Below are positions 1 to 64,000 of a stretch of DNA of 64,000 bases, piece after piece. How positions within the stretch are numbered: position 1 is the stretch's first letter; every line of letters starts with the position of its first letter. The notes under the pieces were generated by a model. The model was not told the origin of the DNA. It worked only from the letters and a program-made list of their open reading frames with translations, and made no database searches. Source of the stretch: Thermodesulfobacteriota bacterium (GTDB taxonomy: Bacteria; Desulfobacterota_D; UBA1144; Nemesobacterales; Nemesobacteraceae); NCBI GenBank assembly GCA_965204795.1, contig OZ242012.1:206650-270649 (forward strand), read 5' to 3'. The position numbers and the translations under genes were made by a program.

Positions 1-150
1 GGCATCCCCGTCGACGCCAAGGAAGCCGTCGCCTTCGCGATTCTCGCCAACGAAGCCGTGTGCGCCAACAGGGGAAACGTCCCCGCGGCCACGGGGGCCC
101 GAGGCCCGACCATTCTCGGGAAAATCTCGATAGGAAAAAACCACGCCTAG
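1..150 (+). CDS. anmK: anhydro-N-acetylmuramic acid kinase, C-terminal fragment (5' end lies outside window)
   Basis: Frame-1 translation ...EAVAFAILANEAVCANRGNVPAATGARGPTILGKISIGKNHA* matches the conserved AnmK C-terminus (E. coli ...[36 protein letters not shown]). Stop TAG at 148-150. nagZ follows directly. Not in ORF track because it has no start in the window. Confidence 0.75.
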   Translation, partial: GIPVDAKEAVAFAILANEAVCANRGNVPAATGARGPTILGKISIGKNHA

Positions 151-154
151 CCCC

Positions 155-1672
155 ATGTACGAAAATCCCGCGGTGTTTTCCCTGAAGGACGTGCCGCCCG
201 CCCGGAGGGCGGGGCAGTTCGTCATGCCGAGAGTGGATTTCGCCGACCCCGGGTCGGTCGCGCGGGCGGAGGAGCTCGTGCGGGATTTCGGAGTCTGCGG
301 GTTCATAGTGTTTCGGGGGGAGATGGAAGAAGTGAGGCGGACCGCCGAGAGGCTGAACGCCCTTTCGGATTTCCCGCTTCTTTTCGGCTGCGACGTCGAA
401 AGGGGCCTCGGACAGCAGGTCCGCGGCGCGACTTATTTCCCGTTCGCGATGTCCCAGGGAGCGGCGGACGACCCGGACCTCGTCCGCCGCCAGGCAGCCG
501 CCACGGCGGAGGAGATGAAATACTGCGGTCTCAACCTCGCCTTCGCCCCGGTTCTCGACGTGAATTCCGAGCCCCGAAACCCCATAATAAACGTGAGGGC
601 GTTTTCCGACGACCCGGCCGCGGTTTCGCGCCTGGGCGGAATCTTCGCCGAAACCCTCCAGAAAGAGGGCGTCATGGCGTGCGGAAAGCATTTTCCCGGT
701 CACGGGTCCACGACGCGCGATTCCCATGTCGAGCTTCCGGTGGTCGGAGGATCCCTCCGAAGTCTCATGGAACGCGACGTCGCTCCCTTCCGCGAGGCGG
801 TCGCCAGAAGGCTCTGCTGCGTCATGCCCGCCCACGTCTCGTATCCCGCTCTCGACCCCGACGGGCTTCCCGCCACGCTTTCGTCCCGCATACTGAAGGA
901 CCTTCTTCGGGAAGAGCTGGGATTCGACGGTCTCGTGGTCTCGGATTCCTTCATGATGGACGCTCTCGGGGGAGCGGGCGGCGAGGAGGAGAACATGCTC
1001 GCCGCGATTTCCCGGGGCGTGGACGTGGTTCTCGACCCCAGGGACCCCGCCGGGTTTCTCGAAAGAAACGGGCGGAGCGGGTTTTTCTCCGACCCCGCCC
1101 GGGCGGAGTCCCTGGCCAGGATATTCCGCGCGCGGGGACTTTTCGCCCCGGGCGGGGCGGACGCTCCCGCGCCCGGTCTCGGGCGAAACCGCAAGCTCGC
1201 CGAAGAGATATCGCTACGCTCGGCCTGCCTCCTGCGGGGAGGGCCTCTTCGCGGAGAAAGGACGTTCCTCTGCTGTTTCGGAACCGCGGAGAACTCCGAG
1301 CTTCTCGACGAACTCGCCGCGGCGCTCGAGAGGGGAGGAAAGCGTGTGGAGAAAAGGTTCGCGTTTCCCGAAACCCCCGCCCTTCCCGACGGCGGCTCGC
1401 TTCTCTGCGTGGTTTCGACGGGAGTTTCCGCCTGGACCGAAAACTGCCTCGTTCCCGACGAAGCCGTCTCGTGGATAAACGGGTTTTCCCGCTTTTCGGG
1501 CGAAAAGGCGCTTCTGTGCTTCGGCTCTCCCTATCCCGCGGGGCGCTTCGGCTTTTTCGACGCGGCGGTCGCGCTTTTCGATTCCATGCCTTGCGCCGGC
1601 CGCGCGGCGGCCGAGGTTCTTCTGGGAAAGAGGAGCGCCGCGGCGAAGCTTCCGGTGGACATAGGCCGATGA
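155..1672 (+). CDS. nagZ: beta-N-acetylhexosaminidase, GH3 family (peptidoglycan recycling)
   Basis: 505 aa. GH3 motifs KHFPGHG and GFDGLVVSD are present. Sits immediately downstream of anmK. Confidence 0.88.
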   Translation: MYENPAVFSLKDVPPARRAGQFVMPRVDFADPGSVARAEELVRDFGVCGFIVFRGEMEEVRRTAERLNALSDFPLLFGCDVERGLGQQVRGATYFPFAMSQGAADDPDLVRRQAAATAEEMKYCGLNLAFAPVLDVNSEPRNPIINVRAFSDDPAAVSRLGGIFAETLQKEGVMACGKHFPGHGSTTRDSHVELPVVGGSLRSLMERDVAPFREAVARRLCCVMPAHVSYPALDPDGLPATLSSRILKDLLREELGFDGLVVSDSFMMDALGGAGGEEENMLAAISRGVDVVLDPRDPAGFLERNGRSGFFSDPARAESLARIFRARGLFAPGGADAPAPGLGRNRKLAEEISLRSACLLRGGPLRGERTFLCCFGTAENSELLDELAAALERGGKRVEKRFAFPETPALPDGGSLLCVVSTGVSAWTENCLVPDEAVSWINGFSRFSGEKALLCFGSPYPAGRFGFFDAAVALFDSMPCAGRAAAEVLLGKRSAAAKLPVDIGR

Positions 1673-3408
1673 CCCTTCACTCCGTCGACTGGATTCTCGT
1701 CGGCTGCTACCTGGCCTTCTCCCTCGGGGTCGGGTTCTGGTTCTCGAAAAGGGCGTCGGGAAGCGTCTCCTCCTACTTCGTTTCCGGCAGAAAGCTTCCG
1801 TGGTGGCTTCTCGGAACCTCCATGGTCGCCACCACCTTCGCCGCCGACACTCCTCTCGCCGTGACCGGGTGGATAAGGACCGAGGGGATATGGAAAAACT
1901 GGTTCTGGTGGAACTACGCGCTGAGCCACGCCCTGGTGATAATCGTCTTCTCGAGGCTCTGGAGAAGGGCCGAGGTGGTGACCGACAACGAGCTCATAGA
2001 GCTTCGCTACTCGGGGCGCCCCGCCGCGTTTCTTCGGGGGTTCAAGGCGTTTTACTTCTCGACGGTCTTCAACTTCATAGTCATGGGGTGGGTGATAACC
2101 GCCATGACCAAGGTGTTTTCCGTCTTTTTCGGGGTGGGGCAGATATACGCGGTATGTCTCTGCGTGGGAGTCGTTCTGGTCTACACGGTCTTTTCAGGGC
2201 TATGGGGAGTGGTGGTGACGGATTTCGTCCAGTACGCCGTGGCCCTTTTCGCCACGGCGGCGCTCGCGGTCATAGTGATAAACTCGGACGCCGTCGGGGG
2301 ATACTCGGGGTTTCTCGCGAAAATCGGGGAACTGGACCCCGAAAAAACCTCCATGTTCATATCCCCGCCCGCGGGCGGAGGGGAGTTTTTCTCCTCCGAC
2401 TTTTTCACCTTCGCCGTCTTCATGACCGTGGTCTGGTGGTCTTCCCACAACGCCGACGGCGGCGGCTACTTCATCCAGCGCCTGTGCTCGGCCCGCGACG
2501 AGCGCCACGCGCTTTGGGGAACGGCGTGGTTCGCGCTCAACCACTACGTGCTGCGCTTCTGGCCCTGGGTGCTGGTGGCTCTCGCCTCCGTCGCCGTCTT
2601 TCCCGACGCGTCCCCCGCGGGAGGGGACGAGGAGGCCATGTACCTCGTGATGATAAACGAGTTTCTCTCCCCGGGACTGCGGGGTCTTCTCCTCGTCTCC
2701 TTCCTGGCGGCCTTCATGTCCACGGTGTCCACGCATCTTAACTGGGGAGCCTCCTACCTGGTGAACGACGTGTACGGAAGGTTCGTGCGGAAAAACGCCT
2801 CCCAGGGGCACTACGTGCGCGTCTCGAGAATCGCCACCGTGGTCCTCGCGGTCTGCGCCGGGGCCGTGGCGCTTCGGATAAAAAACATAGGGGACGCGTG
2901 GATATTTCTCTGGGCCATGAGCTCGGGAATAGGACTCGTTTTGATTCTGAGGTGGTTCTGGTGGCGGATAAACGCGTGGAGCGAGATAGCCGCCCTGGGC
3001 TCCTCGCTTCTCACCATGACGGTGCTGGTCCTCTACACCGGGGCCGCGGGGACGCCGCTTGAGCTCCGCCACCAGATACTGGTCGTCCCGGTGTCGATAG
3101 CCTGCTGGGTGGCGGCCACCTTTCTCACCGCCCCCGAGCCCGCCGAGAAGCTCCGCGCCTTCTGCGAGAGGGTGAGGCCCCCCGGGTTCTGGTCCCCTGT
3201 GCGCCCCCCGGCGGGCGCGGCGAAAGGGGGAACGGGCTTCGGGAAAATCGTCGCGAACTGGCTTCTGGCGGCGTCCTTTCTTCTGTGCCTCATGCTCGGG
3301 ACGGGAAAGCTGCTTCTGGGCGAAACGGCCTCCGCTCTCGGTCTTCTCGCGGCCGCCGCCCTGGGGCTCGTCGCCATCGTCGTCCGCCGCCGCGGTTTTT
3401 TCCTCTAG
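1669..3408 (+). CDS. sodium:solute symporter (SSS) family transporter
   Basis: ATG at 1669 overlaps the nagZ stop (ATGA). The product MTLHSVDWILVGCYLAFSLGVGFWFSKRASGSVSSYFVSGRKLPWWLLGTSM... has about 13 hydrophobic helices and SSS-family N-terminal signatures. The 679-start ORF in the track is an upstream R-rich artefact of the same frame. Confidence 0.8.
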   Translation: MTLHSVDWILVGCYLAFSLGVGFWFSKRASGSVSSYFVSGRKLPWWLLGTSMVATTFAADTPLAVTGWIRTEGIWKNWFWWNYALSHALVIIVFSRLWRRAEVVTDNELIELRYSGRPAAFLRGFKAFYFSTVFNFIVMGWVITAMTKVFSVFFGVGQIYAVCLCVGVVLVYTVFSGLWGVVVTDFVQYAVALFATAALAVIVINSDAVGGYSGFLAKIGELDPEKTSMFISPPAGGGEFFSSDFFTFAVFMTVVWWSSHNADGGGYFIQRLCSARDERHALWGTAWFALNHYVLRFWPWVLVALASVAVFPDASPAGGDEEAMYLVMINEFLSPGLRGLLLVSFLAAFMSTVSTHLNWGASYLVNDVYGRFVRKNASQGHYVRVSRIATVVLAVCAGAVALRIKNIGDAWIFLWAMSSGIGLVLILRWFWWRINAWSEIAALGSSLLTMTVLVLYTGAAGTPLELRHQILVVPVSIACWVAATFLTAPEPAEKLRAFCERVRPPGFWSPVRPPAGAAKGGTGFGKIVANWLLAASFLLCLMLGTGKLLLGETASALGLLAAAALGLVAIVVRRRGFFL

Positions 3409-3453
3409 CGCGGGTTTAATGTTCTCCCTTTATGTGTTATATAGAAGAGTGCC

Positions 3454-4053
3454 GTGTCCGTAAGCGTGAAAGTGATGAAGCGCCCCCGCCTTTCCTTCTG
3501 GGAGAAGCTCTACCTGCCCCAGGTGCTGAGAGGGCTCGCCATCACCCTTAGGCACATAACGCGCTTTCGGCCCATAACCGTGAAGTATCCCGAAGAGGTG
3601 AAGGCCCTTCCCGAAAACTACAGGGGGCTTCACGTGATGCCGGGAGACGACGAGGGGCGCATAAGGTGCGTGGCGTGCAAGCTCTGCGAAATCGCGTGTC
3701 CCACCCAGGCGATCTCCATAGTGTCGGAACCGGCGGACGACTACGGCGTCGAGAGGCGTCCCAGGGTGTACAACATAGACTTCATGCGCTGCGTTTTCTG
3801 CGGGTTCTGCGTGGAGGCGTGTCCCTGCGACGCGCTTCGGATGGGAATGAAGTACGAACTCGCGTCCTACAGCCGCGCGGGGCTCGTTCACACCAAGGAG
3901 GTTTTCTTCGACCCCGACGTGAAGAGCCTGGCGCCCAGGGACAACGCGAACTTTCTCTACGGCATGGGACTGGGAGAGATACTGGATTCTTCCGAAGAAG
4001 TCTCCGAAGCGAAGAAGCTTGACGGCACCTATTCCGTGAAGCGGAGTTCCTGA
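3454..4053 (+). CDS. nuoI: NuoI-like 2x[4Fe-4S] ferredoxin subunit (NADH-quinone oxidoreductase subunit I family), orphan
   Basis: Two CxxCxxCxxxCP motifs (CVACKLCEIACP and CVFCGFCVEACP) with NuoI-like spacing and an N-terminal region YPEE. GTG start at 3454; ATG at 3475 is an alternative. No other nuo genes are adjacent. Confidence 0.8.
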   Translation: MSVSVKVMKRPRLSFWEKLYLPQVLRGLAITLRHITRFRPITVKYPEEVKALPENYRGLHVMPGDDEGRIRCVACKLCEIACPTQAISIVSEPADDYGVERRPRVYNIDFMRCVFCGFCVEACPCDALRMGMKYELASYSRAGLVHTKEVFFDPDVKSLAPRDNANFLYGMGLGEILDSSEEVSEAKKLDGTYSVKRSS

Positions 4054-4107
4054 AGCCTTCCTCGGCTGATTTTTTGACGACTTCCGCGAAACTCTTTGTT
4101 TTAACCG

Positions 4108-4130
4108 TTACGGAAATTTGACATTTCCGT
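4108..4130 (+). promoter_or_regulatory. near-perfect palindrome TTACGGAAAT-ttgac-ATTTCCGTCA overlapping a TTGACA -35 box upstream of higB; candidate HigA operator
   Basis: ACGGAAAT (4110-4117) and ATTTCCGT (4123-4130) are exact reverse complements. TTGACA lies at 4118-4123, about 80 bp upstream of the higB ATG, in an AT-rich intergenic region. Confidence 0.4.
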
Positions 4131-4205
4131 CAAGTGCGTTTAACTTTGCGGAAAGTTTAGGGAGCAATGTACTTCAGTTCTATTTGAGAGCGTTGAAGTT
4201 GAGTT

Positions 4206-4499
4206 ATGCGGATCATATCCAAAAAGACGTTAAGGAAGTTCTGGGAGCGTTACCCTGACGCCAAAAAGGGTCTTGACAGTTGGTATCATGAAGTTAAGAG
4301 AGAAAACTGGGACAGTCCGGCCAAAGTTAAAGCCAGGTACAACGACGCCAGGATTATTGGAGGGAATCGCGTGGTTTTCAAGATCAACGGCAATAAATAC
4401 AGATTGGTGGTGGAGATTACGTATAAATACCGCATTGTCTACATATGTTTTGTTGGTACCCATGCGGAGTATGACTCTATAAACGTAAAGGAGGTGTAA
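4206..4499 (+). CDS. higB: type II toxin HigB family (RelE-fold mRNA interferase)
   Basis: 97 aa. ...VFKINGNKYRLVVEITYKYRIVYICFVGTHAEYDSI matches the HigB_toxin signature (..GN.YRLI..I.....I.FI.THAEYD). Lies in a low-GC pocket. Confidence 0.85.
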   Translation: MRIISKKTLRKFWERYPDAKKGLDSWYHEVKRENWDSPAKVKARYNDARIIGGNRVVFKINGNKYRLVVEITYKYRIVYICFVGTHAEYDSINVKEV

Positions 4500-4501
4500 A
4501 A

Positions 4502-5722
4502 ATGGCCGATATTAAACCGATTCGCACCGAAGCGGATTATGAGGCCGCGCTGGCGCGCATCAGAAAGATTTTTCATTCCGACCTTGGAACTCCCGAGGGC
4601 GATGAGCTTGATGTTCTGGCCGACTTGGTTGAACGGTATGAAGACAGACATGAAGTGGTCGACTGTCCCGACCCCGTCGACGCGATCAAGTTCCGCATGG
4701 AGCAGGCGGGGCTGAAGCAGCGCGACCTGATTCCTTACGTGGGAAGTCGTGCCAAGGTTTCGGAGGTTCTTTCCGGCAAGCGTGCTATAACGATGTCCAT
4801 GGCGCGCGCGCTGCACGAACATCTGGGCATTCCTGCGGATGTTCTGCTTCGGAAACCGGGCGGGACGTTTGAGAATCCGTTGAGTGATATTCAATGGAGC
4901 CGATTTCCGCTCAAGGAAATGGCGAAGCGTAAATGGATTCCCGATGCTCCCGATCTTGAGGCGCACGCGGAAAAATCCGTCGGCGAAATGATGAGAAAGG
5001 CCGGCGGATGGGACGAGACGCGCGCCGCCGCGCTGTTCAGAAAAAACGATCACCGGTATGTCAACTCCAAAACGGATTCTTACGCTCTTAAGGCCTGGTG
5101 CCTGCAGGTCTTGGTGACCGCAACCCAGAATCCCCCGCCGGCAAACTACAGGTCGGGCACGGTCACTCCGGATTTTCTCAATAAAGTCGCCCGCATCAGC
5201 CGGTCGGAAAACGGCCCGCGGCTCGCGAAAGAGTTCTTGGAAAAGCACGGGATTTCCCTGGTGACTCTGAAGCATTTACCGAGAACTTATCTGGACGGGG
5301 CCGCCTTGCGTCTGGGCGACGACCGACCGGTGATCGGGCTTACCCTGCGTCACGACCGCATAGACAGTTTCTGGTTCTGCCTGCTGCACGAGCTCGCGCA
5401 TCTGGGACTTCACATGGACAAAGACGACGGGGAAGCTTTCGTCGACGATCTGACTCTGCGCGAAACCGGAGCGGCGGCGCGGGATTCGAAAGAAGCGCAG
5501 GCGGACCAATGGGCGGAAGAAGCGCTGATACCGGAATCGGTCTGGGAAACAAGCGAGGCGCGACTGCGACCCACCGCCATGGCCGTTATCGACCTGGCGA
5601 ATTTTCTGAATATTCATCCGGCTATAGTCGCGGGCAGGGTGCGCCGCGAACGGGACAATTACCGCCTGCTCTCCCAGTTCGTCGGAAACGGCATGATCAG
5701 GCCGCAGTTCGATTTTTCCTGA
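4502..5722 (+). CDS. higA: HigA-family HTH antitoxin fused to an ImmA/IrrE (M78) zinc-metallopeptidase domain
   Basis: Perfect SD AAGGAGGTG sits 7 nt upstream. The N-terminal ~115 aa match the canonical HigA motifs (IKPIRTEADYEAALARI...GTPEGDELDVLADLVERYEDRH...PDPVDAIKFRMEQAGLKQRDL...SRAKVSEVLSGKRAITMSMARALHEHLGIPADVLL). The C-terminal ~250 aa carry HEXXH (LLHELAHLGLH) plus a downstream E, typical of the COG2856 ImmA/IrrE family. It starts 3 nt after the higB stop. Confidence 0.85.
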   Translation: MADIKPIRTEADYEAALARIRKIFHSDLGTPEGDELDVLADLVERYEDRHEVVDCPDPVDAIKFRMEQAGLKQRDLIPYVGSRAKVSEVLSGKRAITMSMARALHEHLGIPADVLLRKPGGTFENPLSDIQWSRFPLKEMAKRKWIPDAPDLEAHAEKSVGEMMRKAGGWDETRAAALFRKNDHRYVNSKTDSYALKAWCLQVLVTATQNPPPANYRSGTVTPDFLNKVARISRSENGPRLAKEFLEKHGISLVTLKHLPRTYLDGAALRLGDDRPVIGLTLRHDRIDSFWFCLLHELAHLGLHMDKDDGEAFVDDLTLRETGAAARDSKEAQADQWAEEALIPESVWETSEARLRPTAMAVIDLANFLNIHPAIVAGRVRRERDNYRLLSQFVGNGMIRPQFDFS

Positions 5723-5725
5723 CGG

Positions 5726-7576
5726 CTAAAGCCAGTCTTCTCCGCCGAAGATGTCGGCTTCCTCGTGGCGAAACCCGGGTTCCGGGTCGCTGTTGCGAAA
5801 TCCCCTGAACTGCAGGAGTCCCGAAACGGCGGACTTTATCTGCCTTCTCTCGGCCACCAGGTGAACCCCGCCGTTGTCGTCGTAGAACTCCGAAGACATT
5901 ATCTTCGGGTCGACCCCCCGGCCGCCGCTCGTGAGCTTCACCACCCTGTCTCCGGCAAACGCTATGGTCGCCTTTTTCTCCGCTATTATGAAATCCCCCT
6001 GCACGGCGTAGCTCGCGAGCGCCCCTCCGGTCGTCGGGTGTCCCAGAATGGAGATGTTCGGAAGCCCGTGCTCCCGAAGTCTCATCAGCGCCTCTATGGT
6101 CTTGGCCATCTGGTAGAGCGCGACGGTTCCTTCCTGCATGCGCGCTCCTCCGCTCACGGTGACCGTTATCAGGGGAAGCCTGTGCTCCACGGCGTAGCTC
6201 ACGACCATGTTCATCTTCTCCCCGAAAACGCTGCTCATCGACCCGCCCATGAACCGGAAGTCGCAGACGGCCACCGCCACGGGCATTGCGAACATCGTGC
6301 CGTAGCCCGTGACCAGGGAGTCCCTGGAGTCGGTCTTTCCGGCGAGCTTCTGCCTGGAGGACGCGTAGTTGAAAAACTTGTACGCGGGGTCTATGTCCTC
6401 CACGGCCAGCTCGGGCTCTATTTCGTGAAACGACTCCCCGTCGAGCAGGAAGTCGAGGTAGTCGTCGGAGCTCAGCGCCTCGGGCCTGTGGCAGTAGGGA
6501 CAGGAGGAGTTGTTGGCGTGAAGCTCTTCCTTGGTGAGCTGGCTCTTGCAGCCGGGTCGGATCGTCTTGCCCTGGCCGTCCTTTTCGTCGTTGCAGAAGT
6601 GGGGCTCGGAGCCGTAGATGGCTATCTGCATCTCCGATATGTCGTGGCTCTGCCTGCTTCCGCTGAAGTAGTTGGGAAGCCAGGCCTTTATCTTTTTCGA
6701 TATTCCCTCGTAGATTCTCCGCTGCTTCTTTACCCGCCCGCACCTTCTTATCTTTTCCCGAAGCTCCTCCGAGAGGCGCCTCGTCTCCGAGTTCTCGAGC
6801 TCCCGCACGGCCGCGGCGAGCGACTTTCCCAGGCTTTTCAGCGTCTGGGTCATGTAGCCGGGTTTTCCGAGCGGCGCCTCCTTCACTATCTCGTCTATTA
6901 TTCCGTAGCGCTTCATGTGCACGGCGGTGGGCTGGAGCACCTCGAGGGCCTCGGCCACCTTGTCCGCGCTTCGAAACAGTATCGCCGAGCACCCCTCGGC
7001 GGTTATGACGGAGTATTCGGCGCGCGACAGCATGAGCCTCCTGTGCCCGAGCTGTATGGCTATGGCGCCCCCGCTTCCCCCGAGTCCCAGCACCGTGGTC
7101 ACGGTCCTCGTGCGAAGCGAGATCATCTTCGACTGGCAGTAGGAGATGAGCCACGACTGGAGCTTCTCGGCCGAGTACTCGTAGGGATCCCCTCCCACGG
7201 TGTCGACGAACGTGAAGAGCGTGAGGCCGTTTCGCTCCGCGTAGTCCATCATGCACCACGAAAGCCCGTACCCGTCGGCCTTCACCATTCCGTAGTTGAG
7301 CGCCGCCCTTTCCTTTTCGCCCGAGGGCGTCTGCTGGGCTATCACGGCCGAGAGCGTTCCCGTGGGCTTGAACCTCGCCGTTCCCACTATCACCGAGGGG
7401 TCGTTGACGAACTCTATCTTTTTTCCCGAGGGGGCGTGGATGAAGCTTCTGAATCCAGAAAGCTCGTTCCAGGGAGTGAAGTCCGTGAAAAGCGCCGAGA
7501 GCACGTGCTTCGACTTCACGCGGTCGTAGGACTTGGCCTCTTCGTGGGACTGGAGGATTTTGGGGGTCTTCGCCAT
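5726..7576 (-). CDS. accA-accD: acetyl-CoA carboxylase carboxyltransferase, fused alpha (AccA) and beta (AccD) subunits
   Basis: 616 aa. The N-terminal half matches AccA (FVDTVGGDPY...LGLGGSGGAIAIQLGHRRLMLSRAEYSVITAEGCSAILFRSADK). The C-terminal half matches AccD, with a zinc-ribbon CPYCHRPE, then FAMPVAVAVCDFRFMGGSMSSV and SGGARMQEGTVALYQMAKT. Confidence 0.88.
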   Translation of the reverse strand: MAKTPKILQSHEEAKSYDRVKSKHVLSALFTDFTPWNELSGFRSFIHAPSGKKIEFVNDPSVIVGTARFKPTGTLSAVIAQQTPSGEKERAALNYGMVKADGYGLSWCMMDYAERNGLTLFTFVDTVGGDPYEYSAEKLQSWLISYCQSKMISLRTRTVTTVLGLGGSGGAIAIQLGHRRLMLSRAEYSVITAEGCSAILFRSADKVAEALEVLQPTAVHMKRYGIIDEIVKEAPLGKPGYMTQTLKSLGKSLAAAVRELENSETRRLSEELREKIRRCGRVKKQRRIYEGISKKIKAWLPNYFSGSRQSHDISEMQIAIYGSEPHFCNDEKDGQGKTIRPGCKSQLTKEELHANNSSCPYCHRPEALSSDDYLDFLLDGESFHEIEPELAVEDIDPAYKFFNYASSRQKLAGKTDSRDSLVTGYGTMFAMPVAVAVCDFRFMGGSMSSVFGEKMNMVVSYAVEHRLPLITVTVSGGARMQEGTVALYQMAKTIEALMRLREHGLPNISILGHPTTGGALASYAVQGDFIIAEKKATIAFAGDRVVKLTSGGRGVDPKIMSSEFYDDNGGVHLVAERRQIKSAVSGLLQFRGFRNSDPEPGFRHEEADIFGGEDWL

Positions 7577-7721
7577 TTCGGGTTTCGGGGGCTTTCGACC
7601 GCGCGCGGGCTTTTAGCCGTTTCTTCGGGTCCGGCGGTGCGCCAGACGGCGGCGGGTCCGCTTTTTCCCCGAAGGGAGGCACGTGGCGCCGGCCGGGCGT
7701 CCGCGCCGGGTCTCGGCCTTC

Positions 7722-8045
7722 TTACGCCGTGAAAGACTGTCCGCAGCCGCACGAACCGGTCGCGTTGGGGTTTTCGATGGCGAATCCCTTTCCGTTGAGA
7801 CCGTCTTTGAAGTCGAGCACGGCTCCGTCGAGATATGTGTAGCTGAGTTCGTCTATGGCGACTTGCACGCCTCCCGATTCGATCATCCTGTCCGAGTCCC
7901 CGGTCTCGTCGTCAAATCCCATCTCGTAGGAAAACCCGGAGCAGCCCCCGGGCACGATTCTCACCCGAAGAAACGCGTTGTCGAAATCGTCTTCGGCAAG
8001 CAGCCTTTTAATTTCGCTTACGGCCTTGGGAGTTACGGAAAACAT
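7722..8045 (-). CDS. erpA: iron-sulfur cluster insertion protein ErpA/IscA family
   Basis: MFSVTPKAVSEIKRLL...VRIVPGGCSGFSYEMGFDDE...GSCGCGQSF, a Cys-X(n)-Cys-Gly-Cys A-type carrier. GGAGG sits upstream of the ATG at 8045. The longer track ORF is an N-terminal extension artefact. Confidence 0.88.
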   Translation of the reverse strand: MFSVTPKAVSEIKRLLAEDDFDNAFLRVRIVPGGCSGFSYEMGFDDETGDSDRMIESGGVQVAIDELSYTYLDGAVLDFKDGLNGKGFAIENPNATGSCGCGQSFTA

Positions 8046-8336
8046 CTCTTTCCTGCCTCCTCTCCATTGTTTTTCTTCCCCTGCCCCTGTAGGACTAAAA
8101 TACAGTTCCGGCGGGGGATTGTCAAAGCGGTGTCGGTTCAGACGCCTCAGGATGCTTTTCCGCTTCCACGGGCCGCCGCATGGTGTATGTCGTGAACGAT
8201 TGAATCTGCCCGGCAATCATGCGTCGGATTCCGCCGTGACGGCAAGCCGTTGACAAGACGGACGGTTATCGACCATACTTAAGAACGATTACGGTTGCGC
8301 GGGAGAAACTCTTCTTGAGTAACCAGGGGGATTGGC

Positions 8337-8525
8337 ATGAGCAAAAAGGAGAAAGTCCAGGACAACTATCTTGAAACGTTGGAAAAGGTTAAACAGCAGT
8401 ATCAAGAATATATCGAGGTCAGCAAAATTTACGAACTGCCCACGTTTGAAGAAGAAAAACCGATAGAATACCAGCCCCCTAGCCCCGAACATCCACTGAC
8501 GACCAATACCTTCGACGTAAAGTAA
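8337..8525 (+). CDS. hypothetical small acidic protein (62 aa), first gene of a low-GC two-gene cassette
   Basis: AGGGGGA lies 6 nt upstream of the ATG. The product MSKKEKVQDNYLETLEKVKQQYQEYIEVSKIYELPTFEEEKPIEYQPPSPEHP... is E/K-rich with no TM segment. Local GC is markedly below the window average. The stop is 1 nt before the next start. Confidence 0.5.
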   Translation: MSKKEKVQDNYLETLEKVKQQYQEYIEVSKIYELPTFEEEKPIEYQPPSPEHPLTTNTFDVK

Positions 8526-8526
8526 A

Positions 8527-9480
8527 ATGGCTTCTTGGAGTGAACTGGCAAAGGCTCTTGCCAATCAGGGAAATGTTGTCAACTGGCTCTACGGTTCTCT
8601 GGCGGGTCGGCTGGGGGAAGTATCGAAGCTTCGCAAAGGAACTTCCGTCATTTTCTACGCCTCCGCTTTTCTGCAGAAAAAAAACTCCACAAACGTGTCA
8701 ATCGACCGTGAGGACATCAACGGTTTTATGGACGCAATATACAAAGCTCAAACCGATAATGGCCTTACCTTGATACTTCACACGCCTGGCGGGGACATTT
8801 ACGCCGTTGAGAGCATAGTTGATTATTTACACGCCAAATTCTCCAAGATTGAAGTCGTAGTGCCGTACTTGTCCATGTCCGGCGGGGCCATGATGAGTCT
8901 TGCTAGCGACCTTGTGATACTAGGCAAGCAAAGCCAGCTTGGTCCAATTGATCCTCAGTTTTCCGCGGGAAACAAATCGTATTCCGCCAGAGCGATTGAG
9001 GAGGGATTCAACAATGCGAAAAAAGATATAGAGAACGATACCAGTCTGGCTCACCTGTGGGCTCCTATCCTGCAAAGCATGGGACCTTCGCTCATCACGG
9101 AATCTCAGAGAGCCTTGTCTTACAGCAAGGAATTAGTAAAGAAATGGCTCAAAGAGCGAATGTTCAAGGATGAAGACGAGAAGGAAAGAGAAAGAATCAT
9201 CAACGACATAGCGGGATATTTTAACGCTGAGAAAAAAGACGGCGACGAGGGAACAAAACTCGGGCAAGTTCACGTTCACGGGCAGAGGATAGGATTTCAA
9301 AAGCTCGAAGAACTTGGAGTAAGGGTGGAAAAGCTTGAAAAAAGCCAACCGTTGCAGACCGCCGTATTGACTGCATACCATTTGATGACTCTGATTTTTG
9401 AGAGGTCTCCTTCCCTGAAATTCATATCCAGCGACCAAGGCACTATGTGGTCTAAACAGCAACAAATTCGTACGCAATGA
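8527..9480 (+). CDS. ClpP/crotonase-fold serine peptidase of the SDH (S49-like, 'serine dehydrogenase proteinase') family
   Basis: 317 aa. ...GLTLILHTPGGDIYAVESIVDYLHAKFSKIEVVVPYLSMSGGAMMSLASDLVILGKQSQLGPIDPQ shows the SppA/ClpP-like oxyanion and Ser motif arrangement typical of PF01972. It sits in a low-GC island between erpA and the M24 peptidase. Confidence 0.65.
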   Translation: MASWSELAKALANQGNVVNWLYGSLAGRLGEVSKLRKGTSVIFYASAFLQKKNSTNVSIDREDINGFMDAIYKAQTDNGLTLILHTPGGDIYAVESIVDYLHAKFSKIEVVVPYLSMSGGAMMSLASDLVILGKQSQLGPIDPQFSAGNKSYSARAIEEGFNNAKKDIENDTSLAHLWAPILQSMGPSLITESQRALSYSKELVKKWLKERMFKDEDEKERERIINDIAGYFNAEKKDGDEGTKLGQVHVHGQRIGFQKLEELGVRVEKLEKSQPLQTAVLTAYHLMTLIFERSPSLKFISSDQGTMWSKQQQIRTQ

Positions 9481-9580
9481 CAAATTCTTGTAACGCCAAA
9501 CACTTTCGCATAGTCAAAAAAATTAAGAGAATTCTTGGTTCTCGCTGATTCGCGAAAAATCCACAGCGCAATATTTCCAC

Positions 9581-10711
9581 ATGAGCAGGACCGCCTACCT
9601 CATAATCGATTCGAGCGAAGCCAACTCGGACCTTTACCACAGAACGGGATTCTTCGTTCCGGACCCCGTCATATTCTTCGAACGCGACGGAAAGACCACG
9701 CTCGTTCTGAGCGACCTCGAGCTTGAAAGGGGCGAAAAGCGGGGCGCCGCCGACGAGATAGTCTCCTTCTCGCGCTGCGTCGCCGGGCTTCGCGGCAAGG
9801 GAAACAGGTCTCCCTCGACGGCGGAGGTCGCCGCCGCGGTTCTTCAGGAAAGGGGAATAAGAAGCCTCGTCGTCCAGAGAACCTTTCCCGTCTTTTTCGC
9901 CGACGCTCTCCGCGAGGCCGGTTTTTCCGTGAAGACCGCGAAGACGCATTTTCTTTTCGAGGACCGTCTCGTAAAATCCCCCCGGGAGGTCTCGTTCATA
10001 AAAAAGGCGCTTTCCGTCACGGCGCAGGCGATGAGACGCGCGGTCTCGCTCGTCTCGTCCTCGACTCCGAAGGGAGGACTTCTTTTTCTCGGGAAAAAGC
10101 CTCTCACCTCCGAGACGGTGAGGTCGGAAATCGACTCCTTTCTCGCCGCCCGGGGCTACCTCGCCTCGAACACCATAGTGGCGGGAGGGGTTCAGGGCTC
10201 GATGCCCCACGAGAAGGGCTCGGGACCGCTTCGGGCCGGGTGGCCCGTCGTGATGGACATATTTCCCCGCTCCCAGGAAAACGGCTACTTCGGCGACATG
10301 ACGAGAACCGTGGTCAGGGGGGAGCCTTCGCGGGAGCTTCTGCGGATGTACGACGCGGTGCTCGGGGGTCAGAAAACGGCGCTTTCGATGATAAGGGACG
10401 GCGCGAGGTCGAGGGACGTGCACGCGGCGGTGGAAGAGTTTTTCTCCGGGCGGGGTTTCGAAACGGGAGTTTCGGACTCGGGAAAGCCCCGGGGGTTCAT
10501 TCACTCCACCGGACACGGCCTCGGCCTCGACATCCACGAGCCGCCGAGGATTGGTCCGGGAAAGGAGATTCTCAGGGAGGGAAACGTCGTCACGGTGGAG
10601 CCCGGGCTTTACTACGAGAGTCTCGGGGGAGTGAGGATAGAGGACGTGGTGGTGGTCGGGCGCGGGGGGTGCGTTAACCTCACGAGATGCTCGAAGAGAT
10701 TCAGGGTGTAG
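9581..10711 (+). CDS. M24 family Xaa-Pro aminopeptidase / dipeptidase
   Basis: 376 aa. The pita-bread-fold metal ligands fall in the contexts ...GDMTRTV..., ...[13 protein letters not shown]... and ...VVTVEPGLY...GGVRIED. Confidence 0.85.
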
Positions 10712-11502
10712 ACGGGAGAAGCTCGATGCGGGAGAAAAAGACTTTCGACGACGTGGTTTCGCTCTCGAGGCGGCTTCGGGCCCCGGACGGCTGCCCGTGG
10801 GACAGGGAGCAGACGATGGAGTCGCTTCGTCCCTACGTTCTCGAGGAGGCGTACGAGGTGATACAGGCCATAGAGAGCGGGGACGCGGCCAATCTCGTCG
10901 AGGAGCTCGGAGACTTTCTCTTCCAGGTCGTCTTCATATCGCAGATAGCCCATGAGGAAGGAAAGTTCTGCGTGGACGACGTTCTGGCGGAACTCTGCGA
11001 CAAGCTCGTCAGAAGACATCCCCACGTGTTCGGGGAGAAAAAGGCGAAAAACGCGCGGGAAGCGGTCGACTCCTGGAACTCGCAGAAGAGAAAGGAGAAA
11101 AAAGGAAAGCCCGCCCTGGAGGAAGTGCCGAGAGCCCTGCCTTCTCTCATGAGGGCGCAGAGGGTCGGGGAGAAGGCCGCCCGCAGGGGATTCGACTGGA
11201 CCGGCGCCGCGGAGGTTCTGCGCAAGGTGAGGGAAGAGCTCTCGGAGCTTTCGCGGGAGATCGAGTCCGGAAATCTCGACCGCGCGCGCGGTGAGTGGGG
11301 CGACCTCGTTTTCTCCATGGCGAGCCTCGCGAGACACCTCGGCATCGACGCCGAAACCGCCTCCCACGAGGCCGTGGGGAAGTTCTCGGAGAGATTCTCG
11401 CTGCTGGAAAAAGCGGCCGAAGCGCAAGGCGGGGACATGGACGGCATGTCCGCCGAACGGCTCGACCGGCTCTGGGAAGAGGCCAAAAAATCCCGGCCGT
11501 AA
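10687..11502 (+). CDS. mazG: nucleoside triphosphate pyrophosphohydrolase MazG
   Basis: Tandem EExxE MazG motifs: LEEAYEVIQAIE...EELGDFLFQVVF and a second LREELSEL...GEWGDLVFS. An alternative start at 10726 (MREKK...) would avoid the 25-nt overlap with the upstream gene. Confidence 0.85.
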   Translation: MLEEIQGVDGRSSMREKKTFDDVVSLSRRLRAPDGCPWDREQTMESLRPYVLEEAYEVIQAIESGDAANLVEELGDFLFQVVFISQIAHEEGKFCVDDVLAELCDKLVRRHPHVFGEKKAKNAREAVDSWNSQKRKEKKGKPALEEVPRALPSLMRAQRVGEKAARRGFDWTGAAEVLRKVREELSELSREIESGNLDRARGEWGDLVFSMASLARHLGIDAETASHEAVGKFSERFSLLEKAAEAQGGDMDGMSAERLDRLWEEAKKSRP

Positions 11503-11505
11503 GTT

Positions 11506-12336
11506 CTAGAAACTCAGGCGCAAGCCCATGTCGAACGCGTGAAAGGGCTTTGCGGTCACGGAGACGGGCGCGGTCAGTCTTTCCGCGGCGAGGGCCAGAT
11601 TCAGGGAAGGCATGTGGACGAAGCGGTAGCCCGCCTGAAGCGCGAGGGACGGGGACAGGCGGAATCCGGCTCCCGCCTGAAGCTGCCAGATAAAGCCCCA
11701 CCGGTCGCTGGCTTTGTGGAACACTTTCGCCGGGGCGGTGTTCTGCTCGAGAGCCTCTCTGAGGTGGTCCAGATCTTCGAGAGGGGCTTCCGCCCTGGTC
11801 CTTATGTCGAGGTGAAACGTGCCGTGGACCGTCCCGGCGCCCGCTCCCACGTAAGGGCGAAACGCCCCGCCGACCGGAACGTCCCAGTAGGCGTTGACCA
11901 TGCCGGCCCAGACATCGAGGCGGCCCGAATCCCGGATGTCGCTCCCCGTGCTCGCCGACTGCTCGGGCGTGAGAGGAATGTTTCTGCCCCGCGCGTCCAG
12001 AAAACGGTGCGTGCGTACGATGCGGTCTATGCCCGCGCGCTGCCAGAACGCCTCGGTCTCGATTCTGAAGTCCCCTACGCGTCTGCCCGCGGCGAGCGCC
12101 GCTCCCCAGCCGGTTTTGAACTTCACGTCGGCGAGAAGATCGATCCTGGTGTTCGAGAATATCCCGTAGGGCATCGCGAGGTCGGCTTTTTCCGCGAGGG
12201 AGACGCCCCCGCGTCCCGACACGTACCAGTTTTTCTCCTCGCTTTCCCGAGCGGCCGCCGGGAACGCGGCCGCCAGGCACAGAAACACGGCGCACAGAAC
12301 CGCGGTCCGCGCGCCCGTAGGCGACGTTTTATTCAT
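11506..12336 (-). CDS. outer-membrane beta-barrel protein (OmpW/OmpA-like beta-barrel domain) with signal peptide
   Basis: The signal peptide is MNKTSPTGARTAVLCAVFLCLAAAFPAAA. The body has alternating hydrophobic beta-strand periodicity and ends in the aromatic residue ...GLRLSF. Confidence 0.7.
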   Translation of the reverse strand: MNKTSPTGARTAVLCAVFLCLAAAFPAAARESEEKNWYVSGRGGVSLAEKADLAMPYGIFSNTRIDLLADVKFKTGWGAALAAGRRVGDFRIETEAFWQRAGIDRIVRTHRFLDARGRNIPLTPEQSASTGSDIRDSGRLDVWAGMVNAYWDVPVGGAFRPYVGAGAGTVHGTFHLDIRTRAEAPLEDLDHLREALEQNTAPAKVFHKASDRWGFIWQLQAGAGFRLSPSLALQAGYRFVHMPSLNLALAAERLTAPVSVTAKPFHAFDMGLRLSF

Positions 12337-12450
12337 CTTTTTCTCCCGTCCGACCGGCGCGGGATTTTTTTCTCGGGGAAAAGGGCGCGGAAACGGACAT
12401 GATGAAATGATGACGGACGGCGGGAATTTTTCAAATTTTGGTACACGTCA

Positions 12451-12478
12451 TTGAAACTGTTCATTTATGGAGTAAAAT
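12451..12478 (+). promoter_or_regulatory. sigma70-like promoter (TTGAAA-N16-TAAAAT) upstream of the Panacea-domain gene
   Basis: TTGAAA at 12451-12456, a 16-nt spacer, then TAAAAT at 12473-12478. AAAAGGGAGA RBS precedes the ATG at 12500. Confidence 0.35.
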
Positions 12479-12499
12479 TTAAAAGGGAGATTTTATATA

Positions 12500-13018
12500 A
12501 TGCGGGAAAGCATTTGCAAAGCGGCACACATCGCGAATTTGATCCTCAACAGAGCGGATGCGGAAGGGCGAGATATAAGCATTTTGAAACTGCTCAAGCT
12601 GGTCTACATATTTTTCGGCTGGACAAGCGCCTTTCATACCAACCGCCCCGACCTCTTTTCAGACCGCATAGAAGCTTGGAAATACGGTCCCGTGATTCCC
12701 TCGCTTTATTACGAATTGCGCAGATTCGGCAGAAAGCCTATTAAAAGGGATCGCGCGCTTGTCTACGACCCTTCGGCCGATGCATCTCCCAGAGTGGCGC
12801 TGGAAAGCGAAATTGATGATAAAGAAGTACTTAAAACTCTGGAACTTCTCTGGAACTCGTATAAGGATGCCCCGGCGGAGCACATAGTCGCCCTGACACA
12901 TCAGGAAGATACTCCATGGCGGAAAGTTTATGACGAGAAAAAATATGGTACAGAGATTCCGAAGAATCTTATTCGGGATTACTACAAAGACTTGTATGAA
13001 AGGTTTGCTGCTAATTGA
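12500..13018 (+). CDS. Panacea-domain (DUF4065, SocA/PanA-type) antitoxin-like protein
   Basis: ILKLLKLVYIFFGWTSAFHTNRPDLFSDRIEAWKYGPVIPSLYYELRRFG fits the DUF4065 signature (KLqKLlYyaqgw...pLf.d.ieAWk.GPVvp.lY). Low-GC island. The stop overlaps the next start. Confidence 0.8.
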   Translation: MRESICKAAHIANLILNRADAEGRDISILKLLKLVYIFFGWTSAFHTNRPDLFSDRIEAWKYGPVIPSLYYELRRFGRKPIKRDRALVYDPSADASPRVALESEIDDKEVLKTLELLWNSYKDAPAEHIVALTHQEDTPWRKVYDEKKYGTEIPKNLIRDYYKDLYERFAAN

Positions 13019-13362
13019 TTGAAGGTAATAATAAAAGAAGACTGGTTGCCCGAGCTCTGCGGGAATTGATAGAAGAGCAGAGCGAGCAAAATGAATCGCA
13101 CTACGAGGGTCTTGCCGATGAGCGCTACAGGGAAGAAACTGCCGTAATAAAGCAGGAACGGGAATTACAAAAAAGAGTTGCGCGCTGGGTGATGTGGGTG
13201 GTTTCTGTGTGGCTTTTTTTCATAGCCGTCTTGTTGGTTTGCGTCGGGAGTTCTCAGCTCAATTACTCCGACGGCGTTCTTATCGCCTTGCTTGCGACGA
13301 CCACCGCCAACATCATAGGCTTGGCGTATTTCATGGCGAAGGGATTTTTCCCAAACAAGTAG
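13015..13362 (+). CDS. small two-TM membrane protein, candidate PanT-type toxin (115 aa)
   Basis: TTG start at 13015 overlaps the TGA stop of the Panacea gene (TTGA), indicating translational coupling. The charged N-terminus (RRLVARALRELIEEQSEQNESHYEGLADERYREE) is followed by two hydrophobic helices (WVMWVVSVWLFFIAVLLVCV and VLIALLATTTANIIGLAYFMA). Confidence 0.55.
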   Translation: MIEGNNKRRLVARALRELIEEQSEQNESHYEGLADERYREETAVIKQERELQKRVARWVMWVVSVWLFFIAVLLVCVGSSQLNYSDGVLIALLATTTANIIGLAYFMAKGFFPNK

Positions 13363-13664
13363 CTTTTTGCTGTTGACTTCAATCTCCCGTTTCAGGGGCC
13401 TACACAAGGGTGGCAGGTTGTTGCGTTGGGTCGTTTCGCGGAGAAAAGCGGTTTTTTCAGGACGGCGCGTTCGACGCGGGCTTGAGAACGAAATTTCGGA
13501 AAAAACGGAGAAATCACCGCTTCCCGCGCGGAGATTCCGAGCCGGGTGGGATTGATTTTTCCTGTTCCATCCTTTATTATTGGTCGCATGTTTGCCGGCG
13601 GGGTCGCCGGACGGAAATGCCGCTCCGCTCCCGCAGGCCCTTTCCGGAAAGGAGGTATGCAAAG

Positions 13665-14594
13665 TTGAGAAAACATTGTTTTGAAACGGTCGCGGGTTTC
13701 GTGCTGGGCGCCCTGCTGGTGGTTTTTCAGGCGGTCCCGGCCGCCGGAGCCGCGGACGGAAGGAACGGAAGCGGATTCTACGTGGGCGTCGAAGCCGGAA
13801 TCTCGAAACCGCAGAATTTCAGGATCGCGCAGTTCGCGGTCAACCACCCGACGCGCTGCGACGTGCTGCTCTACTCTAATCCTTCCGACGCGCCCTCGGG
13901 CGGCGCGTGCGCGAACAACACGTCGTCCGAGCTTGTCGAAAACAGGTTCGGTCTCGGCGCGGGCTTCGCCGGAGGCGCGACTCTGGGATACTCGCTCGGC
14001 AATTTCCGCTTCGAGGCGGAATACCTGAACCGCCGCCAGGGCCCCGTAAGCAAGCTCATCAGTCTGGGCTCCGGCGGAAACGACCCTCTGGCCACCAAGC
14101 AGAACGAGTGGAGCGAGGTGGACCCGCCGTCGGAGAGAGTGAGCGACTTCACGGCACAGCATTTCTTCCTCAACGCCTACTACGATTTTCGAAACGATTC
14201 GCCGCTGACGCCGTATCTCGGCGGGGGAGCGGGCTTCGGCCTCGTGGACATGAGGTACACGGCCCGCTTCACGCGAAAGGGCAACCTCGGAACGGCCGAA
14301 TGGCAGCAGGCCGCCTCCGGCACCACCAGCATAGTCGACACCAAGCTTCGGGGCACCCCTTTCGGTTTCCAGGCCGTCGGAGGGGTCGACTACGGGCTCA
14401 CCGAGCGCACTTCGGTCGGCGTGAAGGTGCGCTGGACGCGGTTTCTGGGCTTCAAGGACAACGACAAGCTGTGGAGGACGATTAGAAGTCACGCCCCCGT
14501 CCGCGCCGACGGCACGACGCCGTTTACGAGCGGATTCGATCTGGGCGCGATGAACGTCTGGACGGTTACGGCTGGAATGAAGTATTACTTCTGA
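13665..14594 (+). CDS. outer-membrane beta-barrel protein with signal peptide
   Basis: TTG start at 13665 with GGAGG 9 nt upstream gives the signal peptide MRKHCFETVAGFVLGALLVVFQAVPAAGAADG. The body is rich in G, Y and F beta-strands and ends at the C-terminal residue F (...AGMKYYF). The 13410-start track ORF is an upstream artefact. Confidence 0.7.
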   Translation: MRKHCFETVAGFVLGALLVVFQAVPAAGAADGRNGSGFYVGVEAGISKPQNFRIAQFAVNHPTRCDVLLYSNPSDAPSGGACANNTSSELVENRFGLGAGFAGGATLGYSLGNFRFEAEYLNRRQGPVSKLISLGSGGNDPLATKQNEWSEVDPPSERVSDFTAQHFFLNAYYDFRNDSPLTPYLGGGAGFGLVDMRYTARFTRKGNLGTAEWQQAASGTTSIVDTKLRGTPFGFQAVGGVDYGLTERTSVGVKVRWTRFLGFKDNDKLWRTIRSHAPVRADGTTPFTSGFDLGAMNVWTVTAGMKYYF

Positions 14595-14603
14595 GCCCGC
14601 GCG

Positions 14604-15809
14604 TCAGGAAAGCAGTTTTCCCATGAGTTTCCATCCCCGCGCCTCGAAGACTCCGGTCGACCTCGCGCAGTCCTCGGTGTAGACCAGGGACTTTCGCTCT
14701 CCGGCGTCCGCGTCCGAGGAGTCGAGTATGGCGAAGGGCACGGGTTCGTTCACGTGGGTTCTCACGTCCACCGGAGTCGGGTGATCCGACATGACGAGCA
14801 CCCTGTATTCGCCGAACTCCCTTATCCCCTCGAGCGCCGGGCCCACCACCCTGAAGTCGAAGTCCTCGACCGCGCGCACCTTGAGTCCCGCGTCTCCCAC
14901 GTGCCCGGTTTCGTCGGTGGCCTCTATGTGTATCATCGCCAGGTCGACCCGGCGAAGCGACTCCAGCGCGTACTCCACCTTTCCCTCGTAGTTGGTGTCG
15001 AGATATCCCGTGGCCCCGGGAACGTCGATCACTTCCATTCCCGCGAACTTTCCTATTCCCTTCACCAGGTCGACGGCCGACACGACCGACCCGGAAATTC
15101 CGTAAAGCTCCCGCAGGGAGGGCATCTCGGGCCTGGTTCCCTGGCCCCACAGCCATATGGAGTCCGCCGTGTTTTTTCCCGACGCCCTTCTCTTGCCGTT
15201 CACGGGATGGTCCGCCAGGACGTCCTGGGATTTTTCCATGAGGGCCACGAGCTTTTCCGAACCGTCTCCCGAGGGAAGCCACCGTCCCGTCTCGCTTCCC
15301 GGAATGTCGTGGGGCGGAGTGGTTCGCACGTCGGGGTTTCCTCCGCGCCAGAGCAGAAGGTGGCGGTAGCTCACCCCCTGGCTCAGGGAGAACTCCTCGC
15401 AGTCGATTTCCTTCTTCAGGCTCTCGACTATCTCTCCCGCCTCCTCGTCCGTTATGTGTCCCGCGCTGTAGTCTTCGAGCAGCGTTCTTCCCCGTCTTCG
15501 CCGGAACGTGACGAGGTTGCAGCGCACGGCCACGTCCCCCTCGCCGAGCTCCACTCCTATGTTCGCCGCCTCGAGGGGAGCGCGGCCCGTGTAGTAGAGC
15601 GTCGGGTCGTAGCCGAGCACGGAGAGGTTTCCGACGTCGCTTCCCGGCGGAAGGGAGTCGGGGATGGTCTTGGCCGTTCCGAACGCCCGCGCGTTTCGGG
15701 CCACGAAGTCGAGGTTCGGGGTGCGGGCGGCCTCGAGAGGGGTCTTTCCCCCGAGACTCTGGAGCTTGTGGTCGGGCATGCCGTCGCCCTGGAGGATCAC
15801 GTATTTCAC
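14604..15809 (-). CDS. apgM: cofactor-independent phosphoglycerate mutase, archaeal type (ApgM family)
   Basis: 401 aa. MKYVILQGDGMPD...LDPGSDVGNLSVLGYDP and a metal-binding ...ATDETGH... context are characteristic of COG3635. Confidence 0.82.
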   Translation of the reverse strand: MKYVILQGDGMPDHKLQSLGGKTPLEAARTPNLDFVARNARAFGTAKTIPDSLPPGSDVGNLSVLGYDPTLYYTGRAPLEAANIGVELGEGDVAVRCNLVTFRRRRGRTLLEDYSAGHITDEEAGEIVESLKKEIDCEEFSLSQGVSYRHLLLWRGGNPDVRTTPPHDIPGSETGRWLPSGDGSEKLVALMEKSQDVLADHPVNGKRRASGKNTADSIWLWGQGTRPEMPSLRELYGISGSVVSAVDLVKGIGKFAGMEVIDVPGATGYLDTNYEGKVEYALESLRRVDLAMIHIEATDETGHVGDAGLKVRAVEDFDFRVVGPALEGIREFGEYRVLVMSDHPTPVDVRTHVNEPVPFAILDSSDADAGERKSLVYTEDCARSTGVFEARGWKLMGKLLS

Positions 15810-15867
15810 GGGAAAAAGATGGTATACGCAAATCGGGAGTAATCAAGACCGGCGGCGGGACGGCCGC

Positions 15868-16242
15868 TCACGATATGTCGACCGCGTGCTTCTTGAGGTC
15901 CGAAACGGGGATCACGTCGAGCGCCGCGGCGTGGGTCGAGCACAGGAACACGGGAGGGGCCGCGCCCGCCTCGAACGCCTCTTTCCAGCGAACCGCGCAG
16001 AGACACCACCTGTCGCCCGCGGCGAGCCCCGGGAATCCGAACTCCGGTCTCGGGGTCAGAAGATCGTTTCCCCGCGATTTCGAAAAGAGCAGGAACTCCT
16101 CGGTCATCTCCGCGCACACGAGATGCCTTCCCGGGTCCTCGGCCGAGGCCCGGCAGCACCCGTCCCTGAAAAACCCCGTCGCGGGGTCCGAACCGCACTC
16201 CTCGAGAGGCTCTCCGAAAACGTTTCTCTGGCCGCCTTCCAT
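15868..16242 (-). CDS. DUF2237 family protein
   Basis: MEGGQRNVFGEPLEECGSDPATGFFRDGCC...HLVCAEMTEEFL...GNDL..P.PEFGFPGL..GDRWCLC..RWKEA matches DUF2237. GGGGAG sits upstream of the ATG at 16242. The longer track ORF is an N-terminal extension. Confidence 0.7.
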   Translation of the reverse strand: MEGGQRNVFGEPLEECGSDPATGFFRDGCCRASAEDPGRHLVCAEMTEEFLLFSKSRGNDLLTPRPEFGFPGLAAGDRWCLCAVRWKEAFEAGAAPPVFLCSTHAAALDVIPVSDLKKHAVDIS

Positions 16243-16273
16243 CGTTTCTCCCCGGCGCTTTGCCGTCCCGACC

Positions 16274-16308
16274 ATTATATACTTATTCGCCCGCTTCGAG
16301 TATATAAT
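16274..16308 (+). promoter_or_regulatory. perfect 10-bp inverted repeat ATTATATACT-N15-AGTATATAAT in the divergent DUF2237/aroA promoter region; symmetric -10-like boxes
   Basis: 16274-16283 and 16299-16308 are exact reverse complements. TATAAT at 16303-16308 is 15 nt upstream of the aroA ATG. Its mirror, read on the minus strand, is 32-37 nt upstream of the DUF2237 ATG. Confidence 0.4.
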
Positions 16309-16323
16309 TTTCCCGATCGTTCC

Positions 16324-17613
16324 ATGTCCGACTTCGCGGTGAAGCAAAAACCCTGGGTGTTTCGGGGCGAAACGACTCCCCCGGGGGACAAGTCCGTTTC
16401 CCACAGGGCTGTTCTGCTGGGCGCCCTGGCCGAGGGAAAGACCCGGGTCCGGGGATTTCTCGCGGCGCAGGACACCCTGTCCACCGCCTCGGCCGTGAGA
16501 AGCATGGGCGTCGGGGTCGCGACGGGCCCCGGGGAGGCGGAGATTTCGGGCAACGGTCTTTTCGGACTGCGCGCCCCCCGGGGCGCCATAGACGCCGGAA
16601 ACTCGGGAACCACCGCGAGGCTGCTCGCGGGAATCCTAAGCGCCCAGAACTTCGCTTCCTCGATAACCGGAGACGCGTCCCTGCGCTCGCGTCCCATGTC
16701 CAGAATCACGCTTCCCCTGCGCCGGATGGGCGCCCGCTTTTCGGGAAAGGGCGATTTTCTTCCGCTCGGGATCGAGGGGGCGGACCTCGTGGGAACGACC
16801 TACGCTCCTCCGCAGGCGAGCGCCCAGGTGAAGTCGGCCGTTCTCCTCGCGGGACTCTACGCCGAGGGGGAGACGCGCGTCGTTGAAAAGGTTCCCACCC
16901 GCGACCACACCGAGAGAATGCTCCGCCACTTCGGGGTCGGGGTCGGGGTCCGCGGAAACGAGGTCTCGGTCTCCCGCGCCGCGCCGTTTCGCGCCGCGGA
17001 CGTGGAGGTTCCCTCGGACATTTCCTCCGCCGCGTTCTTCATGGTGGCGGCCGCGATAAATCCCGGCTCCGAGGTGCTTGTGAGAAACGTGGGAGTCAAC
17101 CCGCTTCGCGCGGGCGTGCTCGACGTTCTGCGGGAAATGGGAGCGGACATCTCCGAGGAGAACCGGAGGGAGGTCTGCGGGGAGCCCGTGGCGGATCTGG
17201 TCGCCCGCTACGCGCCGCTTCGCGCGACGCGCGTGGACGGGGATCTGGTGTCCCGGGCAATAGACGAGCTCCCCGCAGTCGCGGTCGCCGCGTGCTTCGC
17301 CGAGGGAGAGACGGTCATAACGGGGGCGGGAGAGCTTCGGGTGAAGGAAAGCGACAGGATAAGCGCGATGGTGGGGGAGCTTCGCGCGCTCGGGGCGGAC
17401 GTCGAGGAGCTTCCGGACGGAATGGCGATAAACGGGGCGGAAGACGTCCGGGGCGGGCGGTGCCGTTCTCTCGGCGACCACAGGGTCTGCATGTCGCTTG
17501 CGGTCGCGGCCACGCGGGCGCGGGAGGAGACGGTCGTCGAGGGCGCGGAGTGCGCGGCCGTTTCGTTTCCCGGGTTTTTCGAGACCTTCTCCGCCCTCGG
17601 AAGCAGGGGATGA
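16324..17613 (+). CDS. aroA: 3-phosphoshikimate 1-carboxyvinyltransferase (EPSP synthase)
   Basis: 429 aa. Motifs LGNSGTTARLL, the active-site context ...RPMSRI... and LRVKESDRI.. are present. The 15664-start track ORF is an artefactual extension. Confidence 0.9.
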   Translation: MSDFAVKQKPWVFRGETTPPGDKSVSHRAVLLGALAEGKTRVRGFLAAQDTLSTASAVRSMGVGVATGPGEAEISGNGLFGLRAPRGAIDAGNSGTTARLLAGILSAQNFASSITGDASLRSRPMSRITLPLRRMGARFSGKGDFLPLGIEGADLVGTTYAPPQASAQVKSAVLLAGLYAEGETRVVEKVPTRDHTERMLRHFGVGVGVRGNEVSVSRAAPFRAADVEVPSDISSAAFFMVAAAINPGSEVLVRNVGVNPLRAGVLDVLREMGADISEENRREVCGEPVADLVARYAPLRATRVDGDLVSRAIDELPAVAVAACFAEGETVITGAGELRVKESDRISAMVGELRALGADVEELPDGMAINGAEDVRGGRCRSLGDHRVCMSLAVAATRAREETVVEGAECAAVSFPGFFETFSALGSRG

Positions 17614-18284
17614 GCGCGGACGACAACATAATCACCATAGACGGGCCCGCGGGAGTGGGCAAAAGCACCGTGTCGCGGCTCGTGGCCGACGCCCTCGGGT
17701 TTTTCTGCCTCGACACGGGAGCCATGTACAGGGCGGTCGCGCTCAAGGCGGCCGCGACGGGAACGGATTTCCGCGACCCCGCGGCGCTGGAGGCGATGCT
17801 TCGGGAGACGACCGTGGGGTTTTCCGAAGCCGGGAGGATTCTTCTCGACTCCCGCGACGTGTCGGGCGCGATAAGGACCGCGGCCGTCTCCTCCCTTTCC
17901 TCCGAGCTCGCGGCGCTCGGAGAAGTGAGGAAGTTTCTCGTCGCGGTACAGAGAAAGATCGGGGAGGGGGGGCGCGTCGTCGCCGAGGGCCGGGACATGG
18001 GAACGCACGTCTTTCCCCGGGCGGCGCACAAGTTCTACATCGACGCGCCGGCCTCCGAGAGGGCGAAAAGGAGATTTCTCCAGGACGCTCCGGCGGGGGC
18101 GGGCGTCGGGGAGATAGAGGCGGGGCTTCGCGAGCGGGACCGCCGCGACGCGCGTCGGGAAAAAAGCCCGCTGCGTCCCGCTCCCGACGCCGTCGTGATA
18201 GACACCGCCCGCCTAGACGCGCGGGGGGTGGCCCGCGAAATACTCGCCCGGACGGGGAACCTCCGCCCCGGGGACGGAAAATAA
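17610..18284 (+). CDS. cmk: cytidylate kinase
   Basis: ATG overlaps the aroA stop (ATGA). P-loop ITIDGPAGVGKST. Conserved aroA-cmk-rpsA arrangement. Confidence 0.9.
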   Translation: MSADDNIITIDGPAGVGKSTVSRLVADALGFFCLDTGAMYRAVALKAAATGTDFRDPAALEAMLRETTVGFSEAGRILLDSRDVSGAIRTAAVSSLSSELAALGEVRKFLVAVQRKIGEGGRVVAEGRDMGTHVFPRAAHKFYIDAPASERAKRRFLQDAPAGAGVGEIEAGLRERDRRDARREKSPLRPAPDAVVIDTARLDARGVAREILARTGNLRPGDGK

Positions 18285-18380
18285 CTTTTCCCCGCCGTCT
18301 CCCGCGCTTTATTTTTGGCGGTTTTCGTGTACTCTCTTGCTTTCAAGCACCCAAAAACTGACACAAGGCGGCCGACCGAC

Positions 18381-20096
18381 ATGATCCAGGAAAACGAAAT
18401 AACCGATTCCGGCGAGAAGAGCTTCGAGGAGCTGCTCGACGAGAGCATGGAGTCGAACTTCAGCGAGCCCGAAAACGGCGAACTCGCCGTGGGAAGGGTG
18501 ATAAGGGTGGATTCCGACTCCGTCTTCATAGACCTCGGGTTCAAGTTCGAGTGCATGGTTCCCCTGGGCCAGTTTCCGATGAAGGACGGGCGCCGCGAGG
18601 TGGAAGTGGGTTCCGAGATAGAGGTGCTGGTCGAGCGGCCCAATCCCAACACGGTCAGGGCGTCGAAGCACAAGGCCGACCAGGTGCGGGAGAAAAGGGC
18701 CATAGGGGAGAAGTTCAGAAACGGGGAGCCCGTGGCGACGAAGATACTCAAGCGCGTCAAGGGCGGCTTTTCCTGCGACATAGGCACCGACACGTCCTTC
18801 AAGGTCTTTCTTCCCGGTTCGCAGGTCGCGCTTCGCCCCATCGGGGATTTCGACCAGATGGTGGGCCGCACCATCGAGACCCGCATAATCCAGAACGACG
18901 ACCACGGGGTGGTGGTGTCGCGAAGGGTCATTCTGGAGGAGGAGAGGGAGGAGAAAAGAAAGCAGACGCTCGCCACCATAGCCGAAGGCCAGACGGTGCC
19001 GGGACGGGTGGTGAAGATAATAGACACGGGGGCGTTCGTCGACATAGGGGGCATGGAGGGCTTCGTTCCCATAGGGGAGATTTCCTGGGGAAGAGTGAGG
19101 CATCCCGGCGACGCGATCAGCGAGGACCAGGAGGTCGAGGTGAAGATCCTCAAGCTCGAGATCGAAAGCGGGAAGATGACCCTCGGCATAAGACAGACCA
19201 CCGAGGACCCGTGGGAAACCGTCGCGCGCAGGTACTCGGCCGGCGCCAGGGTGAGGGGAAAGGCCGTCTTCGCGGCGGATTTCGGCGTGTTCGTGGAGCT
19301 TGAGCCCGGCGTGGAGGGGCTTGTGCACGTAAGCGAGCTTTCCTGGCTCAAGAACTTCCGCCATCCCAAGGAGGTCGTGGAGGCCGGAAGCGAGCTCGAA
19401 GTGGCGGTCCTGGCGGTGAAGCCCAGGGAAAGAAGGATATCTCTCAGTCTCAGGCAGATACAGAAAAATCCCTGGGACGAGTTTCGCGAAACCCATCCCC
19501 CCAACACCAGGATCAAGGGCACGATAAGGAACGTCACCGACATAGGGATTTTCGTCGAGGTCGCTCCCGACATGGTGGGGCTGGTGCGCCCCGAGAACAT
19601 AAGCTGGGAGGGGGACGCAGACGCCCTCGGGACGTTCTCGAGCGCCGACGTCGGAAAAGAGATAGAGGTGGCGATCCTGAACGTCATTCCCAGGCAGAGA
19701 AAGATAGGGCTCGGAATAAAGCAGCTCACGCCGGATCCGTGGAACAAGGTGCTCAGGGAATACAAGGTGAACGAGACCGTCGTCACTTCGACCGTGGAGG
19801 AGATACTCGACGCGGGAGTCACGGTGGTTCTCGGGGACAACGTGCGCGGCTTCTACGGCATCCGCGAGTTCAGGGGCGACGCGGGGGAGCCGGGACACCG
19901 CTCCCTCAAGGTGGGCGACGAGATAAGCGGTCTCGTCACGGGCTTCAACAAGCCCAAGCACCAGGTCAACCTGAGCCGCAGGAGACTCGAGAAGAAGCAG
20001 GAGAAGGAAACCGTGAAGAACTTCGCCTCCTCGGGCGAGGACGGCTCCTTCAAGCTCGGGGACATACTGAACGAAAAACTGAAGGCCCTCGACTAG
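18381..20096 (+). CDS. rpsA: 30S ribosomal protein S1
   Basis: 571 aa with six S1 repeats (e.g. GQTVPGRVVKIIDTGAFVDIGGMEGFVPIGEISW and ARVRGKAVFAADFGVFVELEPGVEGLVHVSELSW). Confidence 0.92.
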   Translation: MIQENEITDSGEKSFEELLDESMESNFSEPENGELAVGRVIRVDSDSVFIDLGFKFECMVPLGQFPMKDGRREVEVGSEIEVLVERPNPNTVRASKHKADQVREKRAIGEKFRNGEPVATKILKRVKGGFSCDIGTDTSFKVFLPGSQVALRPIGDFDQMVGRTIETRIIQNDDHGVVVSRRVILEEEREEKRKQTLATIAEGQTVPGRVVKIIDTGAFVDIGGMEGFVPIGEISWGRVRHPGDAISEDQEVEVKILKLEIESGKMTLGIRQTTEDPWETVARRYSAGARVRGKAVFAADFGVFVELEPGVEGLVHVSELSWLKNFRHPKEVVEAGSELEVAVLAVKPRERRISLSLRQIQKNPWDEFRETHPPNTRIKGTIRNVTDIGIFVEVAPDMVGLVRPENISWEGDADALGTFSSADVGKEIEVAILNVIPRQRKIGLGIKQLTPDPWNKVLREYKVNETVVTSTVEEILDAGVTVVLGDNVRGFYGIREFRGDAGEPGHRSLKVGDEISGLVTGFNKPKHQVNLSRRRLEKKQEKETVKNFASSGEDGSFKLGDILNEKLKALD

Positions 20097-20119
20097 CCCA
20101 GGAGGGGGGAGGCTTCGAC

Positions 20120-21004
20120 CTGAACCGCTTTCTCAAAACCTTTCTCTGCGTGCTCGCCGTGTTCTTCGCCGTCTGCTTCGGGATCGGAATAGGGTTTCTC
20201 GTTTCGGGGGAGAAGGGCGATCTCGGCCGCCCGGGCGTGGCCGTCGTGAACGTCGAGGGAGTCATACTCGACTCCTCCGCCTACCTCGAAAGCCTGAGGC
20301 TCATACGCCGAAACGACTCGGTCAAGGCCGTGGTGGTGAGGATAAACTCCCCCGGCGGGGCGGTGGCGGCCTCCCAGGAGATCTACGAGGAGGTGGAAAG
20401 GCTCGGCGAGCTGCTGCCCGTCGTGGCGAGCATGGGGAACGTCGCCGCTTCGGGAGGCTACTACGTGGCGTGCGCGGCCGACACGATCTACGCGAACCCC
20501 GGGACCGTGACCGGAAGCATAGGAGTCATAGCCCAGTTCGCCAACTACGAGCAGCTGCTCGAGTGGGCGAGGATAGACGTCGAGGTGATAAAGAGCGGAA
20601 AGATGAAGGACATGGGTTCGCCGCTTCGCGAGATGCCCGAGGAGGAGAGGGCGTATCTCCAGGGTCTCATGGACGAGGTTCACGAGCAGTTCAAGGGCGC
20701 GGTCGCCGAGAGCAGGAAGATCGACCGCGCGAAGGTCGAGTCGTTTTCCGACGGAAGGATAGTTACGGGAGCCGCGGCCAGGGAGCTCGGGCTGGTGGAC
20801 GAGACTGGAAACCTCGAGACCGCGGTCGCCGAGGCCAGAAGGCTCGCGGGTCTCGAAGACGACGCGCCCGTGGTCGAGTACCCGAAAAGAAAGCACCCCC
20901 TGCTGGAGCTTCTCTTTCCCGAAGGCTCCGTCGCCCGCGGCATCTTCGCCTCTCCCGTCGGGACGGGCTTCGGACTTTTCTACCTGGCCGGCGTCGCCCC
21001 CTAG
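20120..21004 (+). CDS. sppA: signal peptide peptidase SppA (36K type, S49 family)
   Basis: The N-terminus has a TM helix, then VVVRINSPGGAVAASQEIYEEV...ASMGNVAASGGYYVACAADTIYANPGTVTGSIGV. The start is uncertain: no in-frame ATG or GTG after the AGGAGGGGG RBS at 20100-20108, so CTG at 20120 is assumed. Confidence 0.8.
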   Translation: MNRFLKTFLCVLAVFFAVCFGIGIGFLVSGEKGDLGRPGVAVVNVEGVILDSSAYLESLRLIRRNDSVKAVVVRINSPGGAVAASQEIYEEVERLGELLPVVASMGNVAASGGYYVACAADTIYANPGTVTGSIGVIAQFANYEQLLEWARIDVEVIKSGKMKDMGSPLREMPEEERAYLQGLMDEVHEQFKGAVAESRKIDRAKVESFSDGRIVTGAAARELGLVDETGNLETAVAEARRLAGLEDDAPVVEYPKRKHPLLELLFPEGSVARGIFASPVGTGFGLFYLAGVAP

Positions 21005-21105
21005 GCGGGAGCGCCGCGATTGTCTTTCGCCGCGAAAGCTGATATTCTAGGACGAAACGGCCGGGGCGCGCCGCGACGGCCGCCCGCGACGTTTTCGGAC
21101 TGCCC

Positions 21106-21501
21106 ATGAAGCACGTAAAAAGATTCTTTCTCGTCCTGCTGCTCGTTTTTCTCGCCGTCTTCTACTTTCAGAACAGCGGGGCGGTCGGGGAGATGTTCAC
21201 CAAGGTTTTCCTGTTCAGGCTGGATCTCCTGGTGTTCGACCAGTTCGGCCCCGTGGGCGTCTACAACGCCGGCCTGATGGCCGCCGTGTTCGTTCTCGGC
21301 GCGCTTTCGGTTTTCCTCCTGGGTTTTCTCAGAAAATCTTCGAGCCGCTCGGAGCTCAAACGGAGCAGGGAAACGGTCGGGAAACTCGAGCGCAAGGTCG
21401 AGGAGCTTGAGAAAAGTCTTCTCGAGCAGAAGGTCGAGCGTCTCAGCGAAAAGGCTCCCGAAAGCGGCGGGGGGCGAACCCCCTTTCAGTCTCCGAAATG
21501 A
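21106..21501 (+). CDS. LapA-family (DUF1049) inner-membrane protein with C-terminal coiled coil
   Basis: Two N-terminal hydrophobic helices are followed by RSELKRSRETVGKLERKVEELEKSLLEQKVERL. Confidence 0.65.
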   Translation: MKHVKRFFLVLLLVFLAVFYFQNSGAVGEMFTKVFLFRLDLLVFDQFGPVGVYNAGLMAAVFVLGALSVFLLGFLRKSSSRSELKRSRETVGKLERKVEELEKSLLEQKVERLSEKAPESGGGRTPFQSPK

Positions 21502-22499
21502 GCCGCGCGCTTCGCGAAACGCGCTCCCGCGGCCCGGTCTCCGGTTTCCGCGCGAAGCCCGAATGGATAAGGGCCAGGATTCCGGGCGGGGCCAACTACT
21601 CGAGGCTTCGGGGACTCGTGCGGGAACTCGGCCTCCACACCGTCTGCGAGGAGGCCAGGTGTCCCAACATAGGGGAGTGCTGGGGCGCGGGCACCCTCAC
21701 CTTCATGATTCTCGGGGACGTGTGCACGAGAAGCTGCGGATTCTGCCACGTGAAGACCGGAAGGGGAGGGCCGCTCGACCGGGAGGAGCCCTCGCGGGTG
21801 GCCGAGGCGGTGGCGCGGCTTCGGGAAAGCGACGCGCGCGTCTCCCACGTGGTCGTCACTTCGGTGAACAGGGACGACAGGAACCTTGAAAGCGCCCGCA
21901 TTTTCGCGCGCACGGTGAGGGAGATAAGAAAAACCTCCCCCGGCGTGAACATAGAGGTGCTGATTCCCGACTTCAAGGGCGAGGCGGAAGCGATAGAGCA
22001 GGTGCTGGACTCGGGTCCCGACGTGCTAAACCACAACGTGGAGACCGTGCCGAGACTCTACTCCCTGCCCCAGAAGACTCCCTCGGGCGCGACCAGGTCC
22101 GTGAGGCCGCAGGCGGTATACCGCAGGTCCCTCGACCTGCTTTCGAAGTCGAGGAGGGAAGGACCCGCCGCGATGCTCGTCAAGTCGGGCGTCATGGTAG
22201 GTCTCGGGGAGAACTGCGAGGAGCTTCTCGGGACTCTCGGGGACCTTCGGGACGCGGGCTGCGACATAGTGACCGTGGGACAGTACCTGCAGCCCACCGC
22301 CGACCACATACCGGTGTCGCGGTTCTATCATCCGGTCGAGTTCGAGTCGCTTAAAAGCTACGGAGAGAATATTCTGGGAATTTCTCACGTGGAGTCGGGA
22401 CCGCTGGTGAGAAGCTCCTACCACGCCGAAAGGCAGGTCGGGGAGCTTTCGCGCGCTCCGGCGGAGGCCGTCCGCGAGGCGGCTTCGGCCGTCAGCTGA
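21498..22499 (+). CDS. lipA: lipoyl synthase (radical SAM)
   Basis: Carries the auxiliary-cluster cysteines (CEEARCPNIGEC) and the radical-SAM motif CTRSCGFC. Confidence 0.92.
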   Translation: MSRALRETRSRGPVSGFRAKPEWIRARIPGGANYSRLRGLVRELGLHTVCEEARCPNIGECWGAGTLTFMILGDVCTRSCGFCHVKTGRGGPLDREEPSRVAEAVARLRESDARVSHVVVTSVNRDDRNLESARIFARTVREIRKTSPGVNIEVLIPDFKGEAEAIEQVLDSGPDVLNHNVETVPRLYSLPQKTPSGATRSVRPQAVYRRSLDLLSKSRREGPAAMLVKSGVMVGLGENCEELLGTLGDLRDAGCDIVTVGQYLQPTADHIPVSRFYHPVEFESLKSYGENILGISHVESGPLVRSSYHAERQVGELSRAPAEAVREAASAVS

Positions 22500-23613
22500 G
22501 AAGCTCTGCCAGCTCCTCCGCCAGGGCCTCGAGCTTCTCCCCGGGGATTTCGTATTCCTCCGAAATTCTTCTTGCGTCCTCCCGGGAAATACGCGTCCCC
22601 CGTACCTTCTCCGTCACGGGGTTCAGTCCCCGCCTGTCGAGAACAAGCCTCGCCACGTCCCACCTCGAGTAGTGGCCGAGGGAGTCGAACACGGCCTTCA
22701 CGGCCTTTATCTGGTTGGCCCAGCAGTCCGCGTACAGTATCTCGTCCTTTTCGAAGCTCGGACCGACGAGGTATCTTCCGGCGGGATTCACTATGGAGCT
22801 TCCCCCCGCCGCCCAGTCGTAGTTGATGTGGTCTCCGTCGCGCACCGCGCTCCATCTTTCGGGAAAGTCCTCCGGCCCGAGACATCCGCACGCGCTCAGA
22901 ACGAACGCTCCCGCCTCGAACGCGTGAACCCTCACCAGCGACTGCACGTTGCAACCCGCCCCCAGGTTTTCCGTCTCGGCGGCCAGAAGCTTCTCGTCCC
23001 CCCTTTTCCAGTTTCCGGGCCACACCGCCGCGTGAAAGTCGGCCCCGCTGTAGACCATCGCGGCTCTCACCAGCACCATGTGGTTCTCCCAGCATATGAG
23101 ACCGCCGATTCTTCCTATGTCGGTGTCGTAGGCGACGAGATCGCTTCCGTCCCCCTGGCCCCAGTAGATTCTCTCCGTGTAGGTGGGCACGAGCTTCCTG
23201 TGCCTGCCGAGCACCCCGCCCTCGCGCGATATGAAGAGAAGGGAGTTGTAGACCGTGCGGCTTCCCTCGCGGTCGGAAAGCTCGTTGCACCCCATCACCA
23301 GGTGCAGGTCCGCCGCCCTGGCGGCCTCGCACAGCGCCCCGGTCTCCTCGCCCGGAATCACGATCGAGTTGTCCTGAAGGGCGATCATGAAGTCCGTCCA
23401 CTCGTGGGCGCCCGTTTCGTAACCCACGGTGTAGTAGGCCGGATAGCACGGTATGAACGCCTCGGGAAACACCAGAAGCTCCGCGCCGCCTTCCCCCGCC
23501 TCCCGTATCAGCCCCAGGGCCTTTTCGAGGGTCCTCTCCCTGTCCATGAAGACGGGACTCGCCTGGGCCACGGCGACTCTTACCTTTTCCCTTCCGCCGA
23601 GAACTTTCTTCAT
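22492..23613 (-). CDS. nitrilase / carbon-nitrogen hydrolase superfamily protein
   Basis: Shows the E-K-C catalytic triad contexts: AELLVFPEAFIPCYP, ...RHRKLVP..., and the nucleophile in GGLICWENHM. Start taken at MKKVLGG (23613); the track ORF is longer. Confidence 0.8.
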   Translation of the reverse strand: MKKVLGGREKVRVAVAQASPVFMDRERTLEKALGLIREAGEGGAELLVFPEAFIPCYPAYYTVGYETGAHEWTDFMIALQDNSIVIPGEETGALCEAARAADLHLVMGCNELSDREGSRTVYNSLLFISREGGVLGRHRKLVPTYTERIYWGQGDGSDLVAYDTDIGRIGGLICWENHMVLVRAAMVYSGADFHAAVWPGNWKRGDEKLLAAETENLGAGCNVQSLVRVHAFEAGAFVLSACGCLGPEDFPERWSAVRDGDHINYDWAAGGSSIVNPAGRYLVGPSFEKDEILYADCWANQIKAVKAVFDSLGHYSRWDVARLVLDRRGLNPVTEKVRGTRISREDARRISEEYEIPGEKLEALAEELAELLS

Positions 23614-23633
23614 GAACCCGCCGCCCCGAGCCC

Positions 23634-24038
23634 CTAGGTTATTATCCTGCTTCCGCCCGCCGGCTCGGCGTCGCCTCCCGCCTTGCCCTGGTTCTGCTTG
23701 GCCCTTCTGTAGATGAGCTCGAAGAGCCTCTCCTTGAAGTCGTTGTCGAAGGCGCACACGCTCGGGATTATGTATCCCATGAGCGATATCTGCAGGAAAT
23801 ACTCGGTGTTGGCCTTGAGAAACGACTCGTTTATCTCTCCCCCGTATCCCTGCACGAAGTTCTGGTATATCTGCTTGCCGAGATCCTCGGCTATCTCCAC
23901 CACGCTCTTGGACTGACCGGCGGCCTGGTTGGCCGAAACGCCCAAGTTGAAGGCCATGTTTATGGAGTTCATGAAATTGTCCTCCGCGGCCTGCTCGGTA
24001 GCGCTCTGCTGGTTGGAGTTCTTTTCTTCTTCCGCCAT
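23634..24038 (-). CDS. hypothetical protein (134 aa) in a low-GC pocket
   Basis: The ORF runs MAEEEKNSNQQSATEQAAEDNFMNSINMAFNLGVSANQAAGQSKSV...GGDAEPAGGSRIIT. No recognisable family. Codon usage is more AT-rich than the flanking genes. Confidence 0.45.
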   Translation of the reverse strand: MAEEEKNSNQQSATEQAAEDNFMNSINMAFNLGVSANQAAGQSKSVVEIAEDLGKQIYQNFVQGYGGEINESFLKANTEYFLQISLMGYIIPSVCAFDNDFKERLFELIYRRAKQNQGKAGGDAEPAGGSRIIT

Positions 24039-24137
24039 TGCTGTCTCTCTCCCTTGGATTTTTGTGTGGTTAATTTCTCCCGCCGTATTATATTATATTC
24101 GCACTCTGAGTTTTTAACAATTTCTGGAGGAACATGA

Positions 24138-24611
24138 ATGAAAGCCGACCACCTTATACGCAGACTGGGGCTAAAGAAGCTCCCCGGCGAGGGAGGATAC
24201 TACAAGGAGACGTACAGGAGCAGCGAGACGGCCGGGGGGGAGCGGAACCTCTCCACGGCCATCTACTACCTCGTGACTTCCGAGGCGAACTCGAAGATGC
24301 ACAGGGTGCGTTCGGACGAGATATTCCACTTCTACTTCGGCGACCCGGTCCAGATGCTTCTTCTCTATCCCAGCGGGGAGTCGCGCATAGTGTTCATGGG
24401 CCACGACATGCCCTCCGGGCAGAAAGCGCAGATGGTGGTTCCGAAGGGAACGTGGCAGGGGTGCATGGTGGTGGAGGGGGAGCACGGCTACTCGTTCATG
24501 GGAACGACCATGGCCCCGGGATTCGAGTTCGACGATTTCGAGCTCGGGGCGGCCGAAAGCCTGGTGAGCAGGTTTCCCCAGCACGAGGGCATGATACGGG
24601 AACTTACCTGA
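24138..24611 (+). CDS. cupin-fold protein (Cupin_5 / DUF985 family)
   Basis: LGLKKLPGEGGYYKETYRS...STAIYYLV...HRVRSDEIFHFYFGDP..MLLLYPSGE..IV.MG matches DUF985. Confidence 0.75.
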   Translation: MKADHLIRRLGLKKLPGEGGYYKETYRSSETAGGERNLSTAIYYLVTSEANSKMHRVRSDEIFHFYFGDPVQMLLLYPSGESRIVFMGHDMPSGQKAQMVVPKGTWQGCMVVEGEHGYSFMGTTMAPGFEFDDFELGAAESLVSRFPQHEGMIRELT

Positions 24612-24631
24612 GAGGCGGCGGAGCGTTCGCG

Positions 24632-25051
24632 ATGGAAAGACGGGAAATACCGAAGCTTCCGGGGCCGGTGGTGTTTTTCGACGGCGTGTGCGGGGGCTGC
24701 AGCAGGTTCGTCGATTTCGTGATGGCGGCGGATGCGGACGGGGAGATCATGTTCTCCCCCGCCCAGGGAGAGACGGCGGGGAAGCTCGGTCTTTTCGCGG
24801 GCGAGGACCCGGGGGACTGGGCGATCGCGTACGTCGACGAAAGCGGACTCCGCGAGGGAGCCGACGCCGTTTTCGCCATACTGGCGAGGCTCGGGGGGTT
24901 GTGGAGGATTCCCGCTCTCGCGGCGTACCTGCCGGGACCTCTCAAGGGATTTCTCTACGGAGCGGTCGCGCGAAGCCGCTACCGCGTTTTCGGCAGGAGG
25001 GATTCGTGCCGCTCTCCGACGCCGGGGGAGCGGGAGAGATTTCTGCCCTAG
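24632..25051 (+). CDS. thiol-disulfide oxidoreductase DCC family (DUF393)
   Basis: VVFFDGVCGGCSRFVDFVMAADADGEIMFSPAQGETA carries the DxxCxxC motif of the DCC family. Confidence 0.75.
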   Translation: MERREIPKLPGPVVFFDGVCGGCSRFVDFVMAADADGEIMFSPAQGETAGKLGLFAGEDPGDWAIAYVDESGLREGADAVFAILARLGGLWRIPALAAYLPGPLKGFLYGAVARSRYRVFGRRDSCRSPTPGERERFLP

Positions 25052-25088
25052 CGGACTTTTTCGCGTCCGCGCGCCCGGGATTTCGGAG

Positions 25089-25901
25089 ATGACCGAAGAA
25101 AAGGAAGCTTCCGCCGCGCGCTGGGACCCCGATCGCTACGCCAGGTTCTCCGCCCACCGCCGCCGGGCGGCCGTCGAACTGCTCGCCCGGGTGCCGCCCG
25201 AAGATCCCGGACTCGCGTTCGATCTCGGATGCGGCGCGGGGGACTCGACGCGTCTTGTCGCCCGGCGATGGCCCTCGGCCGTCGTGTGCGGAGTGGACAG
25301 TTCGCCCGACATGCTGGCCCGCGCCCGCTCGCAAGACTCCGCGATCGGGTGGATCGAGGCGGACATAGAAAAGTGGGTCCCGGATTCTCCCCCGGGTCTC
25401 GTCTTCGCCAACGCCTCCCTGCAGTGGGTCGAAGGACACGAAGCGCTGTTTCCGAGACTCATGGGCTTTCTCGCCCCGGGAGGCACTCTCGCGGCGCAGA
25501 TGCCCGTGAGCCGCGACCTTCCCTCTCACGTCGCCATGCGGGAGATTCTCGATTCCGGCGGACCCGGCGGAACTCCCCTCGGTCCGCGGGCGCTTCGCCG
25601 GGAGATCGCGCGGCGGCGGACGCTCGACCCCGCGGACTACTTCGACCTCATCGCGCCTCTTGCGGCTTCGCTCGACGTGTGGGAGACCGAATACATGCAG
25701 GTTCTTCGGGGCGGGGACCCCGTGCTGGAGTGGATGAGCGCGACGGGCCTCCGTCCCGTGCTGAACGGTCTTTTCGGGGACGACCTCTCGCGGTTTCTCG
25801 ACGCCTACCGCCCGGCGCTCCGCTCCGCGTACCCCCGCCGGCGGGACGGTACCACTCTCTATCCCTTCAGAAGACTCTTCATCGTCGCGGTCGGATTCTG
25901 A
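25089..25901 (+). CDS. tam: trans-aconitate 2-methyltransferase
   Basis: WDPDRYARFSAHRRRAAVELLARVP...AFDLGCGAGDSTRLVARRWP...VVCGVDSSPDMLARAR...ANASLQWVEGHEALFPRLMGFLAPGGTLAAQMP...RLFIVAVGF matches E. coli Tam closely along its whole length. Confidence 0.88.
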   Translation: MTEEKEASAARWDPDRYARFSAHRRRAAVELLARVPPEDPGLAFDLGCGAGDSTRLVARRWPSAVVCGVDSSPDMLARARSQDSAIGWIEADIEKWVPDSPPGLVFANASLQWVEGHEALFPRLMGFLAPGGTLAAQMPVSRDLPSHVAMREILDSGGPGGTPLGPRALRREIARRRTLDPADYFDLIAPLAASLDVWETEYMQVLRGGDPVLEWMSATGLRPVLNGLFGDDLSRFLDAYRPALRSAYPRRRDGTTLYPFRRLFIVAVGF

Positions 25902-26001
25902 ATTCTTTTCCGGGTCCGGCCGCGTCGGAGACGGAGCGTTTCTCTTTGATAAAAGTTTCCGCCGGATGTATATTGAAGCGAAAGGAGACCTGCCGCTTTC
26001 C

Positions 26002-26634
26002 ATGCCCACGCTCGAAGAGCTTGTCCGGGGTTCCGGTCCCTCGGACGAAATAGCGCGCGCCGCCGGGATAGCCCGCGTCGAGTGGGAGAACATCCGCGGT
26101 TCCCTGTCTCTTTGCGGCGACGCGGGGGAATTTCGGGAAGAGGACTTCATGCTGGGGATAATTTCGGACGACGCGATAGCCAGAAACCCCGGGCGGAGTC
26201 CGACCAAGTCCGTCTCGCTTGGCTCGCCGACCTACTATCCGATGTATCTGGTGGACAATCTCCTGGCGTTTTCGGAAAAGTTCCCCGAGAAGAAGTACCG
26301 GACCACGGAGGCCCTCTACGTGTACGTGGAGCTTGTGACGAAGGCGGCCGCCCGGCTCGGGCTCGAGGGAAACCTGGGGATGGGGTTCGCCTGCGGCTAC
26401 TCGAACGCGAGAACGGGCTGGGTCGCGGAGAAGGGACTGGCCGAGCAGAGCGCGGTTTTTCGCGATATGTTCTTCTCGCAGAGACCCGAGGGCCACGACT
26501 GGGATTTTCACTGGACTTCCGTCCGCCGCGACCTTCGGAAAGTTTACGACAGGTTCGTTCTCTGGAGGGACCGCCCCGACATCCGCTTCGAGGAGTCGAA
26601 ATCCTCCGCGACGGTAAAACCCTTCATCGTCTAG
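26002..26634 (+). CDS. hypothetical protein
   Basis: About 210 aa with no recognised motifs. An alternative upstream ATG lies at 25966. Confidence 0.45.
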   Translation: MPTLEELVRGSGPSDEIARAAGIARVEWENIRGSLSLCGDAGEFREEDFMLGIISDDAIARNPGRSPTKSVSLGSPTYYPMYLVDNLLAFSEKFPEKKYRTTEALYVYVELVTKAAARLGLEGNLGMGFACGYSNARTGWVAEKGLAEQSAVFRDMFFSQRPEGHDWDFHWTSVRRDLRKVYDRFVLWRDRPDIRFEESKSSATVKPFIV

Positions 26635-26689
26635 CCCCGCTCGCTCGCCGGCTTCGGGGAAGGAAACGGCCGCCGCCCGGCGCTTCGGT

Positions 26690-27031
26690 TCACCCGAACG
26701 TTTCGCGCATGCGGACGACCGCGTTTTTCAGGGAATCCAGGTCTTTTGCGCATGTTTCCCATATCACGTCGACCCCGACCTGGTGATATCGGTGTCGGAG
26801 AATGTTTCCCAGTCCCGCGAGCTTGCCCCACTCGACTTCCCGTTCTTGCCGCTTGAGTTCGTCGGGAAGCCTGCGGCTGGCCTCGGACAGAATTTCCAGA
26901 TTCCGTTCGACCAGCTGGCGTGCCCGCCTGTCTTTTCGGAAGCTCTCGAAATCGTGGCCATCGATGTCGGCTCTTATGTTCTCCACGGCTTCCAGGATGT
27001 GGTCCGCCGCCGAAGAGGGATCTTTGGCCAT
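26690..27031 (-). CDS. hepT: HepT-family (DUF86) RNase toxin
   Basis: ...LAGLGNILRHRYHQVGVDVIWETCAKDLDSLKNAV carries the R-x4-H-x-Y-type HepT catalytic motif region. Immediately downstream of the mntA-like gene. Confidence 0.82.
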   Translation of the reverse strand: MAKDPSSAADHILEAVENIRADIDGHDFESFRKDRRARQLVERNLEILSEASRRLPDELKRQEREVEWGKLAGLGNILRHRYHQVGVDVIWETCAKDLDSLKNAVVRMRETFG

Positions 27032-27032
27032 G

Positions 27033-27467
27033 TCAGAAAATCTTCTCCGCTTCTTTCAGTATGCCTTCCTTCATTTTCGGATCAAGTCCTTCCCGCATCG
27101 CGACGTCCGCCTCGCGCCGAAGACCGTCTTCGAGGATATTCTTCACTCCGACCAGGTTGAGCAGAGTGAAGCGGGCCCGCGGGTCGACGTCGATGAGAAC
27201 GTCCACGTCGCTTTCCGGACCGGTCTCGCCGCGAACGACCGACCCGAACAGACTGAGGGAACTGACTCCTTCTTCGCGAAGCGGTTTTTCCAGAGACAGT
27301 ATCCGTCTGCGTATTTCGGCCTTCGAGGCGGACCCGGCCGGTCGTCCGTCCCCGCCGAACAGGAGCCTCAGGGCCTCGCGCACCACTTCGCTCGAGCTGT
27401 TGTAAAGCCCGGACGAGACTTTCTCGCGAATCATCTTCTCCAGCTCGGGAGTCAGAGAAACATTCAT
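27033..27467 (-). CDS. mntA: MntA-type minimal nucleotidyltransferase antitoxin with N-terminal ParD-like ribbon-helix-helix domain
   Basis: The N-terminus LTPELEKMIREKVSSGLYNSSSEVVREALRLL is the ParD/RHH signature. The C-terminus LSLFGSVVRGETGPESDVDVLIDV carries the GS-x9-DxD nucleotidyltransferase motif. GGAGG lies 9 nt upstream of the ATG at 27467. Confidence 0.8.
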   Translation of the reverse strand: MNVSLTPELEKMIREKVSSGLYNSSSEVVREALRLLFGGDGRPAGSASKAEIRRRILSLEKPLREEGVSSLSLFGSVVRGETGPESDVDVLIDVDPRARFTLLNLVGVKNILEDGLRREADVAMREGLDPKMKEGILKEAEKIF

Positions 27468-27503
27468 GAACCTGCGCCTCCGCGGAGAAAAAAATACGCT
27501 TTA

Positions 27504-27518
27504 TGACAAGCTTTGTCA
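27504..27518 (+). promoter_or_regulatory. palindrome TGACAA-gct-TTGTCA overlapping the -35 (TTGACA) of the mntA-hepT promoter; candidate RHH operator
   Basis: On the minus strand the region reads TTGACAAAGCTTGTCA-N-TATTTT, with a 17-nt spacer between TTGACA and TATTTT. It sits 37-50 nt upstream of the mntA ATG. Confidence 0.4.
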
Positions 27519-27587
27519 ATTTTTGCTATGATTTCGGTAAAGACGCCCGGCCGGCGGGAGTCCGGTCCGTTTCGCGGGGAATTCCCG

Positions 27588-28967
27588 CTAGACGAACCCT
27601 TCTTCGAATTCGTCCGACGGGTTCTCGAAGCTGGGAACCCCGTTTCGCTCGAGAAAAACGAGCTTCACCACTCCCTGGGGCCCGTTTCTCTGCTTTCCGA
27701 TTATGAGTTCCGCCGTTCCGTCCTTTTCCTCCGGGTCCTTTCTGTATATGTCCTGGCGGTGAATGAACAGAACGACGTCGGCGTCCTGCTCTATCGCCCC
27801 GCTTTCCCTCAGGTCGGCCAGCTGGGGTCTCCGGTCGGTTCTGGTCTCGGTCTGGCGGCTGAGCTGCGAGATGGCTATGACGGGGATGGACAGCTCCTTG
27901 GCCAGCGCCTTGAGGGAGCCCGATATCTCCGCTATCTCCCTCTCCCTCGACTCGTTTCTCGAGCCGCCGCCCCTCATGAGCTGCAGGTAGTCGACGATCA
28001 GCAGGTCGAGGCTGTTGTCCTTTTTGAGTCTTCTGGCCTTGGCCCGTATCTCCATGACGGTGAGCGCCGGCGTGTCGTCTATGAATATGTCCGCCCCGGA
28101 GTAGCGTTCGGCGGAATCGAAGAGCCTGTCGAGCTCCTCGTCTCTCATGTGGCCGCTTCTCATCGCCGAGAAGCTCACCTTCGAGTTTATGGAAAGAAGC
28201 CTCAACATCAGCTGCTCCTTGGTCATCTCCAGGGAGAACATGCCGACGGAGAGTCCCTCGCCGAGCGCGACGTTGCTTATTACGTTGAGACACAGCGAGG
28301 TCTTTCCCGCCCCCGGCCGCGCGGCGACGATCACGAGGTCCGAGTTCTGAAGGCCGGAGGTCATGTGGTCGAGCTTTTCGAACCCCGTCCTCACGCCCGT
28401 TATGAGCTCCTTTCTGTCGTGCAGCCGCCTGATGTTCTCTATGGCTTCCGGCGCGAGGTCCTTCGAATGCCAGAAGCTTCTCTTTATCTTGTCCTGCGCT
28501 ATCTCGAAGATCGACTGCTCGGCGCGGTCGAGAAACTCGTCCACGTCGAGGTCGGCTCCGTGGCCCCTGTGCGCTATGTCCGTCCCGGCGAGTATGAGCT
28601 TGCGCAGAACCGACTTGTTCTTCACTATCTGGGCGTAGTGGCGCACGTTGCGCGCCGTCGGCACGGTGGACGTGAGATAGGCCAGGTAGGCCGCGCCGCC
28701 CACGTCCTCGACGGTTCCCTCCGAGTCCATCCACTCGTATAGCGTGAGAACGTCTATGGGGCTGTCCTTCTTGTAGAGCTCCATCATGGAGGACAGTATC
28801 TTGGAGTGGTTCTCGTTGTGAAAGTCCTCCGCCACGAGCATCTCGGCGACGTGGTTCATGGAGGAGTTCTCTATCAGTATCGAGCCCAGGACCGCTCTTT
28901 CGGCTTCCTCGCTCGAGGGAAGCGGGGCCTTGGCGAGGCTTTCCATGTTCCGCTCGCGTCCGCTCAT
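27588..28967 (-). CDS. dnaB: replicative DNA helicase DnaB
   Basis: Walker A ARPGAGKTSLCLN, Walker B LLIVDYLQLM, the arginine finger region, and the N-terminal domain AERAVLGSIL. The ATG at 28967 overlaps the upstream stop (ATGA); ATG 28946 is an alternative. The 27588-30311 track ORF is an artefactual fusion. Confidence 0.92.
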   Translation of the reverse strand: MSGRERNMESLAKAPLPSSEEAERAVLGSILIENSSMNHVAEMLVAEDFHNENHSKILSSMMELYKKDSPIDVLTLYEWMDSEGTVEDVGGAAYLAYLTSTVPTARNVRHYAQIVKNKSVLRKLILAGTDIAHRGHGADLDVDEFLDRAEQSIFEIAQDKIKRSFWHSKDLAPEAIENIRRLHDRKELITGVRTGFEKLDHMTSGLQNSDLVIVAARPGAGKTSLCLNVISNVALGEGLSVGMFSLEMTKEQLMLRLLSINSKVSFSAMRSGHMRDEELDRLFDSAERYSGADIFIDDTPALTVMEIRAKARRLKKDNSLDLLIVDYLQLMRGGGSRNESREREIAEISGSLKALAKELSIPVIAISQLSRQTETRTDRRPQLADLRESGAIEQDADVVLFIHRQDIYRKDPEEKDGTAELIIGKQRNGPQGVVKLVFLERNGVPSFENPSDEFEEGFV

Positions 28968-30292
28968 TTTCCTATGAGAACTATTCCTATGTCCATCACG
29001 TTGGTTCCCGTGCTGCCGGTCTTTACCAGGTCTCCCAGCTTCTCGAAAAAAGTGTAGGAATCGTTGTCGGCGAGATGGTCCCTCGCGCTTATCCCCATGG
29101 CCCTGGCCGCCAGGCGCGACTGCCCGTCGCACACTGCTCCGGCGGCGTCTGTGGGGCCGTCTATGCCGTCGGTTCCGGCGAAAAGCCCCACCATGTCGCT
29201 CGTCCCTATTATCTCGAAGCAGAACGAAAGGGCGGTCTCGGTGTTTCTCCCCCCCCTGCCCCTGCCGAGCACGTTCACCGTGGTCTCCCCTCCGAAAAGT
29301 ATGCAGGCGGGCTTTTCGACGGGCCGGCCGAACCTGCGGACGTCGAAGCAGATTCCGGCGAGCGCCTTGGCCACCTCCCTGGCCTCCCCCGAGATCTGGG
29401 AGGAGAGAAAGAGGGTGTTGTACCCCATCTGCGCCGCCGCCGTCTCGGCCGACGCTATGGCCTTGCGGTTGCTTCCGACGACGACGGTCACGGCCCCGCT
29501 TTCGAGAAACCTCTCGCGCGTTATGTGGTCGGGAATCTCGTTTCTTCTTCCCTTCTCCAGGTGCACGACCACCCTCGGGGGAATCCTGTGCTCGAGCCCG
29601 AGCGCCTCGATCACTCGCCACGCGTCCTCGAACGTCGTGGTGTCGGGAACCGTGGGACCCGAGGCTATGAACTCCGGGCGGTCTCCGACCACGTCCGACA
29701 GAATCAGGGTGACCACCCGGGAGGGAAGGGCCTTTTCGAGAAGTCCCCCGCCCTTTATCCGCGACATCTTCTTTCTCACGGTGTTGAGGCCGTAGGTGTC
29801 CACCCCGGAGAGCATGAGCTTTTCCGTGACGGCCCGCTTGTCCTCTACGGTGAGTCCCTCGCGCGGCATGGCGAGCATGGAGCTTCCGCCCCCGGAGATC
29901 AGGAATATCACCAGGTCCCGCTTCCCCGACTTTTCTAGAAGGGAGACGGCTTTTTCGGCGGCCGCCACGCTTCTTTCGTCCGGCGCGGGATGGGAGGAGA
30001 GGTGAAACTCCATCCTGCGGAAGGGGGTTTCGGGTTCGACGTTCGAGACCACGAGTCCCCGCGTCACGAAGTCTCCGAGAAGCTCCTCGAGCGCCCCGGC
30101 CATGGCCGGGGCCGCCTTTCCGAACGCGACCGCGTACACCGACTCGAAATCCTCGAGATCGAAGACGGCGTCGGCGACGAAAAGCCTGCTTCCCCGAAGC
30201 TCGAGACGCTCGAGGACGCATTTTCTCGGGTCGGCCTCCTCCAGCGCCCTGTCGAAAAGCTCCCTGGCGTCCTTTCTCAGTTTCTCTCGCAT
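28964..30292 (-). CDS. glycerate kinase (MOFRL / GckA-TtuD family)
   Basis: 443 aa. ...VAFGKAAPAMA...ISGGGSSMLAMP...VGSNRKA...LFGGETTVNVLG.GRGGRNTE are MOFRL family motifs. Confidence 0.82.
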   Translation of the reverse strand: MREKLRKDARELFDRALEEADPRKCVLERLELRGSRLFVADAVFDLEDFESVYAVAFGKAAPAMAGALEELLGDFVTRGLVVSNVEPETPFRRMEFHLSSHPAPDERSVAAAEKAVSLLEKSGKRDLVIFLISGGGSSMLAMPREGLTVEDKRAVTEKLMLSGVDTYGLNTVRKKMSRIKGGGLLEKALPSRVVTLILSDVVGDRPEFIASGPTVPDTTTFEDAWRVIEALGLEHRIPPRVVVHLEKGRRNEIPDHITRERFLESGAVTVVVGSNRKAIASAETAAAQMGYNTLFLSSQISGEAREVAKALAGICFDVRRFGRPVEKPACILFGGETTVNVLGRGRGGRNTETALSFCFEIIGTSDMVGLFAGTDGIDGPTDAAGAVCDGQSRLAARAMGISARDHLADNDSYTFFEKLGDLVKTGSTGTNVMDIGIVLIGK

Positions 30293-30312
30293 GGGCCTCC
30301 GCGCTCGGCAAG

Positions 30313-30786
30313 TCAGCTTTTTTCGATCTCCTCCACTATCCGGTCGACTTTCGGCTTCGTCAGGTTTTCGTGCAGGGTGTCGTCCACGAGCATCGCGGGC
30401 GCGGTGCCGCACGAGGCCAGGCACTCGGCCTCCATCAGGGTTATCTTTCCGTCGGCCGTGGTCTCTCCCGTCTTCACGCCGAGTCGCTCGCACAGGTGAT
30501 GCTCGAGGTGCTCGGCCCCGCGAAGCGCGCACGAAAGCGTCCGGCAGAGCCAGATCACGTGCCGGCCCGCGGGCTCGGTGAAGAACATCGTGTAGAAAGT
30601 CGCCACGTTCCGGACCGAGGAGGGGGGAATCTCGAGCAGCCGCGCCACCTCCTCCATGGACTCGGCCGAAAGCCAGCCGAACTCCTTCTGAACTTCCCGA
30701 AGCGCGGGAATGAGGGACGAGAGCCTCGTTTCGTGCTCCCGGGCCATGTCCAGTATTCTGCTTCTTAGGTCTTCGGAAAAGGGCAA
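30313..30786 (-). CDS. nuoE: NuoE-like thioredoxin-fold [2Fe-2S] protein (NADH-quinone oxidoreductase subunit E family), orphan
   Basis: ALREVQKEFGWLSAESMEEVARLLEIPPSSVRNVATFYTMFF...HVIWLCRTLSCALRGAEH...LEAECLASCGTAP carries the four Cys of the NuoE/HoxF-N cluster. No other nuo genes are adjacent. Confidence 0.82.
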   Translation of the reverse strand: MPFSEDLRSRILDMAREHETRLSSLIPALREVQKEFGWLSAESMEEVARLLEIPPSSVRNVATFYTMFFTEPAGRHVIWLCRTLSCALRGAEHLEHHLCERLGVKTGETTADGKITLMEAECLASCGTAPAMLVDDTLHENLTKPKVDRIVEEIEKS

Positions 30787-30951
30787 CCTGGGTCTCCTCG
30801 AGGGCGGCGAAGCCGGAAGTTAAAGCTAACACCATTTGCCCCGCCGTTCAAGGCGGGTTTCTTTCCCCGCGGCCCCCGCCCGGCGGCGTTTTTCCGCCTC
30901 CGCGCCCGCCGAGCGATTGAAGCCGCCGAAGAGGCGGTTAAAATTTCCGCG

Positions 30952-31524
30952 ATGGCCAGAAGAAGGATAACCAGGGTGTACACGCGCGGGGGGGACGAAG
31001 GAAAAACCTCCCTGGTCGGGGGGACGAGGACGAGGAAGTCGTCTCCGAGGGTCGAGGCGTACGGAGAGGTCGACGAGCTGAATTCCGCCGTGGGGGCCGC
31101 GGCCTGCGCGGCGCGCGACCCGCGCATGGGAAAAATCCTCCTGGGCGTGCAGAACGACCTTTTCATCGTGGGAAGCGACCTGGCGGCGCCGAGGGAGGAG
31201 GAAATTTCCGCGCCCAGGGTCACGGGGGAGATGTGCGCCGCTCTTGAGAGGACGATAGACGGGTTCGTGGCGGAAACGGGAGATCTCAGGGAATTCATCC
31301 TTCCCGGGGGAAGCGAGGGGGCGGCGCGCCTTCACCTGGCGCGCGCGGTGTGCAGGAGGGCGGAGCGGCGAGTCGAGGCCCTTTTCGGAAGCTCGCCCGG
31401 GGGGCGGGACGTGCTGGTCTACCTCAACAGGCTCTCGGACCTTCTTTTCGTTCTGGCCAGGGCGGAGAACCGCGCGGCGGGAACCGGGGAGGTTTTCGCG
31501 GACTTCGGGGAGAAGGACGGATGA
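30952..31524 (+). CDS. PduO-type ATP:cob(I)alamin adenosyltransferase
   Basis: ITRVYTRGGDEGKTSL...RVEAYGEVDELNSAVG...QNDLF is the PduO-family signature. Confidence 0.85.
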   Translation: MARRRITRVYTRGGDEGKTSLVGGTRTRKSSPRVEAYGEVDELNSAVGAAACAARDPRMGKILLGVQNDLFIVGSDLAAPREEEISAPRVTGEMCAALERTIDGFVAETGDLREFILPGGSEGAARLHLARAVCRRAERRVEALFGSSPGGRDVLVYLNRLSDLLFVLARAENRAAGTGEVFADFGEKDG

Positions 31525-32162
31525 GCGGGACCGGCGCGCCGATAACGGACCCGCAGATCGAGGACTACATGTCTTCGCTCTATCCCCGCGTCCCGGAGGT
31601 GCTGCGCGACATGGAGAAGCGGGCCGAAGGAAGCGACGTCAGGATAGTCGGGCCGCTTGTGGGAAGGTTCCTGGCCTGGATGTGCCTGGTCTCGAAACCC
31701 CGGAGCGTTTTCGAGATGGGCTCGGGCTTCGGCTACTCCGCTCTGTGGTTCGCGCTTTCGCTGGACGCGGGGTGCTCGGTCACGTGCACCGACACGAGCC
31801 CGCGAAACGCCGAACTCGCCGGGGACTATTTCGCCCGGGCGGGAGAGTCGGAGAAGCTCGAGTTCATCGTCGGCGACGCGCTGGAGGCTCTTGAGAATTC
31901 CGCCCGCGGATTCGATATTATATTCAACGACGTCGACAAGGAGCTCTACCCCCGCGCGCTTTCCGTCGCGCGGGAAAAGCTCGCTCCGGGAGGTATCCTG
32001 ATAACCGACAACGCGTTTTGGCACGGAAGGGTCGTCCGCGACGACGGTTCGGAGAGCGCCAGGGGGGTCGCGGAGTTTAACCGCGCGGTCTTTTCCGACC
32101 CGGGGTTCGTCTCATCGGTCGTTCCCCTGCGGGACGGACTCGTGCTGAGCCTGAGAGTATAG
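31521..32162 (+). CDS. class I SAM-dependent O-methyltransferase (caffeoyl-CoA OMT-like)
   Basis: ATG overlaps the upstream stop (ATGA). Motifs VFEMGSGFGYSALWFA...FDIIFNDVDKELYP...LAPGGILITDNAFWHG. Confidence 0.78.
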   Translation: MSGTGAPITDPQIEDYMSSLYPRVPEVLRDMEKRAEGSDVRIVGPLVGRFLAWMCLVSKPRSVFEMGSGFGYSALWFALSLDAGCSVTCTDTSPRNAELAGDYFARAGESEKLEFIVGDALEALENSARGFDIIFNDVDKELYPRALSVAREKLAPGGILITDNAFWHGRVVRDDGSESARGVAEFNRAVFSDPGFVSSVVPLRDGLVLSLRV

Positions 32163-32172
32163 GAGGAAAGTC

Positions 32173-34800
32173 ATGTCAGATGTTTCGCCAACCGACGAAG
32201 CCGCAAAAAAGCGTCTCGTGGACTTTTTCTTCGAGTCCTACGAGGGACTGCGCGAGAAGCACTACGCCAGGAGAAGGAAGAACAAGGCTCTCATAGGCTT
32301 TGAGCTGGCGGGCCGGCGCTCCGACGTCGTGGACGAACTCATAAGGAGAGCGCTCGCCGAGTACGGCTACCCCCGGCTCGCCGGAGTCTCGGTGGTCGCC
32401 CTCGGGGGCTACGGCAGGAGGGAGCTTTGCCCCTACTCCGACATAGACCTTCTTTTTCTCTACGCCGACGGTTCCAAGGACCTGGCCGAGGAGGTGATAG
32501 AGAGGCTTCTCTACCTGCTCTGGGACCTTCGGCTGGACATCGGAAACTGCATGAGAAGCGTCGGGGAGTGCGCCGAGCTCTCCATGGACAGAAGCGACAC
32601 GACCATACTGAGCTCGCTTCTCGACGGCAGGTTCGTCTGCGGCGACGAGGGTCTTTACGCCGAGCTCGAAAAGGAGATATACGGCGAGGTGCTTCCCAAG
32701 ATATCGGGCGATTTCGTCAAGAGAAAGATCGAGGAGCGGGAGCGGCAGGCGGAAAAGCACGGGCAGACCCTCTACCTGCTCGAACCGAACGTGAAGGAGG
32801 GCAAGGGAGGGCTTCGCGAATTCCAGACGGCCATGTGGATAGCGCAGGCCAACTACAAGGCGGGAAGTTTCGAGGAGGTGCTCCACAGGGGGTTCGTCTC
32901 GGACAAGGAATACAGGGTTCTGCGCAAGTGCCTGAACTTCCTGCTGCTCGTGCGCGCCGAGATTCACTACCAGGCCGGGAGAAGACAGGACAACCTGAGC
33001 TTCGAGTTCCAGCAGGCCGCCGCCGGGTCCTTCGGCTACAAGGACGGAACTCTCCGCGCAGTGGAGAAGTTCATGAGAATCTACTATCTTCGCGCCGCGG
33101 TCGTCACCCAGCAGTCGAGAAGGGTGATAGAGAAATGCACCAGAAGCTACGCGCGGAAGAGAACCGCCAGAAAGACTGTCCATCTCGACCACGGGTTCAC
33201 CGTGCAGGGCGACCGGCTTTCGGTCACCAGCCGCAACGTTTTCAAAGAGGACGTGTGCAACTTCGTGCGCGCGTTCGAGTACGCCGACCGCCACGGCATC
33301 GAGTTCAGCGAGCACATGGAGTTTCTCATGAGCGAGCAGGTCACGCTCATAGACGAGAAGGTGAGAAACGACCCCGGGTTCAACACGATATTCAAGAGGC
33401 TGCTCCGGTTCGGAAAGAACGTCTCGAAGATGCTTTTCAAGATGAACGACATACGCCTGCTCGGCCGCTTAGTTCCCGAGTTCGGAAAGATAGTCTGCAT
33501 GGTGCAGTTCAACTCCTACCACATCTACACCGTGGACATCCATTCCATATTCATGGTGAGGGAGATAGAGATGCTGACGGGCTACGAGTACGAAAAGGAG
33601 TTCCCGTTTCTCACCAAGGTGGCCGAGAGCCTGGTGAAAAAGCACGTCCTTTTCCTGGCCTGCCTTTTCCACGACATGGGAAAGGGACGGGGCGGAAGCC
33701 ACGCCCAGAAGGGAGCCGCCATGATTCCCAAGATAGCGGGGAGGATGGGACTCTCGGAGTCCGACGCCGAGCAGCTGGAGTTTCTGGTGAGGCACCATCT
33801 GGCCATGGTTCACTTCTCGCAGAGAAGGGACATATCGGACCCGGTGGTAATAAAGCGGTTCGCGAAGTCGTTCCAGGACGAGGAGACCCTCTCGCTTCTC
33901 TACCTGCTCACCTTCGCCGACATAAGGTCGGTCGGTCCCGACGCGTGGACCGACTGGACGGGAATCCTGCTCCAGGAGCTCTACATAAGGACCCTTCGGG
34001 AAATGTCCGGGGAGACCTACAGGAAGAGCACCGACGAGGAGAGGGTGGAGAGGATGACGCGGGACGTCGCGGCGTCCGTGGAGGGAGACGTCGACGCGCG
34101 GGCGGCCGAAAGGATACTCTCGAAGATGCCCGTTTCCTACTTCCGGGGATTCTCGAAGACGAGCGTCGCGCGCCACGTGAGATTCCTCGCCGGTCTCCAA
34201 AGGGAGTTCGGAATGGAAGTCGTCCACTACCAGGGCTACTCGGAGGTGACGGTGGTCGCTCCCGACAGCAAGGGGATATTTTCCGTGTTCTGCGGGGTTC
34301 TGAGCGCCAACGGGCTCAACATTCTCGGAGCCAGGATCGTGACCACCCTCGACGGAAAGGCCTTCGACACCTTCTACGTGGAAAAGGTCGACCACTCCCT
34401 GCCCGAAGAGGACGAGGAGACGTGGGACAAGGTCCGGGCGAGCCTCGAGACGGTGCTCGAGGGAGACGTCGAGGTCGACGAGCTCGTGGAGAAGAGAAAG
34501 AGAAACTACCGCTCCTACGGAATGAAGGTGCCGGAGTATCCTCCCGAGATCGCGTTCGACGACGAATCCTCCGAAGCGGCGACGGTGATAGAGGTCTACG
34601 CCAACGACAGGGTGGGGCTTCTCTACGACGTCACCAGGACCATCTCCGAACTGGGGCTCTCCGTCGACTACGCCAAGATTTCCACCAGGGCGGACCAGGT
34701 GGCCGACGCGTTCTACGTGCGCGACTCGGAGGGACGCAAGGTGACCGACCCCGGGAAGCTCGAAAAGATAGAGACGGCCCTCGTGGCGGCGGTGAGCTGA
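32173..34800 (+). CDS. glnD: [protein-PII] uridylyltransferase / uridylyl-removing enzyme GlnD
   Basis: 875 aa. A nucleotidyltransferase domain (GGYGRRELCPYSDIDLLFL), an HD domain (HYQAGRRQDNL...LFHDMGKG), and two C-terminal ACT domains. Confidence 0.9.
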   Translation: MSDVSPTDEAAKKRLVDFFFESYEGLREKHYARRRKNKALIGFELAGRRSDVVDELIRRALAEYGYPRLAGVSVVALGGYGRRELCPYSDIDLLFLYADGSKDLAEEVIERLLYLLWDLRLDIGNCMRSVGECAELSMDRSDTTILSSLLDGRFVCGDEGLYAELEKEIYGEVLPKISGDFVKRKIEERERQAEKHGQTLYLLEPNVKEGKGGLREFQTAMWIAQANYKAGSFEEVLHRGFVSDKEYRVLRKCLNFLLLVRAEIHYQAGRRQDNLSFEFQQAAAGSFGYKDGTLRAVEKFMRIYYLRAAVVTQQSRRVIEKCTRSYARKRTARKTVHLDHGFTVQGDRLSVTSRNVFKEDVCNFVRAFEYADRHGIEFSEHMEFLMSEQVTLIDEKVRNDPGFNTIFKRLLRFGKNVSKMLFKMNDIRLLGRLVPEFGKIVCMVQFNSYHIYTVDIHSIFMVREIEMLTGYEYEKEFPFLTKVAESLVKKHVLFLACLFHDMGKGRGGSHAQKGAAMIPKIAGRMGLSESDAEQLEFLVRHHLAMVHFSQRRDISDPVVIKRFAKSFQDEETLSLLYLLTFADIRSVGPDAWTDWTGILLQELYIRTLREMSGETYRKSTDEERVERMTRDVAASVEGDVDARAAERILSKMPVSYFRGFSKTSVARHVRFLAGLQREFGMEVVHYQGYSEVTVVAPDSKGIFSVFCGVLSANGLNILGARIVTTLDGKAFDTFYVEKVDHSLPEEDEETWDKVRASLETVLEGDVEVDELVEKRKRNYRSYGMKVPEYPPEIAFDDESSEAATVIEVYANDRVGLLYDVTRTISELGLSVDYAKISTRADQVADAFYVRDSEGRKVTDPGKLEKIETALVAAVS

Positions 34801-34822
34801 GGGGCGGGGCGGGGAGCTTTGC

Positions 34823-36404
34823 GGTGAAAGAGGGAATCATCGACCTCGAGTTCGACTTTCTCATCGTGGGGGGAGGCCTCGCGGGTCTCTACGCGGCCGT
34901 CTGCGCCTCCTCGCTCGGCCGCTGCGCCGTCGTCACCAAGCAGACGCTCGTCGAGAGCAATTCCTACTGGGCCCAGGGCGGCATAGCGGCCGCGGTCGAC
35001 CCGGGCGATTCTCCCGTCTCCCACGGCGAGGACACGGTGAAGGCGGGAAGGGGGCTTTGCAACGAGCGGGCGGTGGAGGTCCTGGTGGAGGAGGGAAAGG
35101 AGAGGGTTTCCGACCTGATGAATCTCGGCATGAGGTTCGATTCCGACGACGGGGGTCTTCTGCTGGGTCTCGAGGGCGGCCATTCCAAGAGAAGGGTTCT
35201 TCACGCCGGGGGCGATTCCACGGGAAAGGAGATGGTGGAGTTTCTGATCTCCTTCGTCGGACGAAGCGGGTCGATAACGACGCTCGAGCTCACCACCGCG
35301 ACCGACCTGATCTCCGACGGGGACAGGTGCTACGGGGTGTGGGGCTACGACCAGGGACGCGGAAGCTACGTGAGGATTCTCGCTCCCGCCACCATACTGG
35401 CCACCGGCGGGGCGAGCGCCCTTTACGGAAGAACCACCAATCCCGAGGGCGCCTCGGGAGAGGGGATATCGCTCGCGTGGCGGGCCGGAGCGGAGATCTG
35501 CGACATGGAGTTCGTCCAGTTCCATCCCACCGTCTTCGTGGGGGAAAAGGGGGAGGCGTTTCTCATAACCGAGGCGGTGAGGGGCGAGGGCGCTTACCTG
35601 CTGAACGCCCGCGGGGAGCGGTTCATGCGTTCTCACAGTCCTCTCGGCGAACTCGCTCCCAGGGACGTGGTCTCGAGGGCGGTTCACGCCGAAACGGCCT
35701 CGGGCGAGGACCGCGTCTACCTCTCCCTAGCCCACCTCGACCCCGCCTTCGTGAGACGGAGGTTCTCCACCATAGGGAAACTCTGCGCGGATTCGGGATT
35801 CGACCTGGCCGCCGACAGGATTCCCGTGGCCCCGGCCGCCCACTACACCATAGGCGGAGTGAGAACCGCGCTTTCGGGGGAGACGAGCCTCGGGGGGCTC
35901 TACGCCTGCGGGGAGGTCTCGAACACGGGAGTGCACGGGGCAAACAGGCTCGCGAGCAACTCCCTTCTCGAATGCCTGGTGTTCGCGAAAAGGTGCGTCG
36001 ACGGGGCCGCGGCGGCGGGGTTTTCGGAGCGCGGCGGCGGGGACTTCAGGGGATTCGCCCTGGCCGACTCCGGGGGCGACCTCGGGGATTTTCCCGCCGC
36101 CGCCAGGGACACCGTTCTTCGCGGCATGAACAGGCGCCTGGGAATAGTGAGGGACGGAGACGGCATGAAGGAGTTTCTCGGCGAACTCGAGGAGCTTTCG
36201 GAGCGCGGCCGCGGGATTTCCGGCTGGTTCGGCTTCAGGCTCGGCGCCATGGTGGACGTCTGTTCCCTCGTCGCGCGGGCGGCCCTCGAGAGAAAGGAGT
36301 CGCGGGGGGCGCACATGAGGTCCGACTACCCGGAGGAGGACGCGCGGTACGAAAGACACATAGTTTTCAGAAAAAATCCCGGCGCGGGGGGAGGGGACGG
36401 ATGA
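34823..36404 (+). CDS. nadB: L-aspartate oxidase
   Basis: GTG start. FAD-binding DFLIVGGGLAGLYAA...SYWAQGGIAAA and the active-site region HPTVF...RGEGA are present. The flanking 32427-start track ORF is an artefact. Confidence 0.9.
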
Positions 36405-37249
36405 AGGAGCGGGGACCCGACCCGAGGGAAGTGGAGAGAATAGTAGACCTCGCTCTTCGCGAGGACGTGGGAAGCGGGGACATAACGTCCGGGAGCGTGT
36501 TCGGAGAGAACGAGGTCCTCTCGGCCGCCGTGCGGGTGAAGGAGAGGGGGGTGATCTGCGGCCTCGGCGTCGCGGGAGCGGTCTTTCGGAAAATGGACGG
36601 GGAGTGCGAGTGGGAGGAGATGACCCGTGACGGCCTGGCGACGGCTCCGGGCGACGTCGTCGCCCGCGTGACCGGCAACGCGCGGGGAGTTCTTTCCGCG
36701 GAGCGCTCCGCTCTCAACATCCTGCAGCGGATGAGCGGCATATCGACTCTCACCTCGCTTTTCGTCGAGGCCGTGCGGGGAACCGGAGTGCGGATAATGG
36801 ACACGAGAAAGACCGTTCCGGGTTTTCGCGCGCTGGCCAAGTACGCGGTCGCCGCGGGCGGAGGCCGGAATCACCGAAAGGGGCTTTACGACGGCGTGCT
36901 CATAAAGGACAACCACGTGAAGGCGGCGGGCGGAGTGGCCGTCGCGGTCGGCAAGGCGCGGGCGACGACGGCCGGAATGTTCGACATAGAGGTCGAGACC
37001 GGGACGATGGACGAGGTGCGGGAAGCCGTTTCGGCCGGGGCGGACGTGATAATGCTCGACAACATGTCCGTAGAAGAGATGACCGAGGCCGTGCGTTTCG
37101 TGGACGGCCGCGCGCTCGTGGAGGCGTCGGGGGGAGTGAACCTGGCCACCGCGAGGGAAATCGCCCTCGCAGGGGTGGATTTCATATCGGTCGGCATGCT
37201 CACCCACTCGGTCCCGTCTTTAGACATTTCCTTCGATGTGTTAGACTGA
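36401..37249 (+). CDS. nadC: nicotinate-nucleotide pyrophosphorylase (carboxylating)
   Basis: ATG overlaps the nadB stop. Motifs DITSG...RIMDTRKT.PGFR...KDNH...GADVIMLDNM. Confidence 0.9.
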   Translation: MKERGPDPREVERIVDLALREDVGSGDITSGSVFGENEVLSAAVRVKERGVICGLGVAGAVFRKMDGECEWEEMTRDGLATAPGDVVARVTGNARGVLSAERSALNILQRMSGISTLTSLFVEAVRGTGVRIMDTRKTVPGFRALAKYAVAAGGGRNHRKGLYDGVLIKDNHVKAAGGVAVAVGKARATTAGMFDIEVETGTMDEVREAVSAGADVIMLDNMSVEEMTEAVRFVDGRALVEASGGVNLATAREIALAGVDFISVGMLTHSVPSLDISFDVLD

Positions 37250-37284
37250 CGAGGGAAGTTTCTTCCGGCTTCTCCCCAGTTGCG

Positions 37285-38229
37285 ATGACCGACGTATACG
37301 AAGAGATAGACGCCCTCAGAAGGGAGAAAAACGCCGTAATCCTGGCGCACAACTACCAGATACCCGAGATACAGGATCTCGCCGACTACACCGGGGATTC
37401 CCTCGGGCTCTCGCAGAAGGCCTCGGAGACCGACGCCGAAATAATAGTTTTCTGCGGGGTCCATTTCATGGCCGAAACCGCGTCCATCATCTCCCCGGAC
37501 AAAAAAGTTCTCATTCCCGACCCCGGGGCCGGCTGCTCCCTCGCCGAAACGATAAACGTGGAGCAGCTTCGGGAGTGGAAGGCGCAGCACCCCGACGCGC
37601 TGGTGGTCTCCTACGTGAACACCTCGGCCGCGGTGAAGTCCGAAACCGACTACTGCGTCACTTCCTCAAACGCCGTCAAGGTGGTGGAGTCCATTCCCCG
37701 GGACAGGGAAATACTTTTTCTGCCCGACATGTATCTCGGCTCCTTCGTGGCCAGGACCACTGGGAGAAAGATCCATGTCTGGCCCGGGGAGTGCCACGTC
37801 CACGCGGGGATAAGACCGGCCGACATAAGGGAGATGAAGGAGAGCCATCCCGGGGCCGAGATGATCGTTCACCCCGAGTGCGGATGCACGACGACGTTTC
37901 TGGCCGCGGCGGCGCGCGACGAAGAGCTCGCGGGAGAGATAAAGTTCTTTTCCACAGGCAAGATGATCGATCACACGCGCAATTCCGACACGGAGGAATT
38001 CGTGGTCGCCACCGAAACGGGGATTCTCCACACCCTGAGAAAGCAGAGTCCGGAAAAAAAGTTCTGGCCGGCCAGGGAAGATGCGGTCTGCGAGTACATG
38101 AAGATGATAACGGTCGAGGGAGTGGCGAATTCCCTCAGAAAAGAGGTCCACGAGGTCAGGGTTCCGGAGGAGATAGCCGCGAAGGCGAAAAAGTCGATAG
38201 ACAGAATGCTCTACATATCGGCTCAGTAA
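37285..38229 (+). CDS. nadA: quinolinate synthase A
   Basis: 314 aa with the three-Cys motif contexts (AHNYQ...CSLAET; VVSYVNTSAAVK; ECHVHAG..HPEC). Confidence 0.9.
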   Translation: MTDVYEEIDALRREKNAVILAHNYQIPEIQDLADYTGDSLGLSQKASETDAEIIVFCGVHFMAETASIISPDKKVLIPDPGAGCSLAETINVEQLREWKAQHPDALVVSYVNTSAAVKSETDYCVTSSNAVKVVESIPRDREILFLPDMYLGSFVARTTGRKIHVWPGECHVHAGIRPADIREMKESHPGAEMIVHPECGCTTTFLAAAARDEELAGEIKFFSTGKMIDHTRNSDTEEFVVATETGILHTLRKQSPEKKFWPAREDAVCEYMKMITVEGVANSLRKEVHEVRVPEEIAAKAKKSIDRMLYISAQ

Positions 38230-38316
38230 CCTGCCGCTGCGCCCAAACCGGTCCGTTCGGAGGAATGTCGGCTCCGGCGCTGGCCGTAAGCGAGCGGAAA
38301 AGCGCTCCGGCGGTCT

Positions 38317-38928
38317 TTACTCCCGCCTAGCTTTCAGGGACAGGCTGATACAGTCTTTCGCCCGGCTCTTTCCTATGAGACCCACGACCCTGTCCTCGAT
38401 TTCCCCGGGAACGTTCATGTGCGCCTTGCGGAGAGCGTTGTATACGGCGTCTCTTTGCCCCTCCTTTCCCAGTGCCCGCCTTATCCTTTCATTGAACAGC
38501 AGGTCGATGGTCATGACCGTCGGGACCCGCGGAAAGCTCTTTTCGCATATCTTTTTGGCCTTTTTTTCGTCTATCATCGCTACCCCTCCGATTTCCGCGG
38601 CGTGGGCTATGACCGACGCTTCTCCGTCGTCGAGCGCGTGGAGAATCTCCCCCGAGACCAGGGATTCGAAGATTTTCTTCCCGACCTCGCCGAGGTCAGC
38701 CAGGCCGACGACCCCGCTCCCGGTCAGGGACTGAAGCTTCTCTCCGGTCCCGTGTCCTTTCTCCGCGCCTCGCGCCAGTTCGCGTCGCACGTCGCCCGTC
38801 ACGACCAGGGGATTGCGCAACGCCGCGACGATTCGTTCCAGGAACCCGGTGGCGGCCAGGTTGATCACGACGCTTGTATCGGCGACCAGGACGGCGTTCG
38901 GGTCAGTTGGGAAGTCTGAAGAGCTCAT
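38317..38928 (-). CDS. PIN-like domain protein (DUF4411-like), candidate toxin partner of the upstream ImmA/IrrE regulator
   Basis: 203 aa. The N-terminus AVLVADTSVVINLAATGF is a PIN-type first strand with an acidic residue. GEASVIAHAAEIGGVAMIDEKKA recalls the DUF4411 core. It overlaps the upstream XRE-ImmA/IrrE gene by 26 nt. Confidence 0.6.
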   Translation of the reverse strand: MSSSDFPTDPNAVLVADTSVVINLAATGFLERIVAALRNPLVVTGDVRRELARGAEKGHGTGEKLQSLTGSGVVGLADLGEVGKKIFESLVSGEILHALDDGEASVIAHAAEIGGVAMIDEKKAKKICEKSFPRVPTVMTIDLLFNERIRRALGKEGQRDAVYNALRKAHMNVPGEIEDRVVGLIGKSRAKDCISLSLKARRE

Positions 38929-40147
38929 TGGCTTCCTCTTGACCCATGTCGGCCAGTATCTTCCTGACCGCGATGCGGCCTAGGTCGAGGAGCCGGGCGA
39001 GCTGACCTTCGCTGTAGAAATCCCTTTTCCACGCCTCTCTCGCCAGAAGGACCAGCCGAGGCGGCAGGATGTCTCCGGCGACCGAAGCGCTTACGTGCCT
39101 GGGAGGCAGATGTCCTAGCACTTCCTTCGCCTGCCTGTCGGTGATTTTTCCGTTGGACTCGAACCATTCCCAGGTTCCTTCCCTGATCAGGGAAAGTTCC
39201 TCGAGTCTTCGCACCATGGCTTCGCGGGACACTCTGTGCTCGTGCGCGAGCAGTATGACATGACGCCGGGTGAAATGAGACTGGCCGTCGGTTATCCTGG
39301 CGAAGCTTTCGGCCACCCCGCGCGCCGGAGTCAGAAACGCGCGGGCGAAGCGGTCCGCGTATCTTTCCTCGCGGGAGCGGAATTTCTCGTCCTCGGTCAG
39401 GACTTCCGCCTGCTCTCGCGTCGAACAGAAGTGCCCGAGTTCGTGGGCCGCGGTCTGCCGTATGCGGTCGACCGGGTGGTTGGCGTTCAGCAGTATGCAG
39501 GCCCCGACGCTTTCTTCACAGGTGAACAGTCCCGATATCCTGTGGTCGATCTTCCTCGCGTACACGCGGATTCCCAGTCGCCGGTCGAGCAGCGATATGA
39601 TGTCCGGCGCCGGTCCCGCCCCGGTTCCCAGCCAGTCGCGCAGTTCCTGCGCGTTGCTCTCGGCCTGTGCCTCCACGTCGCCCGGAAGGATGGGACGCTG
39701 CGGCGGATATCGCCTCGTCCTGCCCGCCCCGAGCACGTTCTCAAGCTCGGTTTCCGCCTTGGCGAGCCTGCTTAGAAGGGCGGCCGCATAGTTTACGGCA
39801 TCGTCCTCGCTCCGTCGCAGCTTGCGGAAACGCGGAACGAGGTCGACATGTATCGCCTCGCGGCGCAATATGGCGTTTGCCGAAGTTCCGTAGAGCGCGG
39901 CGAGCCTCTGCAGTTCCTCTATGCCCGCGCGGCGGAGTCCCCGTTCCACGGCTACGAGGGTGGTCCGCGACAGGTCTGTTCTTTCCGCGGCCGCGGCCTG
40001 GGTCATGCGCGCCGACTTTCTGGCGATGCGAAGCCTTTCGCCGATCTCCCCGTCGCCGAGTCTTCCGGTTCCGCGCGATGCGGGAAGCCGCGCCGGGGGA
40101 GCCTTGCCGACCGCTGCGCCGTCCTGCTTTGTGATTTCTTTCGTCAT
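38903..40147 (-). CDS. XRE-family HTH regulator fused to an ImmA/IrrE (M78) zinc-metallopeptidase domain
   Basis: Start ATG 40147 (MTKEITK) has GGGAGG 8 nt upstream. HTH: IGERLRIARKSARMTQAAAAERTDLSRTTLVAVERG. HEXXH: TAAHELGHF, with a downstream E..YADRFA. The track ORF is extended 94 aa N-terminally. Confidence 0.82.
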   Translation of the reverse strand: MTKEITKQDGAAVGKAPPARLPASRGTGRLGDGEIGERLRIARKSARMTQAAAAERTDLSRTTLVAVERGLRRAGIEELQRLAALYGTSANAILRREAIHVDLVPRFRKLRRSEDDAVNYAAALLSRLAKAETELENVLGAGRTRRYPPQRPILPGDVEAQAESNAQELRDWLGTGAGPAPDIISLLDRRLGIRVYARKIDHRISGLFTCEESVGACILLNANHPVDRIRQTAAHELGHFCSTREQAEVLTEDEKFRSREERYADRFARAFLTPARGVAESFARITDGQSHFTRRHVILLAHEHRVSREAMVRRLEELSLIREGTWEWFESNGKITDRQAKEVLGHLPPRHVSASVAGDILPPRLVLLAREAWKRDFYSEGQLARLLDLGRIAVRKILADMGQEEANELFRLPN

Positions 40148-40349
40148 TCTGCCGTCCTCCCTAGTTTCCCGACAAACGATCCGGGTCCCGGAGATTTCAC
40201 GTATTGTTTCCGTTCGGCCGCATGTCCCGCCGCCCGCCCGTTCGTTCTTTTTTCCGCTTCGTCCCTCGAAATGCCCGGGACGGGCACCGGAACCGTCGCA
40301 TGTCTCCTGACCGGTTCGGACGTAAGGTTCTGCGGGGTCCGTCGCACAT

Positions 40350-40510
40350 GATTCAAACTTTATGTCAAAATAATGCTGTTTGTCGGTTGAAATGTCAAAC
40401 CCTGCCATGAAACTGAAAAATTCTTTCATAAGAGAAAATCACATTTTTCATTTCGGAATCGTTATACGGGAAAATCTTGGAAATGTTGTTATAAAAAAAA
40501 GTTTATGATT
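40350..40510 (-). promoter_or_regulatory. AT-rich intergenic region between ggt and the XRE-ImmA/IrrE gene with direct repeats ATGTCAAA; putative promoter/operator
   Basis: About 160 bp of roughly 25-30% GC sits in a ~65% GC context. ATGTCAAA occurs at 40362-40369 and 40392-40399, 30 bp apart. On the minus strand each repeat reads TTTGACAT and so contains a TTGACA -35 hexamer. Confidence 0.4.
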
Positions 40511-40752
40511 ATTTTGCGGGTTGGCCAACATGAAGAAATAGCCGGCCTCGGAGGGTCGCTGGCCGGAATTTTCGGTCCGGGCTTGGAGATGTTTCGCCGC
40601 GGGGAGTCGTTATGGCTGCGGCGCGGACCGGTCCTGGGCGGCCACGGCGGCGGGGAAGTCCGATGTCGGGCGAGAGGGAGCGGGAAAAGATTCCGTCGGG
40701 CGGTGCGGAAAAGCCGATGGACGGAATGTTCCGCGTATCCGCCCGGCAGCCG

Positions 40753-42555
40753 TCAAAAACCCGAAGCCCACGCTCCGGGCCGCCGTGCGTCCGCGGCCCC
40801 GAAAAGCGTTTTTCCGCGCACCGAGAGGCTCTGGGCCTTGCCTATGGAGTCCGCGGTCTTTACCGTGTGTCCTTTCCTGCGAAGCTCCGCGGCCACGTCT
40901 TTTCCCACTCCCGGTTCGAGGTAGAGAACGTCGGGAAGCCACTGATGGTGCGCCCTGGGGGCGTCCACGGCGCGACGAACGTCCATCCCGTGGTCTATCA
41001 CGTTGAGAATCACCTGCAACACGGTGGTTATTATCCTGCTCCCGCCCGGGCTTCCCGTGGCCAGCACCGGCCGCCCGTTTCTGGTCACTATGGTGGGAGT
41101 CATGGAACTCAGCATTCTCTTTCCCGGGGCTATGGAGTTTTTCTCGCCGCCCACGAGGCCGTAGGCGTTGGGCGCCCCCGGCTTGGAGGAAAAGTCGTCC
41201 ATTTCGTTGTTGAGCAGAATGCCGGTGCCCGGGACCGAAAGTTTCGAGCCGTAGGGAAAATTGAGCGTGTAGGTGTTGGAAACCACGTTCCCGAACCTGT
41301 CGGCCACGACGAAGTGGGTGGTGTCCTCGCCCCCGGCCGAAAGCGGGTCGCCGGGACTTACCGCCGCGCTAGGCGTCGCCCTCTCCGTGTCGACCAGCGG
41401 GAGGAGCCGCGCGGCGTATTTCTTCGAGGCGATCTCCCTGGCGGGAACTGGAGAGAAGTCGGGGTCGCCCAGATGCTTGGACCTGTCGGCGTAGGCGAGC
41501 TTCATGGTTTCCGCCAGAACGTGCAGGTATCGGGCCGAGTTGTGCCCGTAGTCCGAAAGGGGGTGGCTCTCGAGAATGTTCAGCATCTGCACCAGGTGCA
41601 CTCCGCCCGAGCTCGGAGGCGGCATGGAGTATATCCTGTGGCCCCTGTAGTCTCCGACGGTCGGGCTTCTTTCGGCCGGGGAGTACGCCGCGAGGTCCCG
41701 GCGGGTCACGAGGCCTCCTTCCTTTTCCATGTATGCCGCTATTTTCTCCGCCACCGCTCCCCTGTAGAAGGCGGCGGGTCCGTTTTTCCTTATTTCTCTC
41801 AGGGTCCAGGCGAGGTTTTTCTGCGCGAGAATCTCCCCCACCCGCGGCGGCTTCCCGTTTTTCGGGAAAAAGACCTCCATGCTCTCCCCGGATCTTTTCA
41901 TCCCTTCTCTCGCTTCCAGAAGGGACTCTCTGAGTTCCCGGTCCACGGGGAATCCCTTTTCCGCAAGCTCTATCGCGGGCTCCAGAGCCTTTTCGAGCGG
42001 GATGGTTCCGTATTTCTCGAGCGCCGTCGCGAGCCCAGCGACCGTTCCCGGAACCCCCGAAGAGTAGATGCTGTTTCTGGCCTTCTCGTTGTCGACCTCC
42101 CCGTTTTCGTCGAGAAACATGTCCCTCGTCGCTTTTTCGGGCGCCTTCTCCCTGTAGTCCACGGCCACGGCCTCGCCCCGGTCGGCAAGGTAGATCATCA
42201 TGAACCCGCCGCCCCCCAGGTTTCCGGCTCTCGGGAAAGTGACCGCCAGGGCGAATCCCATGGCGACCGCGGCATCCACGGCGTTTCCTCCGTTTCTGAG
42301 CACCTCGAGTCCGGCGAGGGTCGCCAGCCTGTCGGCCGACACCGCCATGCCGTTTTCGAACGGGCCGGACTGCCGCCCGCCCTCGCCGCGGGAGGAAAAC
42401 CTGGCGCAGGACGTCGCCGCCAGCAGAACGAGGCACAGGCAGAGCGCGGCGGCCCGTATTCCCGCGCGTCCCGTCTTTTCGCCGTGCCGGCGGAAGACGT
42501 TCAGAAGGAAAGGGCGTGGGCGTAGCGCCTCGACATGTTCATCCTGTCTTCGCAT
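40753..42555 (-). CDS. ggt: gamma-glutamyltransferase (lipoprotein-type signal)
   Basis: Lipobox ...LVLLAATSC. The Ntn-hydrolase nucleophile lies in ...GGEDTTHFVVADRFGNVVS and the C-terminus has GSPGGSRI. ATG 42555 is the only canonical in-frame start that includes the signal peptide; it overlaps the upstream sigma gene by 55 nt. Confidence 0.85.
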   Translation of the reverse strand: MRRQDEHVEALRPRPFLLNVFRRHGEKTGRAGIRAAALCLCLVLLAATSCARFSSRGEGGRQSGPFENGMAVSADRLATLAGLEVLRNGGNAVDAAVAMGFALAVTFPRAGNLGGGGFMMIYLADRGEAVAVDYREKAPEKATRDMFLDENGEVDNEKARNSIYSSGVPGTVAGLATALEKYGTIPLEKALEPAIELAEKGFPVDRELRESLLEAREGMKRSGESMEVFFPKNGKPPRVGEILAQKNLAWTLREIRKNGPAAFYRGAVAEKIAAYMEKEGGLVTRRDLAAYSPAERSPTVGDYRGHRIYSMPPPSSGGVHLVQMLNILESHPLSDYGHNSARYLHVLAETMKLAYADRSKHLGDPDFSPVPAREIASKKYAARLLPLVDTERATPSAAVSPGDPLSAGGEDTTHFVVADRFGNVVSNTYTLNFPYGSKLSVPGTGILLNNEMDDFSSKPGAPNAYGLVGGEKNSIAPGKRMLSSMTPTIVTRNGRPVLATGSPGGSRIITTVLQVILNVIDHGMDVRRAVDAPRAHHQWLPDVLYLEPGVGKDVAAELRRKGHTVKTADSIGKAQSLSVRGKTLFGAADARRPGAWASGF

Positions 42556-43814
42556 ATTCTTATCTTCTTCGAGTAGAAAGCCTTTTCGAAGGGTTCGCGG
42601 GCGAGGTCCGTCGCCCGGCGGAAGTTCGATATGGCGTCCCGGTAGCTGTGAAGCTCGAAATGAAGGTTTCCCAGAGTCGAGTACAGAAGGCCGTGCGACT
42701 CGAGCCGCTCTATGCCCCGGATTTCCCTCACTGCCTCCAGTCCTTCCCGCGGCCCGCGCTTTTTCGATACGGCTATCGCCTTGTGAAGTTCGACCACGGG
42801 GCAGTGCCTGCACGCCAGGTAGCTGTCGTAGAGGGAGATGATGCGGTCCCAGTCGGTGTCGCCGTATCTTTTCGCGAGGGAATGGACGGCTTCCACCCCG
42901 GCCTTCAGATGAATTTCCGTGACCTCGTTTCCGTCTTCCGCCGAAAGGGAGAGATGTTCGAATCCCCGCCTTATCATGTCCCCGTCCCAGAGGTCCCTGT
43001 TCTGCTCCCTTATGCCTACGGGTTTTCCCCCGGAGTCCCGCATGGTGTCGAGCCTCGCGGCGTTGAGAAGCATGAAGGACAAAAGAGCGTGCGTCGCGGG
43101 CCTTCTGGTAAGGGAAAAGCCGCAGAGCATCTCCCCGAGCCTTATCGCGGCGAAGCAGAGACGGGGCTCGGGAGACGTCTCCCCGCCGCGGCCGCCGAGT
43201 CCCATGGCGAAGATCTCGGAGACGTTTCTCGTCGCCGCCCCGAGATTGCGCTCCACGCCCCCGGGCGTCGTCATGGAGGCGGGAACGACCGTTCCGGAGA
43301 TTATCTTTTCCTTTTCGCGGGAAAGCTCCCTTTCGAGCGCCTTTTCGCTTTTTCCGAAAATCCTGGCCACGGAGGCGCAGGAAAATCCGCACAGCACGTC
43401 CAGCAGAAGCGGCTTTCGCAGCGAATCCCTTATCCGCGGCGAGCACAGCGAGAGAAGAAACCCGACCTGGCGTTCGGCCGCCTTTTCCTTTTCCGGAAAG
43501 GCCGGGCGGAACTTCGACACGTCGAACCTTTCCCCGCCGCGGCTTCTGCCCGCGAGATAGTTGACCTTGGCGCAGAAAAGCTTGCTCGAGTCTTCCGTTA
43601 TCTCGTTCCAGACGGCCGCCCGCGGGTCGCGGGGAATTCCGTTTCTCCCCCATTCGGCCCTGGCCTTTTCGAACGAGTTCCGACAGACCCTCTGCACGTG
43701 CTCCAGGCTCCGCATGCCGAAAACCCCGACCAGAGTGCATACTATCGCCCCGTAGTCGTCCGTCGTCTGCTTTTCTATCAGCCTGTTTACTTCCGGACTG
43801 TGACGCTTTATTCC
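42501..43814 (-). CDS. ECF sigma factor with C-terminal TPR-like extension (COG4941 / ECF42-type, DUF6596)
   Basis: Regions sigma2 (GIPRDPRAAVWN) and sigma4 (LLLDVLCGFSCASVARIFGKSEKALERELSREKEKI) are present. The C-terminal domain has REQNRDLWD, GDTDWDRIISLYDSYL and PVVELHKAIAV, which parallel COG4941 proteins. TTG start at 43814 (GGAGAG 5 nt upstream) is assumed; the track ORF is longer. Confidence 0.7.
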   Translation of the reverse strand, partial: GIKRHSPEVNRLIEKQTTDDYGAIVCTLVGVFGMRSLEHVQRVCRNSFEKARAEWGRNGIPRDPRAAVWNEITEDSSKLFCAKVNYLAGRSRGGERFDVSKFRPAFPEKEKAAERQVGFLLSLCSPRIRDSLRKPLLLDVLCGFSCASVARIFGKSEKALERELSREKEKIISGTVVPASMTTPGGVERNLGAATRNVSEIFAMGLGGRGGETSPEPRLCFAAIRLGEMLCGFSLTRRPATHALLSFMLLNAARLDTMRDSGGKPVGIREQNRDLWDGDMIRRGFEHLSLSAEDGNEVTEIHLKAGVEAVHSLAKRYGDTDWDRIISLYDSYLACRHCPVVELHKAIAVSKKRGPREGLEAVREIRGIERLESHGLLYSTLGNLHFELHSYRDAISNFRRATDLAREPFEKAFYSKKIRICEDRMNMSRRYAHALSF

Positions 43815-44093
43815 CAACCTGGCTCTCCGCGTTCCCAGCTTCCGCCATGGTCCGGATGTTCGTTTCCGGGCGCGCCGGCGGGGCGAGGAAAGTGCAAAAT
43901 TTCGGGTAAGGAGAGTAAAGCATAAAGCCCCGTAAAGCAAGAAAGAGGCGGGGCAACCAACCAAATTTAAAAAACCGGACATTTGTTTTGCTCGCAATTG
44001 ACACTCTCTGCTGGAGGGTTTAGATTTTCCATGCGCGGCTTGCCGCAAGGTGCCGTAGCGGAAACGGGTCGCCGGCTCTCGTTAGGAACGGTT

Positions 44094-44396
44094 ATGAATC
44101 TCATCGGATCGAGTTGCGTTGTTGTTGCCAACCGGCATAACCCGTCCATTCTCAATCCGGGCTGGCTTTCCAGAATGAAAATTGTTGACGCCGAGCGGGA
44201 AACGGCGGAACCGATCACAGTCACGCCCGCTTTCGCCAGATGCGCGCATTCCAACGATGTGGAGATAGCGTTGGACCCCGGCAAGCTGACCGTCAACCTG
44301 TCCTCGGAACTGCCGAAAATAGCGGGAAGGTACGCGAGAACCCTGAAACGCGTACCCTGCAAACATCAGGGCAACAATTTCAGGGTTTCGACCTGA
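44094..44396 (+). CDS. hypothetical protein (about 100 aa), low-GC island
   Basis: MNLIGSSCVVVANRHNPSILNPGWLSRMKIVDAERET...; no recognised family. A TTGACA-N17-TAGATT promoter-like element lies at about 44003-44031. Confidence 0.4.
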   Translation: MNLIGSSCVVVANRHNPSILNPGWLSRMKIVDAERETAEPITVTPAFARCAHSNDVEIALDPGKLTVNLSSELPKIAGRYARTLKRVPCKHQGNNFRVST

Positions 44397-44403
44397 CCGG
44401 CCC

Positions 44404-44823
44404 GTGAAACTTTCCGGCTCCAACGATTATTCGGAAATCCTTGGCGGGATTGAAAGCCAGGTGAAGGAACTTTCGCAAGACGCTCTCGAAGAAGAAGCAG
44501 AGGGTCAGCTTCCCTTGTCGGAACCTTCCCGTCTCGGGCTGGTCGCGTTCATGGACAGAGTAGCCGCTCTTGTTCCGCTCAACTCCGAGCTGCTTCCGGG
44601 CCTCGCCCTGACGTATGAAGGAGAGATCGTGGCGGAGTGGCGTCGCTCTTCCGACGAGAAGCTCGTGCTGGAGTTTCTCAATTTGGAAGACCTGAAATTC
44701 ATGTTTTTTTATCCCGATTCCGCCGACCCGGCCAGGATACGAAGGATCTCGGGAAGCGACTCCGTGGAGAGTTTTCTCTACGAGTATCCCAAGGCCCTGG
44801 ATTTTCTGCGAAGCCTCAAGTGA
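44404..44823 (+). CDS. hypothetical protein (139 aa), low-GC island
   Basis: MKLSGSNDYSEILGGIESQVKELSQDALEEEAEGQ...; no recognised family. It starts 7 nt after the preceding ORF. Confidence 0.45.
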   Translation: MKLSGSNDYSEILGGIESQVKELSQDALEEEAEGQLPLSEPSRLGLVAFMDRVAALVPLNSELLPGLALTYEGEIVAEWRRSSDEKLVLEFLNLEDLKFMFFYPDSADPARIRRISGSDSVESFLYEYPKALDFLRSLK

Positions 44824-45107
44824 CCGGACCCGTTTCCGATGACAAAGATATAGCGCGCTACGCAAGTCCTTCCAAGATAAACAAGAAAACCGGAAAGCTC
44901 TATCCAGCCCCGCCTGTTTGAGAATTTCGCTTGCGGCGCGTCTTTTCTTGATCTTGGAAACTACTATGAAGCTTCGGAAAACGACTGAAGCGAATTTTAC
45001 CGACATCCTTCACTTTCCTTTGGTTCTTGTGATATTGTTATTGTGCGGCTGACGGTTAAAACGGACTCGGAACGAAAACGCTTTCCCGACGACTCGGGTA
45101 TCTCTTC

Positions 45108-46037
45108 ATGATGGAGAACAGAACGATAATTCCGGTGAAAAGCTCCTTCAGCGCCCCGCAGCCTATTCCTTACCAGGGAAGCAAGCGCCGGGTCGCCCCG
45201 ACCATTCTGGAGTGCTTTCCTCCCAGAGTATCCCGTTTCGTGGAACCGTTCGCCGGTTCCGCCGCGCTGTCCATAGCGTCCGCCGCGCATTGCCGGGCGG
45301 ACAGCTTCTGGATTAACGACGCGCATTGCCCGTTAATTCAGCTGTGGCGGAAAATAATTGACCGTCCCGAAGAACTCGCGGGCGAATACGCATGTCTGTG
45401 GAAAGAGCAGCACGGTCGTGAACGCGAGTACTTCGACGAAGTGCGCGCCCGCTTCAACGACCGCCACGAACCCGCCGACTTTCTCTACCTGCTGGCCCGT
45501 TGCGCCAAGGCTTCGGTTCGATACAACGTACGCGGCGGGTTCAACAACACGCCGGACAACAGAAGAAAAGGAGCCCGCCCACAGGAAATGCGGCGGAGAA
45601 TAGTCGAAACGTCCCGTCTGCTGAGCGGAAAAAACCGGCTCACCTCCCTGGATTACAAGAGTGTTCTCAGTGAATGCGCCGAGGGCGATCTGGTTTACAT
45701 GGACCCGCCGTATCGGGGCGTCTGCGGAAATCGGGACCAGCGTTACCTTCCGAAAATCGATCATGACGAATTCTGCGAGGAACTGTCGAATCTCAACGAC
45801 CGGAACATCATGTTCGCCGTATCTTACGACGGCAGGACCGGCGCCAAGACGTACGGCGACCCGCTTCCGGGTTTTCTGGAACTGACCAGGCTGGAAATAC
45901 GCGCGGGCAGGTCGACGCAGGCGACGCTTCTGGGTCGGTCGGAGATGACGTACGAGTCGCTGTATCTGTCTTCGGCGCTGGCCTCTTCGCTCAAGCGGAC
46001 GGAACCCGCGAACGGGTTGCAGCTGACTCTGCTGTAG
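45108..46037 (+). CDS. D12-class N6-adenine DNA methyltransferase (Dam family)
   Basis: Motif I region PYQGSKRR...EPFAGSAALS and motif IV LVYMDPPY are present. Confidence 0.85.
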   Translation: MMENRTIIPVKSSFSAPQPIPYQGSKRRVAPTILECFPPRVSRFVEPFAGSAALSIASAAHCRADSFWINDAHCPLIQLWRKIIDRPEELAGEYACLWKEQHGREREYFDEVRARFNDRHEPADFLYLLARCAKASVRYNVRGGFNNTPDNRRKGARPQEMRRRIVETSRLLSGKNRLTSLDYKSVLSECAEGDLVYMDPPYRGVCGNRDQRYLPKIDHDEFCEELSNLNDRNIMFAVSYDGRTGAKTYGDPLPGFLELTRLEIRAGRSTQATLLGRSEMTYESLYLSSALASSLKRTEPANGLQLTLL

Positions 46038-46050
46038 AAAGAGCGGGAAG

Positions 46051-46803
46051 ATGGCGAAGAAAAGAACCTCGGGAAAACCGAAACTTCCGAAGGAATTTCT
46101 GGACCGCCTGGAATCGGTAACCGCGAGGCGGGCCAGGATTGTTATTGACCATATCCTGAAACACGGCTTCGTCACGACCGAGGAATTGAGAGAAGAATAC
46201 GGATACAGTCACCCGCCCCGGGCCGCTCGCGATGTGCGGGAACGGGGCATTCCCCTCGAGACTTTTCGCGTGACCGGAAAGCGCGGCAGAAGAATCGCAG
46301 CGTACAGATTTGTCGACCTGGACGATACCAAGGGTAGTGGATTCTCGGGTCGCAGGGCTTGGCCGAGAAACTTCAGGAAGACTCTGGCTAAACTTCACGG
46401 TTCGCGTTGCGGCATCTGTTTTTCGGAATACGAGTCCCGTCATTTGCAAATAGATCATCGCGTCCCGTTCGAGATTTCAGGAGACTCCCCGGGAACCCCC
46501 GACCCGTCTGAATTCATGCTGGTCTGCGGTTCCTGCAACAGGGCGAAATCGTGGTCGTGCGAACACTGCCGAAATTGGTCGGCAGACAGGTCGGTTGAAG
46601 TATGCAAGTCATGCTACTGGGCCGCCCCGCGTAATCACGTTCACGTCGCCTTGATGCCCGTCCGCCGCCTTGACCTGGTATGGTCGGATGATCAGGTGTC
46701 TCAGTATGAACGCCTCGTCAGGGTTTCAAAACGAGAGGGAAAAAGGCTTCCAGAGTTCGTGAAAGATGTCTTGCGCCGCGCGCTTGACGGAAAACCCGAT
46801 TAG
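46051..46803 (+). CDS. HNH endonuclease (putative restriction endonuclease partner of the Dam-family methylase)
   Basis: HNH/zinc-finger core CGICFSEYESRHLQIDHRVPF...CGSCNRAKS, plus CEHC...CKSC. It lies 14 nt downstream of the methyltransferase in the same low-GC island. Confidence 0.75.
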   Translation: MAKKRTSGKPKLPKEFLDRLESVTARRARIVIDHILKHGFVTTEELREEYGYSHPPRAARDVRERGIPLETFRVTGKRGRRIAAYRFVDLDDTKGSGFSGRRAWPRNFRKTLAKLHGSRCGICFSEYESRHLQIDHRVPFEISGDSPGTPDPSEFMLVCGSCNRAKSWSCEHCRNWSADRSVEVCKSCYWAAPRNHVHVALMPVRRLDLVWSDDQVSQYERLVRVSKREGKRLPEFVKDVLRRALDGKPD

Positions 46804-46957
46804 CTTTCCGTTAGATTCGCGATGCTCGGCCGTAAAGGACATTTTCCTCTTCAAAACCGGCACCGACGAAAAACCGCAAGTATCAGCCGGGACTTCGTTC
46901 TCAAGCCTGCCCCGCGGTTCTTTGAAGTCGGAAAACCGGTTTGAGGTTCCGGCGTCT

Positions 46958-47452
46958 TCACTCGCCCTGCCTGGATCCCAGCTCCGCGTCGAGAATCATG
47001 AGCGCCGCCCCGTTGTCCGAAGCGAGCTTGAGCTTCTCGACGACTTCCTCCGCGCTTTTCTCCTCTTCCACCTGCTCCTCTATGAACCAGTGAAGGGAGA
47101 CGGCCGTCGCGTGGTCGTTCTGGGAGACAGCGAGGTCGTAGAGACTGTTTATCATTCCCGTCACTTCACGCTCGTGCTCCAGCACCTCCTCGAACACCTC
47201 GAGAAGGGTTCCGAACTCCGAAGGGGGCTGGTCTATGGATTCGAGCACCACCCTCGCGCCCCTGTCCACCATGTAGTCGAAAAGCTTCATCGCGTGGACG
47301 AGCTCCTCCTCGCTCTGCCTGCGGAGCCAGCTCGCGCAGCCGGGAAAATTCCTCGATTCGCAGTAGGCCGACATGGACAGATAGAGATAGGAAGAATAGT
47401 ATTCGTTTCTTATCTGGGTGTTTATCGCGTCCTGCACGTCAGAGTCAAGCAT
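46958..47452 (-). CDS. ftn: non-haem bacterial ferritin
   Basis: Ferroxidase-centre residues occur in INTQIRNEYYSSYLYLSM...EELVHAMKLFDY...EHEREVT. Confidence 0.85.
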   Translation of the reverse strand: MLDSDVQDAINTQIRNEYYSSYLYLSMSAYCESRNFPGCASWLRRQSEEELVHAMKLFDYMVDRGARVVLESIDQPPSEFGTLLEVFEEVLEHEREVTGMINSLYDLAVSQNDHATAVSLHWFIEEQVEEEKSAEEVVEKLKLASDNGAALMILDAELGSRQGE

Positions 47453-47597
47453 TTTTGCGCCTCCTTGGTCTCTGGTTTCTGCTTTCGGCGTAATAATAAC
47501 CGTTCCGTTTGAAATTGCTACTACATGGTAAGAATTTCCAACAAGGGGAAACTCCGCGTACTTCGCGCCGCGTCGCGGGAAACCGCCGGGGTCCGGG

Positions 47598-48887
47598 TCA
47601 GACCAGAAAGACGAAGTTCGCGATTCCGACGAGGGCGAGCGCCACGATGGAGGGATTGAGGTCTTCGGTCCTGCGGTAGATGATCTTCAGCAGAAGATAG
47701 GAGATGAATCCCAGAAGGATGCCGTTTCCGATGGAGAAGGTGAAAGGGATCATCAGTATGGTGATGCCCGCCGGGACGGTCTCCGTCACGTCCGAAAAGT
47801 CGATGCTCTTCAGGTTTCCGAAAAAAAGCAGCCCCACGTAGATGAGCGCCGGGGCGGTCGCGTAGACGGGTATGGAGTTTATGAGGGGAAAGAAAACTAG
47901 AGAGACGGCGAAAAGCGCGGCGACGGTGACGGCCGTGAGTCCCGTTCTGCCTCCCGCCTGGATTCCCGTGGTGCTCTCCACATAGCTTGTCGTGTTGGAT
48001 GTCCCGAAAAGAGAGCCCATCACCGTGGCCGTCGAATCGGCCGCGAGCGCCTTCACCGAGAGCTCCCTCTCGTCTTTTTCGTCCATCATCATCTTCACCG
48101 AGGTGAGCGTGCCCGCCGTGTCGAAAAAGTCGACGAAGAGCAGGGAGAGGACCACCGACACGGTGCCCCACTGGACGGCGCTGGCTACGTCGAGTTCGAA
48201 AAGCACGGGCGAAACGGAGGGAACCGCTCCCGCCACGCCCCCGAACTGGTTTATTCCCAGGACGAACGAAACGGCGGTCACGGCCAGGATGCTCAGGATT
48301 ATGGAGCCCCGCACGCGCAGGCTGTCGAACAGGGCTATGAGGAAAAATCCCGCGACGGAGAGCAGCACGGTGAGCGAGGAGAGCTTGCCTATGCCCACGA
48401 AGGTGGCCGGATGGTCAACCACGATTCCCGCGGACTTGAGTCCTATGAACATGATGAAGAATCCCACCCCCGTTCCGATTCCGAGCTTGAGGTTCGGGGG
48501 AATGGACTCGATGAGGTACCTCCGCAGGCTCGTCACGCTGATTATGAAGAACAGGACGCCGCTCCAGAACACGGCTCCCAGGCCCACCTGCCAGCTGTGG
48601 CCCATGCCCAGCACGACGCCGTAGGTGAAAAAGGCGTTCAGGCCCAGTCCCGGGGCGAGCGCCACCGGCCAGTTGGCGAGCATCCCCATCACGAGGCATC
48701 CGACGATGGCCGCCGCCGCGGTGGCGACGAACACCGCCCCCTTGTCCATGCCCGTTTCCGAGAGAATGGAGGGATTCACCGCCAGTATGTACGCCATGGT
48801 GAGAAACGTCGTCGCGCCGGCGACCACTTCCGTCTTCGGGTCGGTTCCGAACTTTTTGAGGGAAAAGACTTTTTCCAGAAGATTCAT
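47598..48887 (-). CDS. NCS2 family nucleobase permease (AzgA/PurP-type guanine/hypoxanthine permease)
   Basis: 429 aa with about 13 TM helices. FGTDPKTEVVAGATTFLTMAYILAVNPSIL is the AzgA-subfamily N-terminal signature. Confidence 0.82.
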   Translation of the reverse strand: MNLLEKVFSLKKFGTDPKTEVVAGATTFLTMAYILAVNPSILSETGMDKGAVFVATAAAAIVGCLVMGMLANWPVALAPGLGLNAFFTYGVVLGMGHSWQVGLGAVFWSGVLFFIISVTSLRRYLIESIPPNLKLGIGTGVGFFIMFIGLKSAGIVVDHPATFVGIGKLSSLTVLLSVAGFFLIALFDSLRVRGSIILSILAVTAVSFVLGINQFGGVAGAVPSVSPVLFELDVASAVQWGTVSVVLSLLFVDFFDTAGTLTSVKMMMDEKDERELSVKALAADSTATVMGSLFGTSNTTSYVESTTGIQAGGRTGLTAVTVAALFAVSLVFFPLINSIPVYATAPALIYVGLLFFGNLKSIDFSDVTETVPAGITILMIPFTFSIGNGILLGFISYLLLKIIYRRTEDLNPSIVALALVGIANFVFLV

Positions 48888-48930
48888 GATGCCGCTCCCG
48901 CCCGGCCGCCGCGCAGCGGCGCCCGCGCCG

Positions 48931-49638
48931 TCAGAAATGATACTTGACCAGGGCGTTCAGGTTCTTTTCGTCCACGTCCCGGATGCCGAACTTGTTGAGC
49001 CAGAACACGTACTCGACCCCCACGTAGATCCTCTTTTTCAGCCCCGCGAGGCTTCCGACGTTTATCTTGAGCTGCGAGGTCCAGTTGAACTCCCCCTCGC
49101 GGTCGCTGTTTTTCGTGTACCAGTCTATGAACCCGTCGTAGAGAAGCTCCGCTTTTCCGAGGTCGACCCCCGCGGCCCACACGGGAGTGAACTGCCAGCT
49201 GTCGGCCTGGTCCTGGTTTATCCTGCGGTAGAAGTTGAGCTGAAGGAACCGCAGGCCGGGAACGTTCACGTCCACCGCCCCGCCGCCCAGAAGATGCGTG
49301 AAGCCGTCTCCCACCTCCGCCGTCGTCGAGAGGCCGAACGACTTGACGAACCCGCTCTCGAAGGACGCGAGGCTCAGCCGGGGCGAAACCTCCATGTAGG
49401 TCTCCCCGTCGCCGTCGTCCGACTGCAGGCGGTCTATGAAGACGAAGACGTCTCCCCAGGTGTGGGCGCTGAAGTGCTCGTAGGTGAAGACGGTTCTCTT
49501 GGGGTCGCCCACCTCGTAGTCGTGTCCCCGCAGGACCGAGAGGCTGTTGTCGGCGAAAAGGGTCTTCGCCCCGGAGGGCGCTGCGGCCAGGACGAGCGCC
49601 GCGAGAACCGGGAGAAAGATGGCGAGTTTTCCGATCAT
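48931..49638 (-). CDS. Tsx-like outer-membrane channel protein (nucleoside-specific channel family) with signal peptide
   Basis: The signal peptide is [24 protein letters not shown]. The body is an aromatic-rich beta-barrel ending in the C-terminal residue F (...KYHF). It lies adjacent to the nucleobase permease. Confidence 0.6.
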
Positions 49639-49697
49639 GACGTTTCTCGGGCGCCGCGGACGCCCCGCCCGTATATTGATAGCACGGATATTTGGGG

Positions 49698-49725
49698 TTG
49701 TAAATACCCCGATCGGTATTATATA
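49698..49725 (+). promoter_or_regulatory. sigma70-like promoter TTGTAA-N16-TATATA upstream of lon
   Basis: TTGTAA at 49698-49703 and TATATA at 49720-49725. GGGAGG RBS at 49747-49752. lon ATG at 49757. Confidence 0.35.
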
Positions 49726-49756
49726 CTTTATAAACCTGTTTCGTTCGGGAGGAAAA

Positions 49757-52168
49757 ATGTCCGATTCACCCCAAGGCGGCGAGAAGACCCTGCCGCTTCT
49801 GCCGCTTCGCGACGTCGTCGTCTACCCCTACATGCTGGCTCCCCTTTTCGTGGGCAGGGAGAAGTCCATAAAGGCCCTCGAGGAGGCCGCCAAGGAGAGC
49901 AAGGAGATATTCCTCTCGGCCCAGAAGGAGGCCAAGGTGAACGAGCCCGCCGCCGCCGACATGTATTCCGTCGGGACCGTGGGCACGATCGTGCAGATGC
50001 TGCGGCTTCCCGACGGCACGGTCAAGGTTCTGGTCGAGGGCAAGAAAAGAGCGCAGATAACGGATTTCGTCTCCGAGGGCGACATGTTCGTCGTGCGCGT
50101 GAGGGAGATGGAGGAGCCCCCGGGGGAGAGCGTCGAGGTCGAGGCCCTGATGAGGTCCGCCACGAAGCTTTTCGAGGACTACGTCAAGCTCAACAGCAAG
50201 ATTCCCTCCGAGACGCTGGTGACGTTCATGTCCATAGACGAGCCCGGAAAGCTCGGCGACACCATAGCGTCGCATCTCAACATGAAGCTTTCCGACAAGC
50301 AGGAGGTTCTCGAGGTGGTACATCCGCTCGAGAGGCTCGAGAAGCTCTGCGAGAAGATGCAGTCGGAGCTCGAGATACTGCAGATGGAAAAGCGCATAGG
50401 AAAGAGGGTCAAGAAGCAGATGGAGAAGGCCCAGAGGGAATACTACCTGAACGAGCAGATGAAGGCCATCCAGAAGGAGCTCGGAAACGGCGACGAGATG
50501 AAAAGCGAGATCGACGAGTTCGAGGAAAAGCTCAGGGAGAAGGAGCTTCCCGAGGAAGTCGAGCAGAGGGTGAAGAGGGAGATAAACAAGCTGCGCATGA
50601 TGTCCTCCATGTCGGCCGAGGCCACGGTCGTGAGAAACTACATAGACTGGCTTCTGGACCTGCCGTGGATAAAGGAGAAGACCGACGACCGCCTCGACCT
50701 CAAGGAGGCCGCCCGGATACTGGACGAGGACCACTACGGCCTGGAGAAGCCCAAGGAGCGGATTCTCGAGTACCTGGCCGTGCGGGTTCTCACCGAAAAG
50801 CTCAAGGGCCCCATACTGTGCTTCGTCGGACCTCCCGGGGTGGGAAAGACCTCGCTCGCCAAGTCCATAGCCCGCGCCATGGGAAGGAAGTTCGTGAGAA
50901 CCTCCCTAGGCGGCGTGCGGGACGAGGCCGAGATAAGGGGACACAGGAGAACCTACATAGGAGCCCTTCCCGGAAAGATCATCCAGGGGATGAAGAAGGC
51001 CGGAACGGTCAATCCCGTGTTTCTTCTCGACGAGATAGACAAGCTCGGAATGGATTTTCGCGGGGACCCCGCGTCGGCGCTTCTCGAGGCCCTGGACCCC
51101 GAGCAGAACTCGAGCTTCAACGACCACTACGTGGAGGCCGACTACGATCTTTCGAACGTGATGTTCATAATGACCGCCAACGTGCTTCACACCATTCCGT
51201 GGGCCCTCCAGGACCGCATGGAGATAATCCGCCTGCCGGGCTACACCGAGCAGGAAAAGCTCGAGATATCGAAAAAGTTCCTCGTGGGCAAGCAGACCGA
51301 CAGCCACGGCCTGGGGGACGGGAAGCTCAAGATAAGCTCCGAGGCGCTTCTGCAGGTGGTGAGAAGGTACACGAAGGAAAGCGGCGTCCGCAACCTCGAG
51401 AGGGAGATAGCCACCCTCTGCCGCAAGGTCGCGAGGGAGATAGTGGAGAAGGGAAAGAGCCACAAGGCGTCGGTCACCGCGAAGAACGTCCGCAAGTATC
51501 TGGGAACCCCCAAGTACGAGTACGGCGAGGTGGAAAAGACGGACCAGGTCGGGGCGGCCACGGGACTGGCGTGGACGGAGCTCGGGGGGGAACTGCTCAC
51601 CATAGAGGTCTCGATAGTTCCGGGCAAGGGGAACTTCACCGTGACGGGCAAGCTCGGGGAGGTGATGCAGGAATCCGCCCGGGCGGCGATGAGCTACGTG
51701 CGAAGCCGAGCCCAGCGCCTCGGGCTCGAGAGACTTTTCTACCAGAACGTCGACATTCACATCCACGTTCCCGAGGGGGCCACTCCCAAGGACGGGCCGA
51801 GCGCGGGGACGGCCATGGCCAGCGCCATAGTGAGCGCCATCACCAGAAAGCCCGTGAACAGGGAGATGGCCATGACCGGGGAGATCACGCTTCGCGGCAG
51901 GGTCCTGCCCATAGGCGGGCTCAAGGAGAAGATTCTCGCCGCCCACAGGGGAAGGGTGAAGGAGGTGCTGATTCCCGCCGACAACGCCAAGGACATGGAG
52001 GACATACCGGAGAACGTGAGAAAAGAGGTGAAGATAAGGACGGTGGAGCACATGGACGAGGTCGTCGAGAGGGCGGTGGTTTCCGACGAGCCGGTGCTCA
52101 AGAACTTCGTCGTTCCGAAAACGGGCTACGCGCTTGTGGACGAACAGGCGCCGAAGAACATAAACTGA
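49757..52168 (+). CDS. lon: ATP-dependent protease Lon
   Basis: 803 aa. N-domain [15 protein letters not shown], Walker [10 protein letters not shown], and the catalytic Ser-Lys context ...PKDGPSAG..K. The 49547-start track ORF is extended. Confidence 0.92.
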
Positions 52169-52253
52169 AGCCGCGCGGGCGCGCGGAAGGTTCGGGAAAA
52201 GCCCCGGGGCGGCCGATGCCGCTTCGGGGCTTTTCCGGTTCGGGAAGAGGGAC

Positions 52254-53315
52254 TTGGAGAGACGCGCGAAAAGACCGGCCGCGAAGGGAAGGGGCTCCCC
52301 CGAAAACCCCGCGGGCAGGTTCGAGAGAATAGAGTTCGTCGCGGAGGACGACTGCCCGGACGCCCCGCCGCGGTCTCCCGCCACCGTCTACTACAGGGAC
52401 GACGCGAAGAGGATAATCTCGAGAAACGACAGCCCCGACGTGCCGTTCGGCGCGAGCATGAATCCCTACAGGGGCTGCGAGCACGGGTGCGTGTACTGCT
52501 ACGCGAGGCCGACGCACGAGTACCTGGGACTGTCGGCCGGGCTCGACTTCGAGACGAAGATATTCGTCAAGGAAAACGCGGCGGAGCTTCTGCGGGCGGA
52601 GCTCGCCTCGCCCGGGTGGACTCCCGAGCCCGTGGCGGTAAGCGGCGTCACGGACTGCTACCAGCCCGCGGAGCGGCGCTTCGGAATAACGAGAAAATGT
52701 CTCGAGGTCTTCCTTGAGTTTCGAAATCCCGTCGGGGTAGTCACCAAAAGCGGACTCGTCGCCCGAGACGCCGACGTTCTCTCTGATCTCGCGAAGGTCG
52801 GCTGCGCGAGCGTGATCGTGTCGATAACGACGCTCGACGGCGAGCTCGCCCGCAGGATGGAGCCGCGGGCGTCGCAGCCGCGCCGCAGGCTCGAGGCCGT
52901 GGAAGCCCTCGCCTCGGCGGGGATTGCGGTGACCGTTCTGGTGGCGCCCGTGATTCCCGGTCTCACCGACCACGAGATTCCGGCCATACTGAAGGAGGCC
53001 CGCCGTCGCGGGGCCGCCGACGCGGGCTACGTCATGCTCAGGCTTCCCCACGGGGTGGGAGACCTTTTCTTCGATTGGCTCGGCAGGAACTATCCGCGCG
53101 GAAAGAAGAAGGTTCTCGGAAGGATTCAATCGGTTCGGGGAGGGAAGACCAGCTCCGCGCGCTACGGGGAGCGCATGAGGGGCTCGGGAGTGTTCGCCGA
53201 GCAGATAGAGAGGATGTTCCGCGTTTCCTACGGCAGGCTGGGCTTCGAGGGGAAAAAGCCTCTCGACGTCTCCCGGTTCAGAAGTTCCCGTCCCGCGCAG
53301 ATTCCGCTTCTGTGA
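52254..53315 (+). CDS. radical SAM protein, PA0069/SplB-like (COG1533) family
   Basis: The CxxxCxxC motif in NPYRGCEHGCVYCYARPTHEY is characteristic of the PA0069 family. Confidence 0.75.
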   Translation: MERRAKRPAAKGRGSPENPAGRFERIEFVAEDDCPDAPPRSPATVYYRDDAKRIISRNDSPDVPFGASMNPYRGCEHGCVYCYARPTHEYLGLSAGLDFETKIFVKENAAELLRAELASPGWTPEPVAVSGVTDCYQPAERRFGITRKCLEVFLEFRNPVGVVTKSGLVARDADVLSDLAKVGCASVIVSITTLDGELARRMEPRASQPRRRLEAVEALASAGIAVTVLVAPVIPGLTDHEIPAILKEARRRGAADAGYVMLRLPHGVGDLFFDWLGRNYPRGKKKVLGRIQSVRGGKTSSARYGERMRGSGVFAEQIERMFRVSYGRLGFEGKKPLDVSRFRSSRPAQIPLL

Positions 53316-53482
53316 AGGACTCCCGGTTCCTTCACGCGCCGGACGGTGGACATTCTCCCGGGTTCGACGGTCCGGAACCGTAACGCGGCGGAACGTCTAT
53401 TTAAAAGCGCGATCGAGAATTCTTCCGTAACCTGAAAAGCCGTTTTTTCGCTCTTTTCGTCGGTTCCGCTCGCCGCATCCGG

Positions 53483-53743
53483 TCAGAGGCCAAGCTCCTT
53501 TTCTATCTCGGACAAGGGAATCGTTTCTTCTCCCGAAGCCAGGAACTCCTCGTAAGCGCGCATGCCTTCCTCGTAGTCCTCCACGTCCTCGAGCTTTTTC
53601 ATCAGAAACAGCTCGAGACCCTTTCTCACGTAATAGCTCTTGGACCTCTCCTCCGCCTTCGACACCCTGTTTAGAATCTCGCCCAGGGCGGCGGGGATCC
53701 GCGCCGAAACGCCTACCGTTCTAGGTTCCTTGACTGCGCTCAC
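53483..53743 (-). CDS. ribbon-helix-helix (CopG/RelB-like) antitoxin-type DNA-binding protein, copy 1
   Basis: 86 aa. MSAVKEPRTVGVSARIPAALGEILNRVSKAEERSKSYYVRKGLELFL has the RHH beta-strand plus two helices. Acidic C-terminal tail. Confidence 0.7.
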   Translation of the reverse strand: MSAVKEPRTVGVSARIPAALGEILNRVSKAEERSKSYYVRKGLELFLMKKLEDVEDYEEGMRAYEEFLASGEETIPLSEIEKELGL

Positions 53744-54060
53744 GTCGCCGTCTCCTTGTCGGCTTTATTCTCCACATCGGGTCGTCGGAGATTCAGTTCT
53801 TTTTTTACCTCGGTCCAGGGGACGGCTTCTTCTCCCGAAGCCAGGAACTCCTCGTAAGCGCGCATGCCTTCCTCGTAGTCCTCCACGTCCTCGAGCTTTT
53901 TCATCAGAAACAGCTCGAGACCCTTTCTCACGTAATAGCTCTTGGACCTCTCCTCCGCCTTCGACACCCTGTTTAGAATCTCGCCCAGGGCGGCGGGGAT
54001 CTGCGCCGAAACGCCTACCGTCCTCGGTTCCTTGACTGTGCTCACGTCGCTGTCTCCTTG
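53521..54060. repeat. tandem direct duplication, period about 301 bp, roughly 97% identical over about 230 bp
   Basis: 53528-53760 and 53829-54060 are nearly identical, with only a few substitutions (e.g. ccgcgcc versus ctgcgcc). Each copy carries one RHH gene. Confidence 0.85.
53740..54045 (-). CDS. ribbon-helix-helix antitoxin-type protein, copy 2 (tandem duplicate, divergent C-terminus)
   Basis: GTG start at 54045 gives VSTVKEPRTVGVSAQIPAALGEILNRVSKAEERSKSYYVRKGLELFLMKKLEDVEDYEEGMRAYEEFLASGEE..., which is near-identical to copy 1 over about 75 aa. The C-terminal tail differs. Confidence 0.65.
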   Translation of the reverse strand: MSTVKEPRTVGVSAQIPAALGEILNRVSKAEERSKSYYVRKGLELFLMKKLEDVEDYEEGMRAYEEFLASGEEAVPWTEVKKELNLRRPDVENKADKETAT

Positions 54061-54203
54061 CCCGCAAATATAGCGAGGTCCGGCGGTTTCCACAAGGCAA
54101 GGCTTGCGGGGGCGGTTGACCCGAGATAATCTTTGTGTCTTGCGGGTGCCGTGCGTTGCGTTGCCGCATCCGGCCGCGGAGCGTCTCGGAGGGAGAAAAT
54201 CTC

Positions 54204-54473
54204 ATGTCGGAACTGCTGGAACGGAGAATAAGCCATATTGAAAACGACGTGGGCGAGATCAAAAGCGCCGTGAAGCGGCTTTCCGCCGGCGTCGAGAGAC
54301 TTTCCGCCGCCGTAGAGAGAATAGAGACCAAGATAGACGAAAGAGAAAAAGCGACCGAAGACAGGTTCGAAGACCAGGGAAAAGGAATTGACGGGCCGGG
54401 TTTTTGGTTCCGGGCGCTTGTCGTCGCAATAATCGGGGGACCGCTCTCGCTCATACGTAAAGTTTATTTCTAG
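54204..54473 (+). CDS. small coiled-coil protein with C-terminal transmembrane anchor (XhlA/haemolysin-like, 89 aa)
   Basis: GGAGGGA RBS. MSELLERRISHIENDVGEIKSAVKRLSAGVERLSAAVERIETKIDEREKATEDRFEDQGKGIDGPGFWFRALVVAIIGGPLSLIRKVYF has a heptad-repeat N-terminus and a single C-terminal hydrophobic helix. It is divergent from the RHH pair. Confidence 0.55.
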   Translation: MSELLERRISHIENDVGEIKSAVKRLSAGVERLSAAVERIETKIDEREKATEDRFEDQGKGIDGPGFWFRALVVAIIGGPLSLIRKVYF

Positions 54474-54557
54474 GAAAAATTCCCCGGCGGGTCGGAAGCG
54501 AACGGCGGGAACGGACGCAGGGGAAGGTGTAGCGGCGCGAAACTGCTCCGCGGCGGA

Positions 54558-55175
54558 CTATCTGGCCATCTCGAGCCTGGATATGAGTTCCTTTATCTCC
54601 CTCGACTTTATCTTCATGCTCACCTTGTTGACGATGAGCTTCGCGCTCACGTCGGTTATCTCCTCCACTATTTCGAGATCGTTCTTGCGGAGAGTCTCGC
54701 CGCTCGCCGTGAGATCGACTATGGCGTCGGCAAGACCTATGAGGGGAGCCAGTTCGACCGACCCGTAGAGCTTTATGACCTCGGCGCTTATTCCCTTGCG
54801 GTTGTAGAAGTCTCCCGCGATTTTCGGATACTTGCTCGCGATGCGGACCGACGAGCGCTCTCGCTTTCCGAAGTTCTTCGGGGCCGCCACCACCATCTTG
54901 CACTTGCCTATGCGCAGGTCGAGCGGTTCGTAGAGCCGGCAGTCCTGCTCCATGAGCGTGTCGCGCCCCACTATTCCGCAGTCCGCCGCCCCGTACTCGA
55001 CGTAGGCGGGAACGTCGGTGGGCCTCACCACGAGAAGCTTGAGACCCGACTTGGCGAACTCGAATATGAGCTTTCTCGAATCCCCCACCACTTCGGTTAT
55101 GTCTATGTCCGCCCGCTCGAAAAGCTCGACCGTCTCCTCGAGCAGTCTCCCCCTAGCCGCCGCTATGGTTATCAC
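54558..55175 (-). CDS. hisG: ATP phosphoribosyltransferase, short form
   Basis: GTG start overlaps the murA stop (GTGA). VITIAAARGRLLEET...LLVVRPTDVPAYVEYGAADCGIVGRDTL... About 205 aa, which is the HisZ-dependent short form. Confidence 0.85.
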   Translation of the reverse strand: MITIAAARGRLLEETVELFERADIDITEVVGDSRKLIFEFAKSGLKLLVVRPTDVPAYVEYGAADCGIVGRDTLMEQDCRLYEPLDLRIGKCKMVVAAPKNFGKRERSSVRIASKYPKIAGDFYNRKGISAEVIKLYGSVELAPLIGLADAIVDLTASGETLRKNDLEIVEEITDVSAKLIVNKVSMKIKSREIKELISRLEMAR

Positions 55176-56428
55176 TCCTTCTCCCTCCAGATGTCCGCCC
55201 CGAGCGAGGCGAGCTTCTCGTCCAGCCTCTCGTAGCCCCGGTCGAGGTGGTATATCCGCGACACCTCCGTCCTTCCCGACCCGAGAAGTCCCGCCAGAAC
55301 GAGCGAAGCGCTCGCCCGAAGGTCGCTCGCCATGATCGGGGCGCCCCGAAGCTCCGCCACGCCTCTCACCACCGCGCTGTTTCCGACGAGCCTTATGTCC
55401 GCTCCCATCCTGCGCAGTTCCGCCGTGTGCATGAACCTCTGGGGAAATATGTTCTCCGTTATCACGCTCATCCCGTCGGCCACGCACATGGGGATCATCA
55501 TCTGCGCCTGCATGTCCGTGGGAAATCCCGGGTAGGGCAGAGTCGCGAAGTCCACGCTCCGCGTCTCCCCCGCCCCTCGCACCCTGACCGAGTCTTCCGT
55601 CTTTTCTATCTCCGCTCCCGTCTGGAGAAGCTTTCCGGCGAGCGCCCCCAGGTGCTCGAACCTGCAGTTCGCGATCGTCACGTCGCTTTCGTTGAGAGCC
55701 GCCGCTATCATCAGGGTCCCGGCCTCTATCCTGTCGGGCATGATCCCGTAGCCGCGAAGCGGGCGAAGGGAGGAAACCCCCCTGACGGTCACTATGTCGG
55801 TTCCCGCTCCCCGGACGTCGGCCCCCATGGCGTTTAGGGCTTCGGCGAGGTCCGCGACCTCGGGCTCGCAGGCGGCGTTCAGCAGCACGGTCTCTCCCTC
55901 GCAGAGACACGCCGAGAGCATCAGGTTCTCCGTGCCCGTCACGGTGGAGAGGTCGAAGGGAACCGTGGCGCCCCTCATCTTCCGGGCCAAGACCCGGACG
56001 TAGCCCTCGTCGATTTCGACCTCCGCCCCCAGAATCCGAAGACCCTTTATGTGCTGGTCTATCGGCCGCTCCCCTATGGCGCATCCGCCGGGGAGGGAAA
56101 CCTCCGCCCTGCCGAACCGGGCCGCCAGGGGACCCAGAACCAGAACCGACGCCCTCATGGTCTTCACCAGGTCGTAGGGAGCCTTCCAGCCGCCGGCGTT
56201 TCGGGAGTCGATCGAAAGGTCGCCGTTTTCGTACCCGGTCTTCGCCCCCAGGGTTTCGAGGAGCTTCATCATCGTGCGCACGTCGGCGAGGTCCGGGACG
56301 TTTCGAAGCGTGCTCTCCCCCTCGCAGAGAAGACACGCGGCCATTACGGGAAGCACGGCGTTTTTCGCTCCGCCGACCGGCACTTCCCCCGAAAGCCTCT
56401 TCTTTCCTTCTATGACTATCTTTTCCAT
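55172..56428 (-). CDS. murA: UDP-N-acetylglucosamine 1-carboxyvinyltransferase
   Basis: 418 aa. The active-site Cys loop is LPGGCAIGERPID. Confidence 0.92.
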   Translation of the reverse strand: MEKIVIEGKKRLSGEVPVGGAKNAVLPVMAACLLCEGESTLRNVPDLADVRTMMKLLETLGAKTGYENGDLSIDSRNAGGWKAPYDLVKTMRASVLVLGPLAARFGRAEVSLPGGCAIGERPIDQHIKGLRILGAEVEIDEGYVRVLARKMRGATVPFDLSTVTGTENLMLSACLCEGETVLLNAACEPEVADLAEALNAMGADVRGAGTDIVTVRGVSSLRPLRGYGIMPDRIEAGTLMIAAALNESDVTIANCRFEHLGALAGKLLQTGAEIEKTEDSVRVRGAGETRSVDFATLPYPGFPTDMQAQMMIPMCVADGMSVITENIFPQRFMHTAELRRMGADIRLVGNSAVVRGVAELRGAPIMASDLRASASLVLAGLLGSGRTEVSRIYHLDRGYERLDEKLASLGADIWREKE

Positions 56429-57258
56429 GTCGCCTTCACCACCCTTCGCGCCCCGCCGGGGTCGGAGAAAAACTCCACTCCCCCGAAGCCGCGCGCCCTG
56501 AAAATCTCCCCGACCTCCCGCGCCCGCCCGTCCGCCGTTTCGACCAGCGCGAGCCCGCCTTCGCGAAGCACGCGCCCGGCCTGCGCGGCGATTCTCCTGG
56601 TCGGCCCGAGCCCGTCGGGGCCCCCCACAAGCGCGAGCGCGGGCTCGTGCTCCCTTATCCCGGGGGGAAGCTCCGCGTACTCCGCTTCGGACACGTAGGG
56701 AGGATTGGAAATTATCACGTCAAACGAAGATTTTGCAAAGGCGCCCAGCATGTCCGCCCTGACGAAGCGCGCCCGCGCGCCGTGTTCGAGGGCGTTTCGG
56801 CGGGCCACGGCCAGCGCCGGGGCCGACGCGTCGGAGGCGAACATCAGGCAGCCCGGCGCCTCGAGGGAGACCGTGACGGCCAGGCATCCGCTTCCTGTCC
56901 CGAGGTCGAGGACGCGCGGTTCCCGCATCCGCCCGGCCGCCTCGACGCAGGCCTCGGCCAGCGTTTCGGTTTCCGGTCTCGGTATCAGGACGTCGGGACT
57001 CACCGCGAAGGTTCTCGAGCAGAACTCCCTTCGGCCCGTCACGTACGAAAGCGGCTCCCCGCCGAGCCTGCGCAGCAGGAGCTTTTCGAACCCCTCGCGC
57101 GCCGCGGCCCCGACGGGCCTTCGCGGGCGGGAGTAGATCTCGAGGACGTCCGCGCCCAGGCTTTTCGAAAGCAGCGCCCGGGCCTCGGTTCCCGGGCTTT
57201 CGAAGCCGCCTTTCTCGAAGCTTCTTTTTCCCTTAAGGTAGAGTTCTCTAAGTTCCAT
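56416..57258 (-). CDS. prmC: release factor glutamine methyltransferase PrmC (HemK)
   Basis: VLDLGTGSGCLAVT and NPPY (DVIISNPPYV) are present. Start taken at MELREL (57258); the track ORF is extended. Confidence 0.85.
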   Translation of the reverse strand: MELRELYLKGKRSFEKGGFESPGTEARALLSKSLGADVLEIYSRPRRPVGAAAREGFEKLLLRRLGGEPLSYVTGRREFCSRTFAVSPDVLIPRPETETLAEACVEAAGRMREPRVLDLGTGSGCLAVTVSLEAPGCLMFASDASAPALAVARRNALEHGARARFVRADMLGAFAKSSFDVIISNPPYVSEAEYAELPPGIREHEPALALVGGPDGLGPTRRIAAQAGRVLREGGLALVETADGRAREVGEIFRARGFGGVEFFSDPGGARRVVKATWKR

Positions 57259-57656
57259 CTGGCTGGGAACGATGATTGTATACGCGCCGCGGGGGTTTTC
57301 AAGCTGCGCACGCCCCGGGCCGAAGACGGCCGACGCTCCCGGAGACTCGGCAGCTTCGCGGAGGCCGGCCGGCGTTTCCCGCCGCTCCCGCGCGCCGCGA
57401 ACGTCCCGGTTCGGCTCGGGAAACGCGGAAAATCGAAAATTCGAGAAAATTCCCCGCGCCGTCCCGCGCCCGACATGGTATGCTTGGAGCTGTGCGGACG
57501 AAGCATCGGCGCGCCTCGGAGGGGATGTCCCGGCCGCCGGCCCCGGTGGATGCAAGACGGACGGATATGGCGGCCGCGCCGACCGCGTTCGGCATTGACG
57601 TTTCCTAGCGCTCGGGGTCTCGGGCGGTTCTTAACGAGAGGGGAACGGAAGAAGCG

Positions 57657-57752
57657 ATGGCAGTTCGTCGTCCGCATCCCGGGTCCGAAACGCGAAGGGG
57701 AACGGTACGGGAAATCGTCAGGTTTCTGAAACACTTGGGGGTAGAGCCGTGA
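57657..57752 (+). pseudogene. hicA: hicA-like toxin remnant (31 codons; N-terminal fragment only)
   Basis: MAVRRPHPGSETRRGTVREIVRFLKHLGVEP* has REIVRFLKHLGV, which resembles the HicA N-terminal helix (E. coli SEFRRWLESQGV). It is truncated by a TGA that overlaps the hicB GTG start. Full HicA is about 60 aa. Confidence 0.4.
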
Positions 57753-58081
57753 TTGAATACAAGGGATACGTCGGCATGGTCGAATTTGACGATTACGCGG
57801 GGTGTTTTCATGGAAGAGTGGTGAACGGCGGTCCCTATTCGGTCGTCACTTTTGAAGCGACCGACGCGGAAGGAGTTCAGCGTGAATTCCGCCGGTCGAT
57901 CGACGAGTATCTTGCCTGGTGCGAAGAAGAGGGCGTTGAGCCCGGGAAGCCTCGTTCGGGCAAGCTCGACATCCGGCTCGATTCGGACCTGCATCGCAGA
58001 GTTCTGCTCTCGGCGGAAAAAAGCGGCATGAGCCTAAACGGCTGGATTGCGCAGGCCCTGGAGAAAAGCGTCTCCTGCTGA
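57749..58081 (+). CDS. hicB: HicB-family antitoxin (HicB N-domain plus C-terminal RHH/CopG-like tail)
   Basis: IEYKGYVGMVEFDDYAGCFHGRVVNGGPYSVVTFEATDAEGVQREFRRSIDEYLAWCEEEG..PGKPRSGK...RVLLSAEKSGMSLNGWIAQALEKS has a HicB-typical N-terminal domain and a C-terminal DNA-binding tail. Confidence 0.8.
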   Translation: MIEYKGYVGMVEFDDYAGCFHGRVVNGGPYSVVTFEATDAEGVQREFRRSIDEYLAWCEEEGVEPGKPRSGKLDIRLDSDLHRRVLLSAEKSGMSLNGWIAQALEKSVSC

Positions 58082-58316
58082 CTCCGCCCGCTCCGCCGGT
58101 TTCCGTTTCGCAGACGCGTTCCGCTCCCGCGGAAGCCGGTACCGGCCGTGGAGGGAACCGTTTGGTTTTACTGAGAATTGGACCTTGTTGCCCGCGGGGT
58201 CTCACGTTGACTGGTCCACTTCCGGTCCTTTTGCAAGTACCCGCCGAGTCCGTCGGACTTAATGAAAAACTGAGCAACGAGACATCACTGCGCCGGACCG
58301 TCAATTCCGGCGGTTT

Positions 58317-58487
58317 TCATGCGGACCGTTCGGGTATCTCCACGGACAAACAGCCTTCAACCGCTTCGTATATGTTGTCGAGCAGTTCTTCAAGGGATTC
58401 GCCTTGAGTCGCGCATCCGGAAATGGCTGGAACTTCCGCCCAGTAACCTCCTTCCTCCGCTTCGTGAATTACGACCGCGAGTTTCAT
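58317..58487 (-). CDS. UPF0150 / HicB-like N-domain small protein (56 aa), orphan
   Basis: MKLAVVIHEAEEGGYWAEVPAISGCATQGESLEELLDNIYEAV matches UPF0150 (..ED.GGYwvevPdLPGC.tqGdT.EEA..N..EA). GGGGGAGG RBS is upstream of the ATG at 58487. Its stop overlaps an ATG that opens only an 11-codon ORF. Confidence 0.7.
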   Translation of the reverse strand: MKLAVVIHEAEEGGYWAEVPAISGCATQGESLEELLDNIYEAVEGCLSVEIPERSA

Positions 58488-58780
58488 TGCCGAGACCTCC
58501 CCCGCCTGAAAAATCATGCGTACGAATCCGCCGGATTTTACGGATCAATCAAGCCGAGACAAGATTATCACAGGAATCGCGGAAGAGAAAAGCGTGTCCA
58601 GCCGATTGTGCCCGCTCCCGCGGGTTCCGCCCCCGCGGAGGCCGGACCCTCGCCGCGGAGAGACGCTTCGGTCCGCGATGCCGTCCTCGCGCGGCGGTCC
58701 CGCCGCCCCGCCCGCGAGGCTTCTTGATACATGGCGGATGCGGCGGTACATTAAGGCGGCGGTCGGGAGATACGGATCCG

Positions 58781-59473
58781 GTGAAACTCGAAGAGAACAT
58801 AGAGCGGGTTTTCGGGAGAATCGCGGATGCGTGCCGAAAGGCCGGCAGAAGCAGGGAGGAAGTGACCCTGGTCGCCGTGTCCAAGAAGTTTCCCGCCGGG
58901 GCGGTGGCCCGCGCCCGCGCTTCGGGACTTCTGGACTTCGGGGAGAACTACGCCCAGGAGCTTCGGGACAAGAGCCGGGAGCTTGAAAACGGCGCGGGAG
59001 AGCCCGTCAGGTGGCATTTCGTCGGCCGTCTCCAGAGAAACAAGGTAAGGTACGTGGTACCCCGGGCCGCGCTGGTGCACTCGGTGGACGGCATCCCTCT
59101 CGCGGCGGAGATCGACAGGCGGGCCGCGGCGGCGGGGACGCGCGCGAGGGCGCTTGTGGAGATAAACTGCGGGGAGGAGACCAAGGGGGGAATACGCGGG
59201 GAGGAACTCGGGAAGTTTCTCGAAGACGCCTCGGAGTTCGAAAACGTCTCCTTCGAGGGACTCATGGCGATGCCTCCCCCGGGCGGCGGCCCGCGGTGGT
59301 TTTCCCGCGTGAGGGAGCTTCGCGACGGGCTTTCGGGAGACTTTCCCCGCCTTCGGGAGCTTTCCATGGGAATGAGCGCGGACTTCGAGGAGGCGATAGG
59401 GGAGGGGGCGACCATAGTGAGGGTGGGCTCGGCCGTGTTCGGTCCGAGGCCCGGGACGAGAGGAGCGAAATGA
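58781..59473 (+). CDS. yggS: YggS-family pyridoxal-phosphate homeostasis protein
   Basis: GTG start at 58781 with GGGAGA 10 nt upstream. The PLP-lysine lies in ...LVAVSKKFP...; further motifs are HFVGRLQRNK and RVGSAVFG. Confidence 0.85.
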   Translation: MKLEENIERVFGRIADACRKAGRSREEVTLVAVSKKFPAGAVARARASGLLDFGENYAQELRDKSRELENGAGEPVRWHFVGRLQRNKVRYVVPRAALVHSVDGIPLAAEIDRRAAAAGTRARALVEINCGEETKGGIRGEELGKFLEDASEFENVSFEGLMAMPPPGGGPRWFSRVRELRDGLSGDFPRLRELSMGMSADFEEAIGEGATIVRVGSAVFGPRPGTRGAK

Positions 59474-60285
59474 GAAAGACGTGTTTCATAGGAGCGGGAA
59501 ACATGGCGGAGGCCCTCGTGAGGGGTCTTCTGGCCTCGGGGCGCTTCGGGAAAAAGGACATGGCGGTCTGCGACGTGAATCCCGGGAGGCTTTCGCTGTT
59601 TTCTTCCGAGTACGGAATCGCGGGCGACGGGGACGCGAGAAGCGTCGTCGCCGCCTCCGACGTCGTGGTCTTCTGCGTCAAGCCCGGGGTCGTTCCGGCG
59701 GTCTGCCGGCGGATACGGCCCGCCGCGGGAAAGAAGAAGCTCTACGTCTCCATAGCCGCCGGTGTGAGGATGTCTTCCGTTCTTCGGCTTCTGGGAGAGG
59801 GAACGAAGCTCGCGCGGGTCATGCCCAACGCCCCCGCCCTTTCGCTTTCGGGAGCGTCGTGCGTGTGCTTCGGCGAGGGGCTTTCCGCCGGGGAGGAGGA
59901 TTTCGTGCTCGGCATGTTCGGGTGCCTTGGAAAGGCGTTTCGGGTGGAGAGCGAGGAACTGATGGACGCCGTCACGGGTCTCGGCGGAAGCGGTCCCGCG
60001 TTCGTCGCGACGTTCGTCGAGGCCCTTTGCGACGGAGGGGTGAAGGCGGGGCTCGGGCGGGAGCTATCGCTCGCCCTTGCCCTGCAGACGGTTCTCGGAA
60101 CCTCGAGGATGATTCTCGAAAGCGGAGCGCACCCGGCCGAGATAAGGGACATGGTCGCCTCTCCGGGGGGGACCACCATGAGCGGAATGCATTCGCTCGA
60201 GCGGGGAGGATTCCGCGCCGCGGTGATGTCCGCCGTGGAGTCGGCGGCGCTTCGCTCCGCGGAACTTTCCGCGGGGGAGGACTGA
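59470..60285 (+). CDS. proC: pyrroline-5-carboxylate reductase
   Basis: ATG overlaps the yggS stop. Rossmann motif CFIGAGNMAEAL. C-terminal dimerisation-domain motifs are present. Confidence 0.88.
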   Translation: MRKTCFIGAGNMAEALVRGLLASGRFGKKDMAVCDVNPGRLSLFSSEYGIAGDGDARSVVAASDVVVFCVKPGVVPAVCRRIRPAAGKKKLYVSIAAGVRMSSVLRLLGEGTKLARVMPNAPALSLSGASCVCFGEGLSAGEEDFVLGMFGCLGKAFRVESEELMDAVTGLGGSGPAFVATFVEALCDGGVKAGLGRELSLALALQTVLGTSRMILESGAHPAEIRDMVASPGGTTMSGMHSLERGGFRAAVMSAVESAALRSAELSAGED

Positions 60286-60287
60286 CG

Positions 60288-60587
60288 ATGGACGTACTTG
60301 GAGGAAACTTCATCAGGGCCGCGGCCGAAGCGTTGAACATTCTGCTGTCGGTCTACATATGGCTGATAGTGGGAAGGGCGGTGATCTCGTGGGTGAGTCC
60401 CGATCCCTACAATCCGATCGTTAGGTTTCTCTACTCGGCCACCGAACCCGTGCTGGGCTTCGCGAGAAAGCGCCTGCCGCCCCTGGGCGGAACGCTCGAC
60501 CTGAGCCCCGTGGTGGTCCTGGTCCTGATAATCTTCGTGAAGCGCGCGGTCGTGACCTCGCTCGTTCAGCTGGCCTCGGGACTCTGA
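60288..60587 (+). CDS. yggT: YggT-family membrane protein
   Basis: 99 aa with two TM helices (LNILLSVYIWLIVGRAVISWV and SPVVVLVLIIFVKRAVV). The yggS-proC-yggT order is conserved. Confidence 0.8.
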   Translation: MDVLGGNFIRAAAEALNILLSVYIWLIVGRAVISWVSPDPYNPIVRFLYSATEPVLGFARKRLPPLGGTLDLSPVVVLVLIIFVKRAVVTSLVQLASGL

Positions 60588-60861
60588 ACCGCGTTCCTCG
60601 CTTCCGCCGCCGCCCGGAAGATTGACGCGCGGATATTCTTCAATCATGCCGGAGAACCGGAGCCGGCCGCGGCGCGTTCTGGTTCCCCGGGCGCGGGCCG
60701 TCGCGTCCGCGGGACGCGGAAGCCGGTGTCGGCGTATATTTCCGGGGAGGGGGGAGTCTTGACGAGCCGGTCGGTCGGGGATAGTCTTTTCCCTGTACGG
60801 ACGAGAAGGAATTATCGAGGAGCCCCGGCCCGGATTCGACCGGAGCGCGGGCGCGAGAGAA

Positions 60862-63800
60862 ATGAACGACCTCGGACGCAAGGAAAACCCGCATGATACC
60901 CCCCCCCCCCTATTTCGTTCCGGTAGAGCGGGGCTTTCCCGCTTTTCCGCGCGGGCGTTCCTGCTGATACTGGTTCTGGCCGGAGCGCTTTTTCCCGCGC
61001 AGCGGATTTTCTCCCAGACGGCTCCGAACCCGTCGGTGTGGAAAGACGGGATTACCCAGGGGGCCGATTCTACGCTTATCGATACCGAGTTTCTTTTCGC
61101 CGTCCAGACGCCCCAGACCGTCGTTTTTCGCCGGACCAACGTTCGTGAAGCGTGGCAGTATATTGCGATCCACGCCTGCGGAGACACGAAGGTGAAGCCC
61201 CCGAACCCGGCGCAAAGCATCCCGAGCAACTTCAGCAACTGCTCGCTGCTGATCAGCGGCGTCCCCACCGGCAGCCTCGAGTATACGAGGTCCTTCACTC
61301 CGACCGCGGCCATGATCGCAAACGGCGGGGTCGTGTTCGCGTTCCGCGCGATAGGCCAGCAGAGACCGGCGTTTCTGGTGAAGTGGGTTCCGGTGGTCGG
61401 CGCGGCGATAACCTCGACGAATCCCGTCTCCCTGTCGGAGTCGAACATAGACGGCGCGACGGTTACGGTGAAGATCGGCACGAGTTACGCGGCGGCCGGG
61501 AGCCTGGACAAAAACGACTTCGAACTCGCCAGGGCTCCCGCGGGAGTGACCGTAAGCTCGGCCGAGAGAAAAAGCGCGACCGAGGCGGTGCTGACGCTCG
61601 CTTACGACGACGGGAGCGATTTCGACGCGGCGGCGAAGCTAAGCGTCAGGGTGAAGGCGTCGGGACATTCGGGCTCGGGCGATTTTACGTCGGGGGAGGT
61701 GGACGTGGCCGCGGTGGTGGAGACGAGGCCTGCCCGTCCGACGGGACTTACGGCGACGGCGGCGAACCTGAGCGCGGTTCTCGGGTGGACGGACCCTTCG
61801 GACGCGACGATAACGGGCTGGGAGTACCGTCGCAAGCTTGCGAGCGCTTCGAACTACGGTCCCTGGACGCCGATGACCGGAAGCGGGGCGGCGACCGCCT
61901 CTTACACGGTGGGCGGGCTCAGCAACGATCTCGCTTACGATTTCCAGGTAAGGGCGGTGAACTCGCGGGCGCCGACGGAAGCGTCGCCGGCCAGCGCGAA
62001 GGCTTCGGCGACGCCGGTTGCGGCCGCGGCACCGACTTCCACGGAGTGGAGATACGGCCAGAATATCCAGCATTTCTGTCATAATGCGGTGTTCTACAGC
62101 GTACCGACGACGTCGCTTCTGCCCTCCGCGACCCCGCAGACCGTCACGTTCCACCTTAGACAAGTAATCGTCCGCTTCACCTGGCCGAGCCTTGAGCTTT
62201 ACGCGTGTCCCTGGACGTCGGCCACTCCGGCGGGCGATACGTCCGTCCGCCCGACCGGCTGCCAGAAACTGAAGGACCTCTGGGCAACCAGCAACTCCAG
62301 GGACTGGTCGGTCAATTTCACTCCGACGCAGGCGATGATAAGCAACGGCGGGGCGGTGATGCTCTCGTACTGCTTCAACTCGGGATTCCATGCTGCCAGA
62401 CGGATTATGCACACCAAGTGGGTGCCCATGACCGACGGCGCGTCGATAACGGGCACCGGCCCGGCGACGCTGGGGGAGGGGAACCTAAACGCCGCGACGG
62501 TCACGGTGGACCTTACCGGCCTCACCTTCCTGGCGGGAGTGGCGGCGGGAGACTTCGAGCTTTCGGGAGTTCCCGCGGGGGTGACCGTTTCGGTGCAGTC
62601 GGCCACGCGCCTCGCGGCCACCGACCAGGCCAGGCTCACGCTGTCTTACGGAGGGGAGGACTACGACTCGGATTTTTCGCTGGAGATAAAGGCCAAGGCG
62701 AGCGGACACACGGGCTCGGCCGACCTCCTAGCGGGGACGGTCCTGGTGGCCGCGACGGAGGAGACGGCCGCGATAACGGCCCAGAGCGCGGACCCCCTGA
62801 CGGAGGCGAACGTGGGCGGCGCCACGGTTACGGTTACGCTTTCGGGGGAGACCTACGTCACGTCGGGTTTCGGCAAGGAAGATTTCGAGCTCGCGAGCGC
62901 GCCTTCGGGCGTGACGATAAGCACGGCCGCGAGGAGTTCGGCGACGGCGGCTGTGCTCACGCTCGCTTACGACAGCACGGATTTCGATTCGGACGCGAAA
63001 CTGGGCGTGCGGGTTCTCGCGGCCGGCCACTCGGGGCCGGAGAACCTCGAGACCGGGGAGATAGACGTGGAGGCGGTAGTGGAGGCTCTGTCGGCTCCGA
63101 CGGGTTTTTCCGCGCTCGCGGGAGACGGCCGGGCGGGGCTCAGCTGGACCGACCCGAACAACGCGGCGATAGAGGGCTACGAGTACCAGAGGAGGAATTC
63201 GGGCGACGGCTGGCCGGGAACGTGGACGGCGATTCCGGGGAGCGGGGCCGGGACGACTTCGTACACGGTGACGGGTCTTTCGAACAACCAGGCGTACGAT
63301 TTTAGGATAAGGTCGACCAGCTCGAAGGCGACGGCGTCCGCGGCGAGCGCCGCGGCGTCGGCCACGCCTTCGGCCATGTCGGCGGCGATAACTTCGCAGA
63401 GCGTTGACCCCCTCACGGAGACGAACGTGGGCGGCGCCACGGTTACCGTGACGCTCACGGGCACGACGTACGCGGCGGCGGGGAGTTTCGACAAGGACGA
63501 TTTCGCTCTCGCTAGCGCGCCGCCCGGGGTGACGATAGGCACGGCGGCCAGAAGTTCGGCGACGGCGGCGGTGCTGACGCTCGCTTACGACGGCACGGAT
63601 TTCGACGCGACCGAGCAGATCGGGGTGCGGGTCAAGGCGTCGGGGCACTCGGGCGCGGGGGATCTCGAGACCGGGGAGATAGACGTGAACGCGGTCGTGG
63701 AGGAGGCTCCCGGGAAGCCTTCGGGCCTGAGGGCGGAGCCCAGGGACAGTCACGTGGTGCTGAAGTGGAACGACCCGGGGGATTCGACGATAACGGGCTA

Positions 63801-64000
63801 CCAGTACCGCGCGTTCTACGACGGCGAAAGCAGCTGGCGGGCCTGGGCGGCGATTTCGGGGAGCGGGGCGACCACCACGCAGTTCACGCAGAATCTCTAC
63901 TCGAACGCGAGGGGCGTGAGATACCAGATAAGGGCTTTGCGGGCCAAGGCCCCTCCGTCCGCGGCGAGCGTCGAGGTGCACGCCCATCCCGCCGCCGTCT
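60862..64000 (+). CDS. very large secreted repeat-module surface protein with fibronectin-type-III domains (3' end beyond window)
   Basis: Open frame from ATG 60862 to the window end, with no stops, over 1045 codons. The predicted signal peptide is ...RAFLLILVLAGALFPAQR. Two paralogous roughly 150-aa Cys-pair domains are present. There are at least four roughly 105-aa repeat modules (..DPLTE.NVGGATVTVTL.G.TY...G.F.K.DFEL..AP.GVTI..A.RSSATAAVLTLAYD..DFD...K.GVRV.A.GHSG...L..GEIDV.AVVE), each followed by an FN3 domain (..L.GWTDP.D..I.GYEYR......W.....SG..TTSYTV.GLSN..AYDF.IRA). It is absent from the ORF track because no stop lies in the window. Confidence 0.8.
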   Translation, partial: MNDLGRKENPHDTPPPLFRSGRAGLSRFSARAFLLILVLAGALFPAQRIFSQTAPNPSVWKDGITQGADSTLIDTEFLFAVQTPQTVVFRRTNVREAWQYIAIHACGDTKVKPPNPAQSIPSNFSNCSLLISGVPTGSLEYTRSFTPTAAMIANGGVVFAFRAIGQQRPAFLVKWVPVVGAAITSTNPVSLSESNIDGATVTVKIGTSYAAAGSLDKNDFELARAPAGVTVSSAERKSATEAVLTLAYDDGSDFDAAAKLSVRVKASGHSGSGDFTSGEVDVAAVVETRPARPTGLTATAANLSAVLGWTDPSDATITGWEYRRKLASASNYGPWTPMTGSGAATASYTVGGLSNDLAYDFQVRAVNSRAPTEASPASAKASATPVAAAAPTSTEWRYGQNIQHFCHNAVFYSVPTTSLLPSATPQTVTFHLRQVIVRFTWPSLELYACPWTSATPAGDTSVRPTGCQKLKDLWATSNSRDWSVNFTPTQAMISNGGAVMLSYCFNSGFHAARRIMHTKWVPMTDGASITGTGPATLGEGNLNAATVTVDLTGLTFLAGVAAGDFELSGVPAGVTVSVQSATRLAATDQARLTLSYGGEDYDSDFSLEIKAKASGHTGSADLLAGTVLVAATEETAAITAQSADPLTEANVGGATVTVTLSGETYVTSGFGKEDFELASAPSGVTISTAARSSATAAVLTLAYDSTDFDSDAKLGVRVLAAGHSGPENLETGEIDVEAVVEALSAPTGFSALAGDGRAGLSWTDPNNAAIEGYEYQRRNSGDGWPGTWTAIPGSGAGTTSYTVTGLSNNQAYDFRIRSTSSKATASAASAAASATPSAMSAAITSQSVDPLTETNVGGATVTVTLTGTTYAAAGSFDKDDFALASAPPGVTIGTAARSSATAAVLTLAYDGTDFDATEQIGVRVKASGHSGAGDLETGEIDVNAVVEEAPGKPSGLRAEPRDSHVVLKWNDPGDSTITGYQYRAFYDGESSWRAWAAISGSGATTTQFTQNLYSNARGVRYQIRALRAKAPPSAASVEVHAHPAAV
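60899..60910 (+). repeat. homopolymeric tract C12 inside the 5' coding region of the large surface-protein gene (candidate slipped-strand phase-variation site)
   Basis: Twelve consecutive C at 60899-60910. In the current state it encodes T-P-P-P-L, in frame with ATG 60862. With 13 C, the ATG at 60893, which has an AAGGAAA RBS 6 nt upstream, comes into frame instead. Confidence 0.9.
61440..63720 (+). repeat. divergent intragenic coding repeats (about 300-nt module units alternating with FN3 units) within the surface-protein gene
   Basis: Recurring nucleotide blocks such as acggtcacggtg / acggttacggt(g/t)ac(g)ct and gtgctgacgctcgcttacgacg occur at roughly 61450/61590, 62500/62640, 62810/62950 and 63420/63560. 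Confidence 0.75.

Follow-up and report, generated by a model that had tools for sequence, protein, structure and literature searches.

The last 3.1 kb of the analyzed stretch of DNA (64,000 nucleotides, hereafter the window) constitute the beginning of a very large gene from an uncultured member of Candidatus Dadabacteria. Its product starts with a long Sec-type signal peptide, which is followed by a string of independently folding beta-sandwich domains: two domains with a cysteine pair (A), four modules of a second kind (M), and three FN3 domains. The gene probably encodes a giant autotransporter adhesin with the A-M-FN3 region as its distal tip, and its expression is probably switched stochastically by slipped-strand phase variation of a poly-C tract. 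The combined description, a giant surface autotransporter adhesin or fiber with a distal A-M-FN3 tip and a stochastic C12 switch, is favored here with moderate confidence.

No stop interrupts the reading frame between ATG 60862 and the window end, a length of 1,046 codons on the forward strand. The upstream in-frame stop is located at 60760-60762 and ATG 60862 is the earliest start after it; the next candidate, GTG 61036, lies downstream of the signal peptide. Codon-position GC content (GC3 of 0.82 vs. 0.59 for GC1 and 0.57 for GC2) supports genuine coding. The initial annotation proposed a giant modular exported protein and regarded stops or frameshifts as the sign of a pseudogene; the long open frame and the N-terminus resembling a signal peptide agree with the former, and none of the latter occurs within the 1,046 codons. 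A scan upstream of the gene returned no match to a sigma-70 promoter. Thirteen Dadabacteria MAGs share synteny with the window over the preceding Lon-rSAM-MurA-PrmC-YggS-YGGT block (57-89% amino acid identity), which identifies the organism as a Dadabacterium; the giant gene after YGGT is absent in all 13. The following features, all on the forward strand, were recognized.

60862..64000, + strand: giant surface-protein gene, 5' part (1,046 codons); the ORF continues past the window end
60862..61017, + strand: long signal-peptide region (aa 1-52), with Kyte-Doolittle windows above 2 at aa 28-47
60899..60910, + strand: C12 homopolymer, codons 13-17 (T-P-P-P-L), candidate slipped-strand on/off switch (frame simulation, homopolymer count)
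61018..61404, + strand: A1 domain (aa 53-181), Ig-like beta-sandwich with an invariant Cys pair
61405..61725, + strand: M1 module (aa 182-288), HMM E = 7e-36, 48-63% identity to the other M copies
61726..62019, + strand: FN3-1 (aa 289-386), paralogous to FN3-2 and FN3-3, HMM match
62020..62427, + strand: A2 domain (aa 387-522), recognized by BLASTP against A1, the Cys pair, and HMM search
62428..62763, + strand: M2 module (aa 523-634), with M3 directly after it
62764..63087, + strand: M3 module (aa 635-742), 74% amino acid and 81% nucleotide identity to M4
63088..63375, + strand: FN3-2 (aa 743-838), best Pfam fn3 stretch at aa 744-822
63376..63705, + strand: M4 module (aa 839-948), the copy chosen for structure modeling
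63706..64000, + strand: FN3-3 (aa 949-1046), extending to the window end

The resulting domain order is SP-A1-M1-F1-A2-M2-M3-F2-M4-F3, or A-M-FN3, A-M-M-FN3, and M-FN3. Piecewise BLASTP comparisons relate A1 to A2 (31% identity, E = 2e-12), the four M modules to one another (38-74% identity, E = 1e-11 to 6e-36), and likewise the three FN3 domains (39-53% identity, E about 1e-20 to 1e-24). Together with the HMM searches, they reproduce the two paralogous cysteine-pair domains, four modules, and three FN3 domains described initially, with two corrections: the A domains span about 130-140 aa rather than roughly 150, and the statement that each module is followed by an FN3 domain is wrong for M2, which M3 directly follows. 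All nine A copies found in any source retain the cysteine pair. A six-frame search revealed no further A, M, or FN3 domains elsewhere in the window. Two stretches of the window protein belong to the Pfam fn3 family (PF00041; 66 bits vs. a cut-off of 25), while no other Pfam family and no NCBIfam family matches it.

The signal-peptide region, called by eye and hydropathy only, consists of a charged N-extension (...HDTPPPLFRSGRAGLSRFSAR), the hydrophobic core AFLLILVLAGALF, and then ...AQRIFSQ. The charged n-region and 13-residue hydrophobic core are those of the N-terminal Sec signal peptide of type Va autotransporters and are consistent with the export signal claimed at the outset. The charged N-extension is kept in the homologs P0121, P0118, and P0387.

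M is new as a sequence family, but its fold is a common one. The AF2 model of M4 (pLDDT 96.9) adopts an Ig-like fold, whose nearest solved structures are the Ig-like domains of the cell-surface chitinase ChiW, followed by the adhesin FdeC and S-layer Ig domains. Conserved acidic residues of M include E14 and those of DGTDFD. The ChiW domains (Paenibacillus, PDB ID: 5gzu and 5gzt) share only 18% sequence identity with M, with no relationship at the sequence level, and their protein context differs, ChiW being an SLH-anchored Gram-positive enzyme. Structure comparison assigns the Ig-like sandwich to the A domain as well; the idea that M and A diverged from a single domain was considered and rejected (hhalign probability 0.1%). 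When 60 diverse M copies were compared with Big_1-5, Big_12/13, Cadherin, TIG, and SWM_repeat, no consistent match emerged, with sporadic hits to Big_5 (three of the 60 copies, best E = 0.0056) and TIG (one copy), and a PDB profile search with M gave nothing at E < 0.05. The initial view that the module matches no recognized family therefore stands against Pfam, NCBIfam, and the PDB profiles, and its own proviso, that the modules might be Big- or Cadherin-like, does not apply at the sequence level; at the fold level, M and A are ordinary Ig-like sandwiches.

The M family was found in 932 representative proteins. Among the best 150 of these, a protein contains a median of six and a maximum of 28 copies, and 20 carry at the C-terminus the same barrel family as the homologs described below. 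A whole-protein homology search returned 113 matches, all driven by FN3 and none containing M or A, and was uninformative on these two domains. Word-indexed searches with alignments lacking FN3 yielded only one fragment (P0114) and 38 short fragments, from a database that seemingly omits very long proteins, and a scan of genome contigs with the M4-FN3 region found no relative. This confidently folding family, with about 900 representative members that include many giant proteins, has no entry in Pfam or NCBIfam; its definition would improve the annotation of many "hypothetical" giant metagenome genes.

Apart from the C12 tract, no homopolymer in the window exceeds eight bases. The tract was not mentioned in the initial annotation, and neither was its probable function as a switch. 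In the frame simulation, the window ORF is open only with C9, C12, or C15, and other lengths lead to a stop after 20-35 aa; unless bases are gained or lost in threes, translation breaks off before the end of the signal peptide. A frame-setting homopolymer in the 5' coding region is a hallmark of contingency loci, as is tract-length polymorphism between conserved flanks with in-frame and out-of-frame states both present. The latter is seen in three paralogs with at least 90% identity and identical flanks on one 760-kb contig, whose tracts are C9 and C11, both out of frame, and C13, in frame, although such differences between paralogs or assemblies could partly be homopolymer miscalls, particularly if the assemblies are of long reads. 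A further locus, L001, contains tracts of C10 and C6T6, both out of frame, so that most of the paralog and ortholog tracts at this motif (C9, C10, C11, C13, and C6T6) are out of frame.

The same giant surface protein might carry the tract with no switching function at all. In a GC-rich genome, the cytosines would then simply encode a stretch of prolines, and the varying lengths elsewhere would reflect sequencing or assembly errors or simple decay. Long-read assemblies are error-prone at homopolymers, and seven other G/C runs of at least nine bases were counted in 259 kb of related Dadabacteria loci, so this gene family is not the only place where such tracts occur. A scan of JGI metagenomes for the pattern CATGATA-C9+...TTTC added no members to the family either: its 11 matches all fell in low-GC loci that are unrelated and contain none of A, M, and FN3. 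This explanation is unlikely but retains appreciable weight; several observations speak for the switch instead. Only about 0.02 runs of the C12 kind are expected by chance in the window. Divergent orthologs and paralogs have the tract at their head, each time at the conserved motif CAT GAT A-Cn, although the sequences around it diverge. The lengths of the near-identical paralogs proceed in two-base steps (9, 11, 13) on one contig of 25x coverage, which is difficult to reconcile with consensus error. Finally, the bodies behind the out-of-frame tracts are intact and are rescued by gene callers via internal starts, and these copies resemble phase-OFF alleles.

The case for an autotransporter is derived from the three closest full-length homologs, P0118, P0116, and P0121, which comprise 5,633-7,178 aa. 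P0118 aligns collinearly with the window protein over its entire 1,046 residues at 46% identity, while P0116 and P0121 show 49-58% identity over parts of it. Beyond the region that corresponds to the window, the homologs have additional M-FN3 units, about 24 repeats of 116 aa that are nearly identical, Calx-beta, and, at the end, a type Va autotransporter beta-barrel. Calx-beta (7e-21) and the autotransporter domain PF03797 were both detected in the last 800 aa of all three. PF03797 matches eight of nine family members (best 2e-13) and TIGR01414 two of the nine; for the C-terminal 400 aa of P0118, the PF03797 score is 26.7 bits vs. a cut-off of 26. The barrel has the aromatic end: these proteins terminate in ...GRLNW, W being the last residue in the collinear homologs. 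Since the C-terminus of the window gene lies beyond the window, we infer its autotransporter anchor from these homologs at 46-58% identity. The original suggestion of an adhesin or fiber gains support from the same relatives (5.6-7.2 k-aa), which combine tandem beta-sandwich arrays with a C-terminal autotransporter barrel.

The window protein could alternatively end without a barrel and be secreted or anchored otherwise, for instance with a polysaccharide-lyase or other enzymatic body (as in P0387), or be exported by another route. Three smaller paralogs (P0250, P0387, and P0388) share the head composed of the poly-C tract, signal peptide, A, and M, but continue as a Heparinase_II_III_C-like domain (24.7 bits vs. 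a cut-off of 24), and no barrel was detected in them. A heparinase II/III-like tail on the same SP-A-M head implies that the head cassette does not dictate the tail. Nevertheless, the window protein proceeds after A-M with FN3-A-M-M-FN3-M-FN3 exactly as P0118 does (architecture [54]AMFAMMFMFMFM...), unlike the short paralogs, and the barrel is present in all three homologs with the extended architecture. An end without a barrel is judged unlikely.

An S-layer protein, which was the other possibility raised initially, or a decaying pseudogene is very improbable. SbsC and Sap S-layer Ig domains are indeed found among the weaker structural neighbors of M, and the copy at L001 is truncated, frameshifted, and adjoins an IS110 element. 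However, searches of the 1,046 residues with Pfam and NCBIfam revealed neither SLH nor another anchor of S-layers, the homologs are barrel-anchored and far exceed S-layer proteins in size, and the window copy has uninterrupted codons with a strong GC3 signal. Synteny between L001 and the window was also considered and ruled out, L001 having different flanks, the IS110 element, and two convergent truncated copies. Least probable of all is an RTX-type giant adhesin exported by T1SS, of the LapA, SiiE, or MpIBP kind, in spite of the very large size, the tandem Ig-like repeats, and the Calx-beta domains of the homologs, as the protein has an N-terminal Sec-type signal peptide that T1SS substrates lack, the last 800 residues of the homologs match the autotransporter barrel and not RTX (HemolysinCabind), and no T1SS genes are located in the 15 kb upstream.

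With the autotransporter reading preferred, the protein would be exported by Sec into the periplasm, and its C-terminal barrel would insert into the outer membrane. A very long beta-sandwich stalk would then be displayed, and the A-M-FN3 region at its N-terminus would form the distal tip that contacts the ligand. The C12 tract is in frame here, and a slipped-strand change in its length would toggle the gene on or off.

As a basic kind, giant beta-sandwich adhesins and phase-variable autotransporters are well known. The window protein resembles type Va adhesins in its Sec signal peptide with a long N-extension and in the C-terminal PF03797/TIGR01414 barrel of its closest full-length homologs, from which surface display is expected. 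The frame-setting homopolymer in the 5' coding region recalls phase-variable type Va adhesins; Neisseria NalP and MspA are autotransporters whose phase variation involves poly-C tracts in the coding region. In classical type Va proteins, the passenger is a beta-helix and not a string of Ig and FN3 domains. A beta-helical passenger is typical but not obligatory in type Va; the passenger in the window is built of beta-sandwich domains (Ig-like and FN3), the predicted size of the whole protein, 5,600-7,200 aa, is several times that of typical type Va proteins, and the barrel is predicted from homologs. We know of no type Va protein of such size and build; if a type Va barrel carried about 5,000 aa of Ig-like and FN3 domains as its passenger, current ideas of autotransporter export would be stretched. 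With inverse autotransporters (intimin, invasin, and FdeC), the protein would share a tandem Ig-like passenger displayed from an outer-membrane barrel; their barrel is N-terminal, whereas here the signal peptide is followed at once by the passenger and the barrel of the homologs is C-terminal. LapA, SiiE, and MpIBP also have a very long tandem beta-sandwich stalk, Calx-beta-type domains, and a presumed distal ligand-binding region. These T1SS RTX giant adhesins possess no Sec signal peptide and end in a C-terminal RTX/T1SS signal, in contrast to the N-terminal signal peptide here and the C-terminal barrel of the homologs.

A broader generalization is offered tentatively, with slightly less than even confidence. 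Uncultured Dadabacteria, possibly sponge symbionts, may encode a set of paralogous surface and secreted proteins whose common head (poly-C switch, signal peptide, A, and M) is joined to different bodies. Some would be giant autotransporters, 5,600-7,200 aa in total, with Ig/FN3 passengers and others heparinase-like enzymes, and every copy would vary in phase independently. If so, contingency loci in the style of pathogens would be at work in an uncultivated lineage, and the passenger would represent a type Va architecture that is unusually large, is not beta-helical, and consists in part of the widespread, uncatalogued Ig-like family M. A conserved poly-C switch on several paralogs suggests a pathogen-like stochastic surface variation in this uncultivated, possibly host-associated lineage.

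Robbins et al. 2021 (PMC8163846) found FN3- and cadherin-domain "attachment" proteins to be enriched in MAGs associated with sponges. The window protein shares with them an FN3-rich, secreted build, in lineages including Dadabacteria (PMC8163846); that study catalogued Pfam domains and describes neither M nor A, nor an autotransporter anchor or homopolymer switch. The closest matches to the FN3 copies in the window are FN3 arrays encoded in MAGs, including one named Candidatus Poriferisocius.

The giant surface-protein gene at 60862-64000 (+) is open and stop-free for 1,046 codons up to the window end. GC content at its third codon positions is 0.82, compared with 0.59 and 0.57 at the first and second positions, the coding signature of a window with 61.5% GC; this confirms the giant modular reading frame without a stop that was proposed in the initial annotation. 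Past the in-frame stop at 60760-60762, translation can first begin at ATG 60862, and the next candidate, GTG 61036, lies downstream of the signal peptide. Behind the signal peptide, piecewise BLASTP delimits Cys-pair domains (A), ~105-aa modules (M) and fibronectin type III domains (FN3):

Domain order of the window protein (residues; plus-strand gene)
1-52, signal peptide
53-181, A1
182-288, M1
289-386, FN3-1
387-522, A2
523-634, M2
635-742, M3
743-838, FN3-2
839-948, M4
949-1046, FN3-3

A1 and A2 are 31% identical in BLASTP (E=2e-12), in agreement with the earlier description of two paralogous Cys-pair domains, while the M copies share 38-74% and the FN3 copies 39-53% mutual identity. An FN3 domain had been placed behind each M; this holds for M1, M3 and M4, but M2 directly precedes M3. 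At the DNA level, the M-FN3 unit has a period of 615-621 nt and M3 matches M4 at 81% identity, which points to tandem duplication. The sole Pfam match in the protein is fn3, NCBIfam profiles give none, and no A, M or FN3 was found elsewhere in the 64-kb window.

By sequence, no relative of M was found in the PDB, and 60 diverse copies gave no consistent match to Pfam. The AlphaFold2 model calculated from a 60-sequence alignment is a very confident seven-strand β-sandwich (pLDDT 96.9, pTM 0.88), for which Foldseek returned no PDB match at E≤1e-3. The lack of PDB and Pfam sequence matches and the Ig-like model together indicate that M is a new sequence family with a predicted common Ig-like fold: the module indeed matches no recognised family at the sequence level, and its fold is ordinary. 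An alignment of 8 A-domain copies has twelve invariant positions, among them the Cys pair, a single early Trp and an I..GG.V...W motif; the Cys pair stays invariant after addition of a partial copy from the rearranged relative L001. The A-domain model is of moderate confidence (pLDDT 77.7, pTM 0.76). A relationship between M and A was considered and rejected, as the two are unrelated at the profile level.

A search with the whole window protein yielded 113 FN3-dominated matches, none of them with M or A, and an FN3-free alignment in the word-indexed search retrieved P0114 alone, a 339-aa fragment. When 1.84 billion cluster representatives were scanned exhaustively with HMMER, M was detected in 932 proteins at E≤1e-3 (186 at E≤1e-30), the longest of 7,362 aa. 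Among the best 150 of the 932, M occurs in a median of 6 and a maximum of 28 copies per protein, either in pure tandem arrays or alternating with other ~105-aa domains, and 36 of these 150 proteins reach at least 3,000 aa. Among these representatives the A domain is rare, being present only in P0116, P0118, P0121, P0246 and P0250. All 1,046 residues of the window protein align collinearly with P0118 (5,703 aa; 46% identity), whose domains come in the same order (AMFAMMFMFMFM...). P0116 (7,178 aa) and P0121 (5,633 aa) show partial similarity, and the signal-peptide region of P0121 is almost identical to that of the window protein.

The window FN3 domains are closest to extended FN3 arrays encoded by MAGs of other phyla, with per-domain identities of up to 57%; among these are a MAG named Candidatus Poriferisocius and others labelled Alphaproteobacteria and Gemmatimonadota. 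The similarity may point to an FN3 subtype held in common or passed on laterally.

The homologs also illustrate how such a protein may end. At ~2200-4600, P0118 contains ~24 tandem Thr/Ser/Asp-rich repeats of 116 aa with 80-96% mutual identity and no significant Pfam match; the uniformity of this block makes gains and losses of repeats through recombination likely. Next comes a Calx-beta domain (E=7e-21), and the protein terminates in ...TIQGRLNW. Its C-terminal region recurs in P0116 (96% identity), in P0121 (77%) and in 17 other M-bearing proteins among the best 150 of the 932. The Pfam Autotransporter beta-domain is matched by 8 of 9 members of this C-terminal family (best E=2e-13; 26.7 bits against a 26-bit cut-off for the last 400 residues of P0118) and TIGR01414 by 2 of 9, and many M-bearing proteins with this C-terminus carry classical signal peptides. 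These C-terminal matches and signal peptides identify the closest full-length relatives as type Va autotransporters with a β-sandwich passenger, so that the adhesin or fibre reading of the initial annotation was broadly right.

By the established topology of type Va autotransporters, the N-terminus lies at the membrane-distal end. Given this topology and the barrels of the homologs, the A-M-FN3 region of the window protein would form the distal tip of the fibre. The S-layer alternative is not supported by any criterion tested on the window protein. T1SS RTX adhesins resemble it in overall build; however, the window protein has a Sec signal peptide, and its homologs possess a barrel in place of RTX repeats. 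What sets it apart from classical type Va proteins is the β-sandwich passenger and the enormous predicted size.

The longest homopolymer of the window, a C12 tract that the initial annotation does not mention, precedes the hydrophobic core of the signal peptide; the remaining runs do not exceed 8, and the chance expectation for such a run is ~0.02. In simulations of tract length, C9, C12 and C15 keep the window frame open, and all other lengths lead to a stop after 20-35 residues. The motif CAT GAT A-C(n) is also found at the head of related genes:

Poly-C tracts, and whether the upstream ATG is in frame with the gene body (lengths are assembly calls, with homopolymer miscalls possible)
60899-60910 (+), window gene, codons 13-17 (T-P-P-P-L), C12, in frame
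L085 (P0388), C9, out of frame
L083 (P0250), C11, out of frame
L084 (P0387), C13, in frame
L001, minus-strand copy, C10, out of frame
L001, plus-strand copy, C6T6, out of frame

P0388, P0250 and P0387 are paralogs (at least 90% identity) with the same tract flanks on one 760-kb contig. Gene callers annotate out-of-frame copies from internal starts, which explains the paralog lengths of 1,126, 1,170 and 1,221 aa. P0118 and P0121 encode ...DTPPL... at the poly-C position. Conserved position, variable length, in- and out-of-frame states and an intact gene body together make up the recognised signature of slipped-strand phase variation, and suggest that the tract is probably a switch. A motif scan of JGI metagenomes for the tract returned unrelated loci only, and the papers searched describe neither phase variation by homopolymers in sponge symbionts nor Dadabacteria autotransporters. 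The most likely mode of action of the window protein is that of an autotransporter adhesin subject to phase variation, with a module uncatalogued by sequence and ordinary by fold. Its most novel elements are the unusual passenger of the predicted autotransporter and the conserved, probable poly-C switch common to a paralogous surface-protein family of an uncultured lineage.

The same head occurs on other bodies. P0387 and its paralogs share the switch, signal peptide, A and M with the window protein, but run on into a C-terminal Heparinase II/III-like domain (24.7 bits against a 24-bit cut-off; residues 640-819 of P0387, L084 6001-9666) instead of an FN3/M array. No barrel was detected in P0387 and its paralogs, which may, from their domain content, be surface-displayed or secreted glycosaminoglycan lyases. 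Transposases adjoin several head-cassette genes. Heparinase-like tails on a shared head weaken the inference from head to tail; even so, the long architecture of the P0118 type is kept by the window protein across all 1,046 residues.

L001 (1-3500), the sole close relative in the word-indexed database, is rearranged, with an IS110 transposase upstream. Its plus-strand copy is frameshifted (signal peptide-A-M-FN3-start of A2) and is run into by another copy, convergent on the minus strand (signal peptide-FN3-A). The locus has either truly decayed and rearranged or is a chimera of the assembly. On the 760-kb contig, C10/G10 tracts at L083 7123-7132 and L084 13954-13963 precede two SWM_repeat/Beta_helix surface-protein genes by ~95 and ~200 nt and may be promoter-located switches. 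In 259 kb of related Dadabacteria loci, 7 G/C runs reach at least 9 bases (L015 4013-4022, 5713-5722 and 17004-17016; L005 278-286 and 529-538; L004 14572; L007 15323); L015 has one C13, and two of its tracts lie inside a ~5-kb insertion between PrmC and YggS.

Upstream of the window gene, a block of Lon, radical-SAM, MurA/EPSP-family, PrmC, YggS and YGGT recurs in perfect synteny, at 57-89% amino-acid identity, in 13 MAGs of Candidatus Dadabacteria / Thermodesulfobacteriota. No A, M or FN3 occurs within 10 kb of YGGT in 20 related loci, which marks the giant gene as a lineage-specific addition at this site. The A-M proteins probably belong to close relatives of the window organism: the 759,999-bp contig of P0250 has the length listed for the contig of P0374, which shares at least 90% identity with a window housekeeping protein. 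Sponges typically host Dadabacteria among other phyla, and sponge MAGs show an enrichment of FN3 and cadherin genes (PMC8163846); the window organism may be a sponge symbiont. The proteins of the window are found unchanged on a 2,085,004-bp contig in NCBI and ENA; this source contig is only 2.09 Mb long, and window GC compares with ~51% in L005, L006 and L015, the three computed of the 13 syntenic loci. The ORF listed at 59481-60587 is mostly non-coding in that frame: YGGT occupies 60288-60587 (99 aa, ATG start, GGAGG ribosome-binding site), and the ~800 bp between YggS and YGGT probably hold another small gene in a different frame.
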